From a virus (Duplodnaviria > Caudoviricetes): a DNA stretch of 64,000 nt. The notes beneath the pieces are model-generated. The model ran no database searches and had not been told where the DNA came from. It saw only the letters and a program-made list of their open reading frames with translations. Made by a program: the position numbers and the translations under genes. The first letter of the stretch is position 1; each line of letters opens with the position of its first letter. Shown here piece by piece: positions 1 through 64,000 of the stretch. Where the stretch lies: positions 160,001-224,000 of IMG/VR virus record IMGVR_UViG_3300017716_001697; one strand, written 5' to 3'.

Positions 1-2406
1 ATGGATGTCATTGAAGACGCTGATGTGCTAAGTGGTTGGAACAGCGAAGCATACGATATCCCTTATATTGTTAATCGTATTAAACGTGTCTTGGGTAAGC
101 AGGAGACTAGACGTCTTTGCCTGTGGGATCAACAACCAAAAGTCCGTGAGTTTGAGCGCGGTGGCAAGACACAGCCTACATACGATTTAATTGGTCGTGT
201 ACACGTTGATTACATGCAATTATATAAGAAGTATAACTACGAAGAACGCCACAGTTATGCACTGAATGCAATTGCAGAAGCCGAATTAGGCGAGAGCAAG
301 TTGCAGTACGAAGGTACATTAGACGAATTGTATAACGACGATTTTAAAACATTCTTAGAATATAACATTCAAGACACACGTTTGTTAGACAGATTAGACA
401 AGAAGTTACAATTTATTGACTTAGCTAATTCTATCGCACATTCGAGCTGTGTGCTAATTCAGACGACAATGGGTGCAGTGGCAGTAACTGACCAGAATGT
501 CTTAATGGAAGCACATCACCGTAATCAAGTGTGCCCTGATAAGAAACACGGCAAGGACAGTGAGGACAACCGTGCAGCGGGTGGCTGGGTGGCAACACCA
601 CGACGCGGGTTACATAAGTGGCTAGGAAGCACCGACATGAAGTCGCTGTATCCATCTGTTATTAGAACGCTTAATATGAGTCCCGAAACAATTGTGGGAC
701 AGATTAGGCTTGATCGTACTAATGCTGCAATTGCTGCACACGAAGCCAAAGGTGGCAAATACACATTTGCATCTTGGTGGAACGATAGATTCCATGTGTT
801 AGAGATGGAAGATTTCTATAATGACGATATTGCTAACAAGCTAACGCTAGAAATGGAGAACGGTGATGTGTTTGAAGTCACTGGTGCCGAATTACGGGAG
901 TTGATTTTTAACGGTGGTAGACCTTGGTGCATAAGTGCAAACGGCACCATCTTCAGAACTGACGTTGATGGTGTAATTCCATCTCTGCTTACTCGTTGGT
1001 ATAATGAGCGTAAGACCCTACAGGGTATTATGACTAATTACACCTTCATTGAAGATAATCCTAAAATCGAAGGCGTTAAAATACCTGAAGATTTGTTCAC
1101 TTTAGCAGACATCAGCGATGTAGAAGCTAAAGCTAACCCATACCTAGAATCAGAGTCATTTAAACCTAAGAAATTGGCGGAATTAGTGACTGACGGGCAC
1201 AAAAAACGTGTGGTTCAATATATGAATCAGCACAATTTGACAGTGAAGGATGGCAAAGCAATTAGCAGAGATCAACCACTGTTAAAGCGCATTATTGGAT
1301 TCTGGGATAAACGTCAGCTTGTTAAGAAAATTAATCTTAACTCTGCTTATGGCGCTTTACTGAATGCAGGAAGCAGGTTCTTTGATCAACGACTTGGTCA
1401 ATCAACTACGCTTACCGGCCGCACAATTACAAAACATATGGCCGCCAAGACCAACGAAATGATTGTAGGGACGTATGACCACTACGGTGATTCAATTATC
1501 TATGGTGATACAGACTCGTGTTATTTCTCAGCATACCCCATGTTGAAGAGTGAAATTGATCGTGGTGAGATTATATGGACTAAGGAAAGCATTGTTGATT
1601 TGTATAACGACCTGGCTAAATCAGTGTCAGCTACATTTCCAGACTTCTTATTGAAGGCGCTAAATGTACCTGTTAAACGCTCAACCGGTGTTATTGCAAG
1701 TTCGCGTGAAGTTGTTGCTGAGAGTGGTCTATACATTGTTAAGAAACGTTACGCCGTATTGATGTATGAAAAAGATGGTATTAGACTAGACGTAGGTGGT
1801 AAGCCAGGCAAAGTAAAAGCAATGGGCCTGGACTTAAAGCGTGCTGATACTCCTAAGTTTGTGCAGAAATTCTTGTCTGACATTTTGATGGATACGCTAA
1901 CTGACAAGGGCGAGAATTACGTTGTAGATAAGATTCGTATATTCAAGCAACAGTTTGAAGATATGAAACCCTGGCAACAAGGTACACCACGTGCAGTTAA
2001 CAAGCTATCTCATTATAGAGAAAAATTGGCAGATGCAGGTATTAAGAAATTGCAAGGTATTAAGGTTGGCAATTTACATGTACCGGGCCACGTGACAGCA
2101 AGTTTAGCATGGAATCATTTGAAATCATTAAATCACGATCAGCACGCAATGAGTATTGTTGACGGTCAGAAAGTTGTTATCTGTAAACTAAAAGAAACTA
2201 CAGAAAACAGACTGACCAGCATAGCCTATCCTGTTGATGAAGCACATTTGCCAGATTGGTTCTTGAGTTTGCCATTTGACAGTGAAGGAATGCAAGACGG
2301 TATTGTTGACAAGAAAGTTGAGAACTTAGTGGGTTGTTTGAATTGGGATCTTAGCAGAACTCAGAAAGAACATGCACACTTGGCAACACTGTTTGACTTC
2401 AGCTGA
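1..2406 (+). CDS. B-family DNA polymerase (T4 gp43-like), 5' truncated by window edge
   Basis: Exo motifs (GWNSEAYD, YNIQDT), region II DMKSLYPS, region III KKINLNSAYG, catalytic YGDTDS, KKRY, GLDLKRADTP. Confidence 0.97.
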   Translation: MDVIEDADVLSGWNSEAYDIPYIVNRIKRVLGKQETRRLCLWDQQPKVREFERGGKTQPTYDLIGRVHVDYMQLYKKYNYEERHSYALNAIAEAELGESKLQYEGTLDELYNDDFKTFLEYNIQDTRLLDRLDKKLQFIDLANSIAHSSCVLIQTTMGAVAVTDQNVLMEAHHRNQVCPDKKHGKDSEDNRAAGGWVATPRRGLHKWLGSTDMKSLYPSVIRTLNMSPETIVGQIRLDRTNAAIAAHEAKGGKYTFASWWNDRFHVLEMEDFYNDDIANKLTLEMENGDVFEVTGAELRELIFNGGRPWCISANGTIFRTDVDGVIPSLLTRWYNERKTLQGIMTNYTFIEDNPKIEGVKIPEDLFTLADISDVEAKANPYLESESFKPKKLAELVTDGHKKRVVQYMNQHNLTVKDGKAISRDQPLLKRIIGFWDKRQLVKKINLNSAYGALLNAGSRFFDQRLGQSTTLTGRTITKHMAAKTNEMIVGTYDHYGDSIIYGDTDSCYFSAYPMLKSEIDRGEIIWTKESIVDLYNDLAKSVSATFPDFLLKALNVPVKRSTGVIASSREVVAESGLYIVKKRYAVLMYEKDGIRLDVGGKPGKVKAMGLDLKRADTPKFVQKFLSDILMDTLTDKGENYVVDKIRIFKQQFEDMKPWQQGTPRAVNKLSHYREKLADAGIKKLQGIKVGNLHVPGHVTASLAWNHLKSLNHDQHAMSIVDGQKVVICKLKETTENRLTSIAYPVDEAHLPDWFLSLPFDSEGMQDGIVDKKVENLVGCLNWDLSRTQKEHAHLATLFDFS

Positions 2407-2411
2407 AGTCC

Positions 2412-2440
2412 TTGACTTTCGTGGTATGCTAAGTTATACT
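2412..2440 (+). promoter_or_regulatory. sigma70-type promoter
   Basis: TTGACT-N17-TATACT upstream of ORF 2480. Confidence 0.75.
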
Positions 2441-2479
2441 GCATGTTATAAGAACCCCTGATAAAATAAAGGAACAAAA

Positions 2480-3211
2480 ATGTTATTAGACGCACTAAAA
2501 GATATTGTAAAACATACTCACACATTGGGTATTATTGAGATGGTTAAGGTAGTAGGATCTACAGCTGACCTAAAGATCGAAACCAAAGATGCAGATAATA
2601 CTGTTATTATCTACGGCAGCATGTATCAGCCAGTTGCAGGGCTCGAGTCCACTACAGGTTTTTCGCAATTAGCAGTGCTTAAAGGATTCATCGGTATGCA
2701 TGATGGTTCTGATGTAAGCCTTGAATCAGAGACACGCAATAATACGAGCACACTATCGTCTATCAAGTTCGACGATAAGGCAGAATTTATTTCGTCTTAT
2801 CGTCTTATGTCAGAGACAATGATTAACGAACAGGTTAAGGTGCCACCATTTAAGGGTGCAACATGGGACGTCACACTTACGCCAACAAAGGCAGCAGTTA
2901 CTCGTCTAAGCGAATGTTCGGGTATCATTGGTGGATTCGAAAAACGATTCACTGTGAGTGTAGACAAAGGTACATTGAAGTTTAGCGTAGGTACCGGCCC
3001 GACCAATACCACTGTGGTGCCGTTCGCAACAAACATTACAGGTACGTTAAAACATCAGTGGACATATCCATTGGCACAAGTGCTTAGTATCTTAAAGTTA
3101 ACTGAGACATCAACTGCTACAATGAGCTTTTCTGATATGGGCGCATTGAAGATTGATATCGACAGTGGTATCGGTAAGTACAGCTACATCTTACCAGCAG
3201 GCAAGTCCTAA
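2480..3211 (+). CDS. Putative sliding clamp / polymerase processivity factor (gp45-like)
   Basis: 243 aa, beta-rich, directly downstream of the polymerase, ends Y-I-L-P like phage clamps; strong AAGGA RBS. Function inferred from size and context. Confidence 0.6.
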   Translation: MLLDALKDIVKHTHTLGIIEMVKVVGSTADLKIETKDADNTVIIYGSMYQPVAGLESTTGFSQLAVLKGFIGMHDGSDVSLESETRNNTSTLSSIKFDDKAEFISSYRLMSETMINEQVKVPPFKGATWDVTLTPTKAAVTRLSECSGIIGGFEKRFTVSVDKGTLKFSVGTGPTNTTVVPFATNITGTLKHQWTYPLAQVLSILKLTETSTATMSFSDMGALKIDIDSGIGKYSYILPAGKS

Positions 3212-3483
3212 TGAGCGGCGCACTCGAACCCGGGTGCCTTGCTGTCATCATACAGTCAGTGGATGGCCATTCTACAGGCATGGTTGTACAATGTGTACGT
3301 ATAGCCGGCGAACATTTAAAGTTTGGTACAGTCTGGCATGTTCGCTGCCGCGACAAACTGATTACAGAATATGGAGCAGTAGGCAACGAAGCTGACGTGC
3401 CGGCAATTTGGCTTAAGAAAATAGAGCCCGGCAGTGACCTACTTGTAACAATAAAAGACATACTAAAAACCGAGAAGATCTAA
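3211..3483 (+). CDS. Hypothetical protein
   Basis: 90 aa ORF, start overlaps upstream stop. Confidence 0.6.
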   Translation: MSGALEPGCLAVIIQSVDGHSTGMVVQCVRIAGEHLKFGTVWHVRCRDKLITEYGAVGNEADVPAIWLKKIEPGSDLLVTIKDILKTEKI

Positions 3484-3490
3484 ATACAAT

Positions 3491-5086
3491 ATGACAAACA
3501 ACAGAACAAACTTTACGGAACGACACCTACACGGCGGTTGGGCAAAGTATCTTCCAGCAATTAGTGGATTTTACACAACACATTTAGGTAAGGATTTAGC
3601 CGATCCTGAATTCATCCCTGATTCTCGCGTACCTAAGGGATTTGAATTCGGTATGCAAGGACTGAACTTCTTTAAAGAAGACAATAATTATTTTAATTAC
3701 AAATTTGGTCTATTTTCAGCAGGTCATGCAGAAAGAAATCTTGCTAAGTGTAATGCCCGCGAACCGATGATTCACGATCGCGATCGTGAGAAGACGATCT
3801 TAATTGGTGACTCGGGTGGATTTCAAATTGCTACAGGTGTCATTAAAGTTGACTGGGCTACAGTGCAAACCCCGGCAGGTGATAAGTTGCGTGAAGAAAT
3901 TCTACGATATCTAGAGCATACATCGGATTGGTCGATGACATTAGACGTGCCGGCGTTCGCGGCAGAGCCACCGCTTAGTGCAAAAACTGGGTTAACAAAA
4001 TTCTCTGATTGTTTAGATGTTACTATGTATAATCTAGTATACTTCATGGAGAATCGTATCCCAGGTAAGACAAAGTTTTTGAATGTATTATCGGGTTCCG
4101 ACGCCGATAATTCCAAAGAGTGGTATGACTCGGTAAAAGTGTTTAGTCAACCACACATGGTCGAAGCGATGGGTTACACAAAAGACCGTACATTCGAAGG
4201 CTGGGCATTCGCTGGTATCAACATGAAACATATGCCGTCAGTGCTTAATCGTCTCTTAAACTTGCGCGATGACGGGCTATTAGCAGACAAAGATTGGATT
4301 CACTTCCTGGGCATTGGTCGACTAGATTGGGCATGTTATTTGACTTCTATTGAACGTGTATTAAGGAAACATTACAATCCCGATATCAATATTAGCTTCG
4401 ATGCAGCATCTCCCTTCGTTGCCGCTGGCGGCTATGCGTTATCGTATAACTATAACAAATTCAGCCCAGGCCAATTAACATATGCAATGGGCCGCGGAAT
4501 CGATGATAAGGGCGAGAAGGGTTCTACAGCAGCTATGCCGTTTCAGAGCCCCATTTATGATCGATTAACAGTTGGCGATATGTGTGTAATGGGGCCTAAT
4601 GATGCAAATAAACACGGCAAGATAGGAAACACAAGTTGGGATACAACGTCGTATGCATTGGTAATGGCACACAATGTTTACAATCATATTCAAGCTATAC
4701 AAGAAGTTAATAGACTTGCTGACGTCGAGTATGCCACAACTGCTAACCAAGATTTTAGACAATGGTTTGCACATCGTGGCAAGAAGATGAAGGCGCAGGA
4801 TACCAACAAAAGTGACTTTATCCCTAACGAAATAATCTTTATGAATAATTTCATTGAAGAACTGTTTGATCCTTCCACAAAAGATCCATACGGTATGATT
4901 GTTACTTATGCTGAATTATTAGAAAAGGTCAGTTTCACTAAGTTGGTAACTAAAAATAAATTAGACAGTAAACTATTTGAACTTGATGTATTTAACGGAA
5001 ATATCAATATACCCGATATTGACCAATTAGCAGTTTCAGATGATACACACTTAGTTGATAAATTAGCAGAAGACGATGAAACATGA
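3491..5086 (+). CDS. tRNA-guanine transglycosylase-fold protein, probably DNA-directed (DpdA-like)
   Basis: TGT motifs GDSGGFQ, MTLD, IHFLGIG, SFDAASP, HNV; Zn-binding Cys cluster not evident; queD and queE nearby. Confidence 0.8.
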   Translation: MTNNRTNFTERHLHGGWAKYLPAISGFYTTHLGKDLADPEFIPDSRVPKGFEFGMQGLNFFKEDNNYFNYKFGLFSAGHAERNLAKCNAREPMIHDRDREKTILIGDSGGFQIATGVIKVDWATVQTPAGDKLREEILRYLEHTSDWSMTLDVPAFAAEPPLSAKTGLTKFSDCLDVTMYNLVYFMENRIPGKTKFLNVLSGSDADNSKEWYDSVKVFSQPHMVEAMGYTKDRTFEGWAFAGINMKHMPSVLNRLLNLRDDGLLADKDWIHFLGIGRLDWACYLTSIERVLRKHYNPDINISFDAASPFVAAGGYALSYNYNKFSPGQLTYAMGRGIDDKGEKGSTAAMPFQSPIYDRLTVGDMCVMGPNDANKHGKIGNTSWDTTSYALVMAHNVYNHIQAIQEVNRLADVEYATTANQDFRQWFAHRGKKMKAQDTNKSDFIPNEIIFMNNFIEELFDPSTKDPYGMIVTYAELLEKVSFTKLVTKNKLDSKLFELDVFNGNINIPDIDQLAVSDDTHLVDKLAEDDET

Positions 5087-5291
5087 TTTACAATCCAGGA
5101 TAGACTCTGTTGAGAATATGATGCGTATTCAACAGAGTTGCTTGGAGCGTGGATATATGCACGGCATGATGAATGGGCTTATATGTGCCCATGCTGCATT
5201 TACTAATACAGATCCGGAGTTTGTTAAAATGCCGCACCGGAAGGTACAGATAAGGCACAAAGCAAGGAAATTACCTTCACGTAATGATTAA
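5076..5291 (+). CDS. Hypothetical protein
   Basis: 71 aa ORF overlapping upstream stop. Confidence 0.55.
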   Translation: MKHDLQSRIDSVENMMRIQQSCLERGYMHGMMNGLICAHAAFTNTDPEFVKMPHRKVQIRHKARKLPSRND

Positions 5292-5342
5292 ATTCTTATT
5301 AGGTGTCTTGTTTTCCACATTAATATAAGCTATAGTCACTAA

Positions 5343-5783
5343 ATGACAAAATACGCAACAAACACTAAGGAACCATCGGAGATGTTTCTTAATTCTATAA
5401 CATCGGGCGGTGGCTCACATTACATGGTCTGCGGCAACTGTGGCCGGACACATTATTGCCCTGATTCGGTTGCTGTAGGAGACGACGGATCTGATACCGA
5501 TGAAGACGATGTATACAAAAATTATCTTCAAGAGGCCCTACTTGACCAAAAGAACGACCCCGACGGTGTAGTGATACATCACGGGGTTGATTTCGTTGCT
5601 ACAAAAGATCTCCGTGGCATAGCTTTTGTATTAGAGTGTCCGTGTAATGGGCTAACAAAATACGAAGAGTTTATTTGGGACAACAAGGATCCTATTCGTC
5701 GATATTTGAAGGCACGGATTGATCAGGAACATGCATGGGCATTAGAACAGTTAACATTAAACAAACTAGCAGGAATAAAATGA
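5343..5783 (+). CDS. Hypothetical protein with CxxC motif
   Basis: 146 aa; CGNCGRTHYC and ECPC motifs. Confidence 0.65.
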   Translation: MTKYATNTKEPSEMFLNSITSGGGSHYMVCGNCGRTHYCPDSVAVGDDGSDTDEDDVYKNYLQEALLDQKNDPDGVVIHHGVDFVATKDLRGIAFVLECPCNGLTKYEEFIWDNKDPIRRYLKARIDQEHAWALEQLTLNKLAGIK

Positions 5784-6169
5784 CTAAACAAAAAGTATGG
5801 CCAACACCCGAAACAGCAGCACGTAAGTTTACGGATGAACAATTGAAAGATATGGTGGAAAGCATGACTACACCGAAGAAACATTTATTCATTGTGGATA
5901 CAATTTCCACATTCCGTCTGCGTTATGTTATCGAGGCAGAGAGTCTGGAACATGCATATGACGAAGTTACAATGGTCGACTCTGGTTGCCCTGAAGATGC
6001 ATTTGATGAAGTGACTCAGTTGCACGTAGGCGAGCAAATTATTGATGGTAGAAAAATTTCTAAGAAGAAGTTCGATAAGATGCTTGTAGAATTAGCAGCC
6101 GATGAACGAGAAAGTTGCTCGCACTGGATGGGCGATAAATTAATCCGCAAAATCGACTATACCCGTTAA
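5780..6169 (+). CDS. Hypothetical protein
   Basis: ATG at 5780 after AGGA RBS, ATGA overlap. Confidence 0.65.
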   Translation: MTKQKVWPTPETAARKFTDEQLKDMVESMTTPKKHLFIVDTISTFRLRYVIEAESLEHAYDEVTMVDSGCPEDAFDEVTQLHVGEQIIDGRKISKKKFDKMLVELAADERESCSHWMGDKLIRKIDYTR

Positions 6170-6170
6170 T

Positions 6171-6554
6171 ATGCAATTTGAAGATTTAAACCTTAAAGAA
6201 CGTCAGGCGTATGTAAAACACCGTACGCAGGCTAATATGCACATGCTACAGAGCAAGAAGGCTAAGAGCTCGCGTAGCAAATTTCACCTTAACATGGCAC
6301 AATTTCACAAGAACGCAATGTGTGAATTGTTACAACTGTTTGAAGCTGATCAAATAATTGCAAAATTACAAAGCGTAGGTGATAAGCCGAAACCAGATCC
6401 TGATTCATGGTGGTCTGCCCCAGCCGGCTTCACTGTTTTAAAACAACAGGTAATAGCACACTCCCGGACGTTGCGTGCGCAGTGGTTTTTAGAACCGACA
6501 TTAGATATAGAAATAATAGGCACATATGGGACTATAGTATGGCCAAAGAAATAA
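6171..6554 (+). CDS. Hypothetical protein
   Basis: 127 aa ORF in tightly packed operon. Confidence 0.6.
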   Translation: MQFEDLNLKERQAYVKHRTQANMHMLQSKKAKSSRSKFHLNMAQFHKNAMCELLQLFEADQIIAKLQSVGDKPKPDPDSWWSAPAGFTVLKQQVIAHSRTLRAQWFLEPTLDIEIIGTYGTIVWPKK

Positions 6555-6790
6555 TATCTCACAAAGATAAATTAGGGCAACCTATTGAAGAAGGAATGCA
6601 CGTTGTAGCATGCCATAGAAATTCTATCTACATATGCAAGGTAACAAAAGTACACCCTAAACAACTCCGAATACACAATGTATCGAAGAAAGGCTATGGC
6701 AGTGACTCGGATGGATGGTTGGTTTACCCCTTCGAAACTGTTATACTTAGTGGTCCAGATGCACTGGCCTATATTCTAAAATATGCATAA
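6539..6790 (+). CDS. Hypothetical protein
   Basis: Likely start ATG 6539; SH3/KOW-like composition (GQPIEEGMHVVA). Confidence 0.55.
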   Translation: MAKEIISHKDKLGQPIEEGMHVVACHRNSIYICKVTKVHPKQLRIHNVSKKGYGSDSDGWLVYPFETVILSGPDALAYILKYA

Positions 6791-7043
6791 TTCTATAACA
6801 AGAAAACTAACAGCAACATGGACCATCGACGAGGTGGATGTGTTCCCTGTTAGACTAACACCGGCAGAAATCAGTGAATTGTCTGAAGAAGAACAGGCTG
6901 ATCTTATTATAGATAAGCTTACAAATCCGCCTGTGAAGAAAACACTTATGGAAGAAATTGCAGACAGGATTGCAGATCAGATGGCAGCAGATATAGATAA
7001 GGCTGTAATGGATGAACTTATGGGCAATTTAGATGACGTATGA
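6783..7043 (+). CDS. Small protein with major-capsid (gp23)-like peptide segments
   Basis: TRKLTATWT and IADQMAADIDKAV flank an EEQADLIIDKL motif shared with the next two ORFs. Confidence 0.55.
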   Translation: MHNSITRKLTATWTIDEVDVFPVRLTPAEISELSEEEQADLIIDKLTNPPVKKTLMEEIADRIADQMAADIDKAVMDELMGNLDDV

Positions 7044-7230
7044 AGAAGAAGCCGATGCGATAATCGATAAGTTAAGATATGCACCTATAAAGCCTATCCC
7101 ACCTTACTTGTCATTTTCGCATTTTTCGAACACACCACCGGTAAATCCTATTGCAGGTAATTTGTGGCTCGATACAGTGTCTTATGTGACTAAAATTTAT
7201 AATGGACGCACATGGGTAATATTGTCGTGA
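7033..7230 (+). CDS. Small protein, EEEADAIIDKL motif plus virion-fibre-like motif
   Basis: PPVNPIAGNLWLDT...KIYNGRTWV resembles tail-fibre/baseplate repeats. Confidence 0.5.
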   Translation: MTYEEEADAIIDKLRYAPIKPIPPYLSFSHFSNTPPVNPIAGNLWLDTVSYVTKIYNGRTWVILS

Positions 7231-7571
7231 ACACGGTATTAACAGAAGAACAAGAGGCTGACGAAATTGTAAGAAGATTACAAACAGCTGGCAGAATAGA
7301 TAACAATGTCCTTACCGCGGAAATTTATATATACCCGGTAAAGCGCATAAGACAGGTACCGATTTATATCATGAGTGAAGCTGAAGCCGAAGCCGAAGCC
7401 GATAAGATAATTGAAAAATTAAAGGCCCCACCAAAAAAGACATTACGCACATTGGGTAGGGAATGGGGTTTTGAGATAACAGACACTATAGAATACTGCG
7501 TTGACTTCGATGCAGAAAAAGAATTAACAGCTATATTGCAAGAAGAAATTTTAAAGGGAATATTGGAATGA
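7212..7571 (+). CDS. Small protein with C-terminal gp23-like segment
   Basis: RTLGREWGFE...DAEKELTAILQEEI in register with T4 gp23 RQLKAAYSIE...DADAELSGILATEI (recalled). Confidence 0.6.
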   Translation: MGNIVVNTVLTEEQEADEIVRRLQTAGRIDNNVLTAEIYIYPVKRIRQVPIYIMSEAEAEAEADKIIEKLKAPPKKTLRTLGREWGFEITDTIEYCVDFDAEKELTAILQEEILKGILE

Positions 7572-8746
7572 GAAAACTATTTTATATGGGTCTTGAAAGT
7601 TATGAAGCAAGATACACCTTGCAATTACAAGATTGGAATGAACGTGTATTCAAGCGTCGTGGCATTGAATATGAACTTGTAACAGGTTCAGAATTAACAA
7701 CAGACAAGAAGATTGTGACAGGTAGCGTGCTCGATGCACATGGCCGTACTTATTACAGTATGATGCAGATGGCCAATCTAATTAAACTGATGAAAGAAGG
7801 CAAGGTTACATGTAACGATATTATCTTCTTTGAAGACATGTTTACACCCGGCATCGAATCGCTGCCTTACATTATGGATCAGATTCCTGTAGAATTTAGA
7901 CCACATGTATATGTGCGTTGCCTAGCTCAGAGTATTGACCCAGACGACTTTGTTAATCGCGAAGGCATGCTGCGGTGGATGCGCCCGTTTGAAAAGATGA
8001 TCGACGCATTTGTTGCAGGTATACTTGTAGCAAGTGAAGAAATGGCAGCACACCTGCGTATTGCAGGTTTCAATGCACGGATATTTGTTACCGGACTACC
8101 ATTTGGCAAAGAAGAAGTAGCTGAGCGAATTCCCGATGTTAAACCAATTGCTGATCGCACTCGTAGAGTAGGTTTTGCAGCCCGCTGGGACGACGAAAAA
8201 CAACCCGATTTTTACATGGATTTAGCTGAACATATGTACACTGTTGATCCTAGTATAGAGTTTGCTATATTCTGCGGGCATCCGGAGTTAAAGAGTAACA
8301 ATCCACGTTATGTTGAGAGAGCAAATAGCCTCGTATCTTCTGGTAAGGCAAACTTCAAGATCTATACAGGTTTGAAGAAGAATGATTATTATGCATTGCT
8401 TGCTGATAGTACCGTTTTATTTAACTGTGCGCTGCAAGACTGGGTAAGTAATACAGTTAGCGAAGCTGACACCTTTGGTACACTTACTTTGTATCCTGCA
8501 TATAGAAGCTTTCCCGAAGTGTTTGCCAATAATGCAGCCAACATGTATATTCCGTGGAGCATCAACGATGCTGCATCTAGATTAGCATCGATGTTCGCAA
8601 GACCCACCGAATACACAACAGGTGCAGTTAGCGACTGGCAGAATGGTACAATCGACAGAACGCTAGATGTGTTTGAGGGTAAAGGTGCACAGTGGGCCCG
8701 CAACACAAACGATTACAGAAAATACGTAGCAACAGCAAAATACTAG
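7568..8746 (+). CDS. GT-B fold glycosyltransferase
   Basis: 392 aa; ARWDDEKQP, EYYALL-like YYALLADS, SNTVSEA, LYPAYRSFPEV typical of GT-B C-terminal nucleotide-sugar-binding lobe. Confidence 0.75.
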   Translation: MRKLFYMGLESYEARYTLQLQDWNERVFKRRGIEYELVTGSELTTDKKIVTGSVLDAHGRTYYSMMQMANLIKLMKEGKVTCNDIIFFEDMFTPGIESLPYIMDQIPVEFRPHVYVRCLAQSIDPDDFVNREGMLRWMRPFEKMIDAFVAGILVASEEMAAHLRIAGFNARIFVTGLPFGKEEVAERIPDVKPIADRTRRVGFAARWDDEKQPDFYMDLAEHMYTVDPSIEFAIFCGHPELKSNNPRYVERANSLVSSGKANFKIYTGLKKNDYYALLADSTVLFNCALQDWVSNTVSEADTFGTLTLYPAYRSFPEVFANNAANMYIPWSINDAASRLASMFARPTEYTTGAVSDWQNGTIDRTLDVFEGKGAQWARNTNDYRKYVATAKY

Positions 8747-8753
8747 GAGCAGC

Positions 8754-8912
8754 ATGAAACAACCAGATCCAAAATTACATCAACGAATTAGTTTCGTTAA
8801 GAGCGGTTTAAGAATTTTAGCAGGTGGCGCATTCATTATGAGCACACTGTGGTTAGGCGGAGTCTTAATCATTGTTGCTGAAATTTTAGGTATTGTAGAA
8901 GAATTAGTATAA
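8754..8912 (+). CDS. Small membrane protein (52 aa, below ORF-track cutoff)
   Basis: MKQPDPKLHQRISFVKSGLRILAGG...AEILGIVEELV; GGAG RBS; two hydrophobic segments. Confidence 0.65.
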   Translation: MKQPDPKLHQRISFVKSGLRILAGGAFIMSTLWLGGVLIIVAEILGIVEELV

Positions 8913-9045
8913 TGGAGAATACACCAAAACCGTTGCCACCACCAAGCAGGTATGTGTGCGATATGTGCGGTGTATTAGCATCCCCGGATAAGCACAGAAA
9001 TTGGTTCTGTAGATTTTTTAAATGGATAGATAGTAAAGGAAAAAT

Positions 9046-9852
9046 ATGAACAGAGACGGACATAACAACGTGGCATTTTTTATCGGCCCAGAAGTAGAGA
9101 AGACACCAGCATTCGCTAAACGGACATTGTTTGTTGTAGGTAGACAAGGCAGTGCAGACATTGAAAAACAAGCCCGCGATAATAAGACACCACACATCTT
9201 TATGGGTGCAAATCATTCATTTGACATTGACCCACGCCACCCTGACGACACAGTAAAAGTTTACTGGGACAAGACAATCACAGCATTGCTAGACAAGGGA
9301 TTCTGGGTAACACTAGATTATGAAGCACACCTGCACGAAATGATGCTTACGATGCTAAATCCGGGTATTTGGCAATCTCGCTTATTTGTACCACTGTTAA
9401 GTGTACGTATTCCTAAGATTGAATCTTCTAGCCCTAACTTAACAGTTAAGATTGATGATGTAGATTTTAAAGCGACTAACCCAGGTGTTTGGTGTATGCA
9501 CTTTAAGGAAGTAACTGATAGCAACAGGTTCACTGACTGGAATGAATACGAATCTGATTCAGTTCTTGCAGAAGCGACAGCAGCGGTTGCCACAGTGGCT
9601 AAGGCACCGGCTCCTGTGCCAGCTAAGCCAGTTATTGAGGCACCGGCTCCTGTGAGCACAGTAGCAGTAAATGATACAGAACTGGGACTAGATGTTGTGC
9701 CGACAACAGCATTGAAGCCAGATGTGGTAGAAACAGTTGTAGCAGATGCAATTAAGACTCCGGAAGATGCGGCAGACGCATACGCCGAAGGTGCAAAAGT
9801 TGACCCACTAGGTGCAGAAGCATCTAAGAAGCCAAAGGCTGGTAAGAAATGA
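9046..9852 (+). CDS. Hypothetical protein between glycosyltransferase and queD; globular N-terminus, Ala/Pro/Val-rich tail
   Basis: 268 aa; stop overlaps queD start; 17-nt direct repeat AGGCACCGGCTCCTGTG at 9602 and 9638. Confidence 0.75.
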   Translation: MNRDGHNNVAFFIGPEVEKTPAFAKRTLFVVGRQGSADIEKQARDNKTPHIFMGANHSFDIDPRHPDDTVKVYWDKTITALLDKGFWVTLDYEAHLHEMMLTMLNPGIWQSRLFVPLLSVRIPKIESSSPNLTVKIDDVDFKATNPGVWCMHFKEVTDSNRFTDWNEYESDSVLAEATAAVATVAKAPAPVPAKPVIEAPAPVSTVAVNDTELGLDVVPTTALKPDVVETVVADAIKTPEDAADAYAEGAKVDPLGAEASKKPKAGKK

Positions 9853-10247
9853 GCAATGTAAAGATGATATGGGTAACTTTCCAGAAAGAAGGTATCCATA
9901 AATATCCGGCCGCATTAACTGACCCAAATCTAAATAAGGGTACAGGCGGGCCTGATAGTTGGCTTGATGTTAGCTTTCTGGGCTATCCACATAGACACAT
10001 GTTTAAATTTAAAGTGTGGATAGCAGTTACGCACGATGATCGTGATATTGAATTTATTCAGTTTAAACGGTGGCTTGAGAATTTATATACACAGTCTATT
10101 CTTGAGTTAGATTATAAGAGCTGTGAAATGATGAGTAACGACTTGTATGATGCAATATCTAAAGAATATCCTAACAGGGAAATTTGGATTGAAGTATCCG
10201 AAGACGGAGAAAATGGTTCATACACAGAGTATAGCACCGGTATTTGA
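9849..10247 (+). CDS. queD: QueD-like 6-carboxytetrahydropterin synthase
   Basis: T-fold size (132 aa), HRH metal motif, DIEF, SCE; context with queE and TGT-like gene. Confidence 0.7.
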   Translation: MSNVKMIWVTFQKEGIHKYPAALTDPNLNKGTGGPDSWLDVSFLGYPHRHMFKFKVWIAVTHDDRDIEFIQFKRWLENLYTQSILELDYKSCEMMSNDLYDAISKEYPNREIWIEVSEDGENGSYTEYSTGI

Positions 10248-10428
10248 TCCTAGATACAAGGCCGTGGTATTTGTTCCACCCAGTGATACTCCGTATTATG
10301 AAAGAGTAGACTGGGTGAGCAATAATACGTCGACTCGCATGGTGGATGTTAAATTCGAAAATCACGGAATGTATATAGCATTTGAAGACGAAAACGATGC
10401 ACTAATTTTTAAGATAAAATTCCTATGA
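10213..10428 (+). CDS. FKLRW-family small protein
   Basis: Ends FEDENDALIFKIKFL; ATG 10213 after GGAG. Confidence 0.6.
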   Translation: MVHTQSIAPVFDPRYKAVVFVPPSDTPYYERVDWVSNNTSTRMVDVKFENHGMYIAFEDENDALIFKIKFL

Positions 10429-10673
10429 CACTAAGAACACTAAAGACATCATTCTGTAAAGAAACACAGGATTGGTCGGAGGCTTACCGCAATATGTGTG
10501 TTAGCGAAGTTATACCAGTGATGGATATAGAGGACAGGTTACGTGTTGTAGAAGAGCGACTACTTATAGTAAATCCACCGGCTGGCAAATTTACTATGTA
10601 TCCTGCATTAGCAGAAGCATATAAAGAGTACAAACTAATAGAAAAACTAACATTAGGAAATAATGAAACATAA
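10425..10673 (+). CDS. Hypothetical protein
   Basis: 82 aa, ATGA-coupled. Confidence 0.55.
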   Translation: MTLRTLKTSFCKETQDWSEAYRNMCVSEVIPVMDIEDRLRVVEERLLIVNPPAGKFTMYPALAEAYKEYKLIEKLTLGNNET

Positions 10674-11631
10674 TATTCTAATCACAGGTGGTAGTGGGTT
10701 CGTAGGATCACAGGTAGCATCGGCATTGACTGATGAAGGACACACAATTACCATTGTAGATCGTGTCGATAAGAAACCGGGTGTCCCCGGTAATATTATT
10801 GTACGTGATTATCAAGAATTCTTTGCGCATAACAGAATACAGTATGATACAGTCATTCATTTAGCAGCCGAGCACCTAGTAGAACAGAGTGTGTCTGAAC
10901 CTGCAAAATATTACGTAAATAACGTGGTAAAAATGAAGGAAATGCTTGATTCTATGGTAGCTACTGGCATCAAGAATATTATGTTCAGCTCTAGCGGTAA
11001 TGTGTATGGCCGCCAAGGTGCTGCAGGATTCCCACTAAAAGAAGACATGTATTACGATCCCGAAAATGCATATGCATCTACTAAAGTTGCAGGCGAAATG
11101 TTAATTAAAGACTATTCGCGTGCATATGGATTAAACTATGTAAACTTTAGATACTTCAATGCAGCAGGTGCAGATCCATTATGCAGGTTTGGATATACCC
11201 AGCGCCCTGCAACCCATGTTATTCCTATCTTGTGCAATAAGATAATGAATAAACAGCCATTTACAATCTTCGGTGACGATTATCACACATTCGATCATAC
11301 GTGTGTTCGTGATTACGTAAACGTCTTTGACTTAGCTCAAGCACATGTTCTTGCCATTGATTTTCTAAACCGTGGCGGCAAAAATGAAACATTTAATGTA
11401 GGAGCCGGCAGTGGCGGTGTAAGTGTAAAGCAATTGGTAGATTGTGCAGGATTTGTATTAGGTGTTACGCCTGTAGTAGAATATGCACCACGCCGCGCCG
11501 GCGATCCAGCGATACTAATAGCAGATATTTCAAAAGCAGAGAAATTGCTTGGATGGAAACCACGATACACAATTAGTGATTCTATTAGACATGCATGGGC
11601 CTGGGAACATAAATTTGGAGGCACACCGTGA
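10663..11631 (+). CDS. galE: NAD-dependent NDP-sugar epimerase (GalE-like)
   Basis: TGGSGFVG, HLAA, FSSS, YxxxK (YASTK), RYFNAAG, CVRDY, RRAGDP. Confidence 0.9.
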   Translation: MKHNILITGGSGFVGSQVASALTDEGHTITIVDRVDKKPGVPGNIIVRDYQEFFAHNRIQYDTVIHLAAEHLVEQSVSEPAKYYVNNVVKMKEMLDSMVATGIKNIMFSSSGNVYGRQGAAGFPLKEDMYYDPENAYASTKVAGEMLIKDYSRAYGLNYVNFRYFNAAGADPLCRFGYTQRPATHVIPILCNKIMNKQPFTIFGDDYHTFDHTCVRDYVNVFDLAQAHVLAIDFLNRGGKNETFNVGAGSGGVSVKQLVDCAGFVLGVTPVVEYAPRRAGDPAILIADISKAEKLLGWKPRYTISDSIRHAWAWEHKFGGTP

Positions 11632-12161
11632 GCATATTTAACGGAAAGTTAACGGCCGCAGCCAGTGCTCCGGTCTATACGACAACAGCCAACACTATGG
11701 CTACCACTTTATACGGTGCTGGTGGCGGCGGAAGCTACATTACAGGTGCTGGTGGCTCAGCGAGTAACTTTACAGGAAATATCGGTACTGTCGGGACCGC
11801 TGGCCAATATATGATCTCAAACGGTACTACCGCGGCGTGGGCCAATAGCAATTATAGAGTATCGCCACTAGTGATTCATGGCAAAGATAATAAGGAGATC
11901 GTCCGGCTAAACGATGACGGCACCGTCACGTGGGCTAATGATATTGATGTCGACGAGGCCGCATTTGCGCTGGGACAATCACTGACACTTAACGTAGAAA
12001 ATTCAGCAGGCTTAACATATGCTGTAAAACAGCGTATGCGTGATACAGTGTTTGAAGAAATGATTTCTATGGCGAAAGAAAAGGGTGGCCTTACAGCCGA
12101 CGACTTGACTTATCTACATCAGGCTGCTAAAATAATGGACAAGCTCAAGGGCAAAGAATGA
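11628..12161 (+). CDS. Hypothetical protein, Gly/Thr/Ala-rich N-terminus
   Basis: 177 aa, GTG start overlapping upstream stop. Confidence 0.6.
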   Translation: MSIFNGKLTAAASAPVYTTTANTMATTLYGAGGGGSYITGAGGSASNFTGNIGTVGTAGQYMISNGTTAAWANSNYRVSPLVIHGKDNKEIVRLNDDGTVTWANDIDVDEAAFALGQSLTLNVENSAGLTYAVKQRMRDTVFEEMISMAKEKGGLTADDLTYLHQAAKIMDKLKGKE

Positions 12162-12364
12162 TAGACAAATTAATATCTGTAAATAGTAGATGGATAGATA
12201 ATGATACCGAACGTGCTACCCGTTGCATTATCGTGCGAGAGATTATATCCGAAGATGGCGAGCTATGGATAAAGTATAGTTCTCATGCACAAGATACTAT
12301 CTACGGTAGTACATACGATGCATTTCTTAAAAGATTCAAACAGGCAGGCAACAATGAAATTTAA
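12158..12364 (+). CDS. Hypothetical protein
   Basis: 68 aa, ATGA-coupled. Confidence 0.5.
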   Translation: MIDKLISVNSRWIDNDTERATRCIIVREIISEDGELWIKYSSHAQDTIYGSTYDAFLKRFKQAGNNEI

Positions 12365-12387
12365 TCAAACACAGTTAGAGGCCAAAA

Positions 12388-12591
12388 ATGTTAAAAGATA
12401 GACGAGTCCTTATCGAGCAGGAAATTAAAAAAGCTCACAATCAGGCAGCTAATATGTATCTAGATATTGTTGTCAGTGGTACCGATGATGATGCACACAG
12501 TCCAGAATACCAAGCGTTAAAGGATAAAATCATAAGTTTGCAGGTTGACCTTGATGTAATCAATACGCTAATCTCCAAAGGTTACGAATGA
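12388..12591 (+). CDS. Hypothetical protein
   Basis: 67 aa, GAGG RBS. Confidence 0.55.
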   Translation: MLKDRRVLIEQEIKKAHNQAANMYLDIVVSGTDDDAHSPEYQALKDKIISLQVDLDVINTLISKGYE

Positions 12592-12845
12592 ACGAGGAAA
12601 CAATTAAAGATCTAGCCATGCAAGCTGGATTCACGGTAACCCGAAATATGCAAGGACCGGTTGATGTTATAGAAGGTCGTGCAGTAGAAGCACGATCAGA
12701 ATGGGTACAAAACATGACATTAGCCCGATTTGTACAATACAGGTCACGATTTACACACTTTACTTTCTATACAATGGCCGCCGGCGTAGATTATACTTTC
12801 GTCCGTTCTGCTATGTTTACCCCTTGCCAAACGGAGACACAATGA
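12588..12845 (+). CDS. Hypothetical protein, MNERI-family-like N-terminus
   Basis: Starts MNEETIKDLAMQAG. Confidence 0.5.
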   Translation: MNEETIKDLAMQAGFTVTRNMQGPVDVIEGRAVEARSEWVQNMTLARFVQYRSRFTHFTFYTMAAGVDYTFVRSAMFTPCQTETQ

Positions 12846-13003
12846 TTCTAACATACGAAGAATGGATTAAGAATCACACAATAACGGTGAACCAAGAATT
12901 GTGTGATGATATGAAAAGATTACTAGGTATTGATGCCATGGCTGAAGCCGAAAGAGCACTGCGTCACGAATACCAGCTATACTTGGAACAACAAAATGTT
13001 TAA
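12842..13003 (+). CDS. 53-aa protein with gp23-like segment
   Basis: ATG 12842 after GGAG; ELCDDMKRLLGIDAMAE resembles gp23 ELAQDLRAVHGMDADAE. Confidence 0.55.
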   Translation: MILTYEEWIKNHTITVNQELCDDMKRLLGIDAMAEAERALRHEYQLYLEQQNV

Positions 13004-13193
13004 ACCTGATCCAAAATTTGGCTGGCATATATATTGGATTGCCCCATTGTTAATAATCGGTGGCATAATCGGCAAGCCATTACACTATCTTGAAAAACGT
13101 AGGCAACGTAAGCATATGGAAAAGATTATGCAGGATCCGGAGATTGTTGAATTGGCTAGACTCGCAGGATTAGTTGAACGTAAACGAAAATAA
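12996..13193 (+). CDS. Small single-pass membrane protein
   Basis: Hydrophobic IYWIAPLLIIGGIIG; ATG 12996. Confidence 0.5.
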   Translation: MFKPDPKFGWHIYWIAPLLIIGGIIGKPLHYLEKRRQRKHMEKIMQDPEIVELARLAGLVERKRK

Positions 13194-13202
13194 TGCTATA
13201 AT
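13174..13202 (+). promoter_or_regulatory. sigma70-type promoter (extended -10)
   Basis: TTGAAC-N17-TATAAT with TG at extended -10. Confidence 0.65.
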
Positions 13203-13207
13203 ATAAT

Positions 13208-13423
13208 ATGAATGAACGAATTGAAGAACTCGCCAGACATGCATTTGTGGCAGGTCTAGATACAGACCCAATTCTGTATTACGAAATAGAAAAATTTGCC
13301 GAATTACTCATTAAAGAATGCGCTTTTCAAGCATGTAATGATTTCGGCAGCGGCGGACAGTTCTATGAGGGTGCTAAGTTTGCAGCAACCCAGATTAAAG
13401 AACACTTCGGAATTAAGGAATAA
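13208..13423 (+). CDS. MNERI/KFAEL/HFG family small protein
   Basis: MNERIEELA...EKFAELLIKEC...IKEHFGIKE. Confidence 0.75.
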   Translation: MNERIEELARHAFVAGLDTDPILYYEIEKFAELLIKECAFQACNDFGSGGQFYEGAKFAATQIKEHFGIKE

Positions 13424-13576
13424 CAATGAACAATATTAATCAGCCTTGGCGCCTGTTGCCAAATCATATTAAACAGTGGGTTAGAGATAATGGATATGTT
13501 ATCCACGAATCCAGCAGTGGCGCAACGTATTACCCAGAGTGGCGCTGTGAATATATAAAATCAGTGGAGAATTAAA

Positions 13577-14467
13577 TTGTTTGGAACTAACGAAATTATC
13601 GGTAAGAAGTATTTTAAAGACGCACCAAAGGACAGCTTGTTTGTTACAAGCATGTTCTTCACGCTCCAGGGCGAAGGCCCCTATGCCGGTATGCCTGCAT
13701 TGTTCATCCGCCTAGCAAAGTGTAATCTGACTTGTTCATTCTGTGACACCTTCTTTGATGACGGCGAGTGGATGACGTTTGACCAAATTGACAATAAAAT
13801 GTTCGACACCATCCGTGAGTATTGGGTCAATCAGGGCAAAGAGGTACCTGAATGGGCTATTCCTAGATTCGACCGGCCCCAACCTAGGTTCAGCTTTCCG
13901 AATATTGTGCTGGTGATGACGGGCGGCGAACCGTTGTTGCAAGAAAACATCACGTCATTCATGCATGACCAACTAAAGACCTTCAAGGCAGTCCAAGTTG
14001 AAAGCAACGGTATCCCTGACACAGAAGTGCCATATGGTGTTACTCTCGTCTGTAGCCCAAAGTGTCTGGAAAAAGATGGCAAGGCAGTAAAGTATCTGGC
14101 GCCATCTAAGACTATCCTTCAACGTGCGGACTGTCTGAAATTTGTGATGACCGCAGAAGAAGGCAATCCATACCACACCGTACCTGATTGGGCACTTGAT
14201 TGGAAGTTTAATACTGGTCGAGAAATCTATTGCTCTCCGATGAATGTGTACAATGACTTTCCACAACAGATTAAATTGTTACGTGCTGAAAAGGGCGTAA
14301 TCACAATGGCAGAGCGCAGCACAGTTGATGAGGTTATCTCGTGGTGGGAAAAGGATTTGCTTAACATGCCAAAGAATGAAGATAATCATAAGTACGTCGG
14401 TCAATATTGTATGCAACACGGTCTGCGCATGCAGATGCAAATGCACCTTTTTGCGAGTTTAGCATGA
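13577..14467 (+). CDS. queE: 7-carboxy-7-deazaguanine synthase (radical SAM)
   Basis: TLQGEG, FIRLAKCNLTCSFCDT (CxxxCxxC), TGGEP, VESNG, CSPK, QMH. Confidence 0.92.
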   Translation: MFGTNEIIGKKYFKDAPKDSLFVTSMFFTLQGEGPYAGMPALFIRLAKCNLTCSFCDTFFDDGEWMTFDQIDNKMFDTIREYWVNQGKEVPEWAIPRFDRPQPRFSFPNIVLVMTGGEPLLQENITSFMHDQLKTFKAVQVESNGIPDTEVPYGVTLVCSPKCLEKDGKAVKYLAPSKTILQRADCLKFVMTAEEGNPYHTVPDWALDWKFNTGREIYCSPMNVYNDFPQQIKLLRAEKGVITMAERSTVDEVISWWEKDLLNMPKNEDNHKYVGQYCMQHGLRMQMQMHLFASLA

Positions 14468-14703
14468 AACTTAATTATACATACGGCCCCGGTACACTAA
14501 CAATTACTAAAATTTTTGAGCCGGGTGAAAAATATATCAGTGCTTATCTATGGGATCGTAAAGATGGCCGAGCAACCAAAGAGTTGGTCGAAAGTATGCT
14601 GCCAGGGTGTAAATTTGTAGGTGTACAACACGGCAGAGTGGCTAGCCCTATAACACTTGCACCTACGTCATGGACTAAGGTATTAGTTGAACGGACGGAG
14701 TAG
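14464..14703 (+). CDS. Hypothetical protein
   Basis: ATG 14464 overlapping queE stop. Confidence 0.5.
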   Translation: MKLNYTYGPGTLTITKIFEPGEKYISAYLWDRKDGRATKELVESMLPGCKFVGVQHGRVASPITLAPTSWTKVLVERTE

Positions 14704-14859
14704 AAGTATGAAATCAAGAATCTACGGACACTTTGGGTCTTATAGCGCAGCATACGAAGCAGTTGGTGAGAAGTTTAAGGAAAGTAGAAACTTTTCTATT
14801 CAGCGCAGCACTGACTATCGTATGTATCCTTATGTGTTAATCTATTACGGAAATTTTGT

Positions 14860-15051
14860 ATGAACGAACGACTTGCAGAACTTATTGAAAAGGCAGATAG
14901 TAAATTTGTGCGTAGAGGCGTACATCTAGTCGAGGTCGTTGATCAGGAAAAATTTGCCGAGACACTCATTCACGAATGTTTGCAGCATCTAACCAACATC
15001 GGTCAGGATTATGCCCGCGAACAATTAGAGAAACACTTTGGAATAAAATAA
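14860..15051 (+). CDS. MNERI/KFAEL/HFG family small protein
   Basis: MNERLAEL...EKFAETLIHEC...EKHFGIK. Confidence 0.75.
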   Translation: MNERLAELIEKADSKFVRRGVHLVEVVDQEKFAETLIHECLQHLTNIGQDYAREQLEKHFGIK

Positions 15052-15242
15052 TGGAACCTGATGCTAAAGACGAAAAGATATTTGAACTACAAGAAGAAAA
15101 CAGATATCTCCGTGGTCAGATAACTTATCTACAAGAACAGCTATCGAGCGCAGAAGACGAGATGGATAGAAAGGTTTTACGATTAGAAGATAAGATTGCA
15201 GACCTAGAAGAACGCCTAGGAGACGCATTATATGGAAGCTAA
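15051..15242 (+). CDS. Small coiled-coil protein
   Basis: ATG 15051; heptad-like E/L/Q-rich sequence. Confidence 0.55.
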   Translation: MEPDAKDEKIFELQEENRYLRGQITYLQEQLSSAEDEMDRKVLRLEDKIADLEERLGDALYGS

Positions 15243-15247
15243 GGTTA

Positions 15248-15463
15248 ATGTTAAAATACGATCTAGTTGAATGGATAAATGTAATACAACCAGAAATATT
15301 GCGACAGGGTTACACCGATATTCCTAATTGCAAATGCGCTAAAATTGCAGGTAACTTCGAACGTGAATTCCACGTAGAGTTCTTATCGCAAGAAGATGAA
15401 GTTTGTTTTGTCTTATTGTTTGGTCGTGGAGTAACAATGGTAAGAACAGATGAAGTTCTATAA
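15248..15463 (+). CDS. FKLRW-family-like small protein (divergent)
   Basis: VEFLSQEDEVCFVLLFG. Confidence 0.55.
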   Translation: MLKYDLVEWINVIQPEILRQGYTDIPNCKCAKIAGNFEREFHVEFLSQEDEVCFVLLFGRGVTMVRTDEVL

Positions 15464-15665
15464 TAAAAATCCTAAGTTACGCGATACGTGGGTTAAGGTA
15501 AAATTCCGATTGCCCTGGCCATTCGTACTTAAAGATGACATGAAGTCGTGGGCTCAACGCCATCCCAGCACAGGCAGATTCTACGGTAAATATAATAGTT
15601 GGCAATTCGAAAACGAGGCTGATGCATTGCTTTTCAAACTTAGATGGGGTTATAATACAGCATGA
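15450..15665 (+). CDS. FKLRW-family small protein
   Basis: WQFENEADALLFKLRWG. Confidence 0.75.
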   Translation: MKFYNKNPKLRDTWVKVKFRLPWPFVLKDDMKSWAQRHPSTGRFYGKYNSWQFENEADALLFKLRWGYNTA

Positions 15666-15877
15666 GCTATCCAGATGAATTTATACACCGAGTTTACAAA
15701 ACTCAGGCTCGAGTTTTATTTAGTATACCAAAACGTCTCGATGAGATTGTTAAATCAGAACCGGATTCTTACATAGACGTTATATACGAAAATCTGAGAC
15801 CAATAATTGTGATTGTCTTTCCTACACAAGAAGACTGTCTAGCTTTTACACTTAAAAATGGAAACAAATATGTTTAA
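15662..15877 (+). CDS. FKLRW-family-like small protein
   Basis: IVFPTQEDCLAFTLK. Confidence 0.6.
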   Translation: MSYPDEFIHRVYKTQARVLFSIPKRLDEIVKSEPDSYIDVIYENLRPIIVIVFPTQEDCLAFTLKNGNKYV

Positions 15878-16499
15878 AATGAAATATGGTTGGCTACCTG
15901 CACACTGGGGTCTTAAGGGCAAGACACGGGAAGTTGCTAAGGCTGAATATGAGTTAGCGGGATACGATCTTGAATATCGTCTTCTAGAAATTAAGAAAGA
16001 TGAACTTTCTGAAAATGATTATGCACAGAAGCAAATCGATCTTTCGTTTAAACATGGTAAGATTACCAAGGCTGAGCAGATGCGTATGCTTGTTGCCCGC
16101 ATTACCGACGAAGGACAGAAGGCATTAGCATCTTTAGAACTTGATTACAAAGAAGGTTTCATAACAGACACCGAATATCAGAAACAAGCTGCTACACTCA
16201 AAGGCGAGCCGTGGGTAACAGTAATTAGTATGGACTTCGGTGGTCGTCAATCTCTAGAAGGTAGTTTTGAATTAGACTGGAATGATTTCTTTGTTGCAAA
16301 CTTAATTAAGGATGGCTACCAGGGCCCAACACCAGACAACATTGTGAACCAGTGGTTCATGACTGTATGCAAGAATGTCGCGCTAGAGGAATTCGACGGC
16401 ACGGGCAATTTCAACGCTGACGCGGATGCCAATTTCGAAACTATGAAACGTTGGAACTCTACGGAATCCTTAGACGGTGTTAGAAAAGGTTATAAATAA
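15858..16499 (+). CDS. Hypothetical protein
   Basis: 213 aa ORF with good codon usage. Confidence 0.75.
   Translation: METNMFKMKYGWLPAHWGLKGKTREVAKAEYELAGYDLEYRLLEIKKDELSENDYAQKQIDLSFKHGKITKAEQMRMLVARITDEGQKALASLELDYKEGFITDTEYQKQAATLKGEPWVTVISMDFGGRQSLEGSFELDWNDFFVANLIKDGYQGPTPDNIVNQWFMTVCKNVALEEFDGTGNFNADADANFETMKRWNSTESLDGVRKGYK
16491..16498 (+). promoter_or_regulatory. T4-late-like promoter motif
   Basis: TATAAATA; also at 21217 and 44235 (+) and 43697 (-). Confidence 0.5.
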
Positions 16500-16771
16500 T
16501 GTGTCATATTCAAACATATTACACTATGAAACGTCGTCGCGGTGGCGAAACCCTAACACCGCGCAATAAGTTGCTATGGCATAGAATGCATTCCTGCCCC
16601 GGCAATGTACACCATAAAGTTCCGCGTGCAAAAATCATTTTCAATCGCCGAGTCAAATATGGTCATGCGTGTTACGTCATGTACTGGCGTTCACACCACG
16701 GGGAGTATCTAGCAATGAAATCCTTTACCGCTAGACCTAGAGTTAAAACTGTAGTATAATTACAACATAAG

Positions 16772-17818
16772 ATGACAAAACCACATACATTTATTCACAC
16801 TGACGGACAGAATTTATTTCATCGTCAAATTAATATGACTAATCCAGCGTTAGGATTAGACAGTGCTATCGGAATGGCACTTCATATGATTCTGTATAGC
16901 ATGAAAAAGGAGTGGAATAGATTCGGTGGAACCCACTGTGTATTCTATATGGAAGGGTATTCATGGCGTAAGCATGTGTATCCACCATACAAGGCAAATC
17001 GTGTCGTAGCTGCGCAATCACTTACAGAACAGGAACAGGAAAATAAAGAAATCCTGCAAGGTGCATTCGATGATCTGGTATCCTTTATTAACGAAGGTAC
17101 CAATATTACTGTTCTAAGGAATCCTAAGGCCGAAGCTGATGATATGATTGCAATTTTCATCGAAGCTCACCCCGATGATAATCATGTCCTGATTAGTTCA
17201 GACTCTGATTTCTATCAACTGTTGCGCTTTCCTAATCTTACAATCTATGATCCGGTGAAAGATATCAGAATTACTCGCGACGGAATCCATGACGATCACG
17301 GTAAACGTCTTGCGTTTGCTGTTGATTCCACAGCTAAGATTAAGGTAGGTAAACCAGATCCCAATTTCACTGTTGATCCGGATTGGTACAATTATGCACT
17401 ATTTCTAAAATGTGTGCGTGGTGATAAGACTGATAATATCTTTAGCGCATATCCTGGTGTTCGTGAAAAAGGTACTAAATCATCAGTGGGCATTCGTGAA
17501 TGCTACAACGACACAAACAAGGGCTATGCATGGAACAACTTCATGCGTCAGAAATGGGTAGACGAGAATTCAATTGAACAGGAAGTGAAAAATTGTTACG
17601 AACGTAACAAGCTTCTTATTGATCTTTCCCAAATTCCCACAGACGTGAAAGAAGAGTGTCTAACTGTCATTGCAGAAACAACTGATCGAAAAAATGTTCC
17701 GGCACTCACAATAGGTACTGGTTTTATGAAATTCTGCGGACGTTGGGCACTAAAGAAGATCGGCGACAATTCAGCAGATTTCATGCCAATGTTGAAATCA
17801 AAATACAGTAACGAATAA
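16772..17818 (+). CDS. rnh: T4-type RNase H / 5'-3' flap exonuclease
   Basis: TDG, WRKHVYPPYKANR, EADDMI, SSDSDFYQL, RGDKTDNI acidic motifs. Confidence 0.9.
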   Translation: MTKPHTFIHTDGQNLFHRQINMTNPALGLDSAIGMALHMILYSMKKEWNRFGGTHCVFYMEGYSWRKHVYPPYKANRVVAAQSLTEQEQENKEILQGAFDDLVSFINEGTNITVLRNPKAEADDMIAIFIEAHPDDNHVLISSDSDFYQLLRFPNLTIYDPVKDIRITRDGIHDDHGKRLAFAVDSTAKIKVGKPDPNFTVDPDWYNYALFLKCVRGDKTDNIFSAYPGVREKGTKSSVGIRECYNDTNKGYAWNNFMRQKWVDENSIEQEVKNCYERNKLLIDLSQIPTDVKEECLTVIAETTDRKNVPALTIGTGFMKFCGRWALKKIGDNSADFMPMLKSKYSNE

Positions 17819-17819
17819 A

Positions 17820-18065
17820 ATGACAACACTAAAATGGATATGCTGCTGGTTATTCTTTTATTCTGGTGACATTGCATCACGAATAATGGTGCGGCGCGCC
17901 GATGATGAGAAATGGTGCGACTTCTGGTATCAAATATATAATGAATGTATGTTGTTATCCAGCAACATACAGGATGATGCCGGTCGAGATCCAAACAAAT
18001 GTGCTGATGTCACGGGCTGGCCGTGGTCGCTGATTAACGAAAAAAAGGAAAATGAATGTCCGTGA
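17820..18065 (+). CDS. Hypothetical protein
   Basis: 81 aa. Confidence 0.45.
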   Translation: MTTLKWICCWLFFYSGDIASRIMVRRADDEKWCDFWYQIYNECMLLSSNIQDDAGRDPNKCADVTGWPWSLINEKKENECP

Positions 18066-18553
18066 AATTAAAACCTATTACCGAAACATCGTGGCTTGTT
18101 ATCGGGGACACTGACGAAATCCGTATCGGATTGTTAACTGAAATTAGAAATCAGTATGTGTTAATGGTAGCTGGCGCAAAACAACAATTCCTTGACAGGA
18201 AGGCAGTAAACAAATACTTCGAAGAAGATGTATTTGGGAATATTGCAGAACCGGTTGCTCAGACAGATACTAAGAAAGATTATTTTATTAACGGTTATCC
18301 AGTTGACTTTGATAACCCTAGTGAAGTGCTAATCAAAGGTAATACGTTACCACTGTTTAGTAAGAAATCAACCAGCGATGTATATTACAGTGCCGGGTAT
18401 TATTGCCTAAACTTCCCTAAGAATTGGATGCCTGCATATTGCCCTAAGTTGTCTACTCTAGGTACATATGAATATGCAGGGCCATTTAAAACTGAAATTG
18501 AAATGCGCTCAAGTCTTACTCGCCTACGGAAAGATAAGAATTTAAAGAAATGA
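18056..18553 (+). CDS. Hypothetical protein
   Basis: 165 aa, AAGGA RBS. Confidence 0.7.
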   Translation: MSVKLKPITETSWLVIGDTDEIRIGLLTEIRNQYVLMVAGAKQQFLDRKAVNKYFEEDVFGNIAEPVAQTDTKKDYFINGYPVDFDNPSEVLIKGNTLPLFSKKSTSDVYYSAGYYCLNFPKNWMPAYCPKLSTLGTYEYAGPFKTEIEMRSSLTRLRKDKNLKK

Positions 18554-18753
18554 GTGAAATTGCTAAACTACGACAACGCTTATCAAATGTAAATAAGCGA
18601 GTCACTGAATATAGGATGACAGTCGATGAAGCTAAAGCTTTGTTGAAGGAAATTGATACTGTCACTGAAGAACAAAAACAAGAACCACCTCAAGTGGTTG
18701 TCAATGAACCCGCTATTATAACTAGAATAATGGATGGCGGCGCTTTTGAATAA
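18550..18753 (+). CDS. Hypothetical protein
   Basis: 67 aa, ATGA-coupled. Confidence 0.6.
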   Translation: MSEIAKLRQRLSNVNKRVTEYRMTVDEAKALLKEIDTVTEEQKQEPPQVVVNEPAIITRIMDGGAFE

Positions 18754-18775
18754 GCCCTTCGGGGCTTATTTTTTG
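18752..18775. terminator. Intrinsic terminator between convergent genes
   Basis: AAGCCC-TTCG-GGGCTT followed by ATTTTT. Confidence 0.8.
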
Positions 18776-19017
18776 GCCGGTAAAACGCTTATAGAAAGTT
18801 TAGGTCTACTCTTGTGCAAGCTGTTTGCTGCAATCAATGCTGACTTTTCTGTAGCAAATGGTTTAATCTTACCACCAGATTTCCATGGATTACCGTTAAT
18901 GGTAATGTAGTAGTTAAGCGGTATCTCTGCAACAGTTGGTTTAACTTCAGCACGATTATCTTGCTGGTCTAGCCATAGCTGATTTACCCTACCTTCGGTT
19001 ATTTCTGTTAATTTCAT
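18766..19017 (-). CDS. Hypothetical (probable late) protein
   Basis: 83 aa, MKLTEI start; GATAAATA on - strand at 19023-19030. Confidence 0.65.
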   Translation of the reverse strand: MKLTEITEGRVNQLWLDQQDNRAEVKPTVAEIPLNYYITINGNPWKSGGKIKPFATEKSALIAANSLHKSRPKLSISVLPAKK

Positions 19018-19089
19018 AGTAGTATTTATCTCAATTCAATAAACTGGTATATTTGATAAATATATGTATACTTATTGGAGATACAGTAA

Positions 19090-19380
19090 ATGGCGCGTCC
19101 AAAACCCACAATAATCCTTGAACACGTTGATTCAAAGACATACAAGGCTGAACAAATTCTCGAAGCTGAATCAGTCTATGCTGTATTCTACCAGGGTAAA
19201 CCTATCAACCTACGTACACTGAGTCATCTTATTTCTTACCCTGGCCCAAAGTACAAGAAGGTCAGTTTTTCTAATTCCGGGCACGCATTTAATTTGGCAG
19301 ATCGCCTAAATAAACAATTCAAAACTGATGAATTCAAAGTATTTAGGCTTGATGTAGGTACACTGTGTATTGAGAATTAA
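19090..19380 (+). CDS. Hypothetical protein
   Basis: 96 aa MARPKPTIILEH...; GATAAATA at 19055 and GGAG RBS. Confidence 0.75.
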   Translation: MARPKPTIILEHVDSKTYKAEQILEAESVYAVFYQGKPINLRTLSHLISYPGPKYKKVSFSNSGHAFNLADRLNKQFKTDEFKVFRLDVGTLCIEN

Positions 19381-20573
19381 TTATCAACTAGTATTAATTG
19401 ATAGCTGCATGTTATGATGGTGTTGTTTGCATCTGCGAAGCAGCGTACATCGATATCCCCGCGTGCCGGAATAGCTAACGGCACGTTAAAATCATTCCTA
19501 TAATGACCGTTTACTACTTCGGCAACATGCACACCTACAAATGGTCCATTATACTGGCGTACATACATTCTTATCTGTGTACCTATATTACCTGACCCAC
19601 TGCGGAAACTAGTAGCATCGCCAAATAATATATAACCAGTCTTATTTCTAGGTATGGTATATTGACTTAATTTAGTCATTCCCATATTAGGTGCAATGTG
19701 TGCAACAACTGTTCCGCCTGCCGACGATATACGAAATAATATATCACCAATGTTGGCAACAGTGGTTACTGAACTAGTGATAACTCCCGAATATATTCTT
19801 ATCCAAGATTTAGTAGTTACTACGGTGCTAGTACCATTTAGTATGATTGTTTCTGATTGCATGTCGTAATTGGCATCTAAACCCTGTATGACAATATTTT
19901 GACTAATATCAGCGACATTATTACTTGCTATATATAACGGTGAAGCCACAGTCCATGCACCAAATGGATATAGTCCCCCTTCTACCCATATGCTTGTTTC
20001 TACATCCTGGTTTACATCGGGATTATAACCGTTTCGTGTAACGATTGCCTGTCCAGTTAGTATACCACGTGCTAGATTCATTTCATAGTCACTGTCTGCA
20101 ATTATTAAATCTGTTGTAGAACTTGCTACTGTCCACGGTCCGGATTGAGTTACTGCGAGTGTACCATTTACTGTTTGGGTGGCAGGAAAATTACTTACTG
20201 ATACCGCTCCACTAATGGGCTGTGTTGCTTGCCAGAATGTACCAGTGACTGCTTGGGTAGCAGGGAAATTGCTTATCGATAGTGCCCCATTTACTGTCTG
20301 TGTAGCAGGGAAATTGCTTATCGATACTGATCCACCGATAGGCATATATGGGACAGCCAATATTCCACTTGTACCTATCTCACTAACATGAGTATGTACA
20401 GGATTAGTAGGTGTGCTTTCAACTTGAACTACTGTGCCTACATTGACACTGCCCGTAATGGTAATGGCATCACTACCCAGATTGACACGTAATTCTGGCT
20501 CCCCTGTTGTTACATTAAATTGTAATGCACTATGTATATTATCGGGGCGGTTAAATGTAGGCGATGTTGCCAT
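19377..20573 (-). CDS. Probable virion/fibre-associated protein with SISNFPATQ repeats
   Basis: 398 aa, T/V/G/S-rich; three S(I/V)SNFPATQ(T/A)V repeats. Confidence 0.6.
   Translation of the reverse strand: MATSPTFNRPDNIHSALQFNVTTGEPELRVNLGSDAITITGSVNVGTVVQVESTPTNPVHTHVSEIGTSGILAVPYMPIGGSVSISNFPATQTVNGALSISNFPATQAVTGTFWQATQPISGAVSVSNFPATQTVNGTLAVTQSGPWTVASSTTDLIIADSDYEMNLARGILTGQAIVTRNGYNPDVNQDVETSIWVEGGLYPFGAWTVASPLYIASNNVADISQNIVIQGLDANYDMQSETIILNGTSTVVTTKSWIRIYSGVITSSVTTVANIGDILFRISSAGGTVVAHIAPNMGMTKLSQYTIPRNKTGYILFGDATSFRSGSGNIGTQIRMYVRQYNGPFVGVHVAEVVNGHYRNDFNVPLAIPARGDIDVRCFADANNTIITCSYQLILVDN
20257..20326. repeat. 25-nt direct repeat at 45-nt spacing inside ORF 19377-20573
   Basis: GTAGCAGGGAAATTGCTTATCGATA at 20257 and 20302. 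Confidence 0.9.
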
Positions 20574-20582
20574 GCTATTCTC

Positions 20583-20936
20583 CTAGAGTGTAAAACATTC
20601 CGGATGGGCCTTCCCGAAGCGTCTCATAATCACGCCAGCTATCGCATTGGCTTGATTTTCTGTCTCGGATCCGTCTGATCCATCCATTTCTTGATTTTCT
20701 AATCTTTGTTTCCAGTGCACAAGTTCGTGGGCAAGTGTTCTGTAGATATCCATTGGGTGCCTGCCTGCAGTTACTACCTGCAAGGAATCGCCTGCAAATT
20801 CACCAAAAGATGATCCGCCACCAACTGGCTCGCTAACAAACTCAATGGACGGTAATTCGTTGATGTCTAACTCGTCCTTGCACAGTTCAAGGAATCGTGA
20901 TGTCATATTTTCTAATAGTACTTCTTTTAATTTCAT
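20583..20936 (-). CDS. Zincin-like HExxH protein
   Basis: RTLAHELVHWKQ with downstream ENQAN; GATAAATA on - strand at 20942. Confidence 0.65.
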   Translation of the reverse strand: MKLKEVLLENMTSRFLELCKDELDINELPSIEFVSEPVGGGSSFGEFAGDSLQVVTAGRHPMDIYRTLAHELVHWKQRLENQEMDGSDGSETENQANAIAGVIMRRFGKAHPECFTL

Positions 20937-20962
20937 ACACGTATTTATCCTAAATTTGATTA

Positions 20963-20991
20963 TTGACTTGTATTTTGTAACATGCTATACT
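20963..20991 (+). promoter_or_regulatory. sigma70-type promoter
   Basis: TTGACT-N17-TATACT with TG. Confidence 0.75.
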
Positions 20992-20996
20992 ACAGC

Positions 20997-21221
20997 ATGA
21001 GTATATTCTTAGAGCAGGTTTCATTTTTTGGTGCAATAATAGGTTCTTTGTTGATAGCACTGAACTTGCCTATTAGTGGATGGGCATTCGTCCCATTTAT
21101 GTTATCCAATGTAGCATCTATAATTATTTTGAAGAGTACAGATGCACCAAAGGTAATAACATATCAGGCCTGGTGGTTTGTAGTGATTAACTGTGTCGGT
21201 ATATTTCGATGGCTGGTATAA
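20997..21221 (+). CDS. Small multi-pass membrane protein
   Basis: Three hydrophobic segments; ATG 20997. Confidence 0.6.
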   Translation: MSIFLEQVSFFGAIIGSLLIALNLPISGWAFVPFMLSNVASIIILKSTDAPKVITYQAWWFVVINCVGIFRWLV

Positions 21222-21228
21222 ATAACAT

Positions 21229-21579
21229 ATGGGATCGCTAAAAGCTGCTATATTTGACGAAGTCAGGGCGCATCACGAAAAGTCTGCGAACCATACTGAT
21301 GAGCAACTTAATCAGTTGATATTTCATCATGGTAGTGGTTTAAGATTAACATTCCCTGGCTTCTTAATTTTAAAGAATATATTTACTGTCTATAGCTTTG
21401 AGATGGACTGTGAATTAAAGGCTAGGCACCAAATTGGTATGTCCAAAATGGAATATCCATATTATATGACTTCGAAGCGTTTAATATTGTTTTCAGAAAT
21501 GGATTCAATGGTTATAAAATTGCACGGTGGCATAAAAGGATTCTTAGAGACATGTTTTAACATGGATAGAGATGAGTAA
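21229..21579 (+). CDS. Hypothetical protein
   Basis: 116 aa; TATAAATA at 21217. Confidence 0.7.
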   Translation: MGSLKAAIFDEVRAHHEKSANHTDEQLNQLIFHHGSGLRLTFPGFLILKNIFTVYSFEMDCELKARHQIGMSKMEYPYYMTSKRLILFSEMDSMVIKLHGGIKGFLETCFNMDRDE

Positions 21580-22027
21580 AGAAGACACACGCGACATTGA
21601 TAGATTTTACGAAGCACTTACGGAGAATAAACAATATGTTCATCACCGTGGCCCACCTACGCTATCGCGGTATGGGAAGACTGTACAATCTAACTGGTAC
21701 TGTGCCTATAGAAAGACTGGTCAGGATATTGAATACAGAAATGCCGAGGGTGAATTACACAGAATATATGGCCCTGCTTATATCGGTGTGGCGTACAAAT
21801 TTGAAGAATGGTACAAAGACGGCGAATATCATAGAGAAGGTGGCCCAGCAGTAACCACAACAGATGCGCAGTATTGGTTCTATGAAGGCAATTTTCATAG
21901 ACTAGATGGACCTGCGGTTGTTAAGAAAGGTCATCCTAAATTATTCTTCATCCACGGGCAGAAATTATCACCTAAAGAATACAAGAAAGAAATTGACCGC
22001 AGAAGGCGGCGTGGCTTAATTAAATGA
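21572..22027 (+). CDS. HRxxGPA-repeat (MORN-variant-like) protein
   Basis: GELHRIYGPA, GEYHREGGPA, GNFHRLDGPA. Confidence 0.75.
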   Translation: MSKEDTRDIDRFYEALTENKQYVHHRGPPTLSRYGKTVQSNWYCAYRKTGQDIEYRNAEGELHRIYGPAYIGVAYKFEEWYKDGEYHREGGPAVTTTDAQYWFYEGNFHRLDGPAVVKKGHPKLFFIHGQKLSPKEYKKEIDRRRRRGLIK

Positions 22028-22242
22028 TTAACGAAGAAATGACCGTGATGGGACTGAAATACAATGTTAGAAAGAATTTCCACGGGTATACGTACTTCAA
22101 GGACAGCGGCTGGAGAATGATTGCAATGTATGATGAATATGGTCAGCCTGTCCCGGAAGACCTGTGGAACAGCATAATGACAGCATCAATAATTGCATCT
22201 CAGTCAGCATATCAACAAAAGAAGAATGAAAAATTCACTTAA
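22024..22242 (+). CDS. Hypothetical protein
   Basis: 72 aa. Confidence 0.5.
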   Translation: MINEEMTVMGLKYNVRKNFHGYTYFKDSGWRMIAMYDEYGQPVPEDLWNSIMTASIIASQSAYQQKKNEKFT

Positions 22243-23158
22243 AACATTAGAACCAAATTTAGTTGGCAGAGATTTTGTCATAGGCGATCTTCACGGCTGC
22301 TTTTCTGCATTTAAAAATCTGACCAGGAACCTTAATTTTAATCCTGAGGTTGACCGCATTATTTCTGTAGGTGATTTAGTTGATAGAGGGCACGATAGTG
22401 TGAGTTGTTTATCGCTTATACGCGAGCCATGGTTTCATTCTGTGTTGGCCAATCACGAAATGATGATGCTTGACTGTTTCTTCGGTGATGGTTCCAATGG
22501 CGGCGATATGTGGTTTTCCAATGGCGGCGATTGGGCAATGGAGGCACACAATGATTACCAATCTACATATGTAACACGTAATGGCAGAATACCCACAGAC
22601 AAGAGCATGGAGATAATTGATCTACTACCGCTTGTGAATCAATTACCATATCTCATCACAGTTAATACTAAGTCTGGGAAAAAGTTTCATATCATCCATG
22701 CTGAATTTATGCCAACAGCAACAATAACTGATGAATTACTAACGGATCCTGCACAGGTTATAAAATTTGCAAACATGGTAGATATAGAGGGGCCGTGTAT
22801 ATTGTGGGCAAGGAAGATGTTTGACGCATTCAATTACGAAAATCTTCAAGAAACAAAGTGGATTAAACGTGTGGTAAAGCGGACACCACATCCGTATAAC
22901 GATAAACTATCACATATTATTTCGGGACACACTATATTGCAGCGGCCAATGACCATTTTGGGTCAAACCAATATAGATACAGCAGCAACAGATTCGTACT
23001 GGGGTCCTATAATCCCGTACGGTCGGAATCGTACAAAACCACGCAACTGGGCAGCATTAACATGTGTGGAACTCGATACATGGAAATTCTATCAGGCCAC
23101 AGAAACTACGTTTAAAGAAGTGGAACCACTTGTAATTAACGAAGAAGATATAGTATGA
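22226..23158 (+). CDS. Calcineurin-like metallophosphoesterase (lambda PP/PphA-like)
   Basis: GDLHG, GDLVDRG, ANHE, HA, GHT, NIDT motifs. Confidence 0.9.
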   Translation: MKNSLKTLEPNLVGRDFVIGDLHGCFSAFKNLTRNLNFNPEVDRIISVGDLVDRGHDSVSCLSLIREPWFHSVLANHEMMMLDCFFGDGSNGGDMWFSNGGDWAMEAHNDYQSTYVTRNGRIPTDKSMEIIDLLPLVNQLPYLITVNTKSGKKFHIIHAEFMPTATITDELLTDPAQVIKFANMVDIEGPCILWARKMFDAFNYENLQETKWIKRVVKRTPHPYNDKLSHIISGHTILQRPMTILGQTNIDTAATDSYWGPIIPYGRNRTKPRNWAALTCVELDTWKFYQATETTFKEVEPLVINEEDIV

Positions 23159-23370
23159 CGGAATCCATGGTGACCGATTATGTTCATATAGGTTTTACAG
23201 GTACCTTGTATCATCCTCTATATCTGCGTACTCCTGGTGCGTGGGTTCTTGCCAACGCAGAAGATCCCGAAATACACCTCTCCGGTTTCTATACCACTGA
23301 CCAGATGGCAAGAATATGTAAAATTGATGACGAAGAGCTTGTTTTCATTAAGTTAAAATATAGCTGCTAA
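23155..23370 (+). CDS. Hypothetical protein, weak FKLRW-like C-terminus
   Basis: Ends IDDEELVFIKLKYSC. Confidence 0.5.
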   Translation: MTESMVTDYVHIGFTGTLYHPLYLRTPGAWVLANAEDPEIHLSGFYTTDQMARICKIDDEELVFIKLKYSC

Positions 23371-23374
23371 CCTG

Positions 23375-23402
23375 TTGACTGTATCCCTGCACCTGTTATA
23401 AT
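23375..23402 (+). promoter_or_regulatory. sigma70-type promoter
   Basis: TTGACT-N16-TATAAT with TG. Confidence 0.7.
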
Positions 23403-23419
23403 ACAGTATAGGAGCATAT

Positions 23420-23626
23420 ATGCAAGTAGATAAAGTCCGTGGTGTGCAGGTTGCCGAAGTAACTCCTGTGCATGTCATTCATAAATTAGCAACAAACGAT
23501 CCACGCGATGAATGGAAGAAGGCGCTGAGTCTCCCCGTCATTCATCCAAAGATTGTACACGACGATTTCTACGGACCAAACGGCAAATTAATTCGTACCT
23601 CATCTTCATTTAGCGTAACTGTATAG
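23420..23626 (+). CDS. Hypothetical protein
   Basis: 68 aa, AGGAG RBS. Confidence 0.6.
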   Translation: MQVDKVRGVQVAEVTPVHVIHKLATNDPRDEWKKALSLPVIHPKIVHDDFYGPNGKLIRTSSSFSVTV

Positions 23627-23633
23627 GAATATC

Positions 23634-24596
23634 ATGATCTGGGAAAATGTAAAGGTAGTGCAGAGCACTGATGAAAATGTAAAGAAGTTTATCTTTACGA
23701 ATGAACTTAATGACAAAGGCGTCGCAGAAGCGGTGCTGTACAAGTATCCTACATATGCAGACCGCACTGTAATTTGTTGCAGCACACAATCCGGCTGTCC
23801 TGTCGGATGTCGTTTCTGCGGCACCGGCAACTTTTTCATCCGCTCACTGACAGCAGATGAAATTGTAGACCAAGTTAAAACATTAATGGATACAACTGGT
23901 GTCAAATCCGAAGATATGGGTCGCCTGCAAATCATGTTCATGAGCATGGGTGAACCACTGTTGAATAAACAAGGGCTCGTAGGGGCACTGCGCCAACTGC
24001 ATGCCTTGTACCCAACCGCGGCATTGTTAATTAGTACATCAGCACCAGATGTCGACTATTCATGGGTACGTCGTATTTCGGCAGAGATTCCTACAGTCGG
24101 ATTACAATTCAGTGTTCACGAGAGCACAGATGCCGCTCGTGACGAACTGGTCCCATTCAAGGCTAAACTCAATCTTGAGCAAATTGCTGAAGAAGGTGAT
24201 TTGTGGTATGGCGCAACCGGTCGTCAACCATTCTTCAATTACTGCGCACACGACAAAAATACATCCGACGAAGATGCACTGCGTTTAGTTGAATTGTTTG
24301 ACCCAAAGATTTGGCAAGCAACAGTTTCTGTTATCTGTGAGCAGGACGAATCCGTTGCCGCAGCAAATCAGCGCCAACGAGAACTTGCCAACACATTCAT
24401 GGGAAAATTGTTGAATCATGGATTCTCAGTTCGTTGTTTTGACCCGGCAGGGCAAGATGACATTGGTGGTGGTTGCGGACAACTGTGGTATGTGCAAGAC
24501 TACGCTAAAAATCACCCGGAAATCACTAAGAAATCGTGTGGCTCGGGTAAGAATAAGGTGCATGCACCACGTGTTATCGAGATTGTACCGGTGTAG
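23634..24596 (+). CDS. RlmN/Cfr-family radical SAM RNA methyltransferase
   Basis: CCSTQSGCPVGCRFCGTG, FMSMGEP, FSVH, C-terminal DIGGGCGQL. Confidence 0.88.
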   Translation: MIWENVKVVQSTDENVKKFIFTNELNDKGVAEAVLYKYPTYADRTVICCSTQSGCPVGCRFCGTGNFFIRSLTADEIVDQVKTLMDTTGVKSEDMGRLQIMFMSMGEPLLNKQGLVGALRQLHALYPTAALLISTSAPDVDYSWVRRISAEIPTVGLQFSVHESTDAARDELVPFKAKLNLEQIAEEGDLWYGATGRQPFFNYCAHDKNTSDEDALRLVELFDPKIWQATVSVICEQDESVAAANQRQRELANTFMGKLLNHGFSVRCFDPAGQDDIGGGCGQLWYVQDYAKNHPEITKKSCGSGKNKVHAPRVIEIVPV

Positions 24597-24597
24597 C

Positions 24598-24855
24598 ATG
24601 ACATATTATGTCTATATAGTTAAAGCGACACGCAAACCGTATCTGGTAAAGGAGGTTAATCCAGCGGATAACCCACATGCAGAAGCAGATAAAGTATATG
24701 CATCGTATAAGCTAATGTATGATGCAGGTATGGCAGTACCCGGTGTATCCGTTCAACTCATTACAGATGAGCATATCGAGCGTGTTAAGAATATAACAGT
24801 GGGTGGATTTGAAATTCACGGTATTAAAGTTATATACCAATGTGGAGGATGGTAA
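24598..24855 (+). CDS. Hypothetical protein
   Basis: ATG 24598. Confidence 0.5.
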   Translation: MTYYVYIVKATRKPYLVKEVNPADNPHAEADKVYASYKLMYDAGMAVPGVSVQLITDEHIERVKNITVGGFEIHGIKVIYQCGGW

Positions 24856-24856
24856 C

Positions 24857-25198
24857 ATGACAATAGGCTATCAATCAATTCTACGCATTCGCAGAGTAGA
24901 AGAGCATGCAAATAAATTAGGATTTAGATTCGCATATTGCAGACACGGATCCAGGGAAAATGATGTGATTGCATTGTATCCCAAGGATGATGCAATGCCA
25001 GATTACCACCGAGATGCCGAATTGTTTATAGGCGATTTAGATAACGTGGAATCATTTTTGCGCGGTATGGATTTTACGACAAATTATTATAAGATACTTC
25101 GCGTAGTGTCTGATAAGAAAGTAACACATGCGGAAAATTTAACACGGCAGCGACAGTTAATCGATAAGCTAAAAGGCGAAGAACCTAAGGTAATATGA
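24857..25198 (+). CDS. Hypothetical protein
   Basis: ATG 24857 after GGAGG. Confidence 0.65.
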   Translation: MTIGYQSILRIRRVEEHANKLGFRFAYCRHGSRENDVIALYPKDDAMPDYHRDAELFIGDLDNVESFLRGMDFTTNYYKILRVVSDKKVTHAENLTRQRQLIDKLKGEEPKVI

Positions 25199-25647
25199 AG
25201 ACTATTTTCTATAAGAAGGATGGTAGGAAATATATTCCTGTCTCTGAATACGACTCCAAGTTTCCTGACAGCTATAGATACGGAAGCTATCTTGTATCAT
25301 CTTCTCCAAATTCATTATCACGTCGCCAGGTTGACCCGGCGTTTGTATTAATGTATGCTGCGACATATTATAGCGAAGATGCAATTGCTAAGGTATTGCG
25401 TGATGCATCAGCTGTAAGACCGAACCGTGCTCCTTTGACACAAGAACAATTAGATGCGTGGAATGCACTAAATGCAGCATTCGGCGAAGATGCCCAAGCT
25501 CTAACATGGCCTGCCGCATATGATGCCGTACGTGCAGCAGGTGACGAAATGGTTAAACAGGCCACTGAAATGTTAGAAAATCCGGCAGTTAAGAATGCGT
25601 ACGACGAATTTATGTTAATATGTAAACTAGTAAAGGAAACAAAATGA
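25195..25647 (+). CDS. Hypothetical protein
   Basis: 150 aa. Confidence 0.65.
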   Translation: MKTIFYKKDGRKYIPVSEYDSKFPDSYRYGSYLVSSSPNSLSRRQVDPAFVLMYAATYYSEDAIAKVLRDASAVRPNRAPLTQEQLDAWNALNAAFGEDAQALTWPAAYDAVRAAGDEMVKQATEMLENPAVKNAYDEFMLICKLVKETK

Positions 25648-25832
25648 TTACAGCAGAAATTAAAATGGGTAAAGAGCACTCGACCCAAGTTCACGGCAAG
25701 ACAATCAATGAAGTACTGAAGAAAATTCAGGAGTTTCATACCATGTCTGAATTTGAACGTGAGCATTACGACAAGAAGGGCTCACTGGCAAAACAGTTGC
25801 GCACCGGTTGGTATTACAAGGAAACAAAATGA
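25644..25832 (+). CDS. Hypothetical protein
   Basis: 62 aa, ATGA-coupled. Confidence 0.55.
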   Translation: MITAEIKMGKEHSTQVHGKTINEVLKKIQEFHTMSEFEREHYDKKGSLAKQLRTGWYYKETK

Positions 25833-26350
25833 CAATTACAGTTAAAGACTTCATGGAATGCACTCAGCATAGAATTTCTGAGACAGCAAAATATATGTGG
25901 GCATGCTACGGCAACCACGCACAACACATGGATTATTGGAATGGTAAGCATGATGAAACAGGCTTCAGTATCAGCATCGTGTATGATACTGTTACTCAGG
26001 TAGTCTACGAAATGGAAGCATGGGACTACCGGCACGAACGTGAATATCGTTGGATCAATCCTGATTATGCTAAGTTGGCAAAGAAAGAAGCCAAGTCCCG
26101 CGTAGTTAAGTATAAACAATCAGCAGATGGTCGCAAATACATTGATCTCGATGTTGCAGGTGATATGCTTAAGAAAGCAACAGCTATTGTTTTGGGCGAA
26201 GAATACGACGACCGTGTGGAAGTTGAGCTCGATCTCGAAGAAGCCCTGTTATTCGAAATGATGAAAATGGCTCACACCAAGGACATGACTCTCAATCAAT
26301 TTGTTGAGTATATTCTTGTACAGGCAATTGCACAACACAAAGTCGATTGA
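25829..26350 (+). CDS. Hypothetical protein, possible C-terminal ribbon-helix-helix
   Basis: ATG 25829; ends MAHTKDMTLNQFVEYIL. Confidence 0.65.
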   Translation: MTITVKDFMECTQHRISETAKYMWACYGNHAQHMDYWNGKHDETGFSISIVYDTVTQVVYEMEAWDYRHEREYRWINPDYAKLAKKEAKSRVVKYKQSADGRKYIDLDVAGDMLKKATAIVLGEEYDDRVEVELDLEEALLFEMMKMAHTKDMTLNQFVEYILVQAIAQHKVD

Positions 26351-26375
26351 TCTATATAGGATTATATAGTATAAT
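26347..26375 (+). promoter_or_regulatory. sigma70-type promoter
   Basis: TTGATC-N17-TATAAT. Confidence 0.6.
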
Positions 26376-26380
26376 AAGTT

Positions 26381-27022
26381 ATGGACAACATACATAACTT
26401 CACAAATCGCACCATGTGCGAGTATGCCAGCATATTTCCTACTGTTGCCTCTGTATTAGACCATCAGTTGTTTACAATAGGTAACGGTTTCGAAATGCAT
26501 GCAGGAATGCCGAAAGAATCTGACGCCATCCACACAATTGACCGTAATGCCGTTATGGATGATAAGGCATGGGGTGAATTGCTAAATCATTGTAAGGAAA
26601 AAGAGCGTAAATGGCAACAGCAGAGCGGCATCGAAAATAATGCCGCTCTGCAAGAGAAATGCAAGAAGTATCGCAGAATCGATGTCGCTGATGCAGACTT
26701 TTCTGAAGCCTCATTGTATAACGATTTACTAAACATGAAGGCAACGTCGAATGAAACATTTGGTGAGGATTGTTTCTTTGTAAGGCCTTATCCCCTAAGT
26801 ATTCAATACAGTAAGATTTATAAGCTCGATAAAGTCACACCACAGTGGTTTATACAGATTGCAATTAATGTGTGTAATGCATGGATTCGATTTTTGTCTG
26901 AATCCATTGATATAGGATATGTTAGCAGTGAACCGGGGTGGGAAGACAAAGAGCATACTGCTAAACATCGCGATATGCTCATTGAGCAGGTTAAGCATTT
27001 ACGCGGAATACATGCTACGTAA
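26381..27022 (+). CDS. Hypothetical protein
   Basis: 213 aa. Confidence 0.65.
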   Translation: MDNIHNFTNRTMCEYASIFPTVASVLDHQLFTIGNGFEMHAGMPKESDAIHTIDRNAVMDDKAWGELLNHCKEKERKWQQQSGIENNAALQEKCKKYRRIDVADADFSEASLYNDLLNMKATSNETFGEDCFFVRPYPLSIQYSKIYKLDKVTPQWFIQIAINVCNAWIRFLSESIDIGYVSSEPGWEDKEHTAKHRDMLIEQVKHLRGIHAT

Positions 27023-27072
27023 TGTGGCATGTCATAAATAGTATTACATTATTATACTCACGGAGACCACAC

Positions 27073-27807
27073 ATGAAAACAGTATCCATTCTTCTAGCAT
27101 CATTGCTAGTATTAGCAGGCTGTGCTAATACCGAATATTCACAATATGTCGAAGCACAGTCGAAAATTGAAGCACAGATTGCAACAGTTAAATCGAACGA
27201 AGCAGTAGCAAGATACAATGCCGAGGCGGCAAAATACAAGGCAATGGCTGATATCGCAGCATCGGGCACCGAAAGTGCAAAAGTTGCCGCAGTAATGGCA
27301 TTGGCGCTAGGTGGCCAACAAAATTCGGCACCAGTGACTGCACCACGTACACAATTGCAAGCACCACCACCAAACCAAGCCTTGGCCTGGGCTAGCGTAT
27401 TAGTACCTAGTACCGTTCAATTGTTTGGTATAGCAGCTAATGCTCGTGTCGCTATGTCGCAGAGCGACAATGCTAGAGATGTTGCATTATCCACTAACAA
27501 TACATTCGCAGGGATGGGCAATAGTATCCAAGCTGCAGGCACTGCAGGGTTAACATCTACAGAGAATGTGGCAATCGCCGGTTTAACATCTAATCAAACA
27601 ATCGCTAATTATGGGTTGACGGCAACGCAGAACACGGCTACAGCCGGCTTGACAGCAACGCAGAATACGGCAACAGCTGGTTTGGCTGCAACACAGGCAG
27701 TAGCAACAACTGGAATGTCATCGTTAGTGACTGTGGCTAATGCACCACCTCAAACTGCTAAGATTTGCTCTGTTAATCCAGTCACAAGTGTAATGACTTG
27801 TAATTAA
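27073..27807 (+). CDS. Lipoprotein with 11-aa tandem repeats
   Basis: GGAG RBS; lipobox LAGC; repeats GLTSTENVAIA/GLTSNQTIANY/GLTATQNTATA x2/GLAATQAVATT. Confidence 0.75.
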   Translation: MKTVSILLASLLVLAGCANTEYSQYVEAQSKIEAQIATVKSNEAVARYNAEAAKYKAMADIAASGTESAKVAAVMALALGGQQNSAPVTAPRTQLQAPPPNQALAWASVLVPSTVQLFGIAANARVAMSQSDNARDVALSTNNTFAGMGNSIQAAGTAGLTSTENVAIAGLTSNQTIANYGLTATQNTATAGLTATQNTATAGLAATQAVATTGMSSLVTVANAPPQTAKICSVNPVTSVMTCN

Positions 27808-27820
27808 GCACCACAATATC

Positions 27821-27847
27821 AAAAAACCCCGCGTGTCGGGGTTTTTT
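27821..27847. terminator. Intrinsic terminator (bidirectional form)
   Basis: AAAAAACCCCG-CGTGT-CGGGGTTTTTT. Confidence 0.85.
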
Positions 27848-27848
27848 G

Positions 27849-27877
27849 TTGACTTTTTAATCAGGATATGTTATAAT
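27849..27877 (+). promoter_or_regulatory. sigma70-type promoter
   Basis: TTGACT-N17-TATAAT with TG. Confidence 0.8.
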
Positions 27878-27897
27878 ATAGTAAGAAAGTAACTAAT

Positions 27898-28197
27898 ATG
27901 CCTAAATTGGAAATTCTTACTGTTGCAGAAAATAGATACAACTCTGACGAATATGCTGCTAAATGGGATGGCAGTGATAGTAAGTGGCGACCTCAATCTC
28001 TACAAGTAAGTATAGGTAAGGATCGCACTTTAAAATTGACGCCCGGAAATCACAGCATGAGTCAGATCAGGATTGAGCGATTTGATATTGATTCAATTGA
28101 TTCGCTAATAGAATATCTGCAAGAAGCTAAGGTATTTCTAAGAGAGCAGGATTTGGTAGATATGTTGACACACGGTAAACGAACTAGGGCATGGTAA
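27898..28197 (+). CDS. Hypothetical protein
   Basis: 99 aa. Confidence 0.6.
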   Translation: MPKLEILTVAENRYNSDEYAAKWDGSDSKWRPQSLQVSIGKDRTLKLTPGNHSMSQIRIERFDIDSIDSLIEYLQEAKVFLREQDLVDMLTHGKRTRAW

Positions 28198-28421
28198 TGG
28201 CAGTACACTTTGATTTTATCGTCGACGATGTTGATGCCGAAAATATCTTCTTCTCTATCCGTAATGATGCACTCCGTAATGATGAACGCATTATGGATCT
28301 CATGACTCAGAAAGATATATCAGATGATTATCGTGCGGCAATGATCGCCGCATGTGAGCGAAGTAAAGAATACACCCTGAGTCTTCTGGAATTAATGAAG
28401 AACACACAAGTGAAGGAATAA
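28191..28421 (+). CDS. Hypothetical protein
   Basis: 76 aa. Confidence 0.55.
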   Translation: MVMAVHFDFIVDDVDAENIFFSIRNDALRNDERIMDLMTQKDISDDYRAAMIAACERSKEYTLSLLELMKNTQVKE

Positions 28422-28423
28422 AA

Positions 28424-28735
28424 ATGGCAGTAAATCGTGAACGTAAAATGGTTCCTAAAGAAGTTTCTACCTTAGATGTAAGCTATACTAATTTGGGATC
28501 ACTACTGAAAGAAGTATCGGAACTGATTGAAGAATATGGCAAAGATGCCGCTGTCAACAAGCAGACGTATCAATATGACGATGGGGAGTATATTGCAGTG
28601 ACTATTATGGTGCCAGAGACTGACACGCAATATGCTGCACGGTTGGCATATGAAGAGAAGTGGGCAAAAGAAGCCGAAGATCGTGACACAGCAGAGTTTA
28701 AACGGTTGCAAGCAAAATTCGGAGCAGCAAGGTGA
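28424..28735 (+). CDS. Hypothetical protein
   Basis: 103 aa, AAGGA RBS. Confidence 0.65.
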   Translation: MAVNRERKMVPKEVSTLDVSYTNLGSLLKEVSELIEEYGKDAAVNKQTYQYDDGEYIAVTIMVPETDTQYAARLAYEEKWAKEAEDRDTAEFKRLQAKFGAAR

Positions 28736-29025
28736 ACGAAGAACGAATTAGGGCTATTGCTAATGCAGCATCGGAGCATGCAGAAAGCACGGTATCGTAT
28801 TACAACGATACTGACGATGGATTAGATTATCCTGCTAAAATGCTTAAGGTAAGAGACTTGAAGTTTGCAGAATTGCTGGTGCGTGAATGCACTGAAGTTA
28901 TTCAACGAGAAGTTAGCTTGAAATATAAAGACGGAGTAGGCGAGACAGAAGAATTTATGGGCGGGCATTATGCAGGTTCTGTGTTGTCACGCGTCAAAAT
29001 CAAAACACATTTTGGAGTTGAATGA
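28732..29025 (+). CDS. MNERI/KFAEL/HFG family small protein
   Basis: NEERIRAIA...KFAELLVREC...IKTHFGVE. Confidence 0.75.
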   Translation: MNEERIRAIANAASEHAESTVSYYNDTDDGLDYPAKMLKVRDLKFAELLVRECTEVIQREVSLKYKDGVGETEEFMGGHYAGSVLSRVKIKTHFGVE

Positions 29026-29183
29026 TGATCGAATCTTTAGAGAGACAAAAGTATAATCGCCCAAGTGACTTTAGCCCTGAGTGGATTACTTTTGGATTTT
29101 ATGAAAATGCTCGGGCCGCAAAACAAATTGGATACGGACATTATCCGATAGCATTTTACGAAGAACTATTAATGAGTAATTAA
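29022..29183 (+). CDS. Hypothetical 53-aa protein (below cutoff)
   Basis: MMIESLERQKYNRPSDFSPEW...; ATGA-coupled, fills gap exactly. Confidence 0.5.
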   Translation: MMIESLERQKYNRPSDFSPEWITFGFYENARAAKQIGYGHYPIAFYEELLMSN

Positions 29184-29185
29184 TT

Positions 29186-29431
29186 ATGAACGAACGAATT
29201 AAAGAATTTTTAGAACAGGCTATCAGTGACGTTGACTACATACGGTTTACTGACAGTGGCGAAATTGATGAATTGCTAAATGATGAGTTATCAAATATGT
29301 ACATTCCGAATTGTTTCGCTGAAAAGTTTGCCGAGCTAATTGTAAAGGAATGTCTTAGTGTGCAGAATAAGTGCCCGCATGATATTGCTGTTGGCAAATT
29401 TGTTAGAGACCATTTCGGCATAGAAAAATGA
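29186..29431 (+). CDS. MNERI/KFAEL/HFG family small protein
   Basis: MNERIKEFLEQA...EKFAELIVKEC...DHFGIEK. Confidence 0.75.
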   Translation: MNERIKEFLEQAISDVDYIRFTDSGEIDELLNDELSNMYIPNCFAEKFAELIVKECLSVQNKCPHDIAVGKFVRDHFGIEK

Positions 29432-29634
29432 CTGGATTTCCGTTTTGCTCTTTATTACCTACACGCCCTGATACAAGGGCTGAGCATAAAATATGGGTAG
29501 ATGCATATATGTCTATGTCAATATGGTGTGCGAAGAATATTGTAGACCATTGGGGAGCAGATGACAAGTCTTTCTACTTTTCGTTTGAGAACGATTTAAA
29601 CCGATTTAATAAACACTTTGGGATCAAGGAATGA
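29428..29634 (+). CDS. Small protein combining FKLRW-like and HFG-like termini
   Basis: FYFSFENDLNRF followed by NKHFGIKE. Confidence 0.6.
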   Translation: MTGFPFCSLLPTRPDTRAEHKIWVDAYMSMSIWCAKNIVDHWGADDKSFYFSFENDLNRFNKHFGIKE

Positions 29635-29861
29635 GAGACGCATACAATCCGTATAATCCATACGCTACTACACAATTTCCACCAATCGACCTATTGTGTG
29701 GCAATGTAGCATACTTTGATCACGAAAGTGGGATGAGCCACCGCTGTAATTACTGTGGCGCTGTCCTGCACAGTATTGGCATGCCAAAGCGTTGCAAAGA
29801 TCTATACGATATGGAAGATGTAGTTAAGAAGTTAAAAGGCACGGTGGATTGGGATGACTGA
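29631..29861 (+). CDS. Hypothetical protein with CxxC
   Basis: HRCNYCGAVLHSIGMPKRC. Confidence 0.6.
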   Translation: MRDAYNPYNPYATTQFPPIDLLCGNVAYFDHESGMSHRCNYCGAVLHSIGMPKRCKDLYDMEDVVKKLKGTVDWDD

Positions 29862-30060
29862 ATCTGAAATTACCCAATTGCGGCTTGCATTAAACACTGC
29901 TATACTTGCATTAGACGACTGGACAAACACATACGCATCGGATTTTTGCGACGAACAACGTGTAGTCGAGGCGTGGAAACGTATAAAAGATAACGGTGGA
30001 ACAGTTGCATATATTTGCGATGCTGTAACACAATGTAAAGAAGCAAGGGATTTATTATGA
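29854..30060 (+). CDS. Hypothetical protein
   Basis: 68 aa. Confidence 0.55.
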   Translation: MTESEITQLRLALNTAILALDDWTNTYASDFCDEQRVVEAWKRIKDNGGTVAYICDAVTQCKEARDLL

Positions 30061-30284
30061 CATATTTTGTAATTCATGTATCGGACAATGGCGCGTCAAT
30101 TAGCTCAATGTGCAAAGAGGAATTGGAGCAAAGCCTGGTCGAGGGATATTGGGGTGGCTCTAACGAAGTATTTAATAAGATGCCTTGCTCCGACATTTCT
30201 GAATGGCCAGAGGGTATGCTGATTATCAGAGGCGATGTTGTAGTTCCTAGAGTAGTCGAAGTAGCAACAAAGTACGAACTATGA
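30057..30284 (+). CDS. Hypothetical protein
   Basis: 75 aa. Confidence 0.55.
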   Translation: MTYFVIHVSDNGASISSMCKEELEQSLVEGYWGGSNEVFNKMPCSDISEWPEGMLIIRGDVVVPRVVEVATKYEL

Positions 30285-30469
30285 ACAAATTTAACATCGG
30301 TGATGTCGTTGCTTTACATAGCACATCCGATCTAGAGCTCGACAGGGCAACAGGTACTGTCGAGGGTTTCCATGACAAAGATGGCGTAATTGTTACGTTC
30401 TTGCCGCCTAGGCCATTAGGCTATAATCCGGCCATTGTAATCACACAATATTGTATTAAGAAAGTTTAA
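30281..30469 (+). CDS. Hypothetical protein (KOW/SH3-like)
   Basis: KFNIGDVV start. Confidence 0.55.
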   Translation: MNKFNIGDVVALHSTSDLELDRATGTVEGFHDKDGVIVTFLPPRPLGYNPAIVITQYCIKKV

Positions 30470-30470
30470 A

Positions 30471-30929
30471 ATGAAAATCGTAACTAAAGTTGGTAACTTG
30501 CTCAATGTGAAGCGAGGACACATTGTACATGGATGCAATGCACAAGGGGTAATGGGCAGTGGTGTAGCACTTGCTGTCAAAAACATGTATCCAGCAGCAT
30601 TCGAAGATTACAGAGGTATCTTCGAAGACGAGGGACTTGAGCTCGGTTGGGCATATCCTTTTATGCCAGATACGGAACCGTTAGTAATATGGAATGCAAT
30701 TACGCAAGAAGGATTTGGCCAACCAACCCGCAATTGTAGTTACGATGCCATTCAGACATGTTTTCAACAAATCAACGAAGCTGTGGCAAACACGGCAGAT
30801 TTGGGTATTCCGCAGGAGATTCATATTCCTGCTATCGGTGCAGGACTTGGCGGTGGTAACTGGGAAATTATCCGCGAGATTATTGAACAGACAGTCACCT
30901 TCCCAACTACTTTGTGGGTTTTGCAATAG
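30471..30929 (+). CDS. Macro domain protein (ADP-ribose processing)
   Basis: GNLL, IVHGCNAQGVMGSGVA, PAIGAGLGGGNW. Confidence 0.88.
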   Translation: MKIVTKVGNLLNVKRGHIVHGCNAQGVMGSGVALAVKNMYPAAFEDYRGIFEDEGLELGWAYPFMPDTEPLVIWNAITQEGFGQPTRNCSYDAIQTCFQQINEAVANTADLGIPQEIHIPAIGAGLGGGNWEIIREIIEQTVTFPTTLWVLQ

Positions 30930-30941
30930 AGATAGATTTCT

Positions 30942-31145
30942 ATGTACGATCGACCATATTATGTTAGTCCGGCGGATATACGTATATTAGATGTCGGACA
31001 GCTCCTTACAGAGGAAATTAAAACTTGGTGTAACGAAACATATGGTCCGGATAACTGGTATGGATCAAATGAATGGAATTCAGCAAGATATATTTTTAAT
31101 AACGAAGAAGATTTAATAATTTTTAAATTAAGATGGCCAACATGA
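30942..31145 (+). CDS. FKLRW-family small protein
   Basis: WCNETYG...YIFNNEEDLIIFKLRWP. Confidence 0.78.
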   Translation: MYDRPYYVSPADIRILDVGQLLTEEIKTWCNETYGPDNWYGSNEWNSARYIFNNEEDLIIFKLRWPT

Positions 31146-31384
31146 ATACAATCTATACACCTAAACTTACCGAGCTAAAGGCTAAGAAGCGTAAGTTTGG
31201 TTTCAAGCTAGACGGTATCGGTATGGGCAGCTTCATCTTTATGGGTGAAGTTATGAAGTTCCTGCAAAATGTACCCGATGACGAATATATTGCTGAAATG
31301 GTCGGATACGGAAGTAGTCACGATTTCCGTCTCTATACAGATGTTGAGGAATTGGCAACACACATCCGCACAAAGTTCTGCTAA
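31133..31384 (+). CDS. Hypothetical protein
   Basis: 83 aa; start lies in the RW codons of the upstream gene. Confidence 0.55.
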   Translation: MANMNTIYTPKLTELKAKKRKFGFKLDGIGMGSFIFMGEVMKFLQNVPDDEYIAEMVGYGSSHDFRLYTDVEELATHIRTKFC

Positions 31385-31389
31385 ACATC

Positions 31390-31695
31390 ATGCGAATCAA
31401 CCTCAATAATCGGTGGTCAACTAACAGCGATACAGATAAACGCCTTATGTACTCGCTTATAGTTGAAATGTTAACAGATTGGAATATCAAACACGAGTCG
31501 ACTGCGGTTAGTAGTTTGATAGAGGGTGTTGCTACCACAGAGTTTCTATCCTGGTTACTAGAGAAGAAAAAGATAACAGCTAAGTATTATAAGATAGAAA
31601 CAATATTTGTTGGCTTTGATGTCGTTGAGGATGAGAATCTGACAGCATATAAGTTGTCAGTTGATTTATCTAATCCAGTTCAATTCTACAAATAA
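31390..31695 (+). CDS. Hypothetical protein
   Basis: 101 aa. Confidence 0.55.
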   Translation: MRINLNNRWSTNSDTDKRLMYSLIVEMLTDWNIKHESTAVSSLIEGVATTEFLSWLLEKKKITAKYYKIETIFVGFDVVEDENLTAYKLSVDLSNPVQFYK

Positions 31696-31755
31696 TCCTG
31701 TTGTATTATGTTGTGCCATACTGTACAATTGCAACACATTAACTAAAGGACTAAC

Positions 31756-32376
31756 ATGTTTCGTAAACTACTCGCAGGAGTAATCCTGTCTGTCTGCGCA
31801 ATGACAGCAATCGCTGGTACAACAGTAATTGACACAAAAGGCCTTAGTGAGGCACAAGTGGCTGAATTGAAGTCTATTGCAGCAAAGGCAGTAGCCGATG
31901 TTGCTAAAACCGCCGAAGTACCTATTGTTCCATCAACACCATCTGCTGTAATGACAATTGCTGCTACGTGGGGTACACAGGCCGCACAAGCTGCCGAAGG
32001 CTTCGCTAAGGCAATCAACATTGCAGCAAAGGAACTGGGTGTAACTGTAAATGATTTCCTACACACAGACGCAGGTAAACTTACCGCTGCGCTGATTGTA
32101 TGGAAAGTGGCCGGTGCTGCAATTTCACATATGTTGTACGGATTTATATTCCTTACAGTCGGTCTTACGTGCATTCGTGTATTGTATGTACGTCTATTCA
32201 CTAATGAATATAAGGAAGTACCTTTTAGTCATCTGTTCGGGCTCTGGTCCGGGGTGAAACTGGTTCGTATTCCTAAAACAATTGGCCAGTTTCGGACAGA
32301 CGGTGAATGGTTTGCATTCTGGGTTCTTATGCTTGCTACGATTGGCGTATTATGGATAGGTGGAGCATTCTTCTAA
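31756..32376 (+). CDS. Membrane protein with signal peptide
   Basis: N-terminal signal (VILSVCAMTAIA) and C-terminal TM helices; AAGGA RBS. Confidence 0.75.
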   Translation: MFRKLLAGVILSVCAMTAIAGTTVIDTKGLSEAQVAELKSIAAKAVADVAKTAEVPIVPSTPSAVMTIAATWGTQAAQAAEGFAKAINIAAKELGVTVNDFLHTDAGKLTAALIVWKVAGAAISHMLYGFIFLTVGLTCIRVLYVRLFTNEYKEVPFSHLFGLWSGVKLVRIPKTIGQFRTDGEWFAFWVLMLATIGVLWIGGAFF

Positions 32377-32380
32377 TCAG

Positions 32381-32408
32381 TTGACAATTACTGTAGTAAT
32401 AGTATAAT
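32381..32408 (+). promoter_or_regulatory. sigma70-type promoter
   Basis: TTGACA-N16-TATAAT. Confidence 0.75.
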
Positions 32409-32430
32409 TAGGGTAACAGAGTTTGCCCTA

Positions 32431-32799
32431 ATGCCATTTAAGGAGTTTATAATGGGTTCAGTAAAATATGAAAAATATCTGCAGACAGATATTGGACGCA
32501 GCCTTATCAGTAAGCATACATGTGATGAAATAAGTCTGTGGAGAATTAGAAGTGAAGGTGACGTCGATTTTGGTGGCGTCGATTTAGGGATTGTTAATGG
32601 TAAGCTAGACGATGTAATTGAATATGCTGTAAATCTGCCCGAATTTTGGTCCTGGGGTAGCGGTGGCTCAATAGACCCTTACGGCCCTATACCGACAATT
32701 ACGGCCGCCAACAATGAAGCAAAAATTGCAAAGCAACGTGAGGTTGTAGAGCTAGAAAAACGGTTACTGATTGCAAAGGCAGAATTGGAGAACATGTGA
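32431..32799 (+). CDS. Hypothetical protein
   Basis: 122 aa; true start probably the ATG after AAGGAG. Confidence 0.65.
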   Translation: MPFKEFIMGSVKYEKYLQTDIGRSLISKHTCDEISLWRIRSEGDVDFGGVDLGIVNGKLDDVIEYAVNLPEFWSWGSGGSIDPYGPIPTITAANNEAKIAKQREVVELEKRLLIAKAELENM

Positions 32800-32972
32800 T
32801 AATTCGTGTACCCAATGATAACTGTGGACCGGAAATTGATACATGGCTGGTTGCAAATGCAGGGTACGGTGGCTACAAAGAATGGCTCAATCCATTCGTT
32901 AGACAGCCATACAGATGCTTCGAAATTTTTGATGAAGAACTTGCAATCATATTCAAACTTATGTGGTTATGA
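32796..32972 (+). CDS. FKLRW-family small protein missed by the ORF track (58 aa)
   Basis: Manual translation from GTG: IIRVPNDNCGPEIDTWLVANAG...FEIFDEELAIIFKLMWL; coupled at both ends. Confidence 0.7.
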   Translation: MIIRVPNDNCGPEIDTWLVANAGYGGYKEWLNPFVRQPYRCFEIFDEELAIIFKLMWL

Positions 32973-33169
32973 ATACAAGAGCCTACTATGCATTATACAA
33001 ATATCATGTACCGTATAAACGGACTAATGATTGGTATCCCACAGTATGGAGAGAATTGAGTGGGTGGTGTGATACTGCATTTGGAACCGGGCATTGGGAA
33101 TATTTTAATGAAAATTTTATGTTCGAAACCGAAGAACAGAAACTCTTATTTAAACTAAGGTGGTTGTAA
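32969..33169 (+). CDS. FKLRW-family small protein
   Basis: WCDTAFG...FMFETEEQKLLFKLRWL. Confidence 0.78.
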   Translation: MNTRAYYALYKYHVPYKRTNDWYPTVWRELSGWCDTAFGTGHWEYFNENFMFETEEQKLLFKLRWL

Positions 33170-33498
33170 TGGCACAAGAATTCGGATTCATTGGTTGGTG
33201 TAAAGAAGATAATCACGATAAGGTCTGGGGATACTTTTATCGCCCTACACCAGATGCAAGCACCTGGGCCCGTAAGAGTAGCGGCTGGAATTGCTGTGTT
33301 TTTTGGGCAAAGCGCGGTGCCGCTATGCGATTTAAAGCTGATGTTACCGGCTGGGAACTCGATAAGTTAGTTAATTCTAAACTTAAGAAAGGATACAGCA
33401 GAATTTATGAACCAAGGCTTTTCGAAATTTGGCCAACCTTTGTCGAAGAGGCAGAAGCTAAATTAATGTGGGACGTTCTTGCAGGAAAGATAAAATGA
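33160..33498 (+). CDS. WGR-domain-like protein
   Basis: DKVWG...VFWAKRG...KLKKGY pattern. Confidence 0.55.
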   Translation: MVVMAQEFGFIGWCKEDNHDKVWGYFYRPTPDASTWARKSSGWNCCVFWAKRGAAMRFKADVTGWELDKLVNSKLKKGYSRIYEPRLFEIWPTFVEEAEAKLMWDVLAGKIK

Positions 33499-33872
33499 AT
33501 GAGTTACAACTGTTTGGTAAGAAAGTGTTTGCTAGGATGAAAATGCGCCGCGGCAAAGAAAGTCTACGCACACGGCTTTGGTGGAGATTTATGCCCGGTA
33601 CCTACATACATATGAATTGGCCTACAGGCCCTGTAAATGTTAAAAATCCATGCGGAGAAATTTTCCTACACATGCCCGGTCCAGACTCAGCTGACCCAAA
33701 TGATCACTGGCGTGCATGGTTAGAACGAGAAGTAGGTAAACAGGGCATGGCGTGGGACTGGGAGGTTGGTTCAATAGGCGGGCCACAAACACATGGTCAG
33801 GATACCGTAGTGATTAAGTTTAGATTCGATAAAGGGAGTGTTGCAACAGCATTCAAACTAATATATGGATGA
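33495..33872 (+). CDS. FKLRW-family protein with N-terminal extension
   Basis: WLEREVGKQG...KGSVATAFKLIYG. Confidence 0.65.
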   Translation: MNELQLFGKKVFARMKMRRGKESLRTRLWWRFMPGTYIHMNWPTGPVNVKNPCGEIFLHMPGPDSADPNDHWRAWLEREVGKQGMAWDWEVGSIGGPQTHGQDTVVIKFRFDKGSVATAFKLIYG

Positions 33873-34227
33873 AGAATTTAGAAAAATAATGCTCCCTATG
33901 ATTCGGAGGATAGCGCCTGCCCTAATTGCGCAAGATATGCTCGGTGTGCAGCCAATGGCGTATCCGACTAAATTATCGTATACTACTGGTGCAGATTATT
34001 CAATTGAAAATCCATTTGAAATAGAGTGGCACTGGGTCCAAACAAGATCGCCATTTATTTTCAGTCTAAAGTTTGGAAAGAAGCCACCACTCACCGATAT
34101 GGAAGACTGGTGTAACGAAGCGTTTGGCGCGGACCAGACAACATGGAAAACGCATCTGTCAAAATACTATTTTAAAGAAGAAGAAATGCGCACCATGTTT
34201 ATTCTAAGGTGGTCAAATGAGTTATAA
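33865..34227 (+). CDS. FKLRW-family protein with N-terminal Gol-like capsid peptide
   Basis: IMLPMIRRIAPALIAQDMLGVQPM plus WCNEAFG...YFKEEEMRTMFILRW. Confidence 0.7.
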   Translation: MDEEFRKIMLPMIRRIAPALIAQDMLGVQPMAYPTKLSYTTGADYSIENPFEIEWHWVQTRSPFIFSLKFGKKPPLTDMEDWCNEAFGADQTTWKTHLSKYYFKEEEMRTMFILRWSNEL

Positions 34228-34453
34228 ATTCGAATTAGAACATTCGTGGTCACATTGTCCAGTCTCGTGGAAAAACTTCATAAGTTCTTTGGATCATCAA
34301 CCAGGCGAAAATGGCGTAAGTATAGAAACCATAAATGGTGCATTGCAACCCTATGATGCTAATTACGTAAAGATGGGAGATATCAATGGTCCATATGTCG
34401 AGTTCAGAGACGAAGCTGACTTACTGATGTTTATACTGAAATATACTACTTAA
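34217..34453 (+). CDS. FKLRW-family small protein
   Basis: WKNFI...VEFRDEADLLMFILKY. Confidence 0.75.
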   Translation: MSYKFELEHSWSHCPVSWKNFISSLDHQPGENGVSIETINGALQPYDANYVKMGDINGPYVEFRDEADLLMFILKYTT

Positions 34454-34470
34454 CAAATTACAGGATTTAT

Positions 34471-35118
34471 ATGCCACAAATTATCGCATGGCAATGTGCT
34501 AACACAAAAAAGGTGTTTGTTGAAAAAGATGATTACACTAAACATCTTCGTAAACTTGCTAATGAGCGTAGAAAAGACAAACGGTATGCAGACCTAAAGA
34601 CCAATTTTTATAATTGGCTTACAGCAGAAAAAGAGAATATTCATTCTGTTACTGAAATTGCATCCTGGGTGTTGCTAAATCAGAAGAAGTTGATGGACGC
34701 ATCTAATGCTCTTAAAATCGGAACATTCACCAATGACAAATATTTTGACGATGATGAATTTATAAAATTCATGTTAGTTGATATGCGTTACTCGCAATCT
34801 GTAAGTAACACTCATTCATGCCCACACAACGGTGTGCAGAACTGGCGTGGTGACACTAAATTAAAAGATGGGACACCTGCACCAAATGGTTATCCCGGAT
34901 GGGCCGGAAACATTAAAGGCGCATTGAGCCGCAACAAGAACAGAATGGGGTCTTATCCATATGACAACATACTAAAATTGATTAGACTACACACCGGCAC
35001 CGGTGGCGGCGGAAATGAAAGTTGGGGATACGATTGCAAGATTTTTCTTGCCGATTGGCCAGGACTCTCAAATCAAGTGTTATTTGACAAATTAAAGGGC
35101 GTAAAAATAACCAATTGA
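34471..35118 (+). CDS. Hypothetical protein
   Basis: 215 aa. Confidence 0.7.
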   Translation: MPQIIAWQCANTKKVFVEKDDYTKHLRKLANERRKDKRYADLKTNFYNWLTAEKENIHSVTEIASWVLLNQKKLMDASNALKIGTFTNDKYFDDDEFIKFMLVDMRYSQSVSNTHSCPHNGVQNWRGDTKLKDGTPAPNGYPGWAGNIKGALSRNKNRMGSYPYDNILKLIRLHTGTGGGGNESWGYDCKIFLADWPGLSNQVLFDKLKGVKITN

Positions 35119-35143
35119 CGTTACCCTGGTATTAACATACAAT
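35115..35143 (+). promoter_or_regulatory. sigma70-type promoter
   Basis: TTGACG-N17-TACAAT. Confidence 0.7.
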
Positions 35144-35183
35144 ACATACATAGCAACTTTTTAACAACTGGAGAAAACACACA

Positions 35184-36278
35184 ATGGCTACACTTGATAC
35201 TTCCCGCGTTGAACGTCCCCGTGATGTACGCACACTTTTGACACGCTGCATGAAGGTGGGTCGTCCTGCAATGATCTGGGGTCCTCCCGGCATTGGCAAG
35301 TCTGAACTGATTGCAGAAATTGGTTTGGAAACCGGGCGCCCTGTTATCGACATGCGTTTGCTGTTGTTGGAACCAACTGACATTAAGGGCATCCCATACT
35401 TCGACGTTGACACAAAGACAATGAAGTGGGCTCAACCTGCAGATTTGCCAACAGATACGCATCTGGCTGACGCAATCCTGTTCCTGGACGAAATTAACGC
35501 TGCCGCTCCTAGCGTGCAGGCTGCTGCGTATCAGTTGATTCTGAATCGCCGAGTTGGTGAATATCACCTGCCTAAGGGTGTTAGCATGGTGTGTGCAGGT
35601 AACCGTGACAGCGACAAGGGTGTTACATATCGTATGCCAAGCCCGCTGGCAAATCGTTTGGTGCACATCGAAATGACTGCTAACTTCGAAGACTGGCAGA
35701 AATGGGCGATCGGTGCAAAGATTCACGCAGACGTGGTTGGCTTCTTGTCGCACCACAAGCAAAAGCTGTTTAACTTCGACAGCAAGAGCCCAGACAAGGC
35801 ATTTGCTACACCGCGTAGCTGGGTGTTCGTTTCGCAACTGATTAGCGACGACATGCCAGAATCGATGAATACATCGCTGGTCGCTGGTACAGTTGGTGAT
35901 GGTCTGGCTACTGAGTTTGCATCGCACCGCAAGGTTGCATCTAAGATGCCTAAGTCGGAAGACGTGCTGTTGGGCAAGGAAAAGACGCTCAATGTCAAGG
36001 ACCTGAGTGCTATGTACTCGCTGACGATCTCTATGTGCTACACACTCCAAGAGTGGGTTGCAAAGGCTAAAGCCAAGGAAGATGGCTTCGACGTTAAGGC
36101 GTGGCACGAATGTGTCGACCGGTTCTTTGAATTCATGATGGACAACTTCCAGACTGAAATGATTGTGCTGGGTGCTAAGACTGCGCTGCGTGACTATCAG
36201 CTGCCAATCAACCATCGTGAACTGAAGAAGTTTAAGGCCTTCCACGACAAGTTCGGTAAGTACATCCTGGAAGATTAA
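35184..36278 (+). CDS. MoxR-like AAA+ ATPase
   Basis: Walker A GPPGIGKS, Walker B LFLDEIN, AGNR, PLANR. Confidence 0.92.
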   Translation: MATLDTSRVERPRDVRTLLTRCMKVGRPAMIWGPPGIGKSELIAEIGLETGRPVIDMRLLLLEPTDIKGIPYFDVDTKTMKWAQPADLPTDTHLADAILFLDEINAAAPSVQAAAYQLILNRRVGEYHLPKGVSMVCAGNRDSDKGVTYRMPSPLANRLVHIEMTANFEDWQKWAIGAKIHADVVGFLSHHKQKLFNFDSKSPDKAFATPRSWVFVSQLISDDMPESMNTSLVAGTVGDGLATEFASHRKVASKMPKSEDVLLGKEKTLNVKDLSAMYSLTISMCYTLQEWVAKAKAKEDGFDVKAWHECVDRFFEFMMDNFQTEMIVLGAKTALRDYQLPINHRELKKFKAFHDKFGKYILED

Positions 36279-36290
36279 TAACAGGCAACA

Positions 36291-36320
36291 ATAAAACCCG
36301 CCTGGTGCGGGTTTTATTTT
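36291..36320 (+). terminator. Intrinsic terminator
   Basis: ATAAAACCCGC-CTGGT-GCGGGTTTTATTTT. Confidence 0.85.
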
Positions 36321-36339
36321 GGTTTAAATTAAGGTAGAT

Positions 36340-36603
36340 ATGAGTTTTGATTTTGGATCGATGCCAACAAAATTCCTTAACCTAACAGGTAGAACGTGGA
36401 ATTATAGTGGCAATAACGATATAAACGGACTGGCTAGACTGACTACTGAAGTAGTTGTCAATATACCGATAGCGGACGTAGCATTTCTCTCAATAAGAGA
36501 TTGGTGCCAGGATAATTTTGGTGACGACTGGATTTATAATTGGAATGAATTCTACTTTAAGCATAAAGAAGATGCACTACTGTTTAGGCTAAGATATCCA
36601 TGA
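36340..36603 (+). CDS. FKLRW-family small protein
   Basis: WCQDNFG...FYFKHKEDALLFRLRYP. Confidence 0.78.
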   Translation: MSFDFGSMPTKFLNLTGRTWNYSGNNDINGLARLTTEVVVNIPIADVAFLSIRDWCQDNFGDDWIYNWNEFYFKHKEDALLFRLRYP

Positions 36604-36830
36604 AATATATAATCACAACAGGTGATGTCGAAGGAAGAGCACACCATTGGTTTGCTGTGTTCCTGGCATACGCATATGATCATACTATAGATGGTGATTA
36701 CAATCTTCAACATCTTCTCGATCGTCATATTTCTAATGCAACATTATCTGTTGACTATTTTAAGATCGGCGACTCGATTGAATTTAAGTCCGAAGCTGAC
36801 TTCTTGGTATTTAAACTAAAATGGTCATAA
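36600..36830 (+). CDS. FKLRW-family small protein
   Basis: IEFKSEADFLVFKLKWS. Confidence 0.78.
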   Translation: MKYIITTGDVEGRAHHWFAVFLAYAYDHTIDGDYNLQHLLDRHISNATLSVDYFKIGDSIEFKSEADFLVFKLKWS

Positions 36831-37042
36831 AGTTTGATCAGGCTGTGACTGATTTGCAGAACAAGTTCTGGATGCAGCCAGTTGATGCATATATATGGGC
36901 AGAGATTAAAAGATTATTGCAAGAAGATTATCCAGGTGAATATGACGTTAACTTGGGATATGATCAGCATGATTATCTACACATTAGTATTGACTTCGGA
37001 AGCCCAGAATATGAAACATACTTTAGGTTAAAATACTCATGA
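36821..37042 (+). CDS. FKLRW-family small protein
   Basis: IDFGSPEYETYFRLKYS. Confidence 0.7.
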   Translation: MVIKFDQAVTDLQNKFWMQPVDAYIWAEIKRLLQEDYPGEYDVNLGYDQHDYLHISIDFGSPEYETYFRLKYS

Positions 37043-37242
37043 TATCATTCAAATACCCTAATGGCCCGTACACACTTCTGTGGCAAGCATATGTTGATGC
37101 TGGCTGGGCAAAAGACGGATTTAAGGGGTTTACTTCTAGACTAATCCCATACGCTACAGTAGAGGGCACAACACAAAAGGGTCTGATCCTGCATTTCGAC
37201 AATGAAGAAGATTTCATTGCATTTAAATTGGGGTGGCTATGA
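37039..37242 (+). CDS. FKLRW-family small protein
   Basis: LHFDNEEDFIAFKLGWL. Confidence 0.78.
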   Translation: MISFKYPNGPYTLLWQAYVDAGWAKDGFKGFTSRLIPYATVEGTTQKGLILHFDNEEDFIAFKLGWL

Positions 37243-37511
37243 GACCAGATTATGTTGTCATGTTAGATTTCAGGTCCAGGGCCGATGATGAAGAAAAAAG
37301 CAAATGGTGCATGAAAAATGTAGGGAAACCATTTACTGTAGTCGATCATCCGTACGAGGGTGTGCCATACGGATTTAATTATGAAAACGATGACGGTAAA
37401 TGGTGTGCATATGTTAATAACACATATGTCTATGGACCCGAGCGGCCAGTTAATACATGGTGTTTTGTTGATAGCATCGATGCAGATGCCTTTAAACTGA
37501 GGTGGATATGA
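37233..37511 (+). CDS. FKLRW-family small protein
   Basis: WCMKNVG...WCFVDSIDADAFKLRWI. Confidence 0.75.
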   Translation: MAMRPDYVVMLDFRSRADDEEKSKWCMKNVGKPFTVVDHPYEGVPYGFNYENDDGKWCAYVNNTYVYGPERPVNTWCFVDSIDADAFKLRWI

Positions 37512-37732
37512 GATCTCACGAAAAGGTGCAATGTGTATACCTAGACGAGGTATTCTACGCAATAGAAGATCTAGGGTGGCAAGGTGTATTTCTTAAATAC
37601 ATGGATTATAAATTTAACAAATTGGTTGCATGGCTGAATGACAACTGTGTCGACCGTGTAGTATTTCATGCCGCAGGATTTGCATTCGAAAACAAAGAGG
37701 ATGCGATATTCTTTAAACTAAAGTGGGCTTGA
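37502..37732 (+). CDS. FKLRW-family small protein
   Basis: WLNDNC...FAFENKEDAIFFKLKWA. Confidence 0.78.
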   Translation: MDMRSHEKVQCVYLDEVFYAIEDLGWQGVFLKYMDYKFNKLVAWLNDNCVDRVVFHAAGFAFENKEDAIFFKLKWA

Positions 37733-37757
37733 CACCTGACATCGATTAGTATATAAT
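37729..37757 (+). promoter_or_regulatory. sigma70-type promoter
   Basis: TTGACA-N17-TATAAT; -35 overlaps the stop codon of ORF 37502. Confidence 0.8.
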
Positions 37758-37763
37758 ATAAGA

Positions 37764-38003
37764 ATGTCAAGATATACACTAAAAACTTTTTGCAATGATA
37801 AGGTGCTAGAGGTGTTCGAACATCGCAACCCGTCTAAACTCCGGGTAATCTTATCACACGATAGATTCCATCATGCAGGTAAAACAGGCCCATTTGGGGA
37901 ACCATCGGCCCATCCAGACAAATTTATTATTGTTGATTCTCAACGATACAGGCTATTCGAAGGCAGCATTGTCGACGCAATAGCATTCTTAAAGAAATTG
38001 TAA
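37764..38003 (+). CDS. Hypothetical protein
   Basis: 79 aa. Confidence 0.6.
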   Translation: MSRYTLKTFCNDKVLEVFEHRNPSKLRVILSHDRFHHAGKTGPFGEPSAHPDKFIIVDSQRYRLFEGSIVDAIAFLKKL

Positions 38004-38015
38004 ATAAGGTAAACT

Positions 38016-38192
38016 ATGGAAGATATTGACAAGACACATGCTATCTTGGTACACGGATTATGTGAAAGATGTAATATAGAACCGGGGACAGATGTGCATA
38101 CATGCCCGTACTCCGAAGAAATAAATGGTGACTACCTCTCTGAGTGCAATTGTTGTAATGATTGCTGTGGGCAATGTTCAGACGACATTTGA
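38016..38192 (+). CDS. Cys-rich 58-aa protein (below cutoff)
   Basis: CERC...HTCPYSEEINGD...CNCCNDCCGQC. Confidence 0.6.
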   Translation: MEDIDKTHAILVHGLCERCNIEPGTDVHTCPYSEEINGDYLSECNCCNDCCGQCSDDI

Positions 38193-38201
38193 ATTTAGTA
38201 G

Positions 38202-38230
38202 TTGACTAACCATCAGCATTGTATTATAAT
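38202..38230 (+). promoter_or_regulatory. sigma70-type promoter
   Basis: TTGACT-N17-TATAAT. Confidence 0.8.
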
Positions 38231-38253
38231 TACTGTAACACATAGGAGTTTAC

Positions 38254-39453
38254 ATGGCAGACAACAGTCCAGAAGCAGTACTAGAACAACTTACACGAGC
38301 ACGAATTTCGTTGTTGCTCCAACAACCATTTTGGGGCACATTGGCCACACGTCTTATTCTGCGTGACAAGACCGACGACGAATGGTGCAAGACCGCAGCA
38401 ACTGATGGTCGCTATTTTTACTACAATCGCGATTTCATTTCTAAGCTGAACAAGCAGGAATGTATTTTCTTGATGGCACACGAAGTTGAGCATTGCGTGT
38501 ATGATCACATGGATCGTCGTGGTAGCCGCAAGCCTAAATTGTGGAATGCAGCCGCAGACTATGTTATCAACTGGGAGTTGCACGAACATAACATCGGCAA
38601 ATTGCCAGACGCAAAGACATCCGGTGTGCAGGCATGTTTTGATCCAAAGTACAAAGGCATGTTTGCTGAAGAAGTGTACGAATTGTTGATGCAAGACCCG
38701 GACAAACAATATCCGGAATTTGATATTCACCTCGAACCAGGTGATGGCAAGGGCGAACCTATGTCGTCCGAAGAACAACGTGTACTCAGCGACGAAATTC
38801 GTAATGCTGTTATGCAAGCCGCTAAAGGCGCATCCGGTGGTAATGTACCGGCTGGTGTAAAGCGCATGTTGAAGGACTTAACTGATCCACAGATGGATTG
38901 GCGCGAAATCTTGAACATGAAATTGCAGTCCATGGTTAAGTCTGATTTTACATGGGAGCGTTGCTCGCGTAAAATGCAAGCAAGCGGTATCTATCTGCCA
39001 GCAACCAAGAATGATTTCAAGGTTAAAGCAGCAGTGGCAATCGATTGTTCCGGGTCAATGGGCGACGATATGTTGCGTGATTTGCTGTCTGAAACCAAAG
39101 GCATTATGCAACAGTTTATGGACTTTGAACTCGAAGTGTGGTGCTTTGATACAAAGGTGTATAGTTACGAAAAATATACACCAGACAACCTCGATGACAT
39201 TGACAGTTACGAAATCAAGGGTGGTGGCGGCACTGACTTTGTGTGTAACTTCGACTTCATGAAAGAGAAGGGTATCGAACCAGAACGCTTCATTATGATG
39301 ACAGACGGTTATCCATGTGGTAGCTGGGGTGATGAAAATTACTGCGATACGTTGTTCCTGATTCACGGTGATCCTGGTCGCAGGTTAGTAGCACCGTTTG
39401 GTATGACAGCATGGTACGAGCCAGATAGTCATTCTCCTGGTAAGAAAAAATAA
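38254..39453 (+). CDS. Putative metallopeptidase + VWA-like domain protein (MoxR partner)
   Basis: TAATDG, HEVEH (HExxH), LWNAAADYVIN; C-terminal IDCSGSM, GGGGTDF, MTDGY. Confidence 0.88.
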   Translation: MADNSPEAVLEQLTRARISLLLQQPFWGTLATRLILRDKTDDEWCKTAATDGRYFYYNRDFISKLNKQECIFLMAHEVEHCVYDHMDRRGSRKPKLWNAAADYVINWELHEHNIGKLPDAKTSGVQACFDPKYKGMFAEEVYELLMQDPDKQYPEFDIHLEPGDGKGEPMSSEEQRVLSDEIRNAVMQAAKGASGGNVPAGVKRMLKDLTDPQMDWREILNMKLQSMVKSDFTWERCSRKMQASGIYLPATKNDFKVKAAVAIDCSGSMGDDMLRDLLSETKGIMQQFMDFELEVWCFDTKVYSYEKYTPDNLDDIDSYEIKGGGGTDFVCNFDFMKEKGIEPERFIMMTDGYPCGSWGDENYCDTLFLIHGDPGRRLVAPFGMTAWYEPDSHSPGKKK

Positions 39454-39461
39454 GGACTAAT

Positions 39462-39704
39462 ATGAAGAAAGTATTATTGGCACTAGTTGCCGTGGCAATG
39501 TTAGCTGGATGTACACAGCGCACCGAACACGGTGCATGCATTGGTGTCACTGAAGATAAAGATCCTGCACTTACATACAAGGTAAGTGCGTGGAATGTAT
39601 TCTTAGGTATTATCTTTGTCGAGACAATTATTGTGCCGTTGGTTGTGGTATTTGATAATATTCAATGCCCATCCGGCAAGAAAATGTCTGCACCGAAGGA
39701 GTAA
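39462..39704 (+). CDS. Small lipoprotein
   Basis: MKKVLLALVAVAMLAGC lipobox plus TM segment. Confidence 0.7.
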   Translation: MKKVLLALVAVAMLAGCTQRTEHGACIGVTEDKDPALTYKVSAWNVFLGIIFVETIIVPLVVVFDNIQCPSGKKMSAPKE

Positions 39705-39705
39705 G

Positions 39706-39984
39706 ATGAATATATTGTTACCAGTTGACGATCAATTTATTGAGCATGTAGCCAAGGCTGTAGGAAAAGATCGTTTGCACAGGGAGGCAGCGGAAATTCT
39801 ACAGGAGGCTGCTGGGCTCGATATTAATGCCACACCGGCACTTGATGCTAAATTTGATCGTGAATTTGACCGTCTGTGGAAGAGTGACGAAGAAGAGTGC
39901 GTGTGGAATAGAGAACATTACAGGGCCGATGCACGTGCCGCTGTCAACCACATTAATTTTCTTTTACTGACAATGATGACTTGA
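39706..39984 (+). CDS. Hypothetical protein
   Basis: ATG 39706 after AAGGAG. Confidence 0.65.
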   Translation: MNILLPVDDQFIEHVAKAVGKDRLHREAAEILQEAAGLDINATPALDAKFDREFDRLWKSDEEECVWNREHYRADARAAVNHINFLLLTMMT

Positions 39985-40009
39985 GGATAAATACATTAAG
40001 GGCAACTTA

Positions 40010-40279
40010 ATGTATCAAACATCACTCTTCTTTAAATTAAAAGATTCGGTTACTTTAGAAAAACATCGGATACTCGAGATATTTTTTAAATCTTGGGTAG
40101 ACGATGTTTGCAACAATGATGTAGATTACACATTAGTGGATGTTTCAGAGGCGCCGCCTGGATCTTTTCAGTGGGAAGAAACATACCGGGTAGACTTCGA
40201 ATATCTAGAAGATGCTTTAGCATTAAAACTCAGAGATGTTCCTTTAGAATTCAAAAGTTATATAGAAATGGTCCATTAG
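40010..40279 (+). CDS. Hypothetical protein, FKLRW-like motif
   Basis: VDFEYLEDALALKL; GATAAATA at 39986. Confidence 0.55.
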   Translation: MYQTSLFFKLKDSVTLEKHRILEIFFKSWVDDVCNNDVDYTLVDVSEAPPGSFQWEETYRVDFEYLEDALALKLRDVPLEFKSYIEMVH

Positions 40280-40285
40280 GACTGC

Positions 40286-40314
40286 TTGACATACCTTGTT
40301 ATACAGTATATAAT
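40286..40314 (+). promoter_or_regulatory. sigma70-type promoter
   Basis: TTGACA-N17-TATAAT. Confidence 0.8.
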
Positions 40315-40358
40315 GTAGGTACGGATTATAAATCCAAAACAAATAAACATAAATTATC

Positions 40359-40967
40359 ATGGCTGATTGCTTATTACTCAACGCTGACGGAATGCCGTTA
40401 TCCCTTGTCCCACTATCTGTGGTAGACTGGACTGTAGCCATGCGTCTGTTGTTTACAGACAAGGTTAAGGTACTTAAAAGCTACGATGATTGGATTGTAA
40501 GATCACAGCATCTGGAAATGCCGGTACCGTCAATCATCATTATGAGTGAACAAGTCAAGTGGACAAAGACGCTGAAGTACAGCAGAACAAACGTCTATTT
40601 ACGTGATGATTTCACCTGTCAGTTGCAGATCACTAGCAGATGCCGTGACAGGCACGGCAAGTCACATATCGACGAATTAACACTCGATCACGTGGTACCG
40701 AGATCGCACGGTGGTAAGACCGTGTGGAATAACGTCACTACATGCTGCAAGGCATGCAATGGTGAAAAAGGTGACGATAAGACTATTGTGCCAAAGAAGG
40801 TACCAGTCAAACCGACCTATTACCAGATTCTTGCAAAGCGTAAGACTTTACCTATTCATATTAAAGATGAAGATTGGAAATTTTACATACAGTGGCCGGA
40901 ACATTTGGTTAAGGTTGTGCCGCACATGCAGGGCACAAAACCAAAACCATTAACTGATGATGAATAA
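40359..40967 (+). CDS. HNH endonuclease
   Basis: NVYLRDDFTCQ, LTLDHVVPRSHGGKTVWNNVTTCCKACN. Confidence 0.9.
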   Translation: MADCLLLNADGMPLSLVPLSVVDWTVAMRLLFTDKVKVLKSYDDWIVRSQHLEMPVPSIIIMSEQVKWTKTLKYSRTNVYLRDDFTCQLQITSRCRDRHGKSHIDELTLDHVVPRSHGGKTVWNNVTTCCKACNGEKGDDKTIVPKKVPVKPTYYQILAKRKTLPIHIKDEDWKFYIQWPEHLVKVVPHMQGTKPKPLTDDE

Positions 40968-40969
40968 AC

Positions 40970-40995
40970 AAAAGGGCTATATGCCCTTTTGTTTT
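40970..40995 (+). terminator. Intrinsic terminator
   Basis: AAAAGGGC-TATAT-GCCCTTTTGTTTT. Confidence 0.7.
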
Positions 40996-41116
40996 GGCCG
41001 TTTTCTGCATACTTAATGGTTAAAATGTCCAATAAAAGGCCGTATTTTTGTGTACGATGGTAAATAATATTAGCATTTAAACATGTTAACAAACCATTTT
41101 TATACGGAGAATTACA

Positions 41117-41416
41117 ATGGCAAAACCAAACAAGAAACAAGTATCGGCACCAGTTGCAGCACCAGTGACAGAGGCCACAGAGGCACCAACTACTACGCTA
41201 GAACCAGTGCAATTAACAATTGCTGATCTACAGTTGTTGGCTCGCATCATTGACCTAGCTTCGCGTCGTGGCGCATTCCAGGCCGGCGAATTGTCGCAAG
41301 TCGGTGATACATACAACAAGCTGTCTAGCTTCCTTACTTATGTTGAAAGCACACAGGCTAAAGATGCAGCTACTGAAGAAGCTGAATCACCAGCGGTTAC
41401 CGAAACAGCAGCATAA
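41117..41416 (+). CDS. Hypothetical protein
   Basis: GGAG RBS; LTIADLQ...IIDLASRRGAF core. Confidence 0.75.
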   Translation: MAKPNKKQVSAPVAAPVTEATEAPTTTLEPVQLTIADLQLLARIIDLASRRGAFQAGELSQVGDTYNKLSSFLTYVESTQAKDAATEEAESPAVTETAA

Positions 41417-41460
41417 ACATCGGGGGTATTATCCCCCTTTGTTTTCTTAAGGAAAATATC

Positions 41461-42219
41461 ATGGCTTTAGAAAATCTAAAGAAGCACCAAGGGCTTCTTA
41501 AAAATACAGGAGTGCGTGTTGCTGTCGTCTTTAGAAAATTACCTAATGATGATAAGACATGTTTGATTGTCGAAACTGAGAGGCTACCCGATAGCTATCA
41601 TGACTATGTTATGCAAGTCCTTAGTTCACGCGAAGCTTCTGAAACAAACGAATTTTACGAAATTCTTAATCGCAGAACATTCCCAGATGGAACTAACTGC
41701 CTTACATCTTTGCACCAACGCGGATTCTTACGTAGGGAACCTGTTACGAATGTAACAATGGTACCACTACCAGGCCAATCGGTCCCACTAGAACTCATTA
41801 ATGCAACTATTGATAAGAAAGTTGACGAATATGTAGCCCGTCAGAAGGCAGAGAGCGAAGCAGCTAATCCAGTAGCCGATCTTATTGCTAGCACGGTAGC
41901 TAGTGCATCGCCATCTGCCAATGCAGAGTCTATTGCTAAGGGATTAATTGTCCAGGCTGAAATGTTAGAAGCAGATGCTGCTGCAAAGCGTGAAGAAGCA
42001 TACACACTGTATCCTGATTCACGCCCGGGAAGAGGCCGCCCAGCATTGCCAGAAGACACGAAAGCTGTCAAGCTTGAAGAACGTAAGGCAAAGCGTAGAG
42101 AGCGTGATCAACGCAAGGCTGCTGAAGCTAAAGTCGAAAAGAAGGACTCAGCAATCGACGCCAAGGTAAAAGCAAAACTAGTTAGAGATGCATCTCCTAC
42201 TCGTAAGACTGCTATCTAA
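41461..42219 (+). CDS. Hypothetical protein with basic C-terminus
   Basis: 252 aa; AAGGA RBS; GRGRP AT-hook-like motif. Confidence 0.75.
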   Translation: MALENLKKHQGLLKNTGVRVAVVFRKLPNDDKTCLIVETERLPDSYHDYVMQVLSSREASETNEFYEILNRRTFPDGTNCLTSLHQRGFLRREPVTNVTMVPLPGQSVPLELINATIDKKVDEYVARQKAESEAANPVADLIASTVASASPSANAESIAKGLIVQAEMLEADAAAKREEAYTLYPDSRPGRGRPALPEDTKAVKLEERKAKRRERDQRKAAEAKVEKKDSAIDAKVKAKLVRDASPTRKTAI

Positions 42220-42286
42220 CCGTGTTAAGTTAGCCGGTATCATTCCGGCTAACTTACATAAATACTTGTAACTGGGAGATACAAGT

Positions 42287-42619
42287 ATGGCAAAAAAAGT
42301 AACAAGTTTCAGTTTCGATAAAGCTATTAATCGAATAGCACGCCCCTCGGTATTCGATCGCATCGTGAAGGAAATAGATGCAAAAGAAATACCAGCGAAG
42401 TATGTAGAACAGATACTTGTTCAGTATTACGACGGTAATGTTGTTGAGCTAAGTGGTAACGAAATAACACATCCTATCCCAATGAACAGAAATGCGCAAT
42501 GGGCAAAGATGGAAGAATCGTTTAAGCGTATGCGCGATGTGAAAGTCTTTATCAACACAGATGTGTTAGAAGAAGACATAAATGAGTTAGTAGAGAAATA
42601 TCTAGGATCATATTGCTAA
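42287..42619 (+). CDS. Hypothetical protein
   Basis: 110 aa; CATAAATA at 42257. Confidence 0.7.
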   Translation: MAKKVTSFSFDKAINRIARPSVFDRIVKEIDAKEIPAKYVEQILVQYYDGNVVELSGNEITHPIPMNRNAQWAKMEESFKRMRDVKVFINTDVLEEDINELVEKYLGSYC

Positions 42620-43695
42620 TCAGCAAATTTAGACTCCAACCAGGCATAGTTATTAATCAACCCGAGCATATCGGGTTGATTCTTATGTGATGTACCAAAC
42701 ATAACGCCAGCCTTTGCACCAGCGATTGCGAAATCACCAAATTCGCGATCATGCCCTTTTTCACACCATATTGCTAAACGTTCTTCTGTTTCGACATCAA
42801 CGCCGTTAGATATTAGTTTAGCAGACAGTTTAGTGCATTCTCTAAACCCGCTTCTCCAAGCAGAGAATGGGTCAACGTTAAACTTAGTGACATTACTTAC
42901 TTCCGGCATAACTTTGAAATGTGGTGATACCGTTGTAGTGAAATCTATTGGTGCACCAGAATATTCCAGCACCATCTGTCTAGGGAACAGCTTGACACCA
43001 CCATATCCGTAAATAAGATCGTTTACTGGATTTCTGGAATACCATACGTGTGTAGAATCTTCATTATATCCGTTGGGCTTATAATCGAAATTAAACGAAG
43101 GTTCGATTTCTGCGTCTGCATCAACAACAAAGAACATATGTGATTCGGCTTTTCTTGCTGCGGCCTTGTGTGCTTCAAGAATACCCTTAACACCGTGAGA
43201 CCGTTTTGCTAAAGGAAATCTATCCTTTAATTTAGCATAGCTATCATCTGCATTGCTTTCATCAAAACTTATGAATACAATGTCTAGTGGCATGTACTCA
43301 AATATCTTACCATACATTACCTTGATAGGCACATTACCTAATTTCATTTGACTGTCGGTATATTTTTCTGCATCGGCCAACACCAAATCTTTATTAAATA
43401 ATCTAACGTTAGAATTGTTATTCCATAGGTGAACCAATTTACTATCCCAGGCCGGTGGCTTGAATGAGAAATCGAACATAGGGAATTTTATTTCTATGTC
43501 ACTGTTTATGACATAGAAGAATTCAGTAGTACTTAATAACGCCATACGATACAGTTCAGCGGCCGATATTTCATCTGACTCTAACTGTATTTTGGCATTA
43601 AAGAATGTGTGACTACCTATTGCATCTGCTACTCGTTTTAATAGATTGGTATATGTTATGAATACGTGTTGTGACATGATGTTATTATAATGCAT
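42616..43695 (-). CDS. Glycosyltransferase-like protein (GT-A, DxD)
   Basis: DIVFIS, HGVKG...AH, FFVVDADA, YGYGGVKLF; internally duplicated domain; TATAAATA on - strand at 43697-43704. Confidence 0.65.
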   Translation of the reverse strand: MHYNNIMSQHVFITYTNLLKRVADAIGSHTFFNAKIQLESDEISAAELYRMALLSTTEFFYVINSDIEIKFPMFDFSFKPPAWDSKLVHLWNNNSNVRLFNKDLVLADAEKYTDSQMKLGNVPIKVMYGKIFEYMPLDIVFISFDESNADDSYAKLKDRFPLAKRSHGVKGILEAHKAAARKAESHMFFVVDADAEIEPSFNFDYKPNGYNEDSTHVWYSRNPVNDLIYGYGGVKLFPRQMVLEYSGAPIDFTTTVSPHFKVMPEVSNVTKFNVDPFSAWRSGFRECTKLSAKLISNGVDVETEERLAIWCEKGHDREFGDFAIAGAKAGVMFGTSHKNQPDMLGLINNYAWLESKFAD

Positions 43696-43714
43696 TTATT
43701 TATAGTATATCAAG

Positions 43715-43743
43715 TTGACAAGGATCAAAAGTGACATTATAAT
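43715..43743 (+). promoter_or_regulatory. sigma70-type promoter
   Basis: TTGACA-N17-TATAAT. Confidence 0.8.
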
Positions 43744-43750
43744 TTAATGT

Positions 43751-44239
43751 ATGAATATACTTCTTGCCCTTGTCATTGCATTATCGTGTACCACAACATT
43801 TGCTGCCGATAACTGGAAGCTTACTGCGGTATTGGGTAACGATAAACCCGTAGGATATGTGTATCACACATCGTCTATGGGTACGCAGACAAATCCAGTA
43901 AACAAGTCATACAGTGGCCTAAGATTAATATGTTCGTTAAAGGGTGGTGAACCAGTTGTTGCATTATATTGGAACAACGGAATGAACATCCGTGAAGAAA
44001 TTCTGGTCACTGTTATAGCAGATAATAAGGCAACAGTACATCCTACACTCTGGGGCTCAGAGGGGGATCTATTGTTTAGAAATGTTGCTGAATCAAAGGA
44101 ACTGTTAGCATTGATTAAAACCAGTAAGGTTGTAAAATTTCAATGGATGGCAGGTGCTGCATCCCAGTACACAACTGCATTCAATGTGGCAGGTATAAAT
44201 CTTAGTGATTTTAACGCAAAATGTAAGACAGAGTTATAA
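43751..44239 (+). CDS. Secreted/periplasmic protein
   Basis: Signal peptide ending TFA-ADNW. Confidence 0.65.
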   Translation: MNILLALVIALSCTTTFAADNWKLTAVLGNDKPVGYVYHTSSMGTQTNPVNKSYSGLRLICSLKGGEPVVALYWNNGMNIREEILVTVIADNKATVHPTLWGSEGDLLFRNVAESKELLALIKTSKVVKFQWMAGAASQYTTAFNVAGINLSDFNAKCKTEL

Positions 44240-44255
44240 ATAGGGGTATAATATA

Positions 44256-44609
44256 TTGGAGCTCTCTATGAGGCATGGTCTAGTGACAGTTGGCATTTCT
44301 TTGGCAGTTGCAGCAGTTGGCGCAGTGTTGGTACTCAATTGGTTAGTTAACGACGACATCGCTAAGTCGTTTTTAATTCATGCTACTGTCGAGCATAGGC
44401 AGAGTGGCATTGGCGAGATGAATGTTGCATTTGAGGACAACGACATCCTGTTAAATGTCAATCTGACTAGACCAATGTCGTGCTACGATGTTATAGACTT
44501 GTTAGGAGTAGAAGATCTCCCTTTGCGTGGAAGAATCTATGTGCCAACATGCAAGATTGTTAAACCGGAATATGTGGTTATTACATATAAGAAACAGGAT
44601 TTGATGTGA
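44256..44609 (+). CDS. Membrane-anchored hypothetical protein
   Basis: N-terminal TM helix. Confidence 0.6.
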   Translation: MELSMRHGLVTVGISLAVAAVGAVLVLNWLVNDDIAKSFLIHATVEHRQSGIGEMNVAFEDNDILLNVNLTRPMSCYDVIDLLGVEDLPLRGRIYVPTCKIVKPEYVVITYKKQDLM

Positions 44610-44869
44610 ATGAATTTGTATTGGCAGAATTCACATTTACACGCGACGGATTAATTGATGGATATAAACTGTTAGGTGAACTAGGTGATGATTTTGTTCT
44701 TATAGGGTCAGCAATAGACATCGAGGCGTACCCGTCATCTACCTTAATCGTATCTGGTAAGTTAAGTTCCTCTATGGCGACTGTGATTAAATTAGGTAAT
44801 ACGGTGCTGGCCGATGCAATGCATGTCTCGTATATCTCAGACGATTTAAAGAATAAGTATCGGCGATGA
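44606..44869 (+). CDS. Hypothetical protein
   Basis: 87 aa. Confidence 0.55.
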   Translation: MNEFVLAEFTFTRDGLIDGYKLLGELGDDFVLIGSAIDIEAYPSSTLIVSGKLSSSMATVIKLGNTVLADAMHVSYISDDLKNKYRR

Positions 44870-45168
44870 AACATTATTGGTCGTGTTGGTTCACTAAAGA
44901 TGAACTGAAAGCTGCTGGAGCATTTGATATTCATCCTGCATCTTTTTGCGGGTCAGGCCTGGTACCATATCAGCCGTCTGGGTATGAACATAATTGGGTG
45001 TTTAAGGCAGATACAGAGTTCGCCACTTTTGTAAAATTAATGAAAGATAAATCTGTAGCAGAAATATCGAACAAACAATTCATGCTATTATATCGAAACG
45101 AATGTGCTACCATTGGGCGTAGATCAAAAACATTCGATGCATTAAACAGTTGCCACCTAGATTTTTAA
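44866..45168 (+). CDS. Hypothetical protein
   Basis: 100 aa. Confidence 0.5.
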   Translation: MKHYWSCWFTKDELKAAGAFDIHPASFCGSGLVPYQPSGYEHNWVFKADTEFATFVKLMKDKSVAEISNKQFMLLYRNECATIGRRSKTFDALNSCHLDF

Positions 45169-45169
45169 A

Positions 45170-45484
45170 ATGCTATTCTACACTGATGCTGTATACTACA
45201 ACCTATTAGAAAGTATGGGGTGCCTATTTCTGGAACAGGTGAATGTAAAACTCCACGGGTGCTCTACACTAAAGTTATCACGCTGGCCCACAGGGTTTAT
45301 CGTCGAGTCAGATGATCAATTTGACGTATATTGCACTATGATGAAAGGCTTTGCTCCTGCTAAAGTCATGGAGGAGGAATATTACGAACTCGTGGAAAAT
45401 GGCATCGTGTTCCTTAGTAAACCACGCAGTAAAGAATTAAGAGAAGGTGTGCTCAAACTTAGGAACCGGCTAAATAATAGATGA
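45170..45484 (+). CDS. Hypothetical protein
   Basis: 104 aa. Confidence 0.5.
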   Translation: MLFYTDAVYYNLLESMGCLFLEQVNVKLHGCSTLKLSRWPTGFIVESDDQFDVYCTMMKGFAPAKVMEEEYYELVENGIVFLSKPRSKELREGVLKLRNRLNNR

Positions 45485-45867
45485 CTATATCTATTACTGG
45501 CATTATTGCTCTCCCTACAAGCCCTTTTCAGGGCACTGGCATAAACGGAATTGTTATTACACCGGGTGTCCCAAGCTACTTCAAAGTTGAGGGCGCTGAA
45601 TTAGATAAGATAGTTGATGTGAATTGGTACCCTATAGATCCTGCGTCAGTTGAGTTTGAAACACGTAAACTGATATTAATGGGTACCACAGTAGGAACAT
45701 TCATGATTAAGGTAACTAACAATTTCTTATCGACCGCCGATCGTGGTGGGAAGATAAGTTTCCGGTTAGACACAGGGGAAACACTAGCATTTCCTGTTAG
45801 GACATATGGCCCTGTATCCTATCAGCCATTGTGGCAGAGTCCGTACGAAGGCCTAAACACCGGTTGA
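45481..45867 (+). CDS. Hypothetical protein, possibly virion-associated
   Basis: 128 aa, beta-rich T/G/V/P composition; CTAAATA immediately upstream. Confidence 0.55.
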   Translation: MTISITGIIALPTSPFQGTGINGIVITPGVPSYFKVEGAELDKIVDVNWYPIDPASVEFETRKLILMGTTVGTFMIKVTNNFLSTADRGGKISFRLDTGETLAFPVRTYGPVSYQPLWQSPYEGLNTG

Positions 45868-45908
45868 GCATGTTAGCATAACTGTGTATAATTACACAAA
45901 GGATTAAT

Positions 45909-46109
45909 ATGCACTTCGATTTTAAATCATTCTGGGATTCGAGCACTGTAGTTGATCAACAACGCCGTGCAGAAGCAATGGCCAACGGCCTTGTGGCAAT
46001 TGGCTATAGCCCTGCTGAGGCAAAAGCCACAGTAGAAATATTTCAGCAGACTGCGTTCTATGATGGGGAGATGGAAGAGTCGTTCAACAATTGTGGCGAA
46101 GACGCATGA
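45909..46109 (+). CDS. Hypothetical protein
   Basis: 66 aa, AAGGA RBS. Confidence 0.55.
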   Translation: MHFDFKSFWDSSTVVDQQRRAEAMANGLVAIGYSPAEAKATVEIFQQTAFYDGEMEESFNNCGEDA

Positions 46110-46891
46110 ATAGGTTGATTCTTACCTTACTCTGCATGTCAGTTGCTACCAGTGTATATGCACGACAACCAGTAAAGAAGAAAATTAGGGCTGTTGTGGC
46201 AGTGTCGGCATTTACTACAGAAAGTTATCTTATAGCTGATAACCAAGGTCTAATACTTCAGGAACGCGACAGCGACCTGCAACGACCAATCGCGTCAATA
46301 TCAAAATTAATGGTAGGGTTACTAGCATCTGAGCAAGATCTCGATGAACAGTTATTGATACCGAAAAAGCGTACAGTTCAAAGCGGCATTCCTTACCGGC
46401 ATGTTAGCATGTCTCGAAAAGAATTGCTAACACTTGCATTAGTGAAGTCTGATAATTTCGCAGCGCAGATACTCTGTGAAAATTTAGATAACTGTGTTGA
46501 ATTAATGAATTCAAAGGCAACCGAACTAGGCATGACACATACTCGCTATGTTGAGCCTACGGGGCTCAGTAAAGAGAATGTAAGCACAGCATCTGACCTG
46601 CTGAAACTAATGCTCAACGTTGCGTCAAACCAAACAATAACATCATTGTCAAGTCTTGCTAGCGCGGAAATTCTGGTGGGTAAGACTACTATGAGAATTA
46701 GGAATACAAACCCGTTGACCGCAAAATTAGACGTATTTTTGTCTAAGACAGGTTTCACCAACCCTGCTGGCGGGTGTTTAGTTATGGCTGTAAATTCGCC
46801 GATTGGGCAACGATTTTTAGTGTTACTAGGCAGTCGCAATGCACATACTCGTATCCCGTCTATGGAAAAATTGTACAAAGAGATGATCTAA
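46106..46891 (+). CDS. Serine D-Ala-D-Ala peptidase (peptidase S11, PBP5/PBP7-like)
   Basis: Signal peptide; intact SxxK (SISK), SxN (SDN), KTG triad; EPTGL. Confidence 0.9.
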   Translation: MNRLILTLLCMSVATSVYARQPVKKKIRAVVAVSAFTTESYLIADNQGLILQERDSDLQRPIASISKLMVGLLASEQDLDEQLLIPKKRTVQSGIPYRHVSMSRKELLTLALVKSDNFAAQILCENLDNCVELMNSKATELGMTHTRYVEPTGLSKENVSTASDLLKLMLNVASNQTITSLSSLASAEILVGKTTMRIRNTNPLTAKLDVFLSKTGFTNPAGGCLVMAVNSPIGQRFLVLLGSRNAHTRIPSMEKLYKEMI

Positions 46892-46931
46892 ACTCGGTTG
46901 ATATAATTACGATTATAGTGTATAATATATT

Positions 46932-47150
46932 ATGATTACGCTAATATACATGGTAGAGCCAGAGAAAGAATTAGCTGAGCGAGCTTGGCTGAAAGAACTG
47001 AAGATTTATCCTTCTACCCAAAAATATTATGATCCAACACACGACTACAAATTAATGACTAGATTTGCAGCCATTGTTTCGCCGGATGCTGCCGTAACAA
47101 TAAAGTTACGTCATCCACTGCAATTCCAGGGCGAGTACAAGCCGCGATGA
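46932..47150 (+). CDS. Hypothetical protein, weak FKLRW-like motif
   Basis: IVSPDAAVTIKLRHP. Confidence 0.55.
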   Translation: MITLIYMVEPEKELAERAWLKELKIYPSTQKYYDPTHDYKLMTRFAAIVSPDAAVTIKLRHPLQFQGEYKPR

Positions 47151-47371
47151 TAGCACTTACATTATATGTAGATGAATATGAAGATCAACAACCATACATA
47201 GATTATGTGAAAGGGCTGGCAGGGGTAACATTCAGGCCATTCAGTCCTGTGTATGTATACGGCGAAGATGAGCCGTTAGGGTTCACGATGATAATTTTTG
47301 CGATAGATGATGAAGTAGCAACAATGCTATCATTGAGATACGGTGACAAGATTGAAACAAGGTCAGCATAA
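47147..47371 (+). CDS. Hypothetical protein, weak FKLRW-like motif
   Basis: FAIDDEVATMLSLRYG. Confidence 0.55.
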   Translation: MIALTLYVDEYEDQQPYIDYVKGLAGVTFRPFSPVYVYGEDEPLGFTMIIFAIDDEVATMLSLRYGDKIETRSA

Positions 47372-47384
47372 ACAAAATAACAAA

Positions 47385-47630
47385 ATGGTAAAGAACTATT
47401 ATATCAGAGTTGATCGAGAGATATTACCTGCATTCTTTGATTTCTGTGCTAGGACAAAATTAGAAGAGCATCACCACTCGACAGGGTTTGTTACAAAGCA
47501 TGCAGGCACTACTTTATTCAGATTGACAATGACTGAATCAGATAGAACAGCAATGGCACTGGCGGTTCCGGTAAGTATAATGCTTGATCCGAACAGCGAC
47601 CGAAATATTAAACAACCCGTAGGAGCATAA
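47385..47630 (+). CDS. Hypothetical protein
   Basis: ATG 47385. Confidence 0.5.
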   Translation: MVKNYYIRVDREILPAFFDFCARTKLEEHHHSTGFVTKHAGTTLFRLTMTESDRTAMALAVPVSIMLDPNSDRNIKQPVGA

Positions 47631-47631
47631 G

Positions 47632-47973
47632 ATGGAAGAAGATCGTACACAGTATACATTCACATTCAACCCGAATGATGAAAAATCATTCAATCGAATT
47701 AAAAGTAGATTGGATCCAGAAGAATATACAGTTGACGAAGAAATTCGCAAGGTTGATGAAGAGCAAGGCAAATATAGCGACCTAACTACCAAAATGACTA
47801 TGGTGCCGGAAGCAGCATCAACATTCCGCTTTGGGATGAAGGAAGTTAAGATCCGTCGGTATCGCACAGAAGCAGAAGAAGCCGAAATTAAGGCCCAGGA
47901 AGAAAAGAACAAGATCTCAATCACCATTAAGGTCGACGGGTGGGATGGTACAGGGCCACTACCTAAGATTTAA
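47632..47973 (+). CDS. Hypothetical protein
   Basis: 113 aa, AGGAG RBS. Confidence 0.65.
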   Translation: MEEDRTQYTFTFNPNDEKSFNRIKSRLDPEEYTVDEEIRKVDEEQGKYSDLTTKMTMVPEAASTFRFGMKEVKIRRYRTEAEEAEIKAQEEKNKISITIKVDGWDGTGPLPKI

Positions 47974-48476
47974 TGGGCTTAACTGAAGAGCAAATCTGCG
48001 AACTTATAGCGTGTAAGGATTTGGATACATTCTGTGCTAAAATAGGGCATCATCCTCTTAAGATGGTGTTCGATCTTAAACAGATTATGTATCCAACCAG
48101 AGCGGACATAATTGTCTATATGCTGTGGTCAGTGATATACAATTTCGATAAAACGTATTTCATTATAGAAAATTCTATAACACAATGCAGAGAGACAATG
48201 CGGCAATTTTATCAGCTAGCTGCTAGACTGCCTATGTGGATGCAACCCGAACCTTGGAAAATGCAAAGTGCATGCATTGATTTTGCAAACGGGTGTAAAT
48301 TAAGGACAATCAGTAATAGCACAAATTTAAGAGGATGGACAATATCCGGTGCTATGATATCCACTGACATTGTTGGTGAGAAGTCACAGAAACTTTGTCA
48401 CGATCTAATACCTGCTATAATATCTAACCGACCTATAATAGAATTCAACAATGGAGCAGAAATATGGGACACATAA
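47973..48476 (+). CDS. Degenerate terminase large-subunit ATPase-like fragment
   Basis: YNFDK...LPMWMQP...IDFANG...LRG...LIPAIISNR parallels T4 gp17 FNKDK...LPDFLQP...IELDNG...VRG...IQPVISSGR (recalled); no Walker A. Confidence 0.6.
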   Translation: MGLTEEQICELIACKDLDTFCAKIGHHPLKMVFDLKQIMYPTRADIIVYMLWSVIYNFDKTYFIIENSITQCRETMRQFYQLAARLPMWMQPEPWKMQSACIDFANGCKLRTISNSTNLRGWTISGAMISTDIVGEKSQKLCHDLIPAIISNRPIIEFNNGAEIWDT

Positions 48477-48745
48477 TGAATAACCGACTTAAAACACTTG
48501 CCGCTGAAGCACATGTTATTGTATATGCAGACAGCCCGGGTAAAGGTCCCGTGGATGTTGCACTCAATCTAAAAGCTTTGGAAAAATTTGCTGAACTGAT
48601 TATCGCAGATTGTTCTAATGCAATAGGTAAGAATATTGTCGGTAGTGTACACAGTGCAGCAGGACCGTGGAATAGTGCGGTTGCAAAATGTCAACAGGTA
48701 TTGCGCGATCATTATACCGGGCACGGAGGTGTAGAGAATGAATAA
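48476..48745 (+). CDS. MNERI/KFAEL family small protein
   Basis: MNNRLKTLA...EKFAELIIADC...LRDHY. Confidence 0.7.
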   Translation: MNNRLKTLAAEAHVIVYADSPGKGPVDVALNLKALEKFAELIIADCSNAIGKNIVGSVHSAAGPWNSAVAKCQQVLRDHYTGHGGVENE

Positions 48746-48880
48746 ACCTAGGGAGCGAATTGGCTACTATATAGGAAGTTTTTTCCTATTGCCGTTAGCA
48801 CTGGTACTAAACATTCTTCGATATATAGAACATGCTAACTATAAACGCAACGAAGCAAGAGAGAATAAGAAGAGACTAAA

Positions 48881-49144
48881 ATGAGTAATCTACACAACAA
48901 TATTAAGAACCCGATAATTAGACAGATAGCAGATGAATGTACGCATCGTAGCGTAGGTGACTTTGGATTAATAATTGTTGGTGGCGTTAAGATTGAAGAG
49001 TTTGCACAAGCAATTATCAAGGAATGTGTTAAACGTATCCTAGATGATTGTAATGCACAGCTTAATTCTGGTGCTACAATTAACCTTGGTGGAATAACGC
49101 AGGCAAAGAAATCAATCAAGAATCATTTTGGTGTAGATGTATGA
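48881..49144 (+). CDS. MNERI/KFAEL/HFG family small protein
   Basis: EEFAQAIIKEC...IKNHFGV. Confidence 0.7.
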   Translation: MSNLHNNIKNPIIRQIADECTHRSVGDFGLIIVGGVKIEEFAQAIIKECVKRILDDCNAQLNSGATINLGGITQAKKSIKNHFGVDV

Positions 49145-49335
49145 ACACGCGAATTAACGAACTGCTGGTAAAGTGTACTCAACCATCCATTGATGGTATA
49201 GGCAACTGGGTTGATCAGGATAAACTTATCAAACTGATTATTGCTGAATGTGCAGATACAATTGATACATGGGGAGATTCTGGGCGGTTTAAAACTTTCG
49301 GCCAAAGGTTGAAAGCACACTTTGACGAAAATTGA
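49141..49335 (+). CDS. MNERI family small protein
   Basis: MNTRINEL...LIIAEC...LKAHF. Confidence 0.7.
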   Translation: MNTRINELLVKCTQPSIDGIGNWVDQDKLIKLIIAECADTIDTWGDSGRFKTFGQRLKAHFDEN

Positions 49336-49354
49336 CACTATTGGTAAATATAGT

Positions 49355-49804
49355 ATGCTTAAATTATTTGTTAAATTACTGTTACTTGTATCTTGCGTAG
49401 CCTATGCACAGCAACCTATAAGAGAAATACAATGGGTTAAGATACACGATCTTACGCATCCAGAATTTACTACATACTTCGATGCTAAGACATTAAATCG
49501 TACAGTTGATAAGGACGGTGATTTTGGTGTAGGTGTTATTGCATATCACAGAGCTGAACCTATTACTGTGGATTTTGGGTTAGGTAAGAAAACTGTTACT
49601 ACGTTTGCTAGACACTATATGGTCGATTGTAAACATGCAAGAATAACTCCGATGGAAGATTTCTATTTCAACAATGCTAATAGATTACCTACAGCACTGG
49701 ACCGCCCAGTGGGTGCAGTTAATTACGAAAGTGCTACCGCTGAGCCAACAAAGATATCAAGAGACAATCCGGTATTTAAAACCTTGTGTCCGACATACAT
49801 CTGA
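49355..49804 (+). CDS. Secreted protein, surface-adhesin-E-like
   Basis: Signal peptide (VSCVAYA); YFD...T...YMVDC pattern. Confidence 0.55.
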   Translation: MLKLFVKLLLLVSCVAYAQQPIREIQWVKIHDLTHPEFTTYFDAKTLNRTVDKDGDFGVGVIAYHRAEPITVDFGLGKKTVTTFARHYMVDCKHARITPMEDFYFNNANRLPTALDRPVGAVNYESATAEPTKISRDNPVFKTLCPTYI

Positions 49805-49810
49805 TTTACA

Positions 49811-49897
49811 ATCTCAGTTTTCGATCTCAGATTTGTATCTCAGATTTGGATTTTAAAATAGGAAAGTTGCACGGGAATCGTGCACGAAAATCGCACG
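49811..49897. repeat. Two sets of 13-nt-phased short direct repeats in an intergenic region
   Basis: ATCTCAG at 49811, 49824, 49837; GCACG at 49869, 49882, 49893. Confidence 0.75.
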
Positions 49898-49950
49898 TAT
49901 AGACACACCCGCTATTTGACTTGTGTACGCATATCGTGTATTATACGTGT

Positions 49951-50478
49951 ATGAATAATAAAGAAGACAACGGCGAACAACTGTTCGAAGAGCTGGCGAA
50001 GTCATACCCAGAATTGATGCAGAAATCGACTATAGGTGAGCACTTAGGTGTCGACGATGGTTGGTTTAATATCATCAATGCATTATGTTCCTGTATCTAC
50101 AGTAAATTGTACCAAGCAAAAAGTAGACTGGCGGGTGCTACAGAATACCCGCGTGATGATGGCGGTGCCTATTTGCAAGAGACTACCGCAGCAGTAGAAG
50201 CCGAGTTAGAAGCATTGCCAGAGATTGTGCAGATAAAAGAAAAATACGGAACGCTGAGATTCTATGTACATAATGGATCAGATCGGGTATATGACTTAAT
50301 CGACTTTGCTGAGACAATGTCCGAAACCACATGCGAGGTTTGTGGTAAGCCCGGTGAAGCAGACCACGGAAGTGGATGGGTTAAGACGCATTGCATCGAT
50401 CATAGGCATCCAGAAAAAAACAGTAAAATGCAGGCTGACGGAAAGGTTTTCGCGGCTATCGACGACGAAAATGCTTAA
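49951..50478 (+). CDS. Hypothetical protein with C-terminal zinc ribbon
   Basis: QIKEKYGTLRFY, TCEVCGKPG, GWVKTHC. Confidence 0.75.
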   Translation: MNNKEDNGEQLFEELAKSYPELMQKSTIGEHLGVDDGWFNIINALCSCIYSKLYQAKSRLAGATEYPRDDGGAYLQETTAAVEAELEALPEIVQIKEKYGTLRFYVHNGSDRVYDLIDFAETMSETTCEVCGKPGEADHGSGWVKTHCIDHRHPEKNSKMQADGKVFAAIDDENA

Positions 50479-50602
50479 AGAATTTCGCGTGTTGCGAATA
50501 CCTGATTCCAATCCTTACAATTGTTGGGTTTAGACAACACCGATCAACTTGACATTGGTCATTTCAAAAAGTTTAATTATTACATCTTGTTACAACTATC
50601 AG

Positions 50603-50631
50603 TTGACAAGTTTCAAGTTTTACTATATAAT
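50603..50631 (+). promoter_or_regulatory. sigma70-type promoter
   Basis: TTGACA-N17-TATAAT. Confidence 0.8.
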
Positions 50632-50912
50632 AAAGGCTTACGGGAGATACTATGCTAGAAGACGAAAACGAAGACTGGTACGACGCTGACGGAAACTGTG
50701 ATGAAAACGGTTGCTTCGACGCTGGTGGCCACTTCTATAGTGAGCGTGGTGCGGCAGCAGGTGATGATTACAAAGATCGCATGCAAGACAGGGATATGGG
50801 GCTCTAATGATTGAGCTTCTGCTGATTGTCTGTGTGACAATTGTCATTCTACCATTAGCGCATGCTAAAGCAGAAGAAATTCACGAACGTGCAAGAAAAA
50901 TGGAAATAGAAA

Positions 50913-51209
50913 ATGACCGTGCCGAACTCGAATAGTATGAAAGAACAGATTGCACGATTTGCCGATATGGCCGGGTGGTATGTGTCAGACGAAGGTGTGA
51001 TATTCTCGAACAATCGTAGCGGCATTGTTAACAATGAGCTAGAAAAGTTTGCCAATCTCATTATCTTGCAGTGTATATCGTCTTGCCGTACTGTAGGTAA
51101 CGTGGCCGAGATTACTAACGACGGCGAAATGGCACGCAAGACTAAGGCTACCGCTAACAGTTGTGAAATGTTAATCAAGCAATATTTTGGAATTACAAAT
51201 GAAGACTGA
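50913..51209 (+). CDS. MNERI/KFAEL/HFG family small protein
   Basis: MKEQIARFADMAG...EKFANLIILQC...KQYFGI. Confidence 0.7.
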   Translation: MTVPNSNSMKEQIARFADMAGWYVSDEGVIFSNNRSGIVNNELEKFANLIILQCISSCRTVGNVAEITNDGEMARKTKATANSCEMLIKQYFGITNED

Positions 51210-51579
51210 ACAATTCATCGACCCTGTCGAAGCACTAGACCGTTTAAAAGTGCTCACCGAAGGGGACAACACCATTGAGGTCTATAAAACCGATGATGGG
51301 TTATATCAGTTGTCGTGGGTGGAAAACGTAAAATACACGGCATTCGATGGTACAGAATACACTGATGAGGTGTGGACTAAAGAAGATGGCACTATGATGC
51401 CCGTCCAAACTATCGAATTAGCCCATGCTCATAACATCATTCGTATGATGCTCAGGAACGAGCGGCTACAGAATATGGATGATTCACTCGTAATCGACCA
51501 ATTAGAGGCACTACTAGACAGCGCAGAGGATGTGATATCTACTGTGCTGACAACTGACTCTAATCGGGTGCTTCATTAA
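51199..51579 (+). CDS. Hypothetical protein
   Basis: WTKEDG...IELAHAHNII. Confidence 0.65.
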   Translation: MKTEQFIDPVEALDRLKVLTEGDNTIEVYKTDDGLYQLSWVENVKYTAFDGTEYTDEVWTKEDGTMMPVQTIELAHAHNIIRMMLRNERLQNMDDSLVIDQLEALLDSAEDVISTVLTTDSNRVLH

Positions 51580-51603
51580 TTTGATAAATAAATAATATAA
51601 CAG

Positions 51604-51632
51604 TTGACAGCATTGTCAAACACTGTTACAAT
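51604..51632 (+). promoter_or_regulatory. sigma70-type promoter
   Basis: TTGACA-N17-TACAAT upstream of tRNA-Arg. Confidence 0.75.
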
Positions 51633-51744
51633 ACATACATCGCAACAAGGAGTCTATTATGCTTAATCAAATTGCAATGTATGTTAACTGGGAATTCATG
51701 GCTTCAGTCGTCATCCCGGTTCTGACTCGACTGTTTTAAACACT

Positions 51745-51820
51745 TCTGGCGTTAGTACAATGGATAGTACAGGGGATTTCTACTCCCTAGATAGGGGTTC
51801 GATTCCTCTACGCCGGACCA
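51745..51820 (+). tRNA. tRNA-Arg(UCU)
   Basis: 76 nt; acceptor TCTGGCG/CGCCGGA, anticodon arm GGGGA-TT-TCT-AC-TCCCT, GGTTCGATTCC, encoded CCA. Confidence 0.93.
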
Positions 51821-51837
51821 CCTAATTGAGAATACAA

Positions 51838-52095
51838 ATGACTATTTTACAAGAAACCAAACGTGTTGATTTCGACCCCGCTATTACCGAGCATCGTCAT
51901 GCTGTGGTAGCGTTCATGAAGCGTACAGCGTGGATGGACTCGCCTTTGCGATTCAATTACGACCCTGACTACGGCAGCGTTGCCGACCAAGTTCGCATTA
52001 AGATGCTGGACTGGTACATCGAGCAAGACACAGGCTTCAAGCCAGCGCCACACAAGAATCTCCCGGTGTTCGAACGCAGGCACGAAGATGTTTAG
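51838..52095 (+). CDS. Hypothetical protein
   Basis: ATG 51838. Confidence 0.6.
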   Translation: MTILQETKRVDFDPAITEHRHAVVAFMKRTAWMDSPLRFNYDPDYGSVADQVRIKMLDWYIEQDTGFKPAPHKNLPVFERRHEDV

Positions 52096-52372
52096 TCCAC
52101 GTAACAAAATTGAAACTGTGACAATGATGGCATCCGAAGTTGAGACAGTGGACACACTGTACGAACTTTGCGATGCTGAATTCAACAGCAGAAGTGATGT
52201 GCATAACAGCTTCCAATCCGCACGTGGTGCAGCGAGCTGGGCACGATACTTCCTATTGCACGAAGTGCGTAAGGTAGCGGCTCGTGAAGATATCTTCTGT
52301 AGCTATCACATGGCATTTGTGGTTGCATCTAAGCTGTCAGAAGTCTGGTTTGAACAGAAAGAAACAGCGTGA
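52088..52372 (+). CDS. Hypothetical protein
   Basis: ATG 52088. Confidence 0.55.
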   Translation: MFSPRNKIETVTMMASEVETVDTLYELCDAEFNSRSDVHNSFQSARGAASWARYFLLHEVRKVAAREDIFCSYHMAFVVASKLSEVWFEQKETA

Positions 52373-52566
52373 CATACGAAAGCAGAAAAGAGCAAGCAGA
52401 ACAAATTCTTGCGCTAACTCTGCTGGATATATCAGTACTCCGGCATGCCGCAGCACGCCAACAATCCATTACACACGAAAAGCATATTGATCATCATTAT
52501 CGCGACGCAATTGATGTGTTAGAAAAGAAAGCTGTGAGCGACAGAGCATATCTTGCTAGGTTTTAG
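52369..52566 (+). CDS. Hypothetical protein
   Basis: 65 aa, GTG start. Confidence 0.5.
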   Translation: MTYESRKEQAEQILALTLLDISVLRHAAARQQSITHEKHIDHHYRDAIDVLEKKAVSDRAYLARF

Positions 52567-52746
52567 GATACGGTATGATTTGTCCGAAATGTGATACACT
52601 GATGGGTGCAATGGGGTATGGTGATGAACGGTGTCCTGCTTGTGGACACACATCATATTCTGAATCTGATGAAGAATTTAATCTTCGCATATACGGTACA
52701 ACATTCCGTGAAGGCGAAGATATTGACACTGAACAAAGAGAATAAT

Positions 52747-53940
52747 ATGGAAATCGAAAATGTAAAAATGTGGGTAGGTGATATGGAAGTAGAGCAAGCA
52801 GCTCTATCCCAAATCCTAAACATTTCCCAACTACCTATCCTTGCTGGACACATGGCTATCATGCCAGACGTACACATGGGTAAAGGTGCCACTGTGGGTT
52901 CTGTTATCCCTACACGTTCTGCAATTATTCCTGCGGCTGTGGGTGTGGATATCGGCTGTGGTATGATTGCAGCAATGACCAACCTTACTGCCGATGATCT
53001 TCCTGACTCATTGTTTTCGTTGCGTAATGCAATTGAAAAGGTAGTACCTGTAGGATTCAACGAACACGCAAAGGGCATCCCTTCTGTATCGGGACCTTAC
53101 GCAGATATCCTGCGCAAGAATTTGCACAAGACAATGGATCAATGGGATCACTTGGCAATGAAGCAGCACCTTGGTCGTGCTGACGAAAAGCGCATTGCTC
53201 GCCAAATCGGTACGCTAGGTGGTGGTAACCACTTTATCGAAATCTGTCTCGATACATCTAACCGTGTGTGGATTATGTTACACAGTGGTTCACGCGGTAT
53301 CGGCAATCAAATCGGCACTGTTGCAATCGAAATGGCTAAAGAACAGGCTGCTAAACGTGCATGGGGTCTCCCTGATGCTGATCTTGCATGGCTGGACGAA
53401 GGCACAACCGAATTCGATGCATACATTGAGGCAATGCATTGGGCACAGGACTATGCAAAATTCAACCGCGATACAATGCTGAATTTGGTTATTTCTGCAA
53501 TGAAGGTAAAGTTTCCTACAATGAAGATTGTTGGCGAAGTTGTAAACTGCCACCATAATTTTACAAGCGTGGAAGAGCACTTCAATGAAAAGATCTGGGT
53601 GACACGTAAGGGTGCAGTTTCTGCGCAGTATGGGCAAATGGGTATTATTCCCGGCTCAATGGGTGCAAAGTCATTCATTGTTCGCGGTAAAGGTAATCCT
53701 GATTCCTACTGCTCGTGTTCGCATGGTGCTGGTCGTAAGATGAGCCGCAACCAAGCTAAGAAGTTGTTCACATCACTTGATCTAGAACAACAAACAGCCG
53801 GTGTTGAGTGCCGTAAGGATGCAGACGTAGTTGATGAAATTCCGGGTGCATATAAGGATATTGATCAGGTAATGGCAGCGCAGGCTGATTTGGTTGATAT
53901 TGTACACACGTTGAAGCAAGTTCTTTGTATTAAGGGGTAA
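52747..53940 (+). CDS. rtcB: RtcB RNA 3'-phosphate/5'-OH ligase
   Basis: MPDVH, AVGVDIGCG, GTLGGGNHF, LHSGSRG, HHNF, PGSMG, SCSHGAGR, DEIPGAYK; likely start ATG 52747. Confidence 0.97.
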   Translation: MEIENVKMWVGDMEVEQAALSQILNISQLPILAGHMAIMPDVHMGKGATVGSVIPTRSAIIPAAVGVDIGCGMIAAMTNLTADDLPDSLFSLRNAIEKVVPVGFNEHAKGIPSVSGPYADILRKNLHKTMDQWDHLAMKQHLGRADEKRIARQIGTLGGGNHFIEICLDTSNRVWIMLHSGSRGIGNQIGTVAIEMAKEQAAKRAWGLPDADLAWLDEGTTEFDAYIEAMHWAQDYAKFNRDTMLNLVISAMKVKFPTMKIVGEVVNCHHNFTSVEEHFNEKIWVTRKGAVSAQYGQMGIIPGSMGAKSFIVRGKGNPDSYCSCSHGAGRKMSRNQAKKLFTSLDLEQQTAGVECRKDADVVDEIPGAYKDIDQVMAAQADLVDIVHTLKQVLCIKG

Positions 53941-53942
53941 TC

Positions 53943-54995
53943 ATGGGATCATGGAACGGAACATGTGCAGTATCTAACCTGCACGTACGAAGCGGGCAAG
54001 AGGTAGCAGTATTCATGCTGCTCGAAAACAAAAGATCAAAATCCTTCTGTTATGGTAATGCATTGTACGATGTATGCCCGTTACCATTCTATGGCAAGTA
54101 TAATGATTACGGTGCAGTAGAAGACTGCCAAGGCCCGGTGTTGCCCATTGTGGTTGACGAAATCAAGCGCCAGCTGTACGAATTTGGCCAAGGCCCGAAC
54201 AGTAGCCACGACATGGTAGTACGCAGGGCCGATTTTGACATTGATCTGTTATTTGAAGCCGACCACGAAGATCGTCTCGGTATTCAATATACACCCTTCT
54301 TCGACGAAGATGATTATGATCTTCGCGAATTGCGTAAAGACGGTGAAAAAGATCAACTTACACCAGATCAGCAATTCGAGCTTGACAGACTAGCCAACAA
54401 ACTCAAACAGGTAGATACATTTAGACGTGTTACACACGTAATTATTCATGGTGATATTTTCCGTGATATCATGAATAAATATTACATCGATGAATATGTT
54501 GGTGACAGCAAAGGTACAACAGGTTATGGAAATAACTATAACCGTGTATTCTTTAAGGATATTCTTGCATCTATTCCTGCATACATCGATGCCTGCAAGT
54601 CTGAAGCGGCAAGAATTAATGCTATGACTGACCCGCATGAACAATGGGCAGAACGAAACATTCCTAAGGATGAATGGAAGAATCCTAATCTTGCAGCAAG
54701 ATGGCTAAACAGCTTCAGTAATAGCAGCGAAGGATTCGGGCTTCTTCGTGTCGACGAATACATTCGCGAATATAAGAATGACGGCCGGTGGGACGAGCTG
54801 ACAGACTTTGTTACAGAAGCGTTAAAGGGTGCATGGGTAAATAGATATATGTCATCCATCCGTAAGCTGTGGTCGAAGCAGACAGGTGCCGGCTCTCAGA
54901 ATGATGAACATGATGGATACAATATCCTGATCCAATCAATGACAGACGTATTGGCGGCCGAGAAGAAGGCGTGGGATGACGAGAACGGGGAGTAG
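53943..54995 (+). CDS. Hypothetical protein
   Basis: 350 aa, directly coupled to rtcB. Confidence 0.75.
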   Translation: MGSWNGTCAVSNLHVRSGQEVAVFMLLENKRSKSFCYGNALYDVCPLPFYGKYNDYGAVEDCQGPVLPIVVDEIKRQLYEFGQGPNSSHDMVVRRADFDIDLLFEADHEDRLGIQYTPFFDEDDYDLRELRKDGEKDQLTPDQQFELDRLANKLKQVDTFRRVTHVIIHGDIFRDIMNKYYIDEYVGDSKGTTGYGNNYNRVFFKDILASIPAYIDACKSEAARINAMTDPHEQWAERNIPKDEWKNPNLAARWLNSFSNSSEGFGLLRVDEYIREYKNDGRWDELTDFVTEALKGAWVNRYMSSIRKLWSKQTGAGSQNDEHDGYNILIQSMTDVLAAEKKAWDDENGE

Positions 54996-55006
54996 TTGGT
55001 AATCAG

Positions 55007-55035
55007 TTGACATTGTTGCTGTGATAGTATATAAT
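55007..55035 (+). promoter_or_regulatory. sigma70-type promoter
   Basis: TTGACA-N17-TATAAT. Confidence 0.8.
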
Positions 55036-55054
55036 TTGTTAACAGGAGAAATTT

Positions 55055-55297
55055 ATGATTTTTACCGAAGACGAGCTTGCTCAAATAGATAAGTTGTTGC
55101 GCTGCAATGCGCCAGATTTGCCAGAGACTGTTGCAGCGGCCAGTAAGTTGGGAGCCGAGTTGAAAGCAAAATACGGGAATGATTTGCGAATACAAGGTAT
55201 GAATGAAGCTAGTGCTTTCTTCAAGGAAGCTCATGCTGCTGCCCGTCCGCAAGAAGAGGCAATAAAGTGGATTAAGAAGAATTCGAAGATTCACTAA
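55055..55297 (+). CDS. Hypothetical protein
   Basis: 80 aa, AGGAG RBS. Confidence 0.65.
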   Translation: MIFTEDELAQIDKLLRCNAPDLPETVAAASKLGAELKAKYGNDLRIQGMNEASAFFKEAHAAARPQEEAIKWIKKNSKIH

Positions 55298-55317
55298 ATA
55301 GTTTGTAAGAATATCGT

Positions 55318-55395
55318 GCGATGGTAGCTTAGATGGCCTAAAGCCCTCGACTCATAATCGAGATATCGTGGGTTCGACTCCCACCCGTCGCACCA
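55318..55395 (+). tRNA. tRNA with CAU anticodon (elongator Met or Ile2)
   Basis: Acceptor GCGATGG/CCGTCGC, CTCGA-CT-CAT-AA-TCGAG, GTGGG-TTCGACT-CCCAC, ACCA. Confidence 0.92.
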
Positions 55396-55715
55396 TTTAA
55401 TAAGGTAATAACAATGTTGTTCATTACGGACAATGGAAATATATAGAGACTCCTGATCACAGTAGCTTGCTATATTTCGCGATTGTTGAATCCTCGACGC
55501 GGATTCGTCTGTGGGTCAATGAGGACTGGTTGCGTGTGACCGGCGCAACAGGTAATAGATATATTTGTGTACGAGACGCTTCAATAATCGTGATTACCAA
55601 CCTTTAAGGTGTATAGCGGTCGTTCCGTTATGTACTGGTAGTGGAAGTATCTCTGCCTACAATCGTTGAGAGACGCCCTAGGCACATCTCTACATCGCGA
55701 CTGCCAACTATTATA
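55396..55715 (+). ncRNA. Candidate structured non-coding RNA after the CAU tRNA
   Basis: No long ORF; hairpins GAAATAT/ATATTTC, GAATCC/GGATTC, TTGCG/CGCAA, GGTAAT/ATTACC. Confidence 0.3.
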
Positions 55716-55759
55716 AAATAGTGCTTGCCCTGATTCCTGTTATATTGTATAATAGGGTT

Positions 55760-56272
55760 ATGAAGCACATACTATTACTACTGGCATTAATCCCTACCAC
55801 TGTAGAATTAGGTAAAGACATCATCTGCCGACGTGACCCACCTAAGATTGATGCTGCACAAGCAAAATGTTTGGCCACTACCATTTACGGCGAAGCTCGC
55901 GGGGAGAGCGAGAAGGGTCAGGTAGCAGTAGCATATACTGTCATGAATCGTGCTGTAAACCGCACATTATGCCAGGTTGCACTAGCACCTAAGCAGTACA
56001 GCATCTTTAACAATAACCCTGAATTACGAGCTGCGGCTACAAGCATGCATATCGAGCCAAAGCAGAAAAATGTCATCGATCAGAAAAGTTGGGATCGTGC
56101 TGTTAAGGTTGCTAACATGGTAATCCAACGTGCAGTCAAGGACCCAACTAACGGTGCAACACATTATCTTGCACCAATCGTAATGAAGGCTAAAAACTAT
56201 CGTTATCCGCGCTGGTCTAGGGAATACAAATTGGTCGCAGTGATTGACGGGCACAAATTCTTCAAAGCATAA
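55760..56272 (+). CDS. Cell wall hydrolase, SleB/Hydrolase_2 family
   Basis: CLATTIYGEARGES...VAVAYTVMNR, KQYS, DPTNGATHY, IDGHKFF; signal/TM N-terminus. Confidence 0.9.
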   Translation: MKHILLLLALIPTTVELGKDIICRRDPPKIDAAQAKCLATTIYGEARGESEKGQVAVAYTVMNRAVNRTLCQVALAPKQYSIFNNNPELRAAATSMHIEPKQKNVIDQKSWDRAVKVANMVIQRAVKDPTNGATHYLAPIVMKAKNYRYPRWSREYKLVAVIDGHKFFKA

Positions 56273-56273
56273 C

Positions 56274-56546
56274 ATGGCTATTAAACCAACTGACTATGTT
56301 GTCAACGTGAGTAAACTGCCAAATATACCTATGGATATGTGGCCCGCGTTCTGGATGAATTTCCAGAGACATATTGAGAAGAATATAAACTGGTCTGTCC
56401 GATATAACGGCGATCGTGTCGGGGACGAAATTAACAAATATCTTAGAAATATCGACGCCGAAATGAAACATAATAAGAAGAATGAAATCATTGTGAAATT
56501 TAAATCCGAAGCTGATTTCTTAATCTTCAAAATGAGATGGCTATGA
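56274..56546 (+). CDS. FKLRW-family small protein
   Basis: FWMNF...VKFKSEADFLIFKMRWL. Confidence 0.78.
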   Translation: MAIKPTDYVVNVSKLPNIPMDMWPAFWMNFQRHIEKNINWSVRYNGDRVGDEINKYLRNIDAEMKHNKKNEIIVKFKSEADFLIFKMRWL

Positions 56547-56794
56547 GTGGATATAGGGTTAACTTCGAAACACTCGAGCCCGATTTACCTACCTATCCTA
56601 CATGTTGGATTAATTTCTGCGACAAAGTACGAGAAGATGATGATTTTGTATCTAGGAGCGGCGGAATGCATTGCGCACTTACTGAGCGTCTCAAATCAAT
56701 TGGTATCAAACGCATAAAAGACCCCGCGCAGTGGGTTATACTTGAGTTCGAATCAGAGGCAGATTTTCTTGTCTTTAAACTAAGGTGGGGTTGA
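56537..56794 (+). CDS. FKLRW-family small protein
   Basis: CWINF...LEFESEADFLVFKLRWG. Confidence 0.78.
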   Translation: MAMSGYRVNFETLEPDLPTYPTCWINFCDKVREDDDFVSRSGGMHCALTERLKSIGIKRIKDPAQWVILEFESEADFLVFKLRWG

Positions 56795-56795
56795 T

Positions 56796-57080
56796 ATGTA
56801 TCGCGTAAACATACAGGAGGTATCCGAAATTGTTGATCACGGTGATGCGTATATTCCTCCGCAGTGGTGGATTAATTTTGAAAAATATGCGAATACGCTT
56901 GTTGACTGGACCGAAGCATGGCGTCGCGATCCTCATGCATTTAATGAATGCTCGCCAGGATTTTATGCAATGAAGGGGTTACTTAGGGGATTAGGTGCAG
57001 ACATTATCGCAGATGGCAGCTATACTCTCTTGTTCGCAGATGAGGCTGACTTCTTGGTATTTAAACTAAAGTGGGGCTAA
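56796..57080 (+). CDS. FKLRW-family small protein
   Basis: WWINF...LLFADEADFLVFKLKWG. Confidence 0.78.
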   Translation: MYRVNIQEVSEIVDHGDAYIPPQWWINFEKYANTLVDWTEAWRRDPHAFNECSPGFYAMKGLLRGLGADIIADGSYTLLFADEADFLVFKLKWG

Positions 57081-57092
57081 TTCATAAACCTG

Positions 57093-57120
57093 TTGACATT
57101 ACTGTGTAAGACTGTATAAT
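57093..57120 (+). promoter_or_regulatory. sigma70-type promoter
   Basis: TTGACA-N16-TATAAT. Confidence 0.75.
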
Positions 57121-57176
57121 TAACTTCTTAGCAAGTAAAAACGTTTAATTTTATTAACACACATAGGAATTAACAA

Positions 57177-57506
57177 ATGACACAACTGAACGCAAAATCC
57201 AATCCTATCGAGTACATGCATTTCCGACCGATCTTCCGTGATGTGTCCGGTGGCGCAACTGTTGCCATCATGCCACGTGCAAGTTTGGGCACTGCATTGA
57301 TCTCTGTTGCTCGCTGCGGCCCAATGGACAACTTCAACAAGAAGATTGGCCGCGATGTTGCTACTGGTCGTCTGAGTGCATACCTGGCAGGTCGCCAATC
57401 TGTTGCAGGCCACGTGCGCGAAATTGCTGTGCCAGACATGCTCAAACTCAAAGAGACTGTTGCGATGGCCCTTGAAAACGAAATGGCTGACAACGATCTG
57501 GCGTAA
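57177..57506 (+). CDS. Hypothetical protein
   Basis: 109 aa; ARC...DNFNKKIGR; AGGA RBS. Confidence 0.7.
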   Translation: MTQLNAKSNPIEYMHFRPIFRDVSGGATVAIMPRASLGTALISVARCGPMDNFNKKIGRDVATGRLSAYLAGRQSVAGHVREIAVPDMLKLKETVAMALENEMADNDLA

Positions 57507-57663
57507 GGCAGTTGACATTGTACGCAAAATAGCGTACAATTAATAGGCAGTGTGAGTGCAGACCCAGAGGGGGCGGTGTTTAATTACATCGCCCTTTCTT
57601 TTTGGCTCTGTTTTAAGTTAAAAATTGCGTATACCAGATAAATAAGTGTAGGAGACTACACTT

Positions 57664-58290
57664 ATGATATGCGAATACGGATGTAATGGGGAGGCCAATC
57701 ATCAATTACTAAACGGTAAATGGTGTTGCAGTAAACGGCCCGCTGGTTGCAAGGTGCTAAAGGCAGTTAACTCGGCAGGTCTGAAGAAAGCGCATAGTGA
57801 GGGTAGGGGCGGATATATTTACAAAGATCTATCTGACGAAACCAAAGCCCGAATGAATTGGGCTAAGGGTAAGACTATTACACCCGATAGCGAAATATTT
57901 ACAGAAAATAGCACATACTCTAACGAGATGGTTAAACATAGAATTGTTAAAGGTGATCTATTAGAATACAAATGCTCTAATCCGAAATGTGGAATAACCG
58001 AATGGTGCGACGAATCTATTGTGTTAGATTTGGATCATATAAATGGTAACAACACAGATAACAGATTATCTAATTTACGATACTTATGCCCAAATTGCCA
58101 TTCTCAGACAGACACATACAAGGGCAGAAATAAGAATACAGGTAAGTTGAAAGTAACCGACACTGAATTGTTGGCAGCATATAAGGAATGCAATAATATT
58201 AGGCAAGCATTAATCAGCGTAGGAATTGCTGCAAAGGGTGGCAATTATGAAAGATTAAAAAAATTAATTAGCAAAACGCTTGCCCTATAG
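57664..58290 (+). CDS. Free-standing HNH endonuclease (homing-type)
   Basis: YKCSNPKC, LDLDHINGNNTDNRLSNLRYLCPNCHS; GATAAATA at 57637 and AGGAG RBS. Confidence 0.9.
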   Translation: MICEYGCNGEANHQLLNGKWCCSKRPAGCKVLKAVNSAGLKKAHSEGRGGYIYKDLSDETKARMNWAKGKTITPDSEIFTENSTYSNEMVKHRIVKGDLLEYKCSNPKCGITEWCDESIVLDLDHINGNNTDNRLSNLRYLCPNCHSQTDTYKGRNKNTGKLKVTDTELLAAYKECNNIRQALISVGIAAKGGNYERLKKLISKTLAL

Positions 58291-58308
58291 CTAAATATGT
58301 TGTATAAT
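58280..58308 (+). promoter_or_regulatory. Promoter for tRNA/ncRNA cluster
   Basis: TTGCCC-N17-TATAAT, with a CTAAATA late-like motif in the spacer. Confidence 0.6.
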
Positions 58309-58358
58309 TAATGCATAGCAGCTGATTACAGTAGCTTGTAGAGATCATTAATAAATTA

Positions 58359-58648
58359 GCGGGTATGGAGAAATTGGTAAACTCACCAGACTTAGAGAAA
58401 TAAAATTTGAGTGCCCGGTCGGAAACGATCGGAGTAGAACCTGTCAAATTCGGCGAACACTTTAACATGTCAACGCCGAGCGAAGCCCGAAAGGGAACGT
58501 GTAGAGACTTGACGGCAGGTACCTAACGCAGAAATGCTACGGTAAAGACAAAGTCCAGACTATCAAACCGAGAGGGTAGCGAAAGCTATAGTAGTAAGAA
58601 AATCTGGCGCCGCAAGGCTTGACGGTTCAAGTCCGTCTACCCGCACCA
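58359..58648 (+). tRNA. tRNA-Leu(UAA), intron-split (exons 58359-58393 and 58599-58648)
   Basis: Acceptor GCGGGTA/TACCCGC; joined exons give CCAGA-CT-TAA-AA-TCTGG; long variable arm; GACGG-TTCAAGT-CCGTC; ACCA. Confidence 0.93.
58394..58598 (+). mobile_element. Group I intron (IC3-like), 205 nt, no ORF
   Basis: P1 ACUU|AGA:UUUGAGU with U-G at splice site; P2 GAAA hairpin; P3 ACCUGUC/GGCAGGU; P4 UUCGGCG/CGCCGAG; P7 G-A-GACUU/AAGUC-C; P8; P9; terminal G. Confidence 0.93.
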
Positions 58649-58743
58649 TATTAGGATACATTGTGCAGACGCGGTAGCTAGCCCAAAAGGGACTTTACTA
58701 GCGACAATGGTGAATGCAGGTACAACAGTGTATCCCAATATGG
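58646..58743 (+). ncRNA. Helix-closed RNA module H1
   Basis: CCATATTAGGATACATTGT / ACAGTGTATCCCAATATGG (18/19 paired). Confidence 0.6.
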
Positions 58744-58744
58744 T

Positions 58745-58927
58745 GCCATATTAAAACGCATAAATGCATTAGTTGCATTGGTAATCTGAATGACGTGGAT
58801 AGCTGCATCTTACCCACTGTCAAACAGAGGACATTGCAGGTGATAGCAAATGTAATGGTTTACAGCTAGGCGATTAGAGTCTGGTAGGTGGGTTCAACTC
58901 CTGCTAATGCGGTTTAACATGGCACCA
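58745..58927 (+). ncRNA. Helix-closed RNA module H2 with T-arm and ACCA end
   Basis: GCCATATTAAAACGCAT / ATGCGGTTTAACATGGC then ACCA; GTGGG-TTCAACT-CCTGC at 58888-58904. Confidence 0.6.
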
Positions 58928-59017
58928 TATCGAAGTACATTAACTGAGTACAAGGCTCAGCGTGCGAATTTTAGTAACTAAGCCTCAAGAGGAAGCTATA
59001 GTGTACTTCGATATGGT
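58924..59017 (+). ncRNA. Helix-closed RNA module H3
   Basis: ACCATATCGAAGTACATTA / TAGTGTACTTCGATATGGT; internal hairpins CTGAG/CTCAG, TTAG/CTAA, CCTC/GAGG. Confidence 0.65.
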
Positions 59018-59031
59018 ATAATGTAGACGTA

Positions 59032-59132
59032 TATTGTAACATACACGGAAGGTAATTGGTCCGTGAAACTCGACTGTGGTGTAATGGTAGCACTCAAAAG
59101 TTCCTGGTTCGAATCCAGGCCCGCAATAACCA
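59032..59132 (+). ncRNA. Anticodon-less tRNA-like element
   Basis: D-arm GTGT-AATGGTA-GCAC, T-arm CCTGG-TTCGAAT-CCAGG only 9 nt later, TATTGT/GCAATA helix then ACCA. Confidence 0.45.
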
Positions 59133-59138
59133 AAGGGG

Positions 59139-59182
59139 GTTCGGCACAACGAGTAGGAGAGATGGTTCGATTCCGTCCGAAT
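59139..59182 (+). pseudogene. tRNA remnant (T-arm plus short helix)
   Basis: GATGG-TTCGATT-CCGTC with GTTCG/CGAAT flanks; no D or anticodon arm. Confidence 0.35.
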
Positions 59183-59190
59183 AGAGTTTG

Positions 59191-59269
59191 CATATTAGAG
59201 GGCATTATGCTTCTATTTAAAAAGGGAGCCTGTGCTGGCACATTGGCACATCTAATGTCCTCTAATATG
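59191..59269 (+). ncRNA. Helix-closed RNA module H4
   Basis: CATATTAGAGGGCATTA / TAATGTCCTCTAATATG (17 bp incl. 1 G-U). Confidence 0.6.
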
Positions 59270-59423
59270 ATGCAGGTAGGCAAATGTGGTAAAGCCGCCG
59301 GTTCGGTCCGGTGAGAGATATGTTGAAGTCTTACATGATGACGGGTAGCTGGGTCGACACAGTCCGTACAGTGGCAGGAGCGATATATTTCGTTTATGGG
59401 TTCGATTCCCATCTTGTATCCCA
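59269..59423 (+). ncRNA. tRNA-like RNA with 83-nt variable-arm insertion
   Basis: Acceptor (G)ATGCAGG/CTTGTAT(C)+CCA, D-arm GGC/GCC, GCCGG-TTCGGT-CCGGT arm, T-arm ATGGG-TTCGATT-CCCAT. Confidence 0.7.
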
Positions 59424-59428
59424 GAATA

Positions 59429-59628
59429 GCCAGGGTAGCTCAGTCAGGCACGAAACTTAAAGGGAAGATGTTGCAACATTCAACGGAGAGAAGTAATGAC
59501 TTAGGAAGGTTAAGTAGTAAGCATCTTATGATACGCGGTGTAAGGTGTGTAGGTGATAGCCAACTATTAAGTAGAGCAACCAGTATCTAACTGGAAGGTC
59601 GTTGGTTCAATTCCATCCGCTGGCACCA
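59429..59628 (+). ncRNA. tRNA-like RNA with ~123-nt D-loop insertion
   Basis: GCCAGGG/CGCTGGC+ACCA, D-stem GCTC/GAGC 132 nt apart, CCAG-TATCTAA-CTGG, GTTGG-TTCAATT-CCATC. Confidence 0.72.
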
Positions 59629-59634
59629 AATTAT

Positions 59635-59749
59635 GCGATGATAGCTTCAGGTTGGTAGAGCGCGTCATTGAATGCCCTATTTATTCTACGTTATGGTATA
59701 TAGGCGAGTGGTCAGGACGAGGTCGCAGGTTCAACGCCTGCTCATTGTA
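59635..59749 (+). ncRNA. tRNA-like RNA with ~40-nt anticodon-loop insertion
   Basis: GCGATGA/TCATTGT, D-arm GCTT/GAGC, CGTC/GACG enclosing 49 nt, AGGTC, GCAGG-TTCAACG-CCTGC; no adjacent CCA. Confidence 0.68.
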
Positions 59750-59753
59750 TAAG

Positions 59754-59861
59754 CCATATGAGAATACACTGTGGAGAGCACTGCGTATGACTGGGAAGGT
59801 TTGAACCCGACTCACATCGTCACTCGGTATCCTGCGGCCGCAACAGTGTATTCCCATATGG
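59754..59861 (+). ncRNA. Helix-closed RNA module H5
   Basis: CCATATGAGAATACACTGT / ACAGTGTATTCCCATATGG (18/19). Confidence 0.65.
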
Positions 59862-59863
59862 TA

Positions 59864-60180
59864 CGAAGGGTAGAAGATGATATCAAAGGCTATTTCCTTT
59901 TTTGATAGACGAAACGCTGTGGCCACGGTGTTAGACTACTTATTGGTTAACCATTGTACCGCCAGATTCCGAAGCCTGTAATCAGGCCTGCCAAACAGTA
60001 AATTGGAGTGTGGGAGGACGCACTTAAAACCATCTCCCGCAGGGTCACCATGTGTTATGAGCGGTGATAGTTTAGCGAACCGGAGTCCTAAAAACCGGAA
60101 GGGTAAAGCAAACTTACCTACAAGTAGCGAAAGGTCTGCTATAGCAGTCAAGCCATCCTAGTCTGGAAAACTAGGGTGCA
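59864..60180 (+). ncRNA. Candidate ~320-nt multi-hairpin RNA
   Basis: No + strand ORF; hairpins TATCAA/TTGATA, GCCTG/CAGGC, TGTGGGAG/CTCCCGCA, TCACC/GGTGA, CCGG/CCGG, GGTAA/TTACC, CCTAGT/ACTAGG. Confidence 0.45.
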
Positions 60181-60348
60181 TTTATTTTAGAAAGATATCC
60201 ATATGTACACTTATGCATGGACCATATTTGGTTATTACGGTGGACCTACTATGACAACAAATTATCAACAACACTGTTCGTGGTACACTGTTGACGATTT
60301 TGGTGATCTCGTACCTGCCACATACAAAATGGATTATTTGGAGACAAC

Positions 60349-60558
60349 ATGACACAGAAAATTTACGGATTAATTGCTGACGGCGGTGACGGAAGTTCTA
60401 GCATGCGTTGGTTTCGATCTTTTGATAAGGTTAACGAATTGCTCGACGAAGAGAATGGGCACGAGGAATATTGGGCGAACGAAGGCGGACCTGCCGAAAG
60501 ACTTACCTTCCCCGATGATCTTAATCTTGAGGAGTGCGGATTCTACTTTAGTGACTGA
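60349..60558 (+). CDS. Hypothetical protein
   Basis: 69 aa, GGAG RBS. Confidence 0.65.
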   Translation: MTQKIYGLIADGGDGSSSMRWFRSFDKVNELLDEENGHEEYWANEGGPAERLTFPDDLNLEECGFYFSD

Positions 60559-60563
60559 AACGT

Positions 60564-60797
60564 ATGACGTACAAATACGTGATTACTGTAGACTATCCTG
60601 AGCGAAGGCATATCTGGGATTGGTGTGTAGAACACATAGGTAAGTCAGCGCATGATACATTTTACTATGATCCGGGACAAGGGCAGTGGCCCAATATTCC
60701 GAAATTCATAATTTATAATCCAGAACATGCTACATTGTTTAAATTAGTATGGGGTGAATATATAAAGGGCAACGTGAAGGCCCCGTGCAGTATATAG
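60564..60797 (+). CDS. FKLRW-family small protein
   Basis: WCVEHIG...IYNPEHATLFKLVWG. Confidence 0.7.
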   Translation: MTYKYVITVDYPERRHIWDWCVEHIGKSAHDTFYYDPGQGQWPNIPKFIIYNPEHATLFKLVWGEYIKGNVKAPCSI

Positions 60798-60874
60798 CGG
60801 CATACCCGTATCTACTGCATAAAGGTATAGACTAGTAATACCACGGCTCTTGGTTGTTATCGGACTAAACAACC

Positions 60875-61011
60875 ACCATATCAAATCATATTGCCCTACC
60901 CATTGGGTAGCAGACAGTGGTTGGAAGGATCTGCTCGTTACTCGCCGCGTTGGATGCACTCGGGTTGCACCGATGCCAACAGACAGTGATTGCAGTATGA
61001 TTTGATATGGT
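60875..61011 (+). ncRNA. Helix-closed RNA module H6
   Basis: ACCATATCAAATCATATTG / CAGTATGATTTGATATGGT (19 bp, 1 G-U); internal CTACCC/GGGTAG, GCAGA/TCTGC, GTTGG/CCAAC. Confidence 0.65.
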
Positions 61012-61120
61012 CATTATATAGAAACAGAATTCTATGTTACAGGCGTGGGGGGTACGAACCACATTAAATAAATAAGTAACTGAAAATCCTGTGCCCCTCG
61101 AGTATGTTTCTATATGGTGA
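61011..61120 (+). ncRNA. Helix-closed RNA module H7
   Basis: TCATTATATAGAAACA / TGTTTCTATATGGTGA (16 bp, 2 G-U). Confidence 0.55.
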
Positions 61121-61248
61121 TGTAGTGTCCTCGAAAGGGACTGTGGCGGGGCGGAACGGATCGTTATACGGTGATGCCCATGAGAATTCAATCCACACGG
61201 AGCAAGAGTAAGTGAACGTGAGTAGCCGACTACCAATCACCATAACCA
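61113..61248 (+). ncRNA. Helix-closed RNA ending in ACCA, overlapping H7
   Basis: TATGGTGAT / ATCACCATA then ACCA; GTAGT/ACTAC; GTCC-TCGAAAG-GGAC hairpin. Confidence 0.45.
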
Positions 61249-61334
61249 TTAGACAGCGGCGGCGCCGGGTGTTATAATATGCTGAGCCTAGTACAAAGGG
61301 TCGACACGCAAGATACATAATTCGCAGCATATTT

Positions 61335-61462
61335 CTTATTGAAGTACATTTTTGTCCACATTTCTCCAGGGAGCGACTGTGGGTGCGTTGTCACTAAACT
61401 ATACGACGCCAACCATCCCTAGACTGTACGTAAGACACACAGTTGGAATGTGCTTCAATAAG
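61335..61462 (+). ncRNA. Helix-closed RNA module H8
   Basis: CTTATTGAAGTACATT / AATGTGCTTCAATAAG; internal CCACA/TGTGG, GCGTTGT/ACGACGC, ACTGT/ACAGT. Confidence 0.65.
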
Positions 61463-61480
61463 ATTTAACACATAAATTAT

Positions 61481-61750
61481 ATGTCACACTCAATGCAACT
61501 TAACATACCAGACCGAGTTTTCGGTAATTGTCATTACCTTGTGGCTCCTCGCATCAGAGAATGGATGGATGAATATAAGTTGCATATCTCGTACTGTGGA
61601 TCTAATTTATCGGGTACAGGATACAACAAGAACGGGGAATCTAATAAAGAATGGTCCTACATGGTGTACAATATCAAAGAAGAAGATGCATCCATGTTTA
61701 AAATCCGATTCCCGGATTGCAAAGTGTATCTTAGTGAACAGGTTGCATAA
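61481..61750 (+). CDS. FKLRW-family small protein
   Basis: IREWMDE...IKEEDASMFKIRFP. Confidence 0.65.
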   Translation: MSHSMQLNIPDRVFGNCHYLVAPRIREWMDEYKLHISYCGSNLSGTGYNKNGESNKEWSYMVYNIKEEDASMFKIRFPDCKVYLSEQVA

Positions 61751-61965
61751 TGGTAACATTTGAGCGTGGTACACACTATTGGCGTCAGATACGTAGGGAA
61801 TTCATTATGACACCAATGAATGCAAGAGCATACAAAGATGGATATGCAACGTATGGAGACTGGCTATTTAAACTAGGTGCAATGGAAGATAAGGCAACTA
61901 ATATAATTTTCGTTAACGACGAAGATGCCACATTAATCAAGCTACAGCATGGTTGGTGTGGATAA
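61750..61965 (+). CDS. FKLRW-family-like small protein
   Basis: IIFVNDEDATLIKLQHG. Confidence 0.6.
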   Translation: MVTFERGTHYWRQIRREFIMTPMNARAYKDGYATYGDWLFKLGAMEDKATNIIFVNDEDATLIKLQHGWCG

Positions 61966-62061
61966 GCTGTGAGGGTCGGCCACCGGGAACCGTAAATACC
62001 AAAGCAGAGGCAATGGAAGTATGTTCGACAAAATAACTATCTACAATCGCGATTGCCAACC

Positions 62062-62310
62062 ATGACTGAAGACGATACATTTCGTAAGTTAACTCAACGC
62101 CCATTTAAGGAAGTTCAGAGACGGATAATAAATGAACAGTTTGGGCGCATTGGCGGCGTTCGTGGATGGTCTGTTAGCAAGGATGGCACTACCCAGGCGG
62201 TAATACTAAAAGAATGCGGATGGACACGCGAAGAATATAACAAAGCTGAAGAACTATCAAATCCGTTATTGTACAAATATTTGAAAATGATTAAAGCTAT
62301 TCAAGTATAA
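62062..62310 (+). CDS. Hypothetical protein (paralogue of next ORF)
   Basis: MTEDDTFRKL...GWTREEY...NPLL. Confidence 0.7.
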   Translation: MTEDDTFRKLTQRPFKEVQRRIINEQFGRIGGVRGWSVSKDGTTQAVILKECGWTREEYNKAEELSNPLLYKYLKMIKAIQV

Positions 62311-62312
62311 TT

Positions 62313-62555
62313 ATGACTGAAGACGATACATTCCGTTTACTAAAGCGAACACCATATAGTGAAGTCCGTAGACTTATATACAAAGCAGAATATAATGTGT
62401 TGATGGGCATTGGCCGCACGTCTGTTACAAAGTCATCTCATATCTTAGCAGCCAATGGTTGGACAAGGGACGAGTACGACAATACAACACGGGACGAAAA
62501 CCCGTTGTTACATGCTTATCTCGATTCCATTAAAGATCTCAAACGGCTTGACTAA
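62313..62555 (+). CDS. Hypothetical protein (paralogue of previous ORF)
   Basis: MTEDDTFRLL...GWTRDEY...NPLL. Confidence 0.7.
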   Translation: MTEDDTFRLLKRTPYSEVRRLIYKAEYNVLMGIGRTSVTKSSHILAANGWTRDEYDNTTRDENPLLHAYLDSIKDLKRLD

Positions 62556-62576
62556 TGTTGTTGCTCGCGTTATAAT
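62548..62576 (+). promoter_or_regulatory. sigma70-type promoter
   Basis: TTGACT-N17-TATAAT. Confidence 0.8.
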
Positions 62577-62582
62577 ATACAC

Positions 62583-63029
62583 ATGGCAAAACCTAAACTA
62601 ACCACAGAAGAACGCGCAATGCGTAAGGCATTGAAACTTGCAGAAGAAGCTAATGCTCGCATGACCTATGAAGCAGAGAAAGCTGCGGCCGATGCAGTAT
62701 ATAAAGCTGGTCTACCAAAACGCTTAATGGATGCACAAGCATTGGCAGGTAGTTGTGGTGTCGCAACACATGTCGAACTTACTGCCACAGGCCCATCAGT
62801 TCGATTCGAATATGAGGATCATTCTCATAAATCATACATCGACGAGACACTAACGTACAAAAGCGAAGAATGGGAAGTTGAGTTCCTCGAGGGTAAGCTT
62901 CGTGACCTAAAGGCTCTACGTGATGCTGCTGCTGCACGATTACTCCTTGCCAAAACAGTCTTCGCCAAGTTAACTGATGATGAGAAGATTGCACTAAAAG
63001 AAAACATCATGTGGCTGCGGCTAACATAA
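62583..63029 (+). CDS. Hypothetical helical protein
   Basis: 148 aa. Confidence 0.7.
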   Translation: MAKPKLTTEERAMRKALKLAEEANARMTYEAEKAAADAVYKAGLPKRLMDAQALAGSCGVATHVELTATGPSVRFEYEDHSHKSYIDETLTYKSEEWEVEFLEGKLRDLKALRDAAAARLLLAKTVFAKLTDDEKIALKENIMWLRLT

Positions 63030-63032
63030 ATG

Positions 63033-63061
63033 TTGACCTAGATTGATATCTGTCGTATAAT
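63033..63061 (+). promoter_or_regulatory. sigma70-type promoter
   Basis: TTGACC-N17-TATAAT. Confidence 0.7.
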
Positions 63062-63091
63062 ACATTTAACGTAACAAAGAAGGATACTAAA

Positions 63092-63265
63092 ATGGCTGGT
63101 AAAGCAAAATCAATCTACCTTACAGTTTGCCCAAAAGGCAATCACAAAAGCGTATTGAAGAAGGTGTTCTTCGAAGCCAAGGCTTACAACGAGTTTGTGG
63201 GCACCGAAGAATTCAAAGCCCAATATCCTAAAGAAGAATTTGACATCATCAAAGAGACATACTGA
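63092..63265 (+). CDS. Hypothetical 57-aa protein (below cutoff)
   Basis: MAGKAKSIYLTVCPKG...YPKEEFDIIKETY; AAGGA RBS. Confidence 0.7.
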   Translation: MAGKAKSIYLTVCPKGNHKSVLKKVFFEAKAYNEFVGTEEFKAQYPKEEFDIIKETY

Positions 63266-63266
63266 A

Positions 63267-63545
63267 ATGGACAACTGTGAAATCTGCAAGGGTGCCAGCG
63301 GTGGGGTTCTCGGCAACGAGAACATCATTGAAGGTGTTGTGATGTGTGATTATTGCAGTGCAGATTTCAAAGGTCCATATCTGATTGGTGGAACTACTAA
63401 ACCATCACCCGGCAAATACAACGTGGTTGTTGAGGGTGTACATACTTTCCTCCCAATATTTGCAACATATGACGGAGAGAATTGGAGTAAGATTCCTTTC
63501 TACGGCACGGGAAAGAAGGCATACTGGTATCCTAACAAGGAATGA
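63267..63545 (+). CDS. Hypothetical protein with two CxxC motifs
   Basis: CEICKG...GNEN...MCDYC. Confidence 0.6.
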   Translation: MDNCEICKGASGGVLGNENIIEGVVMCDYCSADFKGPYLIGGTTKPSPGKYNVVVEGVHTFLPIFATYDGENWSKIPFYGTGKKAYWYPNKE

Positions 63546-63546
63546 G

Positions 63547-63813
63547 ATGAAAGATATTGTATTTGAAATAAATTCACCCGAATATATTACACGGCACCGT
63601 GATGATGACCGTGTAAATGTTGGGAGAATAGGCCCCGGTGGCAATCTGCAAATTGATTACTGGAATACAAAAAAGAAATGGTATATTTCTGCATACCATG
63701 CATATGACAATTGGTCAGCATATGTGGAAATCCCGGGCTCCCCATCAATTGATGAGTTTATTGAAAAATACAAAGTGGGCGATACGGTAGAATCAACAGT
63801 TATTCGGAACTAA
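63547..63813 (+). CDS. Hypothetical protein
   Basis: Likely start ATG 63547. Confidence 0.55.
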   Translation: MKDIVFEINSPEYITRHRDDDRVNVGRIGPGGNLQIDYWNTKKKWYISAYHAYDNWSAYVEIPGSPSIDEFIEKYKVGDTVESTVIRN

Positions 63814-63819
63814 TACAAG

Positions 63820-64000
63820 ATGTCACATAAACTACTCGCAGAAATCGCAGCCGACAATGGTAAGCTGTACAAGATTGCTGTTATCAACCGCGAAGCCATT
63901 AAGGGCAACAATGAATTCTTTGCTGGTCTGCGTTATGCATTGGACAATATTGATACCTTTGGTGTAAAGAAGATTCCGGTTCGCGCTGGCTACGATGGTG
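63820..64000 (+). CDS. Probable ATP-dependent DNA ligase N-terminus, truncated by window edge
   Basis: MSHKLLAEIAA...YALDNIDTFGVKKIP resembles the start of T4-type gp30 ligases; catalytic motifs outside window. Confidence 0.5.
   Translation, partial: MSHKLLAEIAADNGKLYKIAVINREAIKGNNEFFAGLRYALDNIDTFGVKKIPVRAGYDG

What the first reader, a model, noticed from the sequence alone, without database searches (positions are those of the whole stretch)
59429..59628. tRNA with a ~123-nt structured insertion in the D-loop
Removing 59449-59571 leaves a canonical D-loop (AGTCAGGTA) and a normal-length tRNA with ACCA, though with G6-G67 and A27-A43 mismatches and loop TATCTAA (nominal UCU, A at 33). The insert is closed by ACTTAA/TTAAGT and contains AAGATGTT/AGCATCTT, ACTTAG/TTAAGT, TACGC/GTGTA and GATAG/CTATT helices. 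It shows no group I/II core and no clear bulge-helix-bulge. It could be an unknown intron class (RtcB is encoded nearby) or a permanent appendage.
Basis: partly seen in the sequence, partly recalled or inferred. Interest (0 to 1): 0.75.

Follow-up and report, generated by a model that had tools for sequence, protein, structure and literature searches.

The report
Phage tRNA look-alike with D-loop domain
A 365-kb bacterial virus carries a gene for a tRNA-shaped RNA, derived from an arginine tRNA, with a 123-base extra piece inside one loop; several other phages keep this design, so it is a selected RNA, and the extra piece more likely stays in than is cut out.

Summary
Window 59429-59628 reads as a complete tRNA cloverleaf ending in ACCA, split in the D-loop by 123 nt. 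ARAGORN and Rfam miss it intact. With the insert removed in silico, ARAGORN calls tRNA-Arg(UCU).

It is not chance or a dead gene. The same tRNA body with a D-loop insert occurs in a related jumbo phage (113 nt), in five contigs of an unrelated metagenomic phage clade (66-nt hairpin), and as a more derived form in two further jumbo-phage lineages (62-64 nt). All four stems are kept through compensatory changes.

The inserts share no sequence between lineages and sit at slightly different D-loop positions. I found no group I, group II or small-ribozyme signature, no bulge-helix-bulge motif, and no splicing-endonuclease gene. RtcB linkage is not conserved.

Every phage checked also has an ordinary tRNA-Arg(UCU). 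The insert-bearing copies show A33, stem mismatches and, across the wider family, different anticodons.

My reading is a non-decoding tRNA look-alike with a permanent, lineage-specific D-loop domain (about 0.5). Protein-dependent splicing is about 0.2. No RNA data could be laid.

The scan's earlier notes describe similar D-loop-insert tRNA mimics in other jumbo phages.

The parts
59429..59448 (+). 5' part of the tRNA-like RNA. It holds the acceptor 5' strand GCCAGGG, U8 A9, the D-stem 5' strand GCTC, and the D-loop start AGTCAGG with G18 G19 at 59447-59448.
   Evidence: Read directly. It pairs with 59574-59577 and 59618-59624. The same layout occurs in orthologues, with compensatory changes at 10:25 and 5:68.
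59449..59571 (+). 123-nt insert in the D-loop, between G19 and U20. A 6-bp closing helix can be drawn (ACTTAA 59455-59460 with TTAAGT 59567-59572), plus several internal hairpins.
   Evidence: - Boundaries follow from the tRNA parts on either side. A G at both junctions lets the boundary slide by one base.
- The sequence is unique in the 364.6-kb genome and is not alignable with the inserts of orthologues.
- Predicted folding is no better than shuffles.
- No Rfam family matches.
- Logan contigs from wastewater metagenomes align across 59243-59547 (about 89% identity) and 58922-59508 (about 87%), so relatives carry at least the 5' part of the insert.
59572..59600 (+). End of the D-loop (TA), D-stem 3' strand GAGC, A26, anticodon arm ACCAG-TATCTAA-CTGGA (anticodon TCT at 59586-59588, A at position 33), and variable loop AGGTC.
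   Evidence: The anticodon stem is kept through changes on both sides in orthologues.
59601..59628 (+). T-arm GTTGG-TTCAATT-CCATC (U50-U64 mismatch), acceptor 3' strand CGCTGGC, discriminator A and CCA.
   Evidence: Pair 50:64 is non-Watson-Crick in four of the six aligned family members. The nucleotides of the tertiary elbow (G18, G19, T54, T55, C56, A58, G15 with C48) are all present, read directly.
58280..58308 (+). Promoter-like site (TTGCCC, 17 nt, TATAAT). It may head the RNA-gene array that contains the element. This is inferred.
   Evidence: Consensus scan only. A second, weaker site lies at 59243-59271.
60154..60188 (+). Terminator-like hairpin plus T-run. It may end the same transcription unit. 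This is inferred.
   Evidence: Consensus scan. The sequence is conserved in the related phage at L085 10208-10253.

Best explanation
59429-59628 is the gene of a roughly 200-nt tRNA-shaped stable RNA. It descends from a bacterial-type tRNA-Arg(UCU). A lineage-specific extra domain is built into the variable part of its D-loop and probably stays in the mature RNA.

Shown:
- The cloverleaf and the elbow nucleotides are under selection.
- Every family member found carries a D-loop insert.
- The inserts are unrelated between lineages.
- No known self-splicing or self-cleaving motif is present.

Inferred:
- The RNA is cut out of the array by the ordinary tRNA-end enzymes. It lies 5-6 nt from its tRNA-like neighbours and encodes its own CCA. 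Family members in other phages have a -10 box 6 nt upstream.
- It folds into an L-shape, with the insert projecting from D-loop positions 16-17 or 20, which are solvent-exposed in normal tRNAs.
- It does not decode. It would act as a tRNA look-alike, either as bait or competitor for a host enzyme that binds or cuts tRNA, or as a tRNA scaffold that stabilises and presents the inserted domain.

Which partner it meets is unknown.
For: 1. Family.
- The same body with a D-loop insert occurs in related phage G004 (L085 10256-10444, 113-nt insert).
- It also occurs in five distinct metagenomic phage contigs: L101, L108, L109, L110 and L205, with a 66-nt insert.
- Removing the inserts in silico gave ARAGORN tRNA-Arg(tct) calls for the three tested: the window, G004 and L101.

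2. Selection on the tRNA fold.
- Compensatory changes occur at acceptor 5:68, D-stem 10:25, three of the five anticodon-stem pairs and T-stem 51:63.
- 90% of cells pair, against 27-52% for slid partners, and 0 of 500 shuffles reach the covariation score.

3. No insert-less member.
- A model of the 3' part was searched over 26 related phage records. Every match shown other than the insert-bearing copies was a normal tRNA with its 5' half directly adjoining.
- One metagenomic relative (L115) lacks the whole gene, not just the insert.

4. Not a needed decoder.
- Each phage also has a normal tRNA-Arg(UCU) (window 51746-51820, L085 5339, L101 5855) that is only 48-57% identical to the insert-bearing copy.
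- The insert-bearing copies have A33 (window, L101, L108, L109, L205), recurrent non-Watson-Crick pairs at 50:64 and 27:43, and acceptor mismatches.

5. A more derived set (family B) in two further jumbo-phage lineages.
- Copies lie at G005 97428-97565 and G001 146256-146393, in six IMG/VR contigs.
- They keep a 62-64-nt D-loop insert at 83% identity, while the anticodon arm is only 8/17 identical and the anticodon differs (GAU against UGU).

6. In the metagenomic clade the insert is one long hairpin with an invariant apical part and one compensatory pair.

7. No splicing signature.
- No Rfam intron or ribozyme.
- No conserved bulge-helix-bulge.
- No tRNA_int_endo domain in the genome, with archaeal controls positive.

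8. Earlier notes of this scan describe D-loop arms and inserts in other phage tRNA mimics. These are leads only and were not tested here.
Against: - No RNA evidence of any kind, so the mature size is unknown.
- After removal of the insert the D-loop is canonical in all lineages. Splicing would also predict this.
- Among close relatives in the metagenomic clade the exons are nearly invariant (70/71) while the insert changes more (60/66), as expected of a less constrained intron.
- Between this phage and G004 the insert is not alignable at all.
- The predicted fold of the insert is no better than shuffles.
- RtcB, the ligase of protein-dependent tRNA splicing, is encoded 5.5 kb away.
- The function of the RNA is entirely inferred.
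Confidence: 0.5

Rival explanations
1. The insert is an intron of an undescribed, protein-dependent kind. An unknown endonuclease, from the phage or the host, cuts at both D-loop junctions. The phage RtcB joins the 2',3'-cyclic phosphate and 5'-OH ends, giving a 77-nt tRNA-Arg(UCU)-like product.
For: - Removing the insert restores a normal-length tRNA with a canonical D-loop here and in the two other lineages tested.
- The inserts vary freely in sequence and length between lineages, as introns recognised through the mature domain do.
- Exons are more conserved than the insert among close relatives of the metagenomic clade.
- rtcB is at 52606-53940.
- 'Enigmatic' non-ribozyme tRNA introns have been reported in Lak megaphages (bioRxiv 10.1101/356790).
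Against: - No bulge-helix-bulge at the junctions.
- No splicing-endonuclease domain in the 364.6-kb genome.
- The position of the insert differs between lineages: after G19, after A20, or before G18.
- RtcB proximity is not conserved. The established role of phage RtcB is repair of cleaved tRNAs (PMC7824862).
- The product would be redundant and irregular, with A33 and three mismatches.
- In family B the insert is better conserved than the anticodon arm.
Confidence: 0.2
2. It is a decaying tRNA gene. A tRNA-Arg(UCU) copy made redundant by the second tRNA-Arg(UCU) picked up junk DNA in its D-loop and is drifting. The RNA has no function.
For: - A33, G6-G67, A27-A43 and U50-U64 in this copy.
- The fold of the insert is no better than random.
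- The L110 variant has a broken acceptor stem, and L109 and the G001 copy have lost CCA.
- L115 lacks the gene.
Against: - The design persists in at least four phage lineages, with compensatory changes keeping all stems.
- Insert length is retained (123 against 113 nt) despite complete sequence turnover, in genomes expected to lose useless DNA.
- The nucleotides of the tertiary elbow are intact.
- A -10-type box lies 6 nt upstream of the gene in two other lineages.
Confidence: 0.13
3. The insert is cut out without religation, like the intervening sequences of bacterial 23S rRNA. This would leave a two-piece tRNA held together by the acceptor and D stems.
For: - The neighbouring RNA modules have long closing stems of the kind RNase III cuts.
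- The insert has a closing helix next to the D-loop.
Against: - The closing helix is only 6 bp, too short for a typical RNase III site. This rests on general knowledge of RNase III substrates.
- It is not conserved in G004.
- A 20-nt 5' piece would be held by only 11 base pairs.
Confidence: 0.05

Closest known systems
Canonical bacterial or phage tRNA-Arg(UCU) (Rfam RF00005)
   Same: - Full cloverleaf, elbow nucleotides, variable loop AGGTC, anticodon TCT with A37 A38, discriminator A and CCA.
- 58-77% identical to ordinary tRNA-Arg(UCU) genes of other phages once the insert is removed.
   Different: - A 123-nt insert in the D-loop.
- A33 instead of the near-universal U33.
- Three stem mismatches.
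- The canonical A20 next to G19, the main ArgRS identity element in E. coli by my own knowledge, is not at its place.
- Not detected by ARAGORN or Rfam when intact.
Non-canonical archaeal tRNA introns in the D-arm, cut at a bulge-helix-bulge and joined by RtcB (for example Aeropyrum pernix, PMC3241643)
   Same: An insert inside the D-arm region of a tRNA gene. An RtcB ligase is encoded by the same genome.
   Different: - No bulge-helix-bulge.
- No splicing endonuclease.
- The gene context is bacterial-type: sigma-70-like promoters, a tRNA-Leu group I intron and a cell-wall hydrolase.
- The insert is far longer than most archaeal tRNA introns, by my own knowledge.
'Enigmatic' tRNA introns of Lak megaphages (Devoto et al., bioRxiv 10.1101/356790; PMC6784885)
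   Same: Huge-phage tRNA genes that are too long, with inserts that match no Rfam intron family and have no shown removal mechanism.
   Different: Those were placed with the eukaryote mode of tRNAscan, which looks for anticodon-loop introns. No D-loop position is described in the passages read. No sequence relation was tested.
Phage T4 small stable RNAs, species 1 and 2 (rnaC, rnaD), and bacterial YrlA Y RNAs that mimic tRNA (PMC4201824)
   Same: Stable, non-decoding RNAs with tRNA-like parts, encoded among tRNA genes or beside RNA-repair genes, with function unknown or regulatory.
   Different: - The YrlA model gives no match at this locus and the phage has no Ro60/TROVE gene.
- In YrlA the tRNA-like part lacks an anticodon arm, while here all four arms are kept.
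- The T4 RNAs could not be compared because no sequence was held. The resemblance is from memory only.

Membership tests
tRNA (RF00005) | Four-stem cloverleaf with conserved tertiary nucleotides | tested here: met
   Stems are read directly and supported by compensatory changes in orthologues. U8, A14, G15, G18, G19, A21, T54, T55, C56, A58 and C48 are present.
tRNA (RF00005) | Contiguous 70-95 nt gene recognised by tRNA finders | tested here: not met
   The element is 200 nt. ARAGORN and Rfam do not call it, and the best score is 14.5 bits against a 29-bit cut-off. It is called only after in-silico removal of 59449-59571.
tRNA (RF00005) | Canonical 7-nt anticodon loop with U33 and purine 37 | tested here: not met
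   The loop is TATCTAA, with A at 33 and A at 37. A33 is shared by L101, L108, L109 and L205. G004 and L110 have U33.
Group I intron (RF00028) | Conserved catalytic core (P3-P9) detectable by the covariance model; usually over 200 nt | tested here: not met
   No match at E up to 10 on a 251-nt search. The same model finds the real intron at 58339-58574. The insert is 123 nt and unrelated between orthologues.
Group II intron and small self-cleaving ribozymes (hammerhead, twister, HDV, pistol, hatchet, hairpin) | Match to the Rfam models | tested here: not met
   No such match in the window element, in G004 or in the metagenomic relatives.
Archaeal-type tRNA intron | Bulge-helix-bulge motif spanning both splice junctions | tested here: not met
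   A script scan for 3-nt bulge, 4-bp helix, 3-nt bulge found none at the junctions in the window copy and none in L101. It found one weak 2-bp-flanked candidate in G004 that is not conserved.
Archaeal-type tRNA intron | A tRNA splicing endonuclease (Pfam PF01974) available | tested here: not met
   No match in the complete phage genome, while archaeal controls are positive. The host is unknown, so a host enzyme cannot be checked.
Archaeal-type tRNA intron | RtcB-type ligase available | tested here: met
   RtcB is at 52606-53940, Pfam E = 1e-127.
YrlA / bacterial Y RNA | Match to RF02553 and a Ro60/TROVE partner gene | tested here: not met
   No RF02553 match at the locus. No TROVE domain in the genome.
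Any intron | Spliced RNA product or an insert-less allele | not testable with these tools
   No RNA run holds the window's stretch. No insert-less orthologue turned up in the collections searched.

The most novel reading that the evidence does not exclude
The D-loop inserts of this family are true introns removed by a protein endonuclease not yet known in bacteria or phages, with the exons joined by phage RtcB. That would be a bacterial-virus counterpart of archaeal and eukaryotic tRNA splicing, acting at a non-anticodon position.
Probability: 0.15. Interest if true: 0.9.

Novelty: new variant of a known kind. Interest (0 to 1): 0.62.

Why it matters
Phage tRNA genes are usually read as codon-usage helpers or as replacements for tRNAs cut by host defence nucleases. 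This family does not fit either reading. It is kept in at least four phage lineages and is always broken in the D-loop by a lineage-specific domain. It often has an abnormal anticodon loop, and it sits beside a normal tRNA of the same anticodon.

If the domain stays in, phages build non-decoding tRNA look-alikes by enlarging solvent-exposed loops. That points to an unexplored class of RNA tools, such as baits for tRNA-targeting enzymes or tRNA-scaffolded RNA domains. It also means standard tRNA finders under-count such genes.

If the domain is cut out, bacteria or their viruses have a protein-dependent tRNA splicing pathway that has not been described.

Both outcomes can be tested with one small-RNA sequencing experiment.

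Tried and rejected
- **Similarity searches for the insert.** blastn of the element and of the insert against 81 RtcB-anchored loci, the phage's own genome and four whole related genomes found nothing beyond the element itself. The INPHARED phage collection in distant mode matched only the tRNA-Leu and group I intron part of the block.
- **Exact or degenerate pattern scans.**
  - IMG/VR scans gave no hits, only normal tRNA-Arg genes plus G004, or only G004.
  - A GTDB genome scan gave nothing.
  - The one metagenome scan hit the L101 clade only because an unrelated CTCAGT lay upstream by luck. Other insert lengths were therefore not sampled.
- **Neighbour-protein anchor.** The 57177-57506 protein gave one poor locus.
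- **Spurious-ORF trick.** Searching the 138-aa ORF over 58996-59412 to fish out relatives' contigs returned only the ORF itself.
- **Expression.** No RNA holder is listed for the window's stretch. Four wastewater metatranscriptome runs hold 22-39% of the sampled words of L101:7640-7900. I had already spent the single read-laying run on DNA contigs, so which part they hold, and whether it is spliced, is unknown.
- **Read-laying output.** The tables were truncated, so base-level differences of the wastewater relatives inside 59243-59547 could not be read.
- **Metagenome records.** The genome search could not reach the records behind L099-L110, so RtcB linkage in that clade is untested.
- **The 350-aa gene next to rtcB (53943-54995).** Only a PHROG of unknown function matched, and the atlas look-up gave nothing usable. 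I rejected it as evidence for a splicing nuclease.
- **Y-RNA idea.** Rejected.
- **Generic D-loop-insert scan.** It has a background of 9-17 hits per genome in reversed or complemented controls. I accepted only hits with canonical tRNA features.

Full report
**Setting.** The window is bases 160001-224000 of a complete 364,576-bp phage genome with direct terminal repeats (IMG/VR). About 45 tRNA genes lie mostly at 3.8-56 kb of the genome.

The finding lies in a gene-poor block at window 58.3-61.5 kb. From the upstream end the block holds:
- a tRNA-Leu(UAA) split by a group I intron (Rfam 53 bits, 58339-58574);
- several hairpin RNAs that share CCATAT/ATATGG closing stems;
- at least three aberrant tRNA-like genes in tandem, with 5-6-nt spacers.

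A sigma-70-like promoter site lies at 58280-58308 and a terminator-like site at 60154-60188. These could bound one transcription unit, but the evidence is a consensus scan only. rtcB is at 52606-53940.

**The observation.**
- Acceptor GCCAGGG/CGCTGGC, with G6-G67 unpaired.
- D-stem GCTC/GAGC.
- D-loop AGTCAGG, then 123 nt, then TA.
- Anticodon arm ACCAG-TATCTAA-CTGGA, with A27-A43 unpaired, A33 and anticodon TCT.
- Variable loop AGGTC.
- T-arm GTTGG-TTCAATT-CCATC.
- ACCA at the 3' end.

The intact element is invisible to ARAGORN and to the Rfam tRNA model. With 59449-59571 removed in silico, ARAGORN calls a 77-nt tRNA-Arg(tct).

The insert, and the element as a whole, fold no better than dinucleotide shuffles (z about -0.5).

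**Relatives.** The nearest phage in IMG/VR is G004, whose RtcB is 86% identical. It has the same block of RNA modules.
- Its tRNA-Leu has no intron.
- At L085 10256-10444 it has an orthologue of the finding: GCCTCAG TA CCTC AGTGGA, then 113 nt, then TA GAGG, an anticodon loop TTTCTAA, a T-arm and ACCA.

A metagenome pattern scan turned up a second, unrelated phage clade. I extended it through a neighbouring gene's homologues to five distinct contigs: L101 (with identical copies L099 and L105), L205, L108, L109 and L110.
- Its acceptor stem is almost the same as here (GCCAGCG/CGCTGGY).
- L101, L205, L108 and L109 share the TATCTAA loop. L110 has TTTCTAA.
- It has a 66-nt insert placed before G18 G19 rather than after them.
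- One relative (L115) lacks the whole gene.

I then fetched four related jumbo-phage genomes whole and scanned them for D-loop-split cloverleaves. This gave a more derived set, family B, at G005 97428-97565 and G001 146256-146393. It occurs in six IMG/VR contigs as two alleles.
- The 5' part resembles the family above (GCCTCAT TA GCTC against GCCTCAG TA CCTC). The anticodon stem of the G001 copy also does (GCCAG/CTGGT against ACCAG/CTGGA).
- It has a 62-64-nt D-loop insert and an enlarged T-loop.
- The anticodons differ: GAU in one allele and UGU in the other.

A covariance model of the 3' part was searched over 26 related records. Apart from the G004 orthologue and a family B copy, every match I examined was an ordinary tRNA with its 5' half directly adjoining.

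**What the comparison shows.**
1. The tRNA fold is selected.
   - Acceptor 5:68, D-stem 10:25, three of the five anticodon-stem pairs and T-stem 51:63 change on both sides and stay paired.
   - On the six-sequence 3'-part alignment, 90% of cells pair against 27-52% for slid partners, and no shuffle out of 500 reaches the covariation score.
2. The insert-bearing genes are not copies of each phage's own normal tRNA-Arg(UCU), to which they are 48-57% identical. They resemble each other (57-76% between lineages) and bacterial-type tRNA-Arg(UCU).
3. Every member found has a D-loop insert. The inserts of different lineages share no detectable sequence, differ in length (123, 113, 66 and 62-64 nt), and sit after G19, after A20 or before G18.
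4. Within lineages the picture is mixed.
   - In the metagenomic clade the exons are nearly invariant (70/71) while the insert changes more (60/66). That insert is still one long hairpin with an invariant apex and one compensatory pair.
   - In family B the insert is 83% identical while the anticodon arm is 8/17 identical.
5. Irregularities recur: A33 in two separate clades, non-Watson-Crick 50:64 and 27:43, acceptor mismatches, and loss of CCA in two copies.

**Tests for known removal mechanisms.**
- No group I, group II or small-ribozyme model matches the element or its relatives, even at E up to 10 on short stretches.
- A script search for a bulge-helix-bulge across the junctions found none here and none in L101. 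It found one weak, unconserved candidate in G004.
- The genome has no tRNA-intron endonuclease domain, while the same search rings in archaeal controls.
- RtcB is present, but its distance to the element is 5.5 kb here and about 18 kb in G004. Family B copies are nowhere near it.
- The published view of RtcB in jumbo phages is repair of tRNAs cut by host nucleases (PMC7824862).
- The Y-RNA alternative fails. There is no TROVE gene and no YrlA match at the locus.

**Reading.** The gene encodes a selected, tRNA-shaped RNA that is very unlikely to be an ordinary decoder. I think the D-loop domain most likely stays in the mature RNA (confidence about 0.5), for these reasons:
- No known means of removal is present.
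- The product of removal would be redundant and irregular.
- The anticodon is not conserved across the wider family, while the insert is always present.
- The insertion points are the two D-loop stretches that vary in length and face outward in normal tRNAs. This last point rests on established tRNA structure and was not tested here.

The neighbouring tRNA-like genes carry large inserts at other outward-facing sites, the variable arm and the anticodon loop. That fits a general habit of this phage of hanging extra RNA on tRNA frames.

What the RNA does is inferred only. It could be a bait or competitor for a tRNA-binding or tRNA-cutting host factor, or a tRNA frame that stabilises and presents the inserted domain.

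Rival readings:
- Protein-dependent splicing remains possible (about 0.2). Removal restores a perfect D-loop, and exons are better kept than the insert in one clade.
- A drifting pseudogene (about 0.13) fits the mismatches but not the compensatory changes or the persistence across lineages.
- Cutting without rejoining is a minor option (about 0.05).

**Known work.** Lak megaphages were reported to have tRNA genes with 'enigmatic' introns of no known class (10.1101/356790). I found no paper describing D-loop inserts in phage or bacterial tRNAs.

Earlier notes of this scan describe D-loop arms or inserts in tRNA mimics of other jumbo phages, and A33 together with a large insert in gut-phage tRNA look-alikes. 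This finding therefore looks like one more member of a recurring, apparently unpublished phenomenon. I did not test those notes.

**Limits.**
- No RNA data were laid.
- Only three to four independent lineages are available.
- The metagenome scan sampled one range of insert length.
- The host is unknown.

Noticed in passing
G005:C1:97428-97565 (-) (also L145 1427-1562); G001:C1:146256-146393 (-): A second, more derived set of tRNA-like genes in related jumbo phages. It has a 62-64-nt D-loop insert, a 13-nt T-loop and different anticodons (GAU against UGU). A TATACT box lies 6 nt upstream, and no tRNA gene lies within 6 kb.
   Followed up: partly
L101 3800-7900 (also L099, L105): A metagenomic phage with a dense array of unusual tRNAs. 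There are several tRNA-Thr genes of 74-86 nt, some with long variable arms. Most genes end in TCCA, and many have their own TGnTATAAT-type promoter. A mini tRNA-like with a 10-bp acceptor helix lies at about 6449-6530.
   Followed up: no
window 58359-58648 against L085 8790-8876: The tRNA-Leu(UAA) of the nearest relative has no group I intron, so the intron is polymorphic between these two phages. Wastewater relatives join 58604 to 58922 with 38 other letters, so they lack the two hairpin modules between.
   Followed up: partly
G000:C1:30528-30625 (outside the window): A consensus TTGACA...TATAAT promoter is followed by an RNA that ends in a perfect T-arm, acceptor 3' strand and ACCA. It has no recognisable 5' half within normal distance. 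A possible partner strand lies 200 nt upstream.
   Followed up: no
G000:C1:10343-10480 (outside the window): Another over-long tRNA-like stretch in the main tRNA region, ending in a T-arm (CGGGTTCAACTCCCG) and CCACCA. ARAGORN does not call it as a normal tRNA.
   Followed up: no
window 53943-54995: A 350-aa gene starts 3 nt after rtcB. It is conserved next to or near rtcB in several related phages at 65-69% nucleotide identity. It matches only a PHROG of unknown function.
   Followed up: partly
window 60154-60188 and L085 10208-10253: A terminator-like hairpin is conserved between the two phages. In G004 the D-loop-insert gene starts about 12 nt after its T-run, so the gene order around the element has been rearranged.
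   Followed up: no
L085 14447-14497: A weak type III hammerhead match (26 bits, below the 48.5-bit cut-off) in the related phage, downstream of its RNA block.
   Followed up: no
L101:7640-7900: Four wastewater metatranscriptome runs hold 22-39% of the sampled words of this stretch.
   Followed up: no

Follow-up and report, generated by a model that had tools for sequence, protein, structure and literature searches.

tRNA-like handles are known from mitochondrial tRNA punctuation, from the mascRNA of MALAT1 and from the tRNA-like/pre-miRNA units of murid herpesvirus 68. A bacterial Y RNA (YrlA), known with Ro/Rsr, often adjoins rtcB. An engineered "tRNA scaffold" for recombinant RNA is reportedly due to Ponchon and Dardel in 2007. 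Pseudogenes of tRNAs occur in the tRNA arrays of jumbo phages (e.g., XacN1; PMC5852040). Many phages encode the ligase RtcB as a repair enzyme (PMC7824862); the same paper mentions TROVE with a tRNA-like partner.

We analyzed a tRNA-shaped element, E7, in a 64,000-nt stretch of phage DNA (the window). E7 shares with class I tRNAs (RF00005) the 7-bp acceptor, a D arm with GG, a 5-nt variable loop, a 5-bp T stem and a TTCAANN loop. It differs from them in having ~48 nt in place of the 7-nt anticodon loop, a pyrimidine at position 37, no CCA, a paired discriminator and no match to RF00005. The likeness to tRNA-like handles lies in a non-decoding tRNA shape beside structured RNA in one transcript, of which the acceptor/T half alone need be intact. 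However, the helix of leader and trailer over the discriminator is atypical of substrates of RNase P or RNase Z, of which E7 is a candidate. YrlA is likewise a tRNA-mimicking, non-coding RNA in an RtcB neighborhood, but its topology is the opposite (the YrlA ends lie in the Ro-binding stem). E7 has no Rfam match, and no TROVE gene (PF05731) was identified in the phage genome. In the engineered scaffold a foreign RNA likewise replaces the anticodon loop of an otherwise intact body, but that system is man-made and the segment in E7 lacks any sign of selected structure. Like the jumbo-phage pseudogenes, E7 is a defective copy among many functional tRNAs, although it keeps nearly all of its stems and is located in a modular non-coding operon, off the main tRNA block. 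The most probable reading is that E7 belongs to a small-RNA operon as a non-decoding part, or as a dead copy, and does not represent a new kind of intron.

The phage genome and its putative RNA operon

The source record is a complete genome of 364,576 bp with terminal repeats, of which the window represents bases 160001-224000. Of its 45 standard tRNA genes and one tmRNA gene, most lie far from the window. Standard genes for tRNA-Thr(GGT) (genome position 41464), tRNA-Phe(GAA) and tRNA-Ile(GAT) are present elsewhere in the genome.

About 1.9 kb without a credible ORF separate the end of a gene for an HNH endonuclease (58290) from the next plausible gene (60349). No ORF in 58290-60340 has any family match, and no coding signal was identified using Pfam, PHROG and tblastn. 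This region has the form of an RNA operon, with a promoter-like site, an intron-bearing tRNA-Leu, tRNA look-alikes alternating with stem-closed hairpins, and a terminator (Table 1). Seven T-arm-like motifs are present, as are four long hairpins with closing stems of the type CCATAT...ATATGG. E5, E6 and E7 abut, separated by spacers of 5 and 6 nt; E7 is the last of the three and the hairpin HD lies 4 nt 3' of it.

The flanks of another tRNA look-alike (~58765-58912) pair over 33 nt (58729-58761 with 58907-58939, 82%). Thus, this look-alike is itself the cargo of a CCATAT-type closing helix. In a related phage (L097, 4787-5065), tRNA-Thr(UGU) is interrupted at 34/35 by a 204-nt group I intron. 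The intron is 75% identical over 160 nt to that of the tRNA-Leu in the window, and thus moves between tRNA isotypes.

Directly 3' of rtcB is a gene for a 350-aa protein (53943-54995) for which Pfam, PDB and Atlas contain no relative; its match to phrog_5960, a family without an assigned function, is limited to the N-terminal 120 residues. Several related loci (L083, L087, L089, L091) also have a homologue near rtcB. The gene was considered as a candidate splicing endonuclease and rejected, as PDB, Pfam and Atlas provided no lead.

Table 1. Features of the RNA operon and of E7, with the upstream rtcB gene (positions are those of the window).
Feature	Position	Strand	Basis and remarks
RtcB gene	52606-53940		PF01139, 427 bits; 5.7 kb upstream of E7
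Promoter-like site TTGCCC-17-TATAAT	58280-58308	+	Consensus scan; upstream of intron-bearing tRNA-Leu; putative operon start
tRNA-Leu(UAA) with 205-nt group I intron	58359-58648		~1.1-1.3 kb upstream of E7
E5, tRNA look-alike	59270-59423
E6, tRNA look-alike, large D-loop insert	59429-59628	+	ARAGORN -ps90, sequence; CCA end 6 nt before E7
E7, tRNA-shaped element under study, 115 nt	59635-59749	+	Acceptor nucleotide 1 to discriminator; sequence, ARAGORN, model R1
E7 leader TTAT	59631-59634	+	Pairs with ATAA 59749-59752, discriminator included; MFE fold in context
E7 acceptor GCGATGA / TCATTGT	59635-59641 / 59742-59748	+	7 bp, with G1.U72 and G3.U70 wobbles
E7 D stem GCTT/GAGC	59644-59647 / 59658-59661	+	GG in D loop
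E7 anticodon stem CGTC/GACG	59663-59666 / 59716-59719	+
E7 expanded anticodon arm	59663-59719	+	CGTC/GACG, then TTGA/TCAG, GC/GT, CCTAT/ATAGG and TAT/GTA pairs; RNAfold
E7 insert, 40 nt, inside anticodon	59671-59710	+	ARAGORN intron call "cattg-[40 nt]-gtcag"
E7 T arm GCAGG-TTCAACG-CCTGC, no mismatch	59725-59741	+	Followed by acceptor strand to 59748 and discriminator A 59749
Hairpin HD, 19-bp closing stem CCATATG...CATATGG	59754-59861	+	Inverted repeat I4, 95% complementary; context fold
Terminator-like hairpin and T-run	60154-60187	+	Scan; putative operon end

tRNA ancestry of E7

E7 descends from a class I tRNA. In-silico deletion of the insert results in a default-threshold tRNA call by ARAGORN at every junction tried; a control of reversed phage DNA (2.6 Mb) gave 0 calls at this threshold. 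We also built a covariance model from E7 alone (R1), in which the insert is skipped via a local end state. R1 matches canonical phage tRNAs at 30-45 bits (E ~1e-9), the best being tRNA-Thr(GGU) at 45.5 bits. Both results support the original description of a tRNA-derived element with a foreign segment in its anticodon loop.

Intact E7 is not called by ARAGORN at default settings, and a 1.7-kb search with RF00005 (gathering threshold 29 bits) left 59635-59749 unmatched even at E <= 10. For ARAGORN to report it, introns must be permitted and the cutoff reduced to 90% (-ps90). The -ps90 call is not significant by itself because the reversed-sequence control yields 200 insert calls vs. 249 in real DNA.

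Features at odds with a functional tRNA

The acceptor and T arm form 12 of 12 pairs (two are G.U), and the lesions lie in the D and anticodon arms. In all, 20 of 21 stem pairs form, and U8, the T loop and the D-loop GG are intact. The variable loop is AGGTC (5 nt). The sequence and the pairs CGTC/GACG, TTGA/TCAG and CCTAT/ATAGG are present as reported in the initial annotation. Its statement that all other arms are well formed holds only approximately: the D arm is irregular (it requires either a bulged U or a U.G pair together with C14), A31 and G39 are mismatched, CCA is lacking and the acceptor helix is extended by 4 bp.

Discriminator A73 is followed by TAAG and then by the next hairpin; CCA is encoded by 44 of the 45 standard tRNAs. 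A gene for a CCA-adding enzyme was not found in the phage genome. With its extension past the discriminator, the acceptor helix has 11 bp in total and ends one base before HD. The corresponding extension is 0-2 bp in all 45 standard tRNAs, none of which reaches 3 bp. Between the two strands of the anticodon stem are ~48 nt, where a 7-nt loop with U33 and a purine at 37 is expected. The boundary of the insert slides by 1 nt (59670-59709 is equivalent) because of a flanking G. As the anticodon loop is split by ~40 nt, E7 cannot read codons; it cannot decode.

G3.U70 (59637/59746) and A73 (59749) are the main identity elements for alanyl-tRNA synthetase, an enzyme that needs no anticodon. They may be present in E7 by chance and, without CCA, may be irrelevant.

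The 5' side of the loop had been read as that of tRNA-Phe, with insertion near 37/38. This is one of three readings. ARAGORN reports Thr(GGU) with a 40-nt insert at U33/G34 or G34/G35, and if the junction is slid, Ile(GAU) or Phe(GAA) is equally possible. Whichever of the seven possible excision junctions is used, position 37, a purine in tRNAs, becomes C or U, in agreement with the earlier remark that the 3' side does not cleanly restore a loop. Assignment of the isotype from the body outside the loop was tried and is ambiguous (identity 0.69 to Pro(UGG), 0.65 to Thr(GGU) and 0.65 to Met tRNA).

The initial annotation described the insert region as a ~49-nt hairpin, but it is no more stable than expected by chance. 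The arm (59663-59719) folds at -10.8 kcal/mol vs. -12.4 +/- 2.6 with shuffled inserts in the same flanks (z = +0.6), and the fold of the whole element has z = -0.02. A selected hairpin in the insert was thus rejected; the insert folds as any sequence of like composition would. Matches of the insert within the phage genome occur at chance level, with no antisense target above chance. The insert was also considered as a relic of a CCATAT closing stem. The similarity, 13 of 15 positions to one 3' strand (p ~0.04, uncorrected), is a weak lead.

E7 in related phages

No orthologue of E7 was found by blastn against INPHARED phages, in loci around homologues of the HNH and RtcB genes, or by BLAST and R1 in five related records, three complete genomes among them. 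Full-length R1 searches of G001, G002 and G005 (950 kb) and of ~170 other loci recovered normal-length tRNAs and three unrelated insert-bearing ones, and no E7. Exact-pattern scans of viral, metagenome and genome collections also lacked an orthologue: the D-arm 18-mer of E7 has three matches, all in coding DNA, and the sole match in the genome collection is the 3' end of an unrelated tRNA or tmRNA. Two metagenome scans using conserved neighboring motifs were empty, and the downstream 69-aa gene, used as a search anchor, has no relatives. With an orthologue found nowhere, E7 is an orphan that shows neither covariation nor any direct sign of selection. On the basis of the sequences searched, we consider it specific to one lineage. 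The initial annotation had proposed that degeneration in relatives, together with absence from RNA-seq, would count against its reading; E7 is absent altogether from the sole syntenic relative and from all other records searched.

The only syntenic relative is G001 (IMG/VR 3300045972_000138), with an RtcB that is 86% identical. Its array includes a tRNA-Leu that lacks the intron and a standard tRNA-Thr(UGU). G001 keeps the promoter, one hairpin (HB) and the terminator, and encodes other modules at the place of E7, with no counterpart of E5, E6 or E7. HB (58921-59017) is 87% identical to its G001 counterpart (L161 1501-1596), and its ~60-nt interior is nearly invariant. The closing stem shows compensatory changes, CCATATCGAAGTACA here vs. 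CCATATTAGAATGCA in G001. HB matches no Rfam family and is probably a functional RNA. A tail hairpin (59967-59993, TTCCGAAGCCTGTAATCAGGCCTG) is also conserved in G001 (L161 2426-2452), with a compensatory change from C-G to T-A, and the terminator region (60150-60196) is 87.5% identical. Between HB and the tail of G001, a CCATAT hairpin is immediately preceded by a 70-nt tRNA look-alike whose anticodon arm is truncated. This look-alike reaches 10.4 bits with R1 in an unfiltered search.

In G002 (IMG/VR 3300045971_000577), a CCA-ended look-alike with a 70-nt insert is encoded on the minus strand (253367-253513), in a non-coding stretch after tRNA-Leu. In this clade, sequences that follow tRNA-Leu seem to form a hot spot for elements of this kind.

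Insert-bearing tRNAs elsewhere in phage DNA

Using ARAGORN at default settings on 2.6 Mb of phage DNA, we identified inserts of at least 15 nt in 17 of 1101 tRNA calls (~1.5%), and none in the reversed control. The phage genome accounts for 4 of these among 49 calls, compared with 13 of 1052 elsewhere (Fisher p = 0.005), a count that leaves out E6 and E7. This enrichment, and the packing of look-alikes in the ORF-free operon, support the original suggestion that the clustering is not random. The analogous inserts have no common motif, are mostly of ordinary stability (z -2.4 to +1.0) and bear no resemblance to group I introns.

Two look-alikes of the phage genome lie outside the window. One (genome positions 10179-10275) has a 26-nt insert in the anticodon region; the other (265239-265400) has an 84-nt insert in that region, a CCA end and z = -2.3 relative to shuffles.

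In unrelated phage contigs, removal of the insert restores a perfect loop in two cases. A tRNA-Asn(GUU) (L022, 7074-7175) has a 30-nt insert at 33/34 (CT, 30 nt, GTTAA). A tRNA-Leu(UAA) (L004, 6631-6786) beside an HNH homologue has a 71-nt insert at 34/35 and a CCA end. Both inserts are too short for group I introns and dissimilar to them. These two tRNAs are better intron candidates than E7.

In another contig (L062, 1004-1185), ARAGORN reports a tRNA-Arg whose 109-nt insert itself has acceptor-like ends as well as D and T arms. Either one tRNA is nested within another, or two neighboring genes have acceptor stems that resemble each other.

Short anticodon-loop inserts in phage tRNAs were not the subject of any paper retrieved in a literature search. 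If the inserts are idle, genome annotation should allow for relics of this type, as they escape standard tRNA finders.

Possible roles of E7

We tentatively favor (probability about 0.45) a reading in which E7 is a non-decoding, tRNA-derived module of the ~1.9-kb RNA operon that retains its insert and, if it is kept, is kept as a processing or stabilizing handle. E7 would be transcribed within the operon and the insert would stay in its RNA. Selection, if any, would act on the minihelix of acceptor and T arm and on the D/T elbow, the part recognized by RNase P, RNase Z and other tRNA-handling enzymes. E7 could then be a putative processing or stabilizing handle for its neighbors, E6 upstream and HD downstream, in a manner similar to tRNA punctuation. 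Nothing would then keep the anticodon arm from drifting, with the 40-nt insert as neutral filler rather than a functional hairpin.

The loss of decoding is indicated by the pyrimidine at 37, A31.G39, the D-arm anomaly, the lack of CCA, the genome-unique acceptor extension and the redundancy with standard tRNAs. An operon is suggested by the 5-6-nt spacers, the promoter and terminator, the modules conserved in G001 and the lack of coding signal. As expected for a handle, an intact minihelix (12/12 pairs) is located beside other RNA within a single promoter/terminator frame, with E6 6 nt upstream and HD 4 nt downstream. The concentration of lesions in the D and anticodon arms, the inserts of the neighboring look-alikes at three sites off the minihelix, and the truncated arm in G001 all fit this reading. 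However, the leader-trailer helix over the discriminator would hinder rather than help RNase P and RNase Z, which counts against a handle. The intact acceptor and T arm are not a fair test of what is preferentially kept, because detection itself needs those arms.

A plain pseudogene is nearly as likely as a non-decoding module, and all of the hard facts fit a young pseudogene equally well. In this case, a duplicated tRNA gene would have been killed by the 40-nt insertion and would now be functionless and decaying. The insertion could derive, for example, from filler DNA left by imprecise repair or from illegitimate recombination in an array rich in homing endonucleases; the HNH endonuclease gene and the intron-bearing tRNA are both ~1.1-1.3 kb upstream. 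Compared with a functional tRNA, E7 has six or more lesions, and the insert has no more structure than random sequence and a weak resemblance to the 3' strand of a closing stem. E7 carries disabling lesions and is not conserved in relatives (it is absent from G001, G002, G005 and 170-odd other loci), its function would be redundant with that of the standard tRNAs, and further look-alikes that appear decayed occur at genome positions 10179 and 265239. Against simple decay, 20 of 21 stem pairs still form, the T loop, D-loop GG and U8 are intact, and E7 is packed at 5-6 nt inside an operon in which other modules are conserved. The genome-unique acceptor extension and the enrichment of insert-bearing look-alikes (p = 0.005) also count against a plain pseudogene.

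It is unlikely that the expanded arm is functional cargo, i.e., a decoy or inhibitor of a host tRNA-targeting nuclease or other RNA-binding factor, for which the tRNA body provides processing and stability. Three adjacent look-alikes each have a large insert, at different sites, and keep the acceptor and T arm. The enrichment in the genome and the RNA-repair context provided by RtcB are also consistent with cargo. However, the expanded arm is neither conserved nor unusually stable, and there is no antisense target in the phage genome and no Ro/TROVE partner. The decoy for anticodon nucleases put forward in the initial annotation is not supported: E7 has no 7-nt anticodon loop to mimic, so there is nothing for such a nuclease to recognize, and the GAA/GGU triplet is buried in a long irregular helix. 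An equally doubtful extension is that E5, E6 and E7 are natural "tRNA scaffolds", in which host RNase P and RNase Z would trim and stabilize the displayed segments and the arms would act on host factors such as defense nucleases. Turnover of the cargo between related phages would then be rapid, as suggested by the differing arrays here and in G001.

We consider it quite improbable that E7 is a true interrupted tRNA, from which the 40 nt are cut by an unidentified endonuclease and the halves joined by the phage RtcB to form tRNA-Thr(GGU). The rtcB gene is near E7, and exact excision of the 40 nt yields the 7-nt loop UUGGUCA and an ARAGORN call of tRNA-Thr. Other phages encode tRNAs with short inserts and a perfect loop on removal, e.g., the L022 Asn and L004 Leu(UAA) genes. 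In contrast, the product from E7 would have C37, the A31.G39 mismatch, no CCA and a paired discriminator, a tRNA-Thr(GGT) is already encoded in the genome, and RtcB is common in phages as a repair enzyme.

E7 matches no known intron class, and the intron first proposed for it is thus not supported. Group I introns of bacterial and phage tRNAs (the tRNA-Leu UAA type) are similar in that the interruption is within the anticodon (33/34 or 34/35) and a gene for an HNH homing endonuclease adjoins the array. However, the insert is 40 nt vs. 205 nt, far under the size of any self-splicing intron, and there is no P1-P9 core and no match to RF00028, which is matched only at 58339-58574, by the tRNA-Leu intron. 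A U at the end of the 5' exon and a G at the end of the intron are not obtainable together in E7. The insert has no similarity to three related local tRNA introns (p = 0.7-0.9). A group I intron relic was also rejected, as neither this insert nor four other short inserts showed significant similarity. The protein-spliced introns of archaea and eukaryotes resemble E7 in being short inserts of the anticodon region, and an RtcB ligase gene is nearby. Their bulge-helix-bulge motif (3 nt/4 bp/3 nt) is absent from E7, which folds as a 1-nt bulge, 4 bp and a 2x2 loop. For a splicing endonuclease of the EndA family (PF01974), a search of the complete 364.6-kb genome at E <= 1 was negative; control genomes do have matches.

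Chance likeness to a tRNA, or a piece of a protein-coding gene, can be dismissed: ORFs of 50 aa (+ strand) and 81 aa (- strand) overlap E7 and -ps90 calls are mostly false positives, but these ORFs have no Pfam, PHROG or tblastn relatives, insert-free E7 is called at the default threshold with 0 false positives in the control, and R1 matches tRNAs at E ~1e-9.

The short inserts in phage tRNAs fit no known splicing route, and if any of them are removed or used, this would be new phage RNA biology. Whether a non-decoding module or a dead copy, E7 illustrates how a tRNA copy in a jumbo phage quits the decoding pool yet keeps the shape of a tRNA. The context is weightier than E7 itself: an operon with tRNA look-alikes and stem-closed hairpins as its modules, the make-up of which varies among close relatives.
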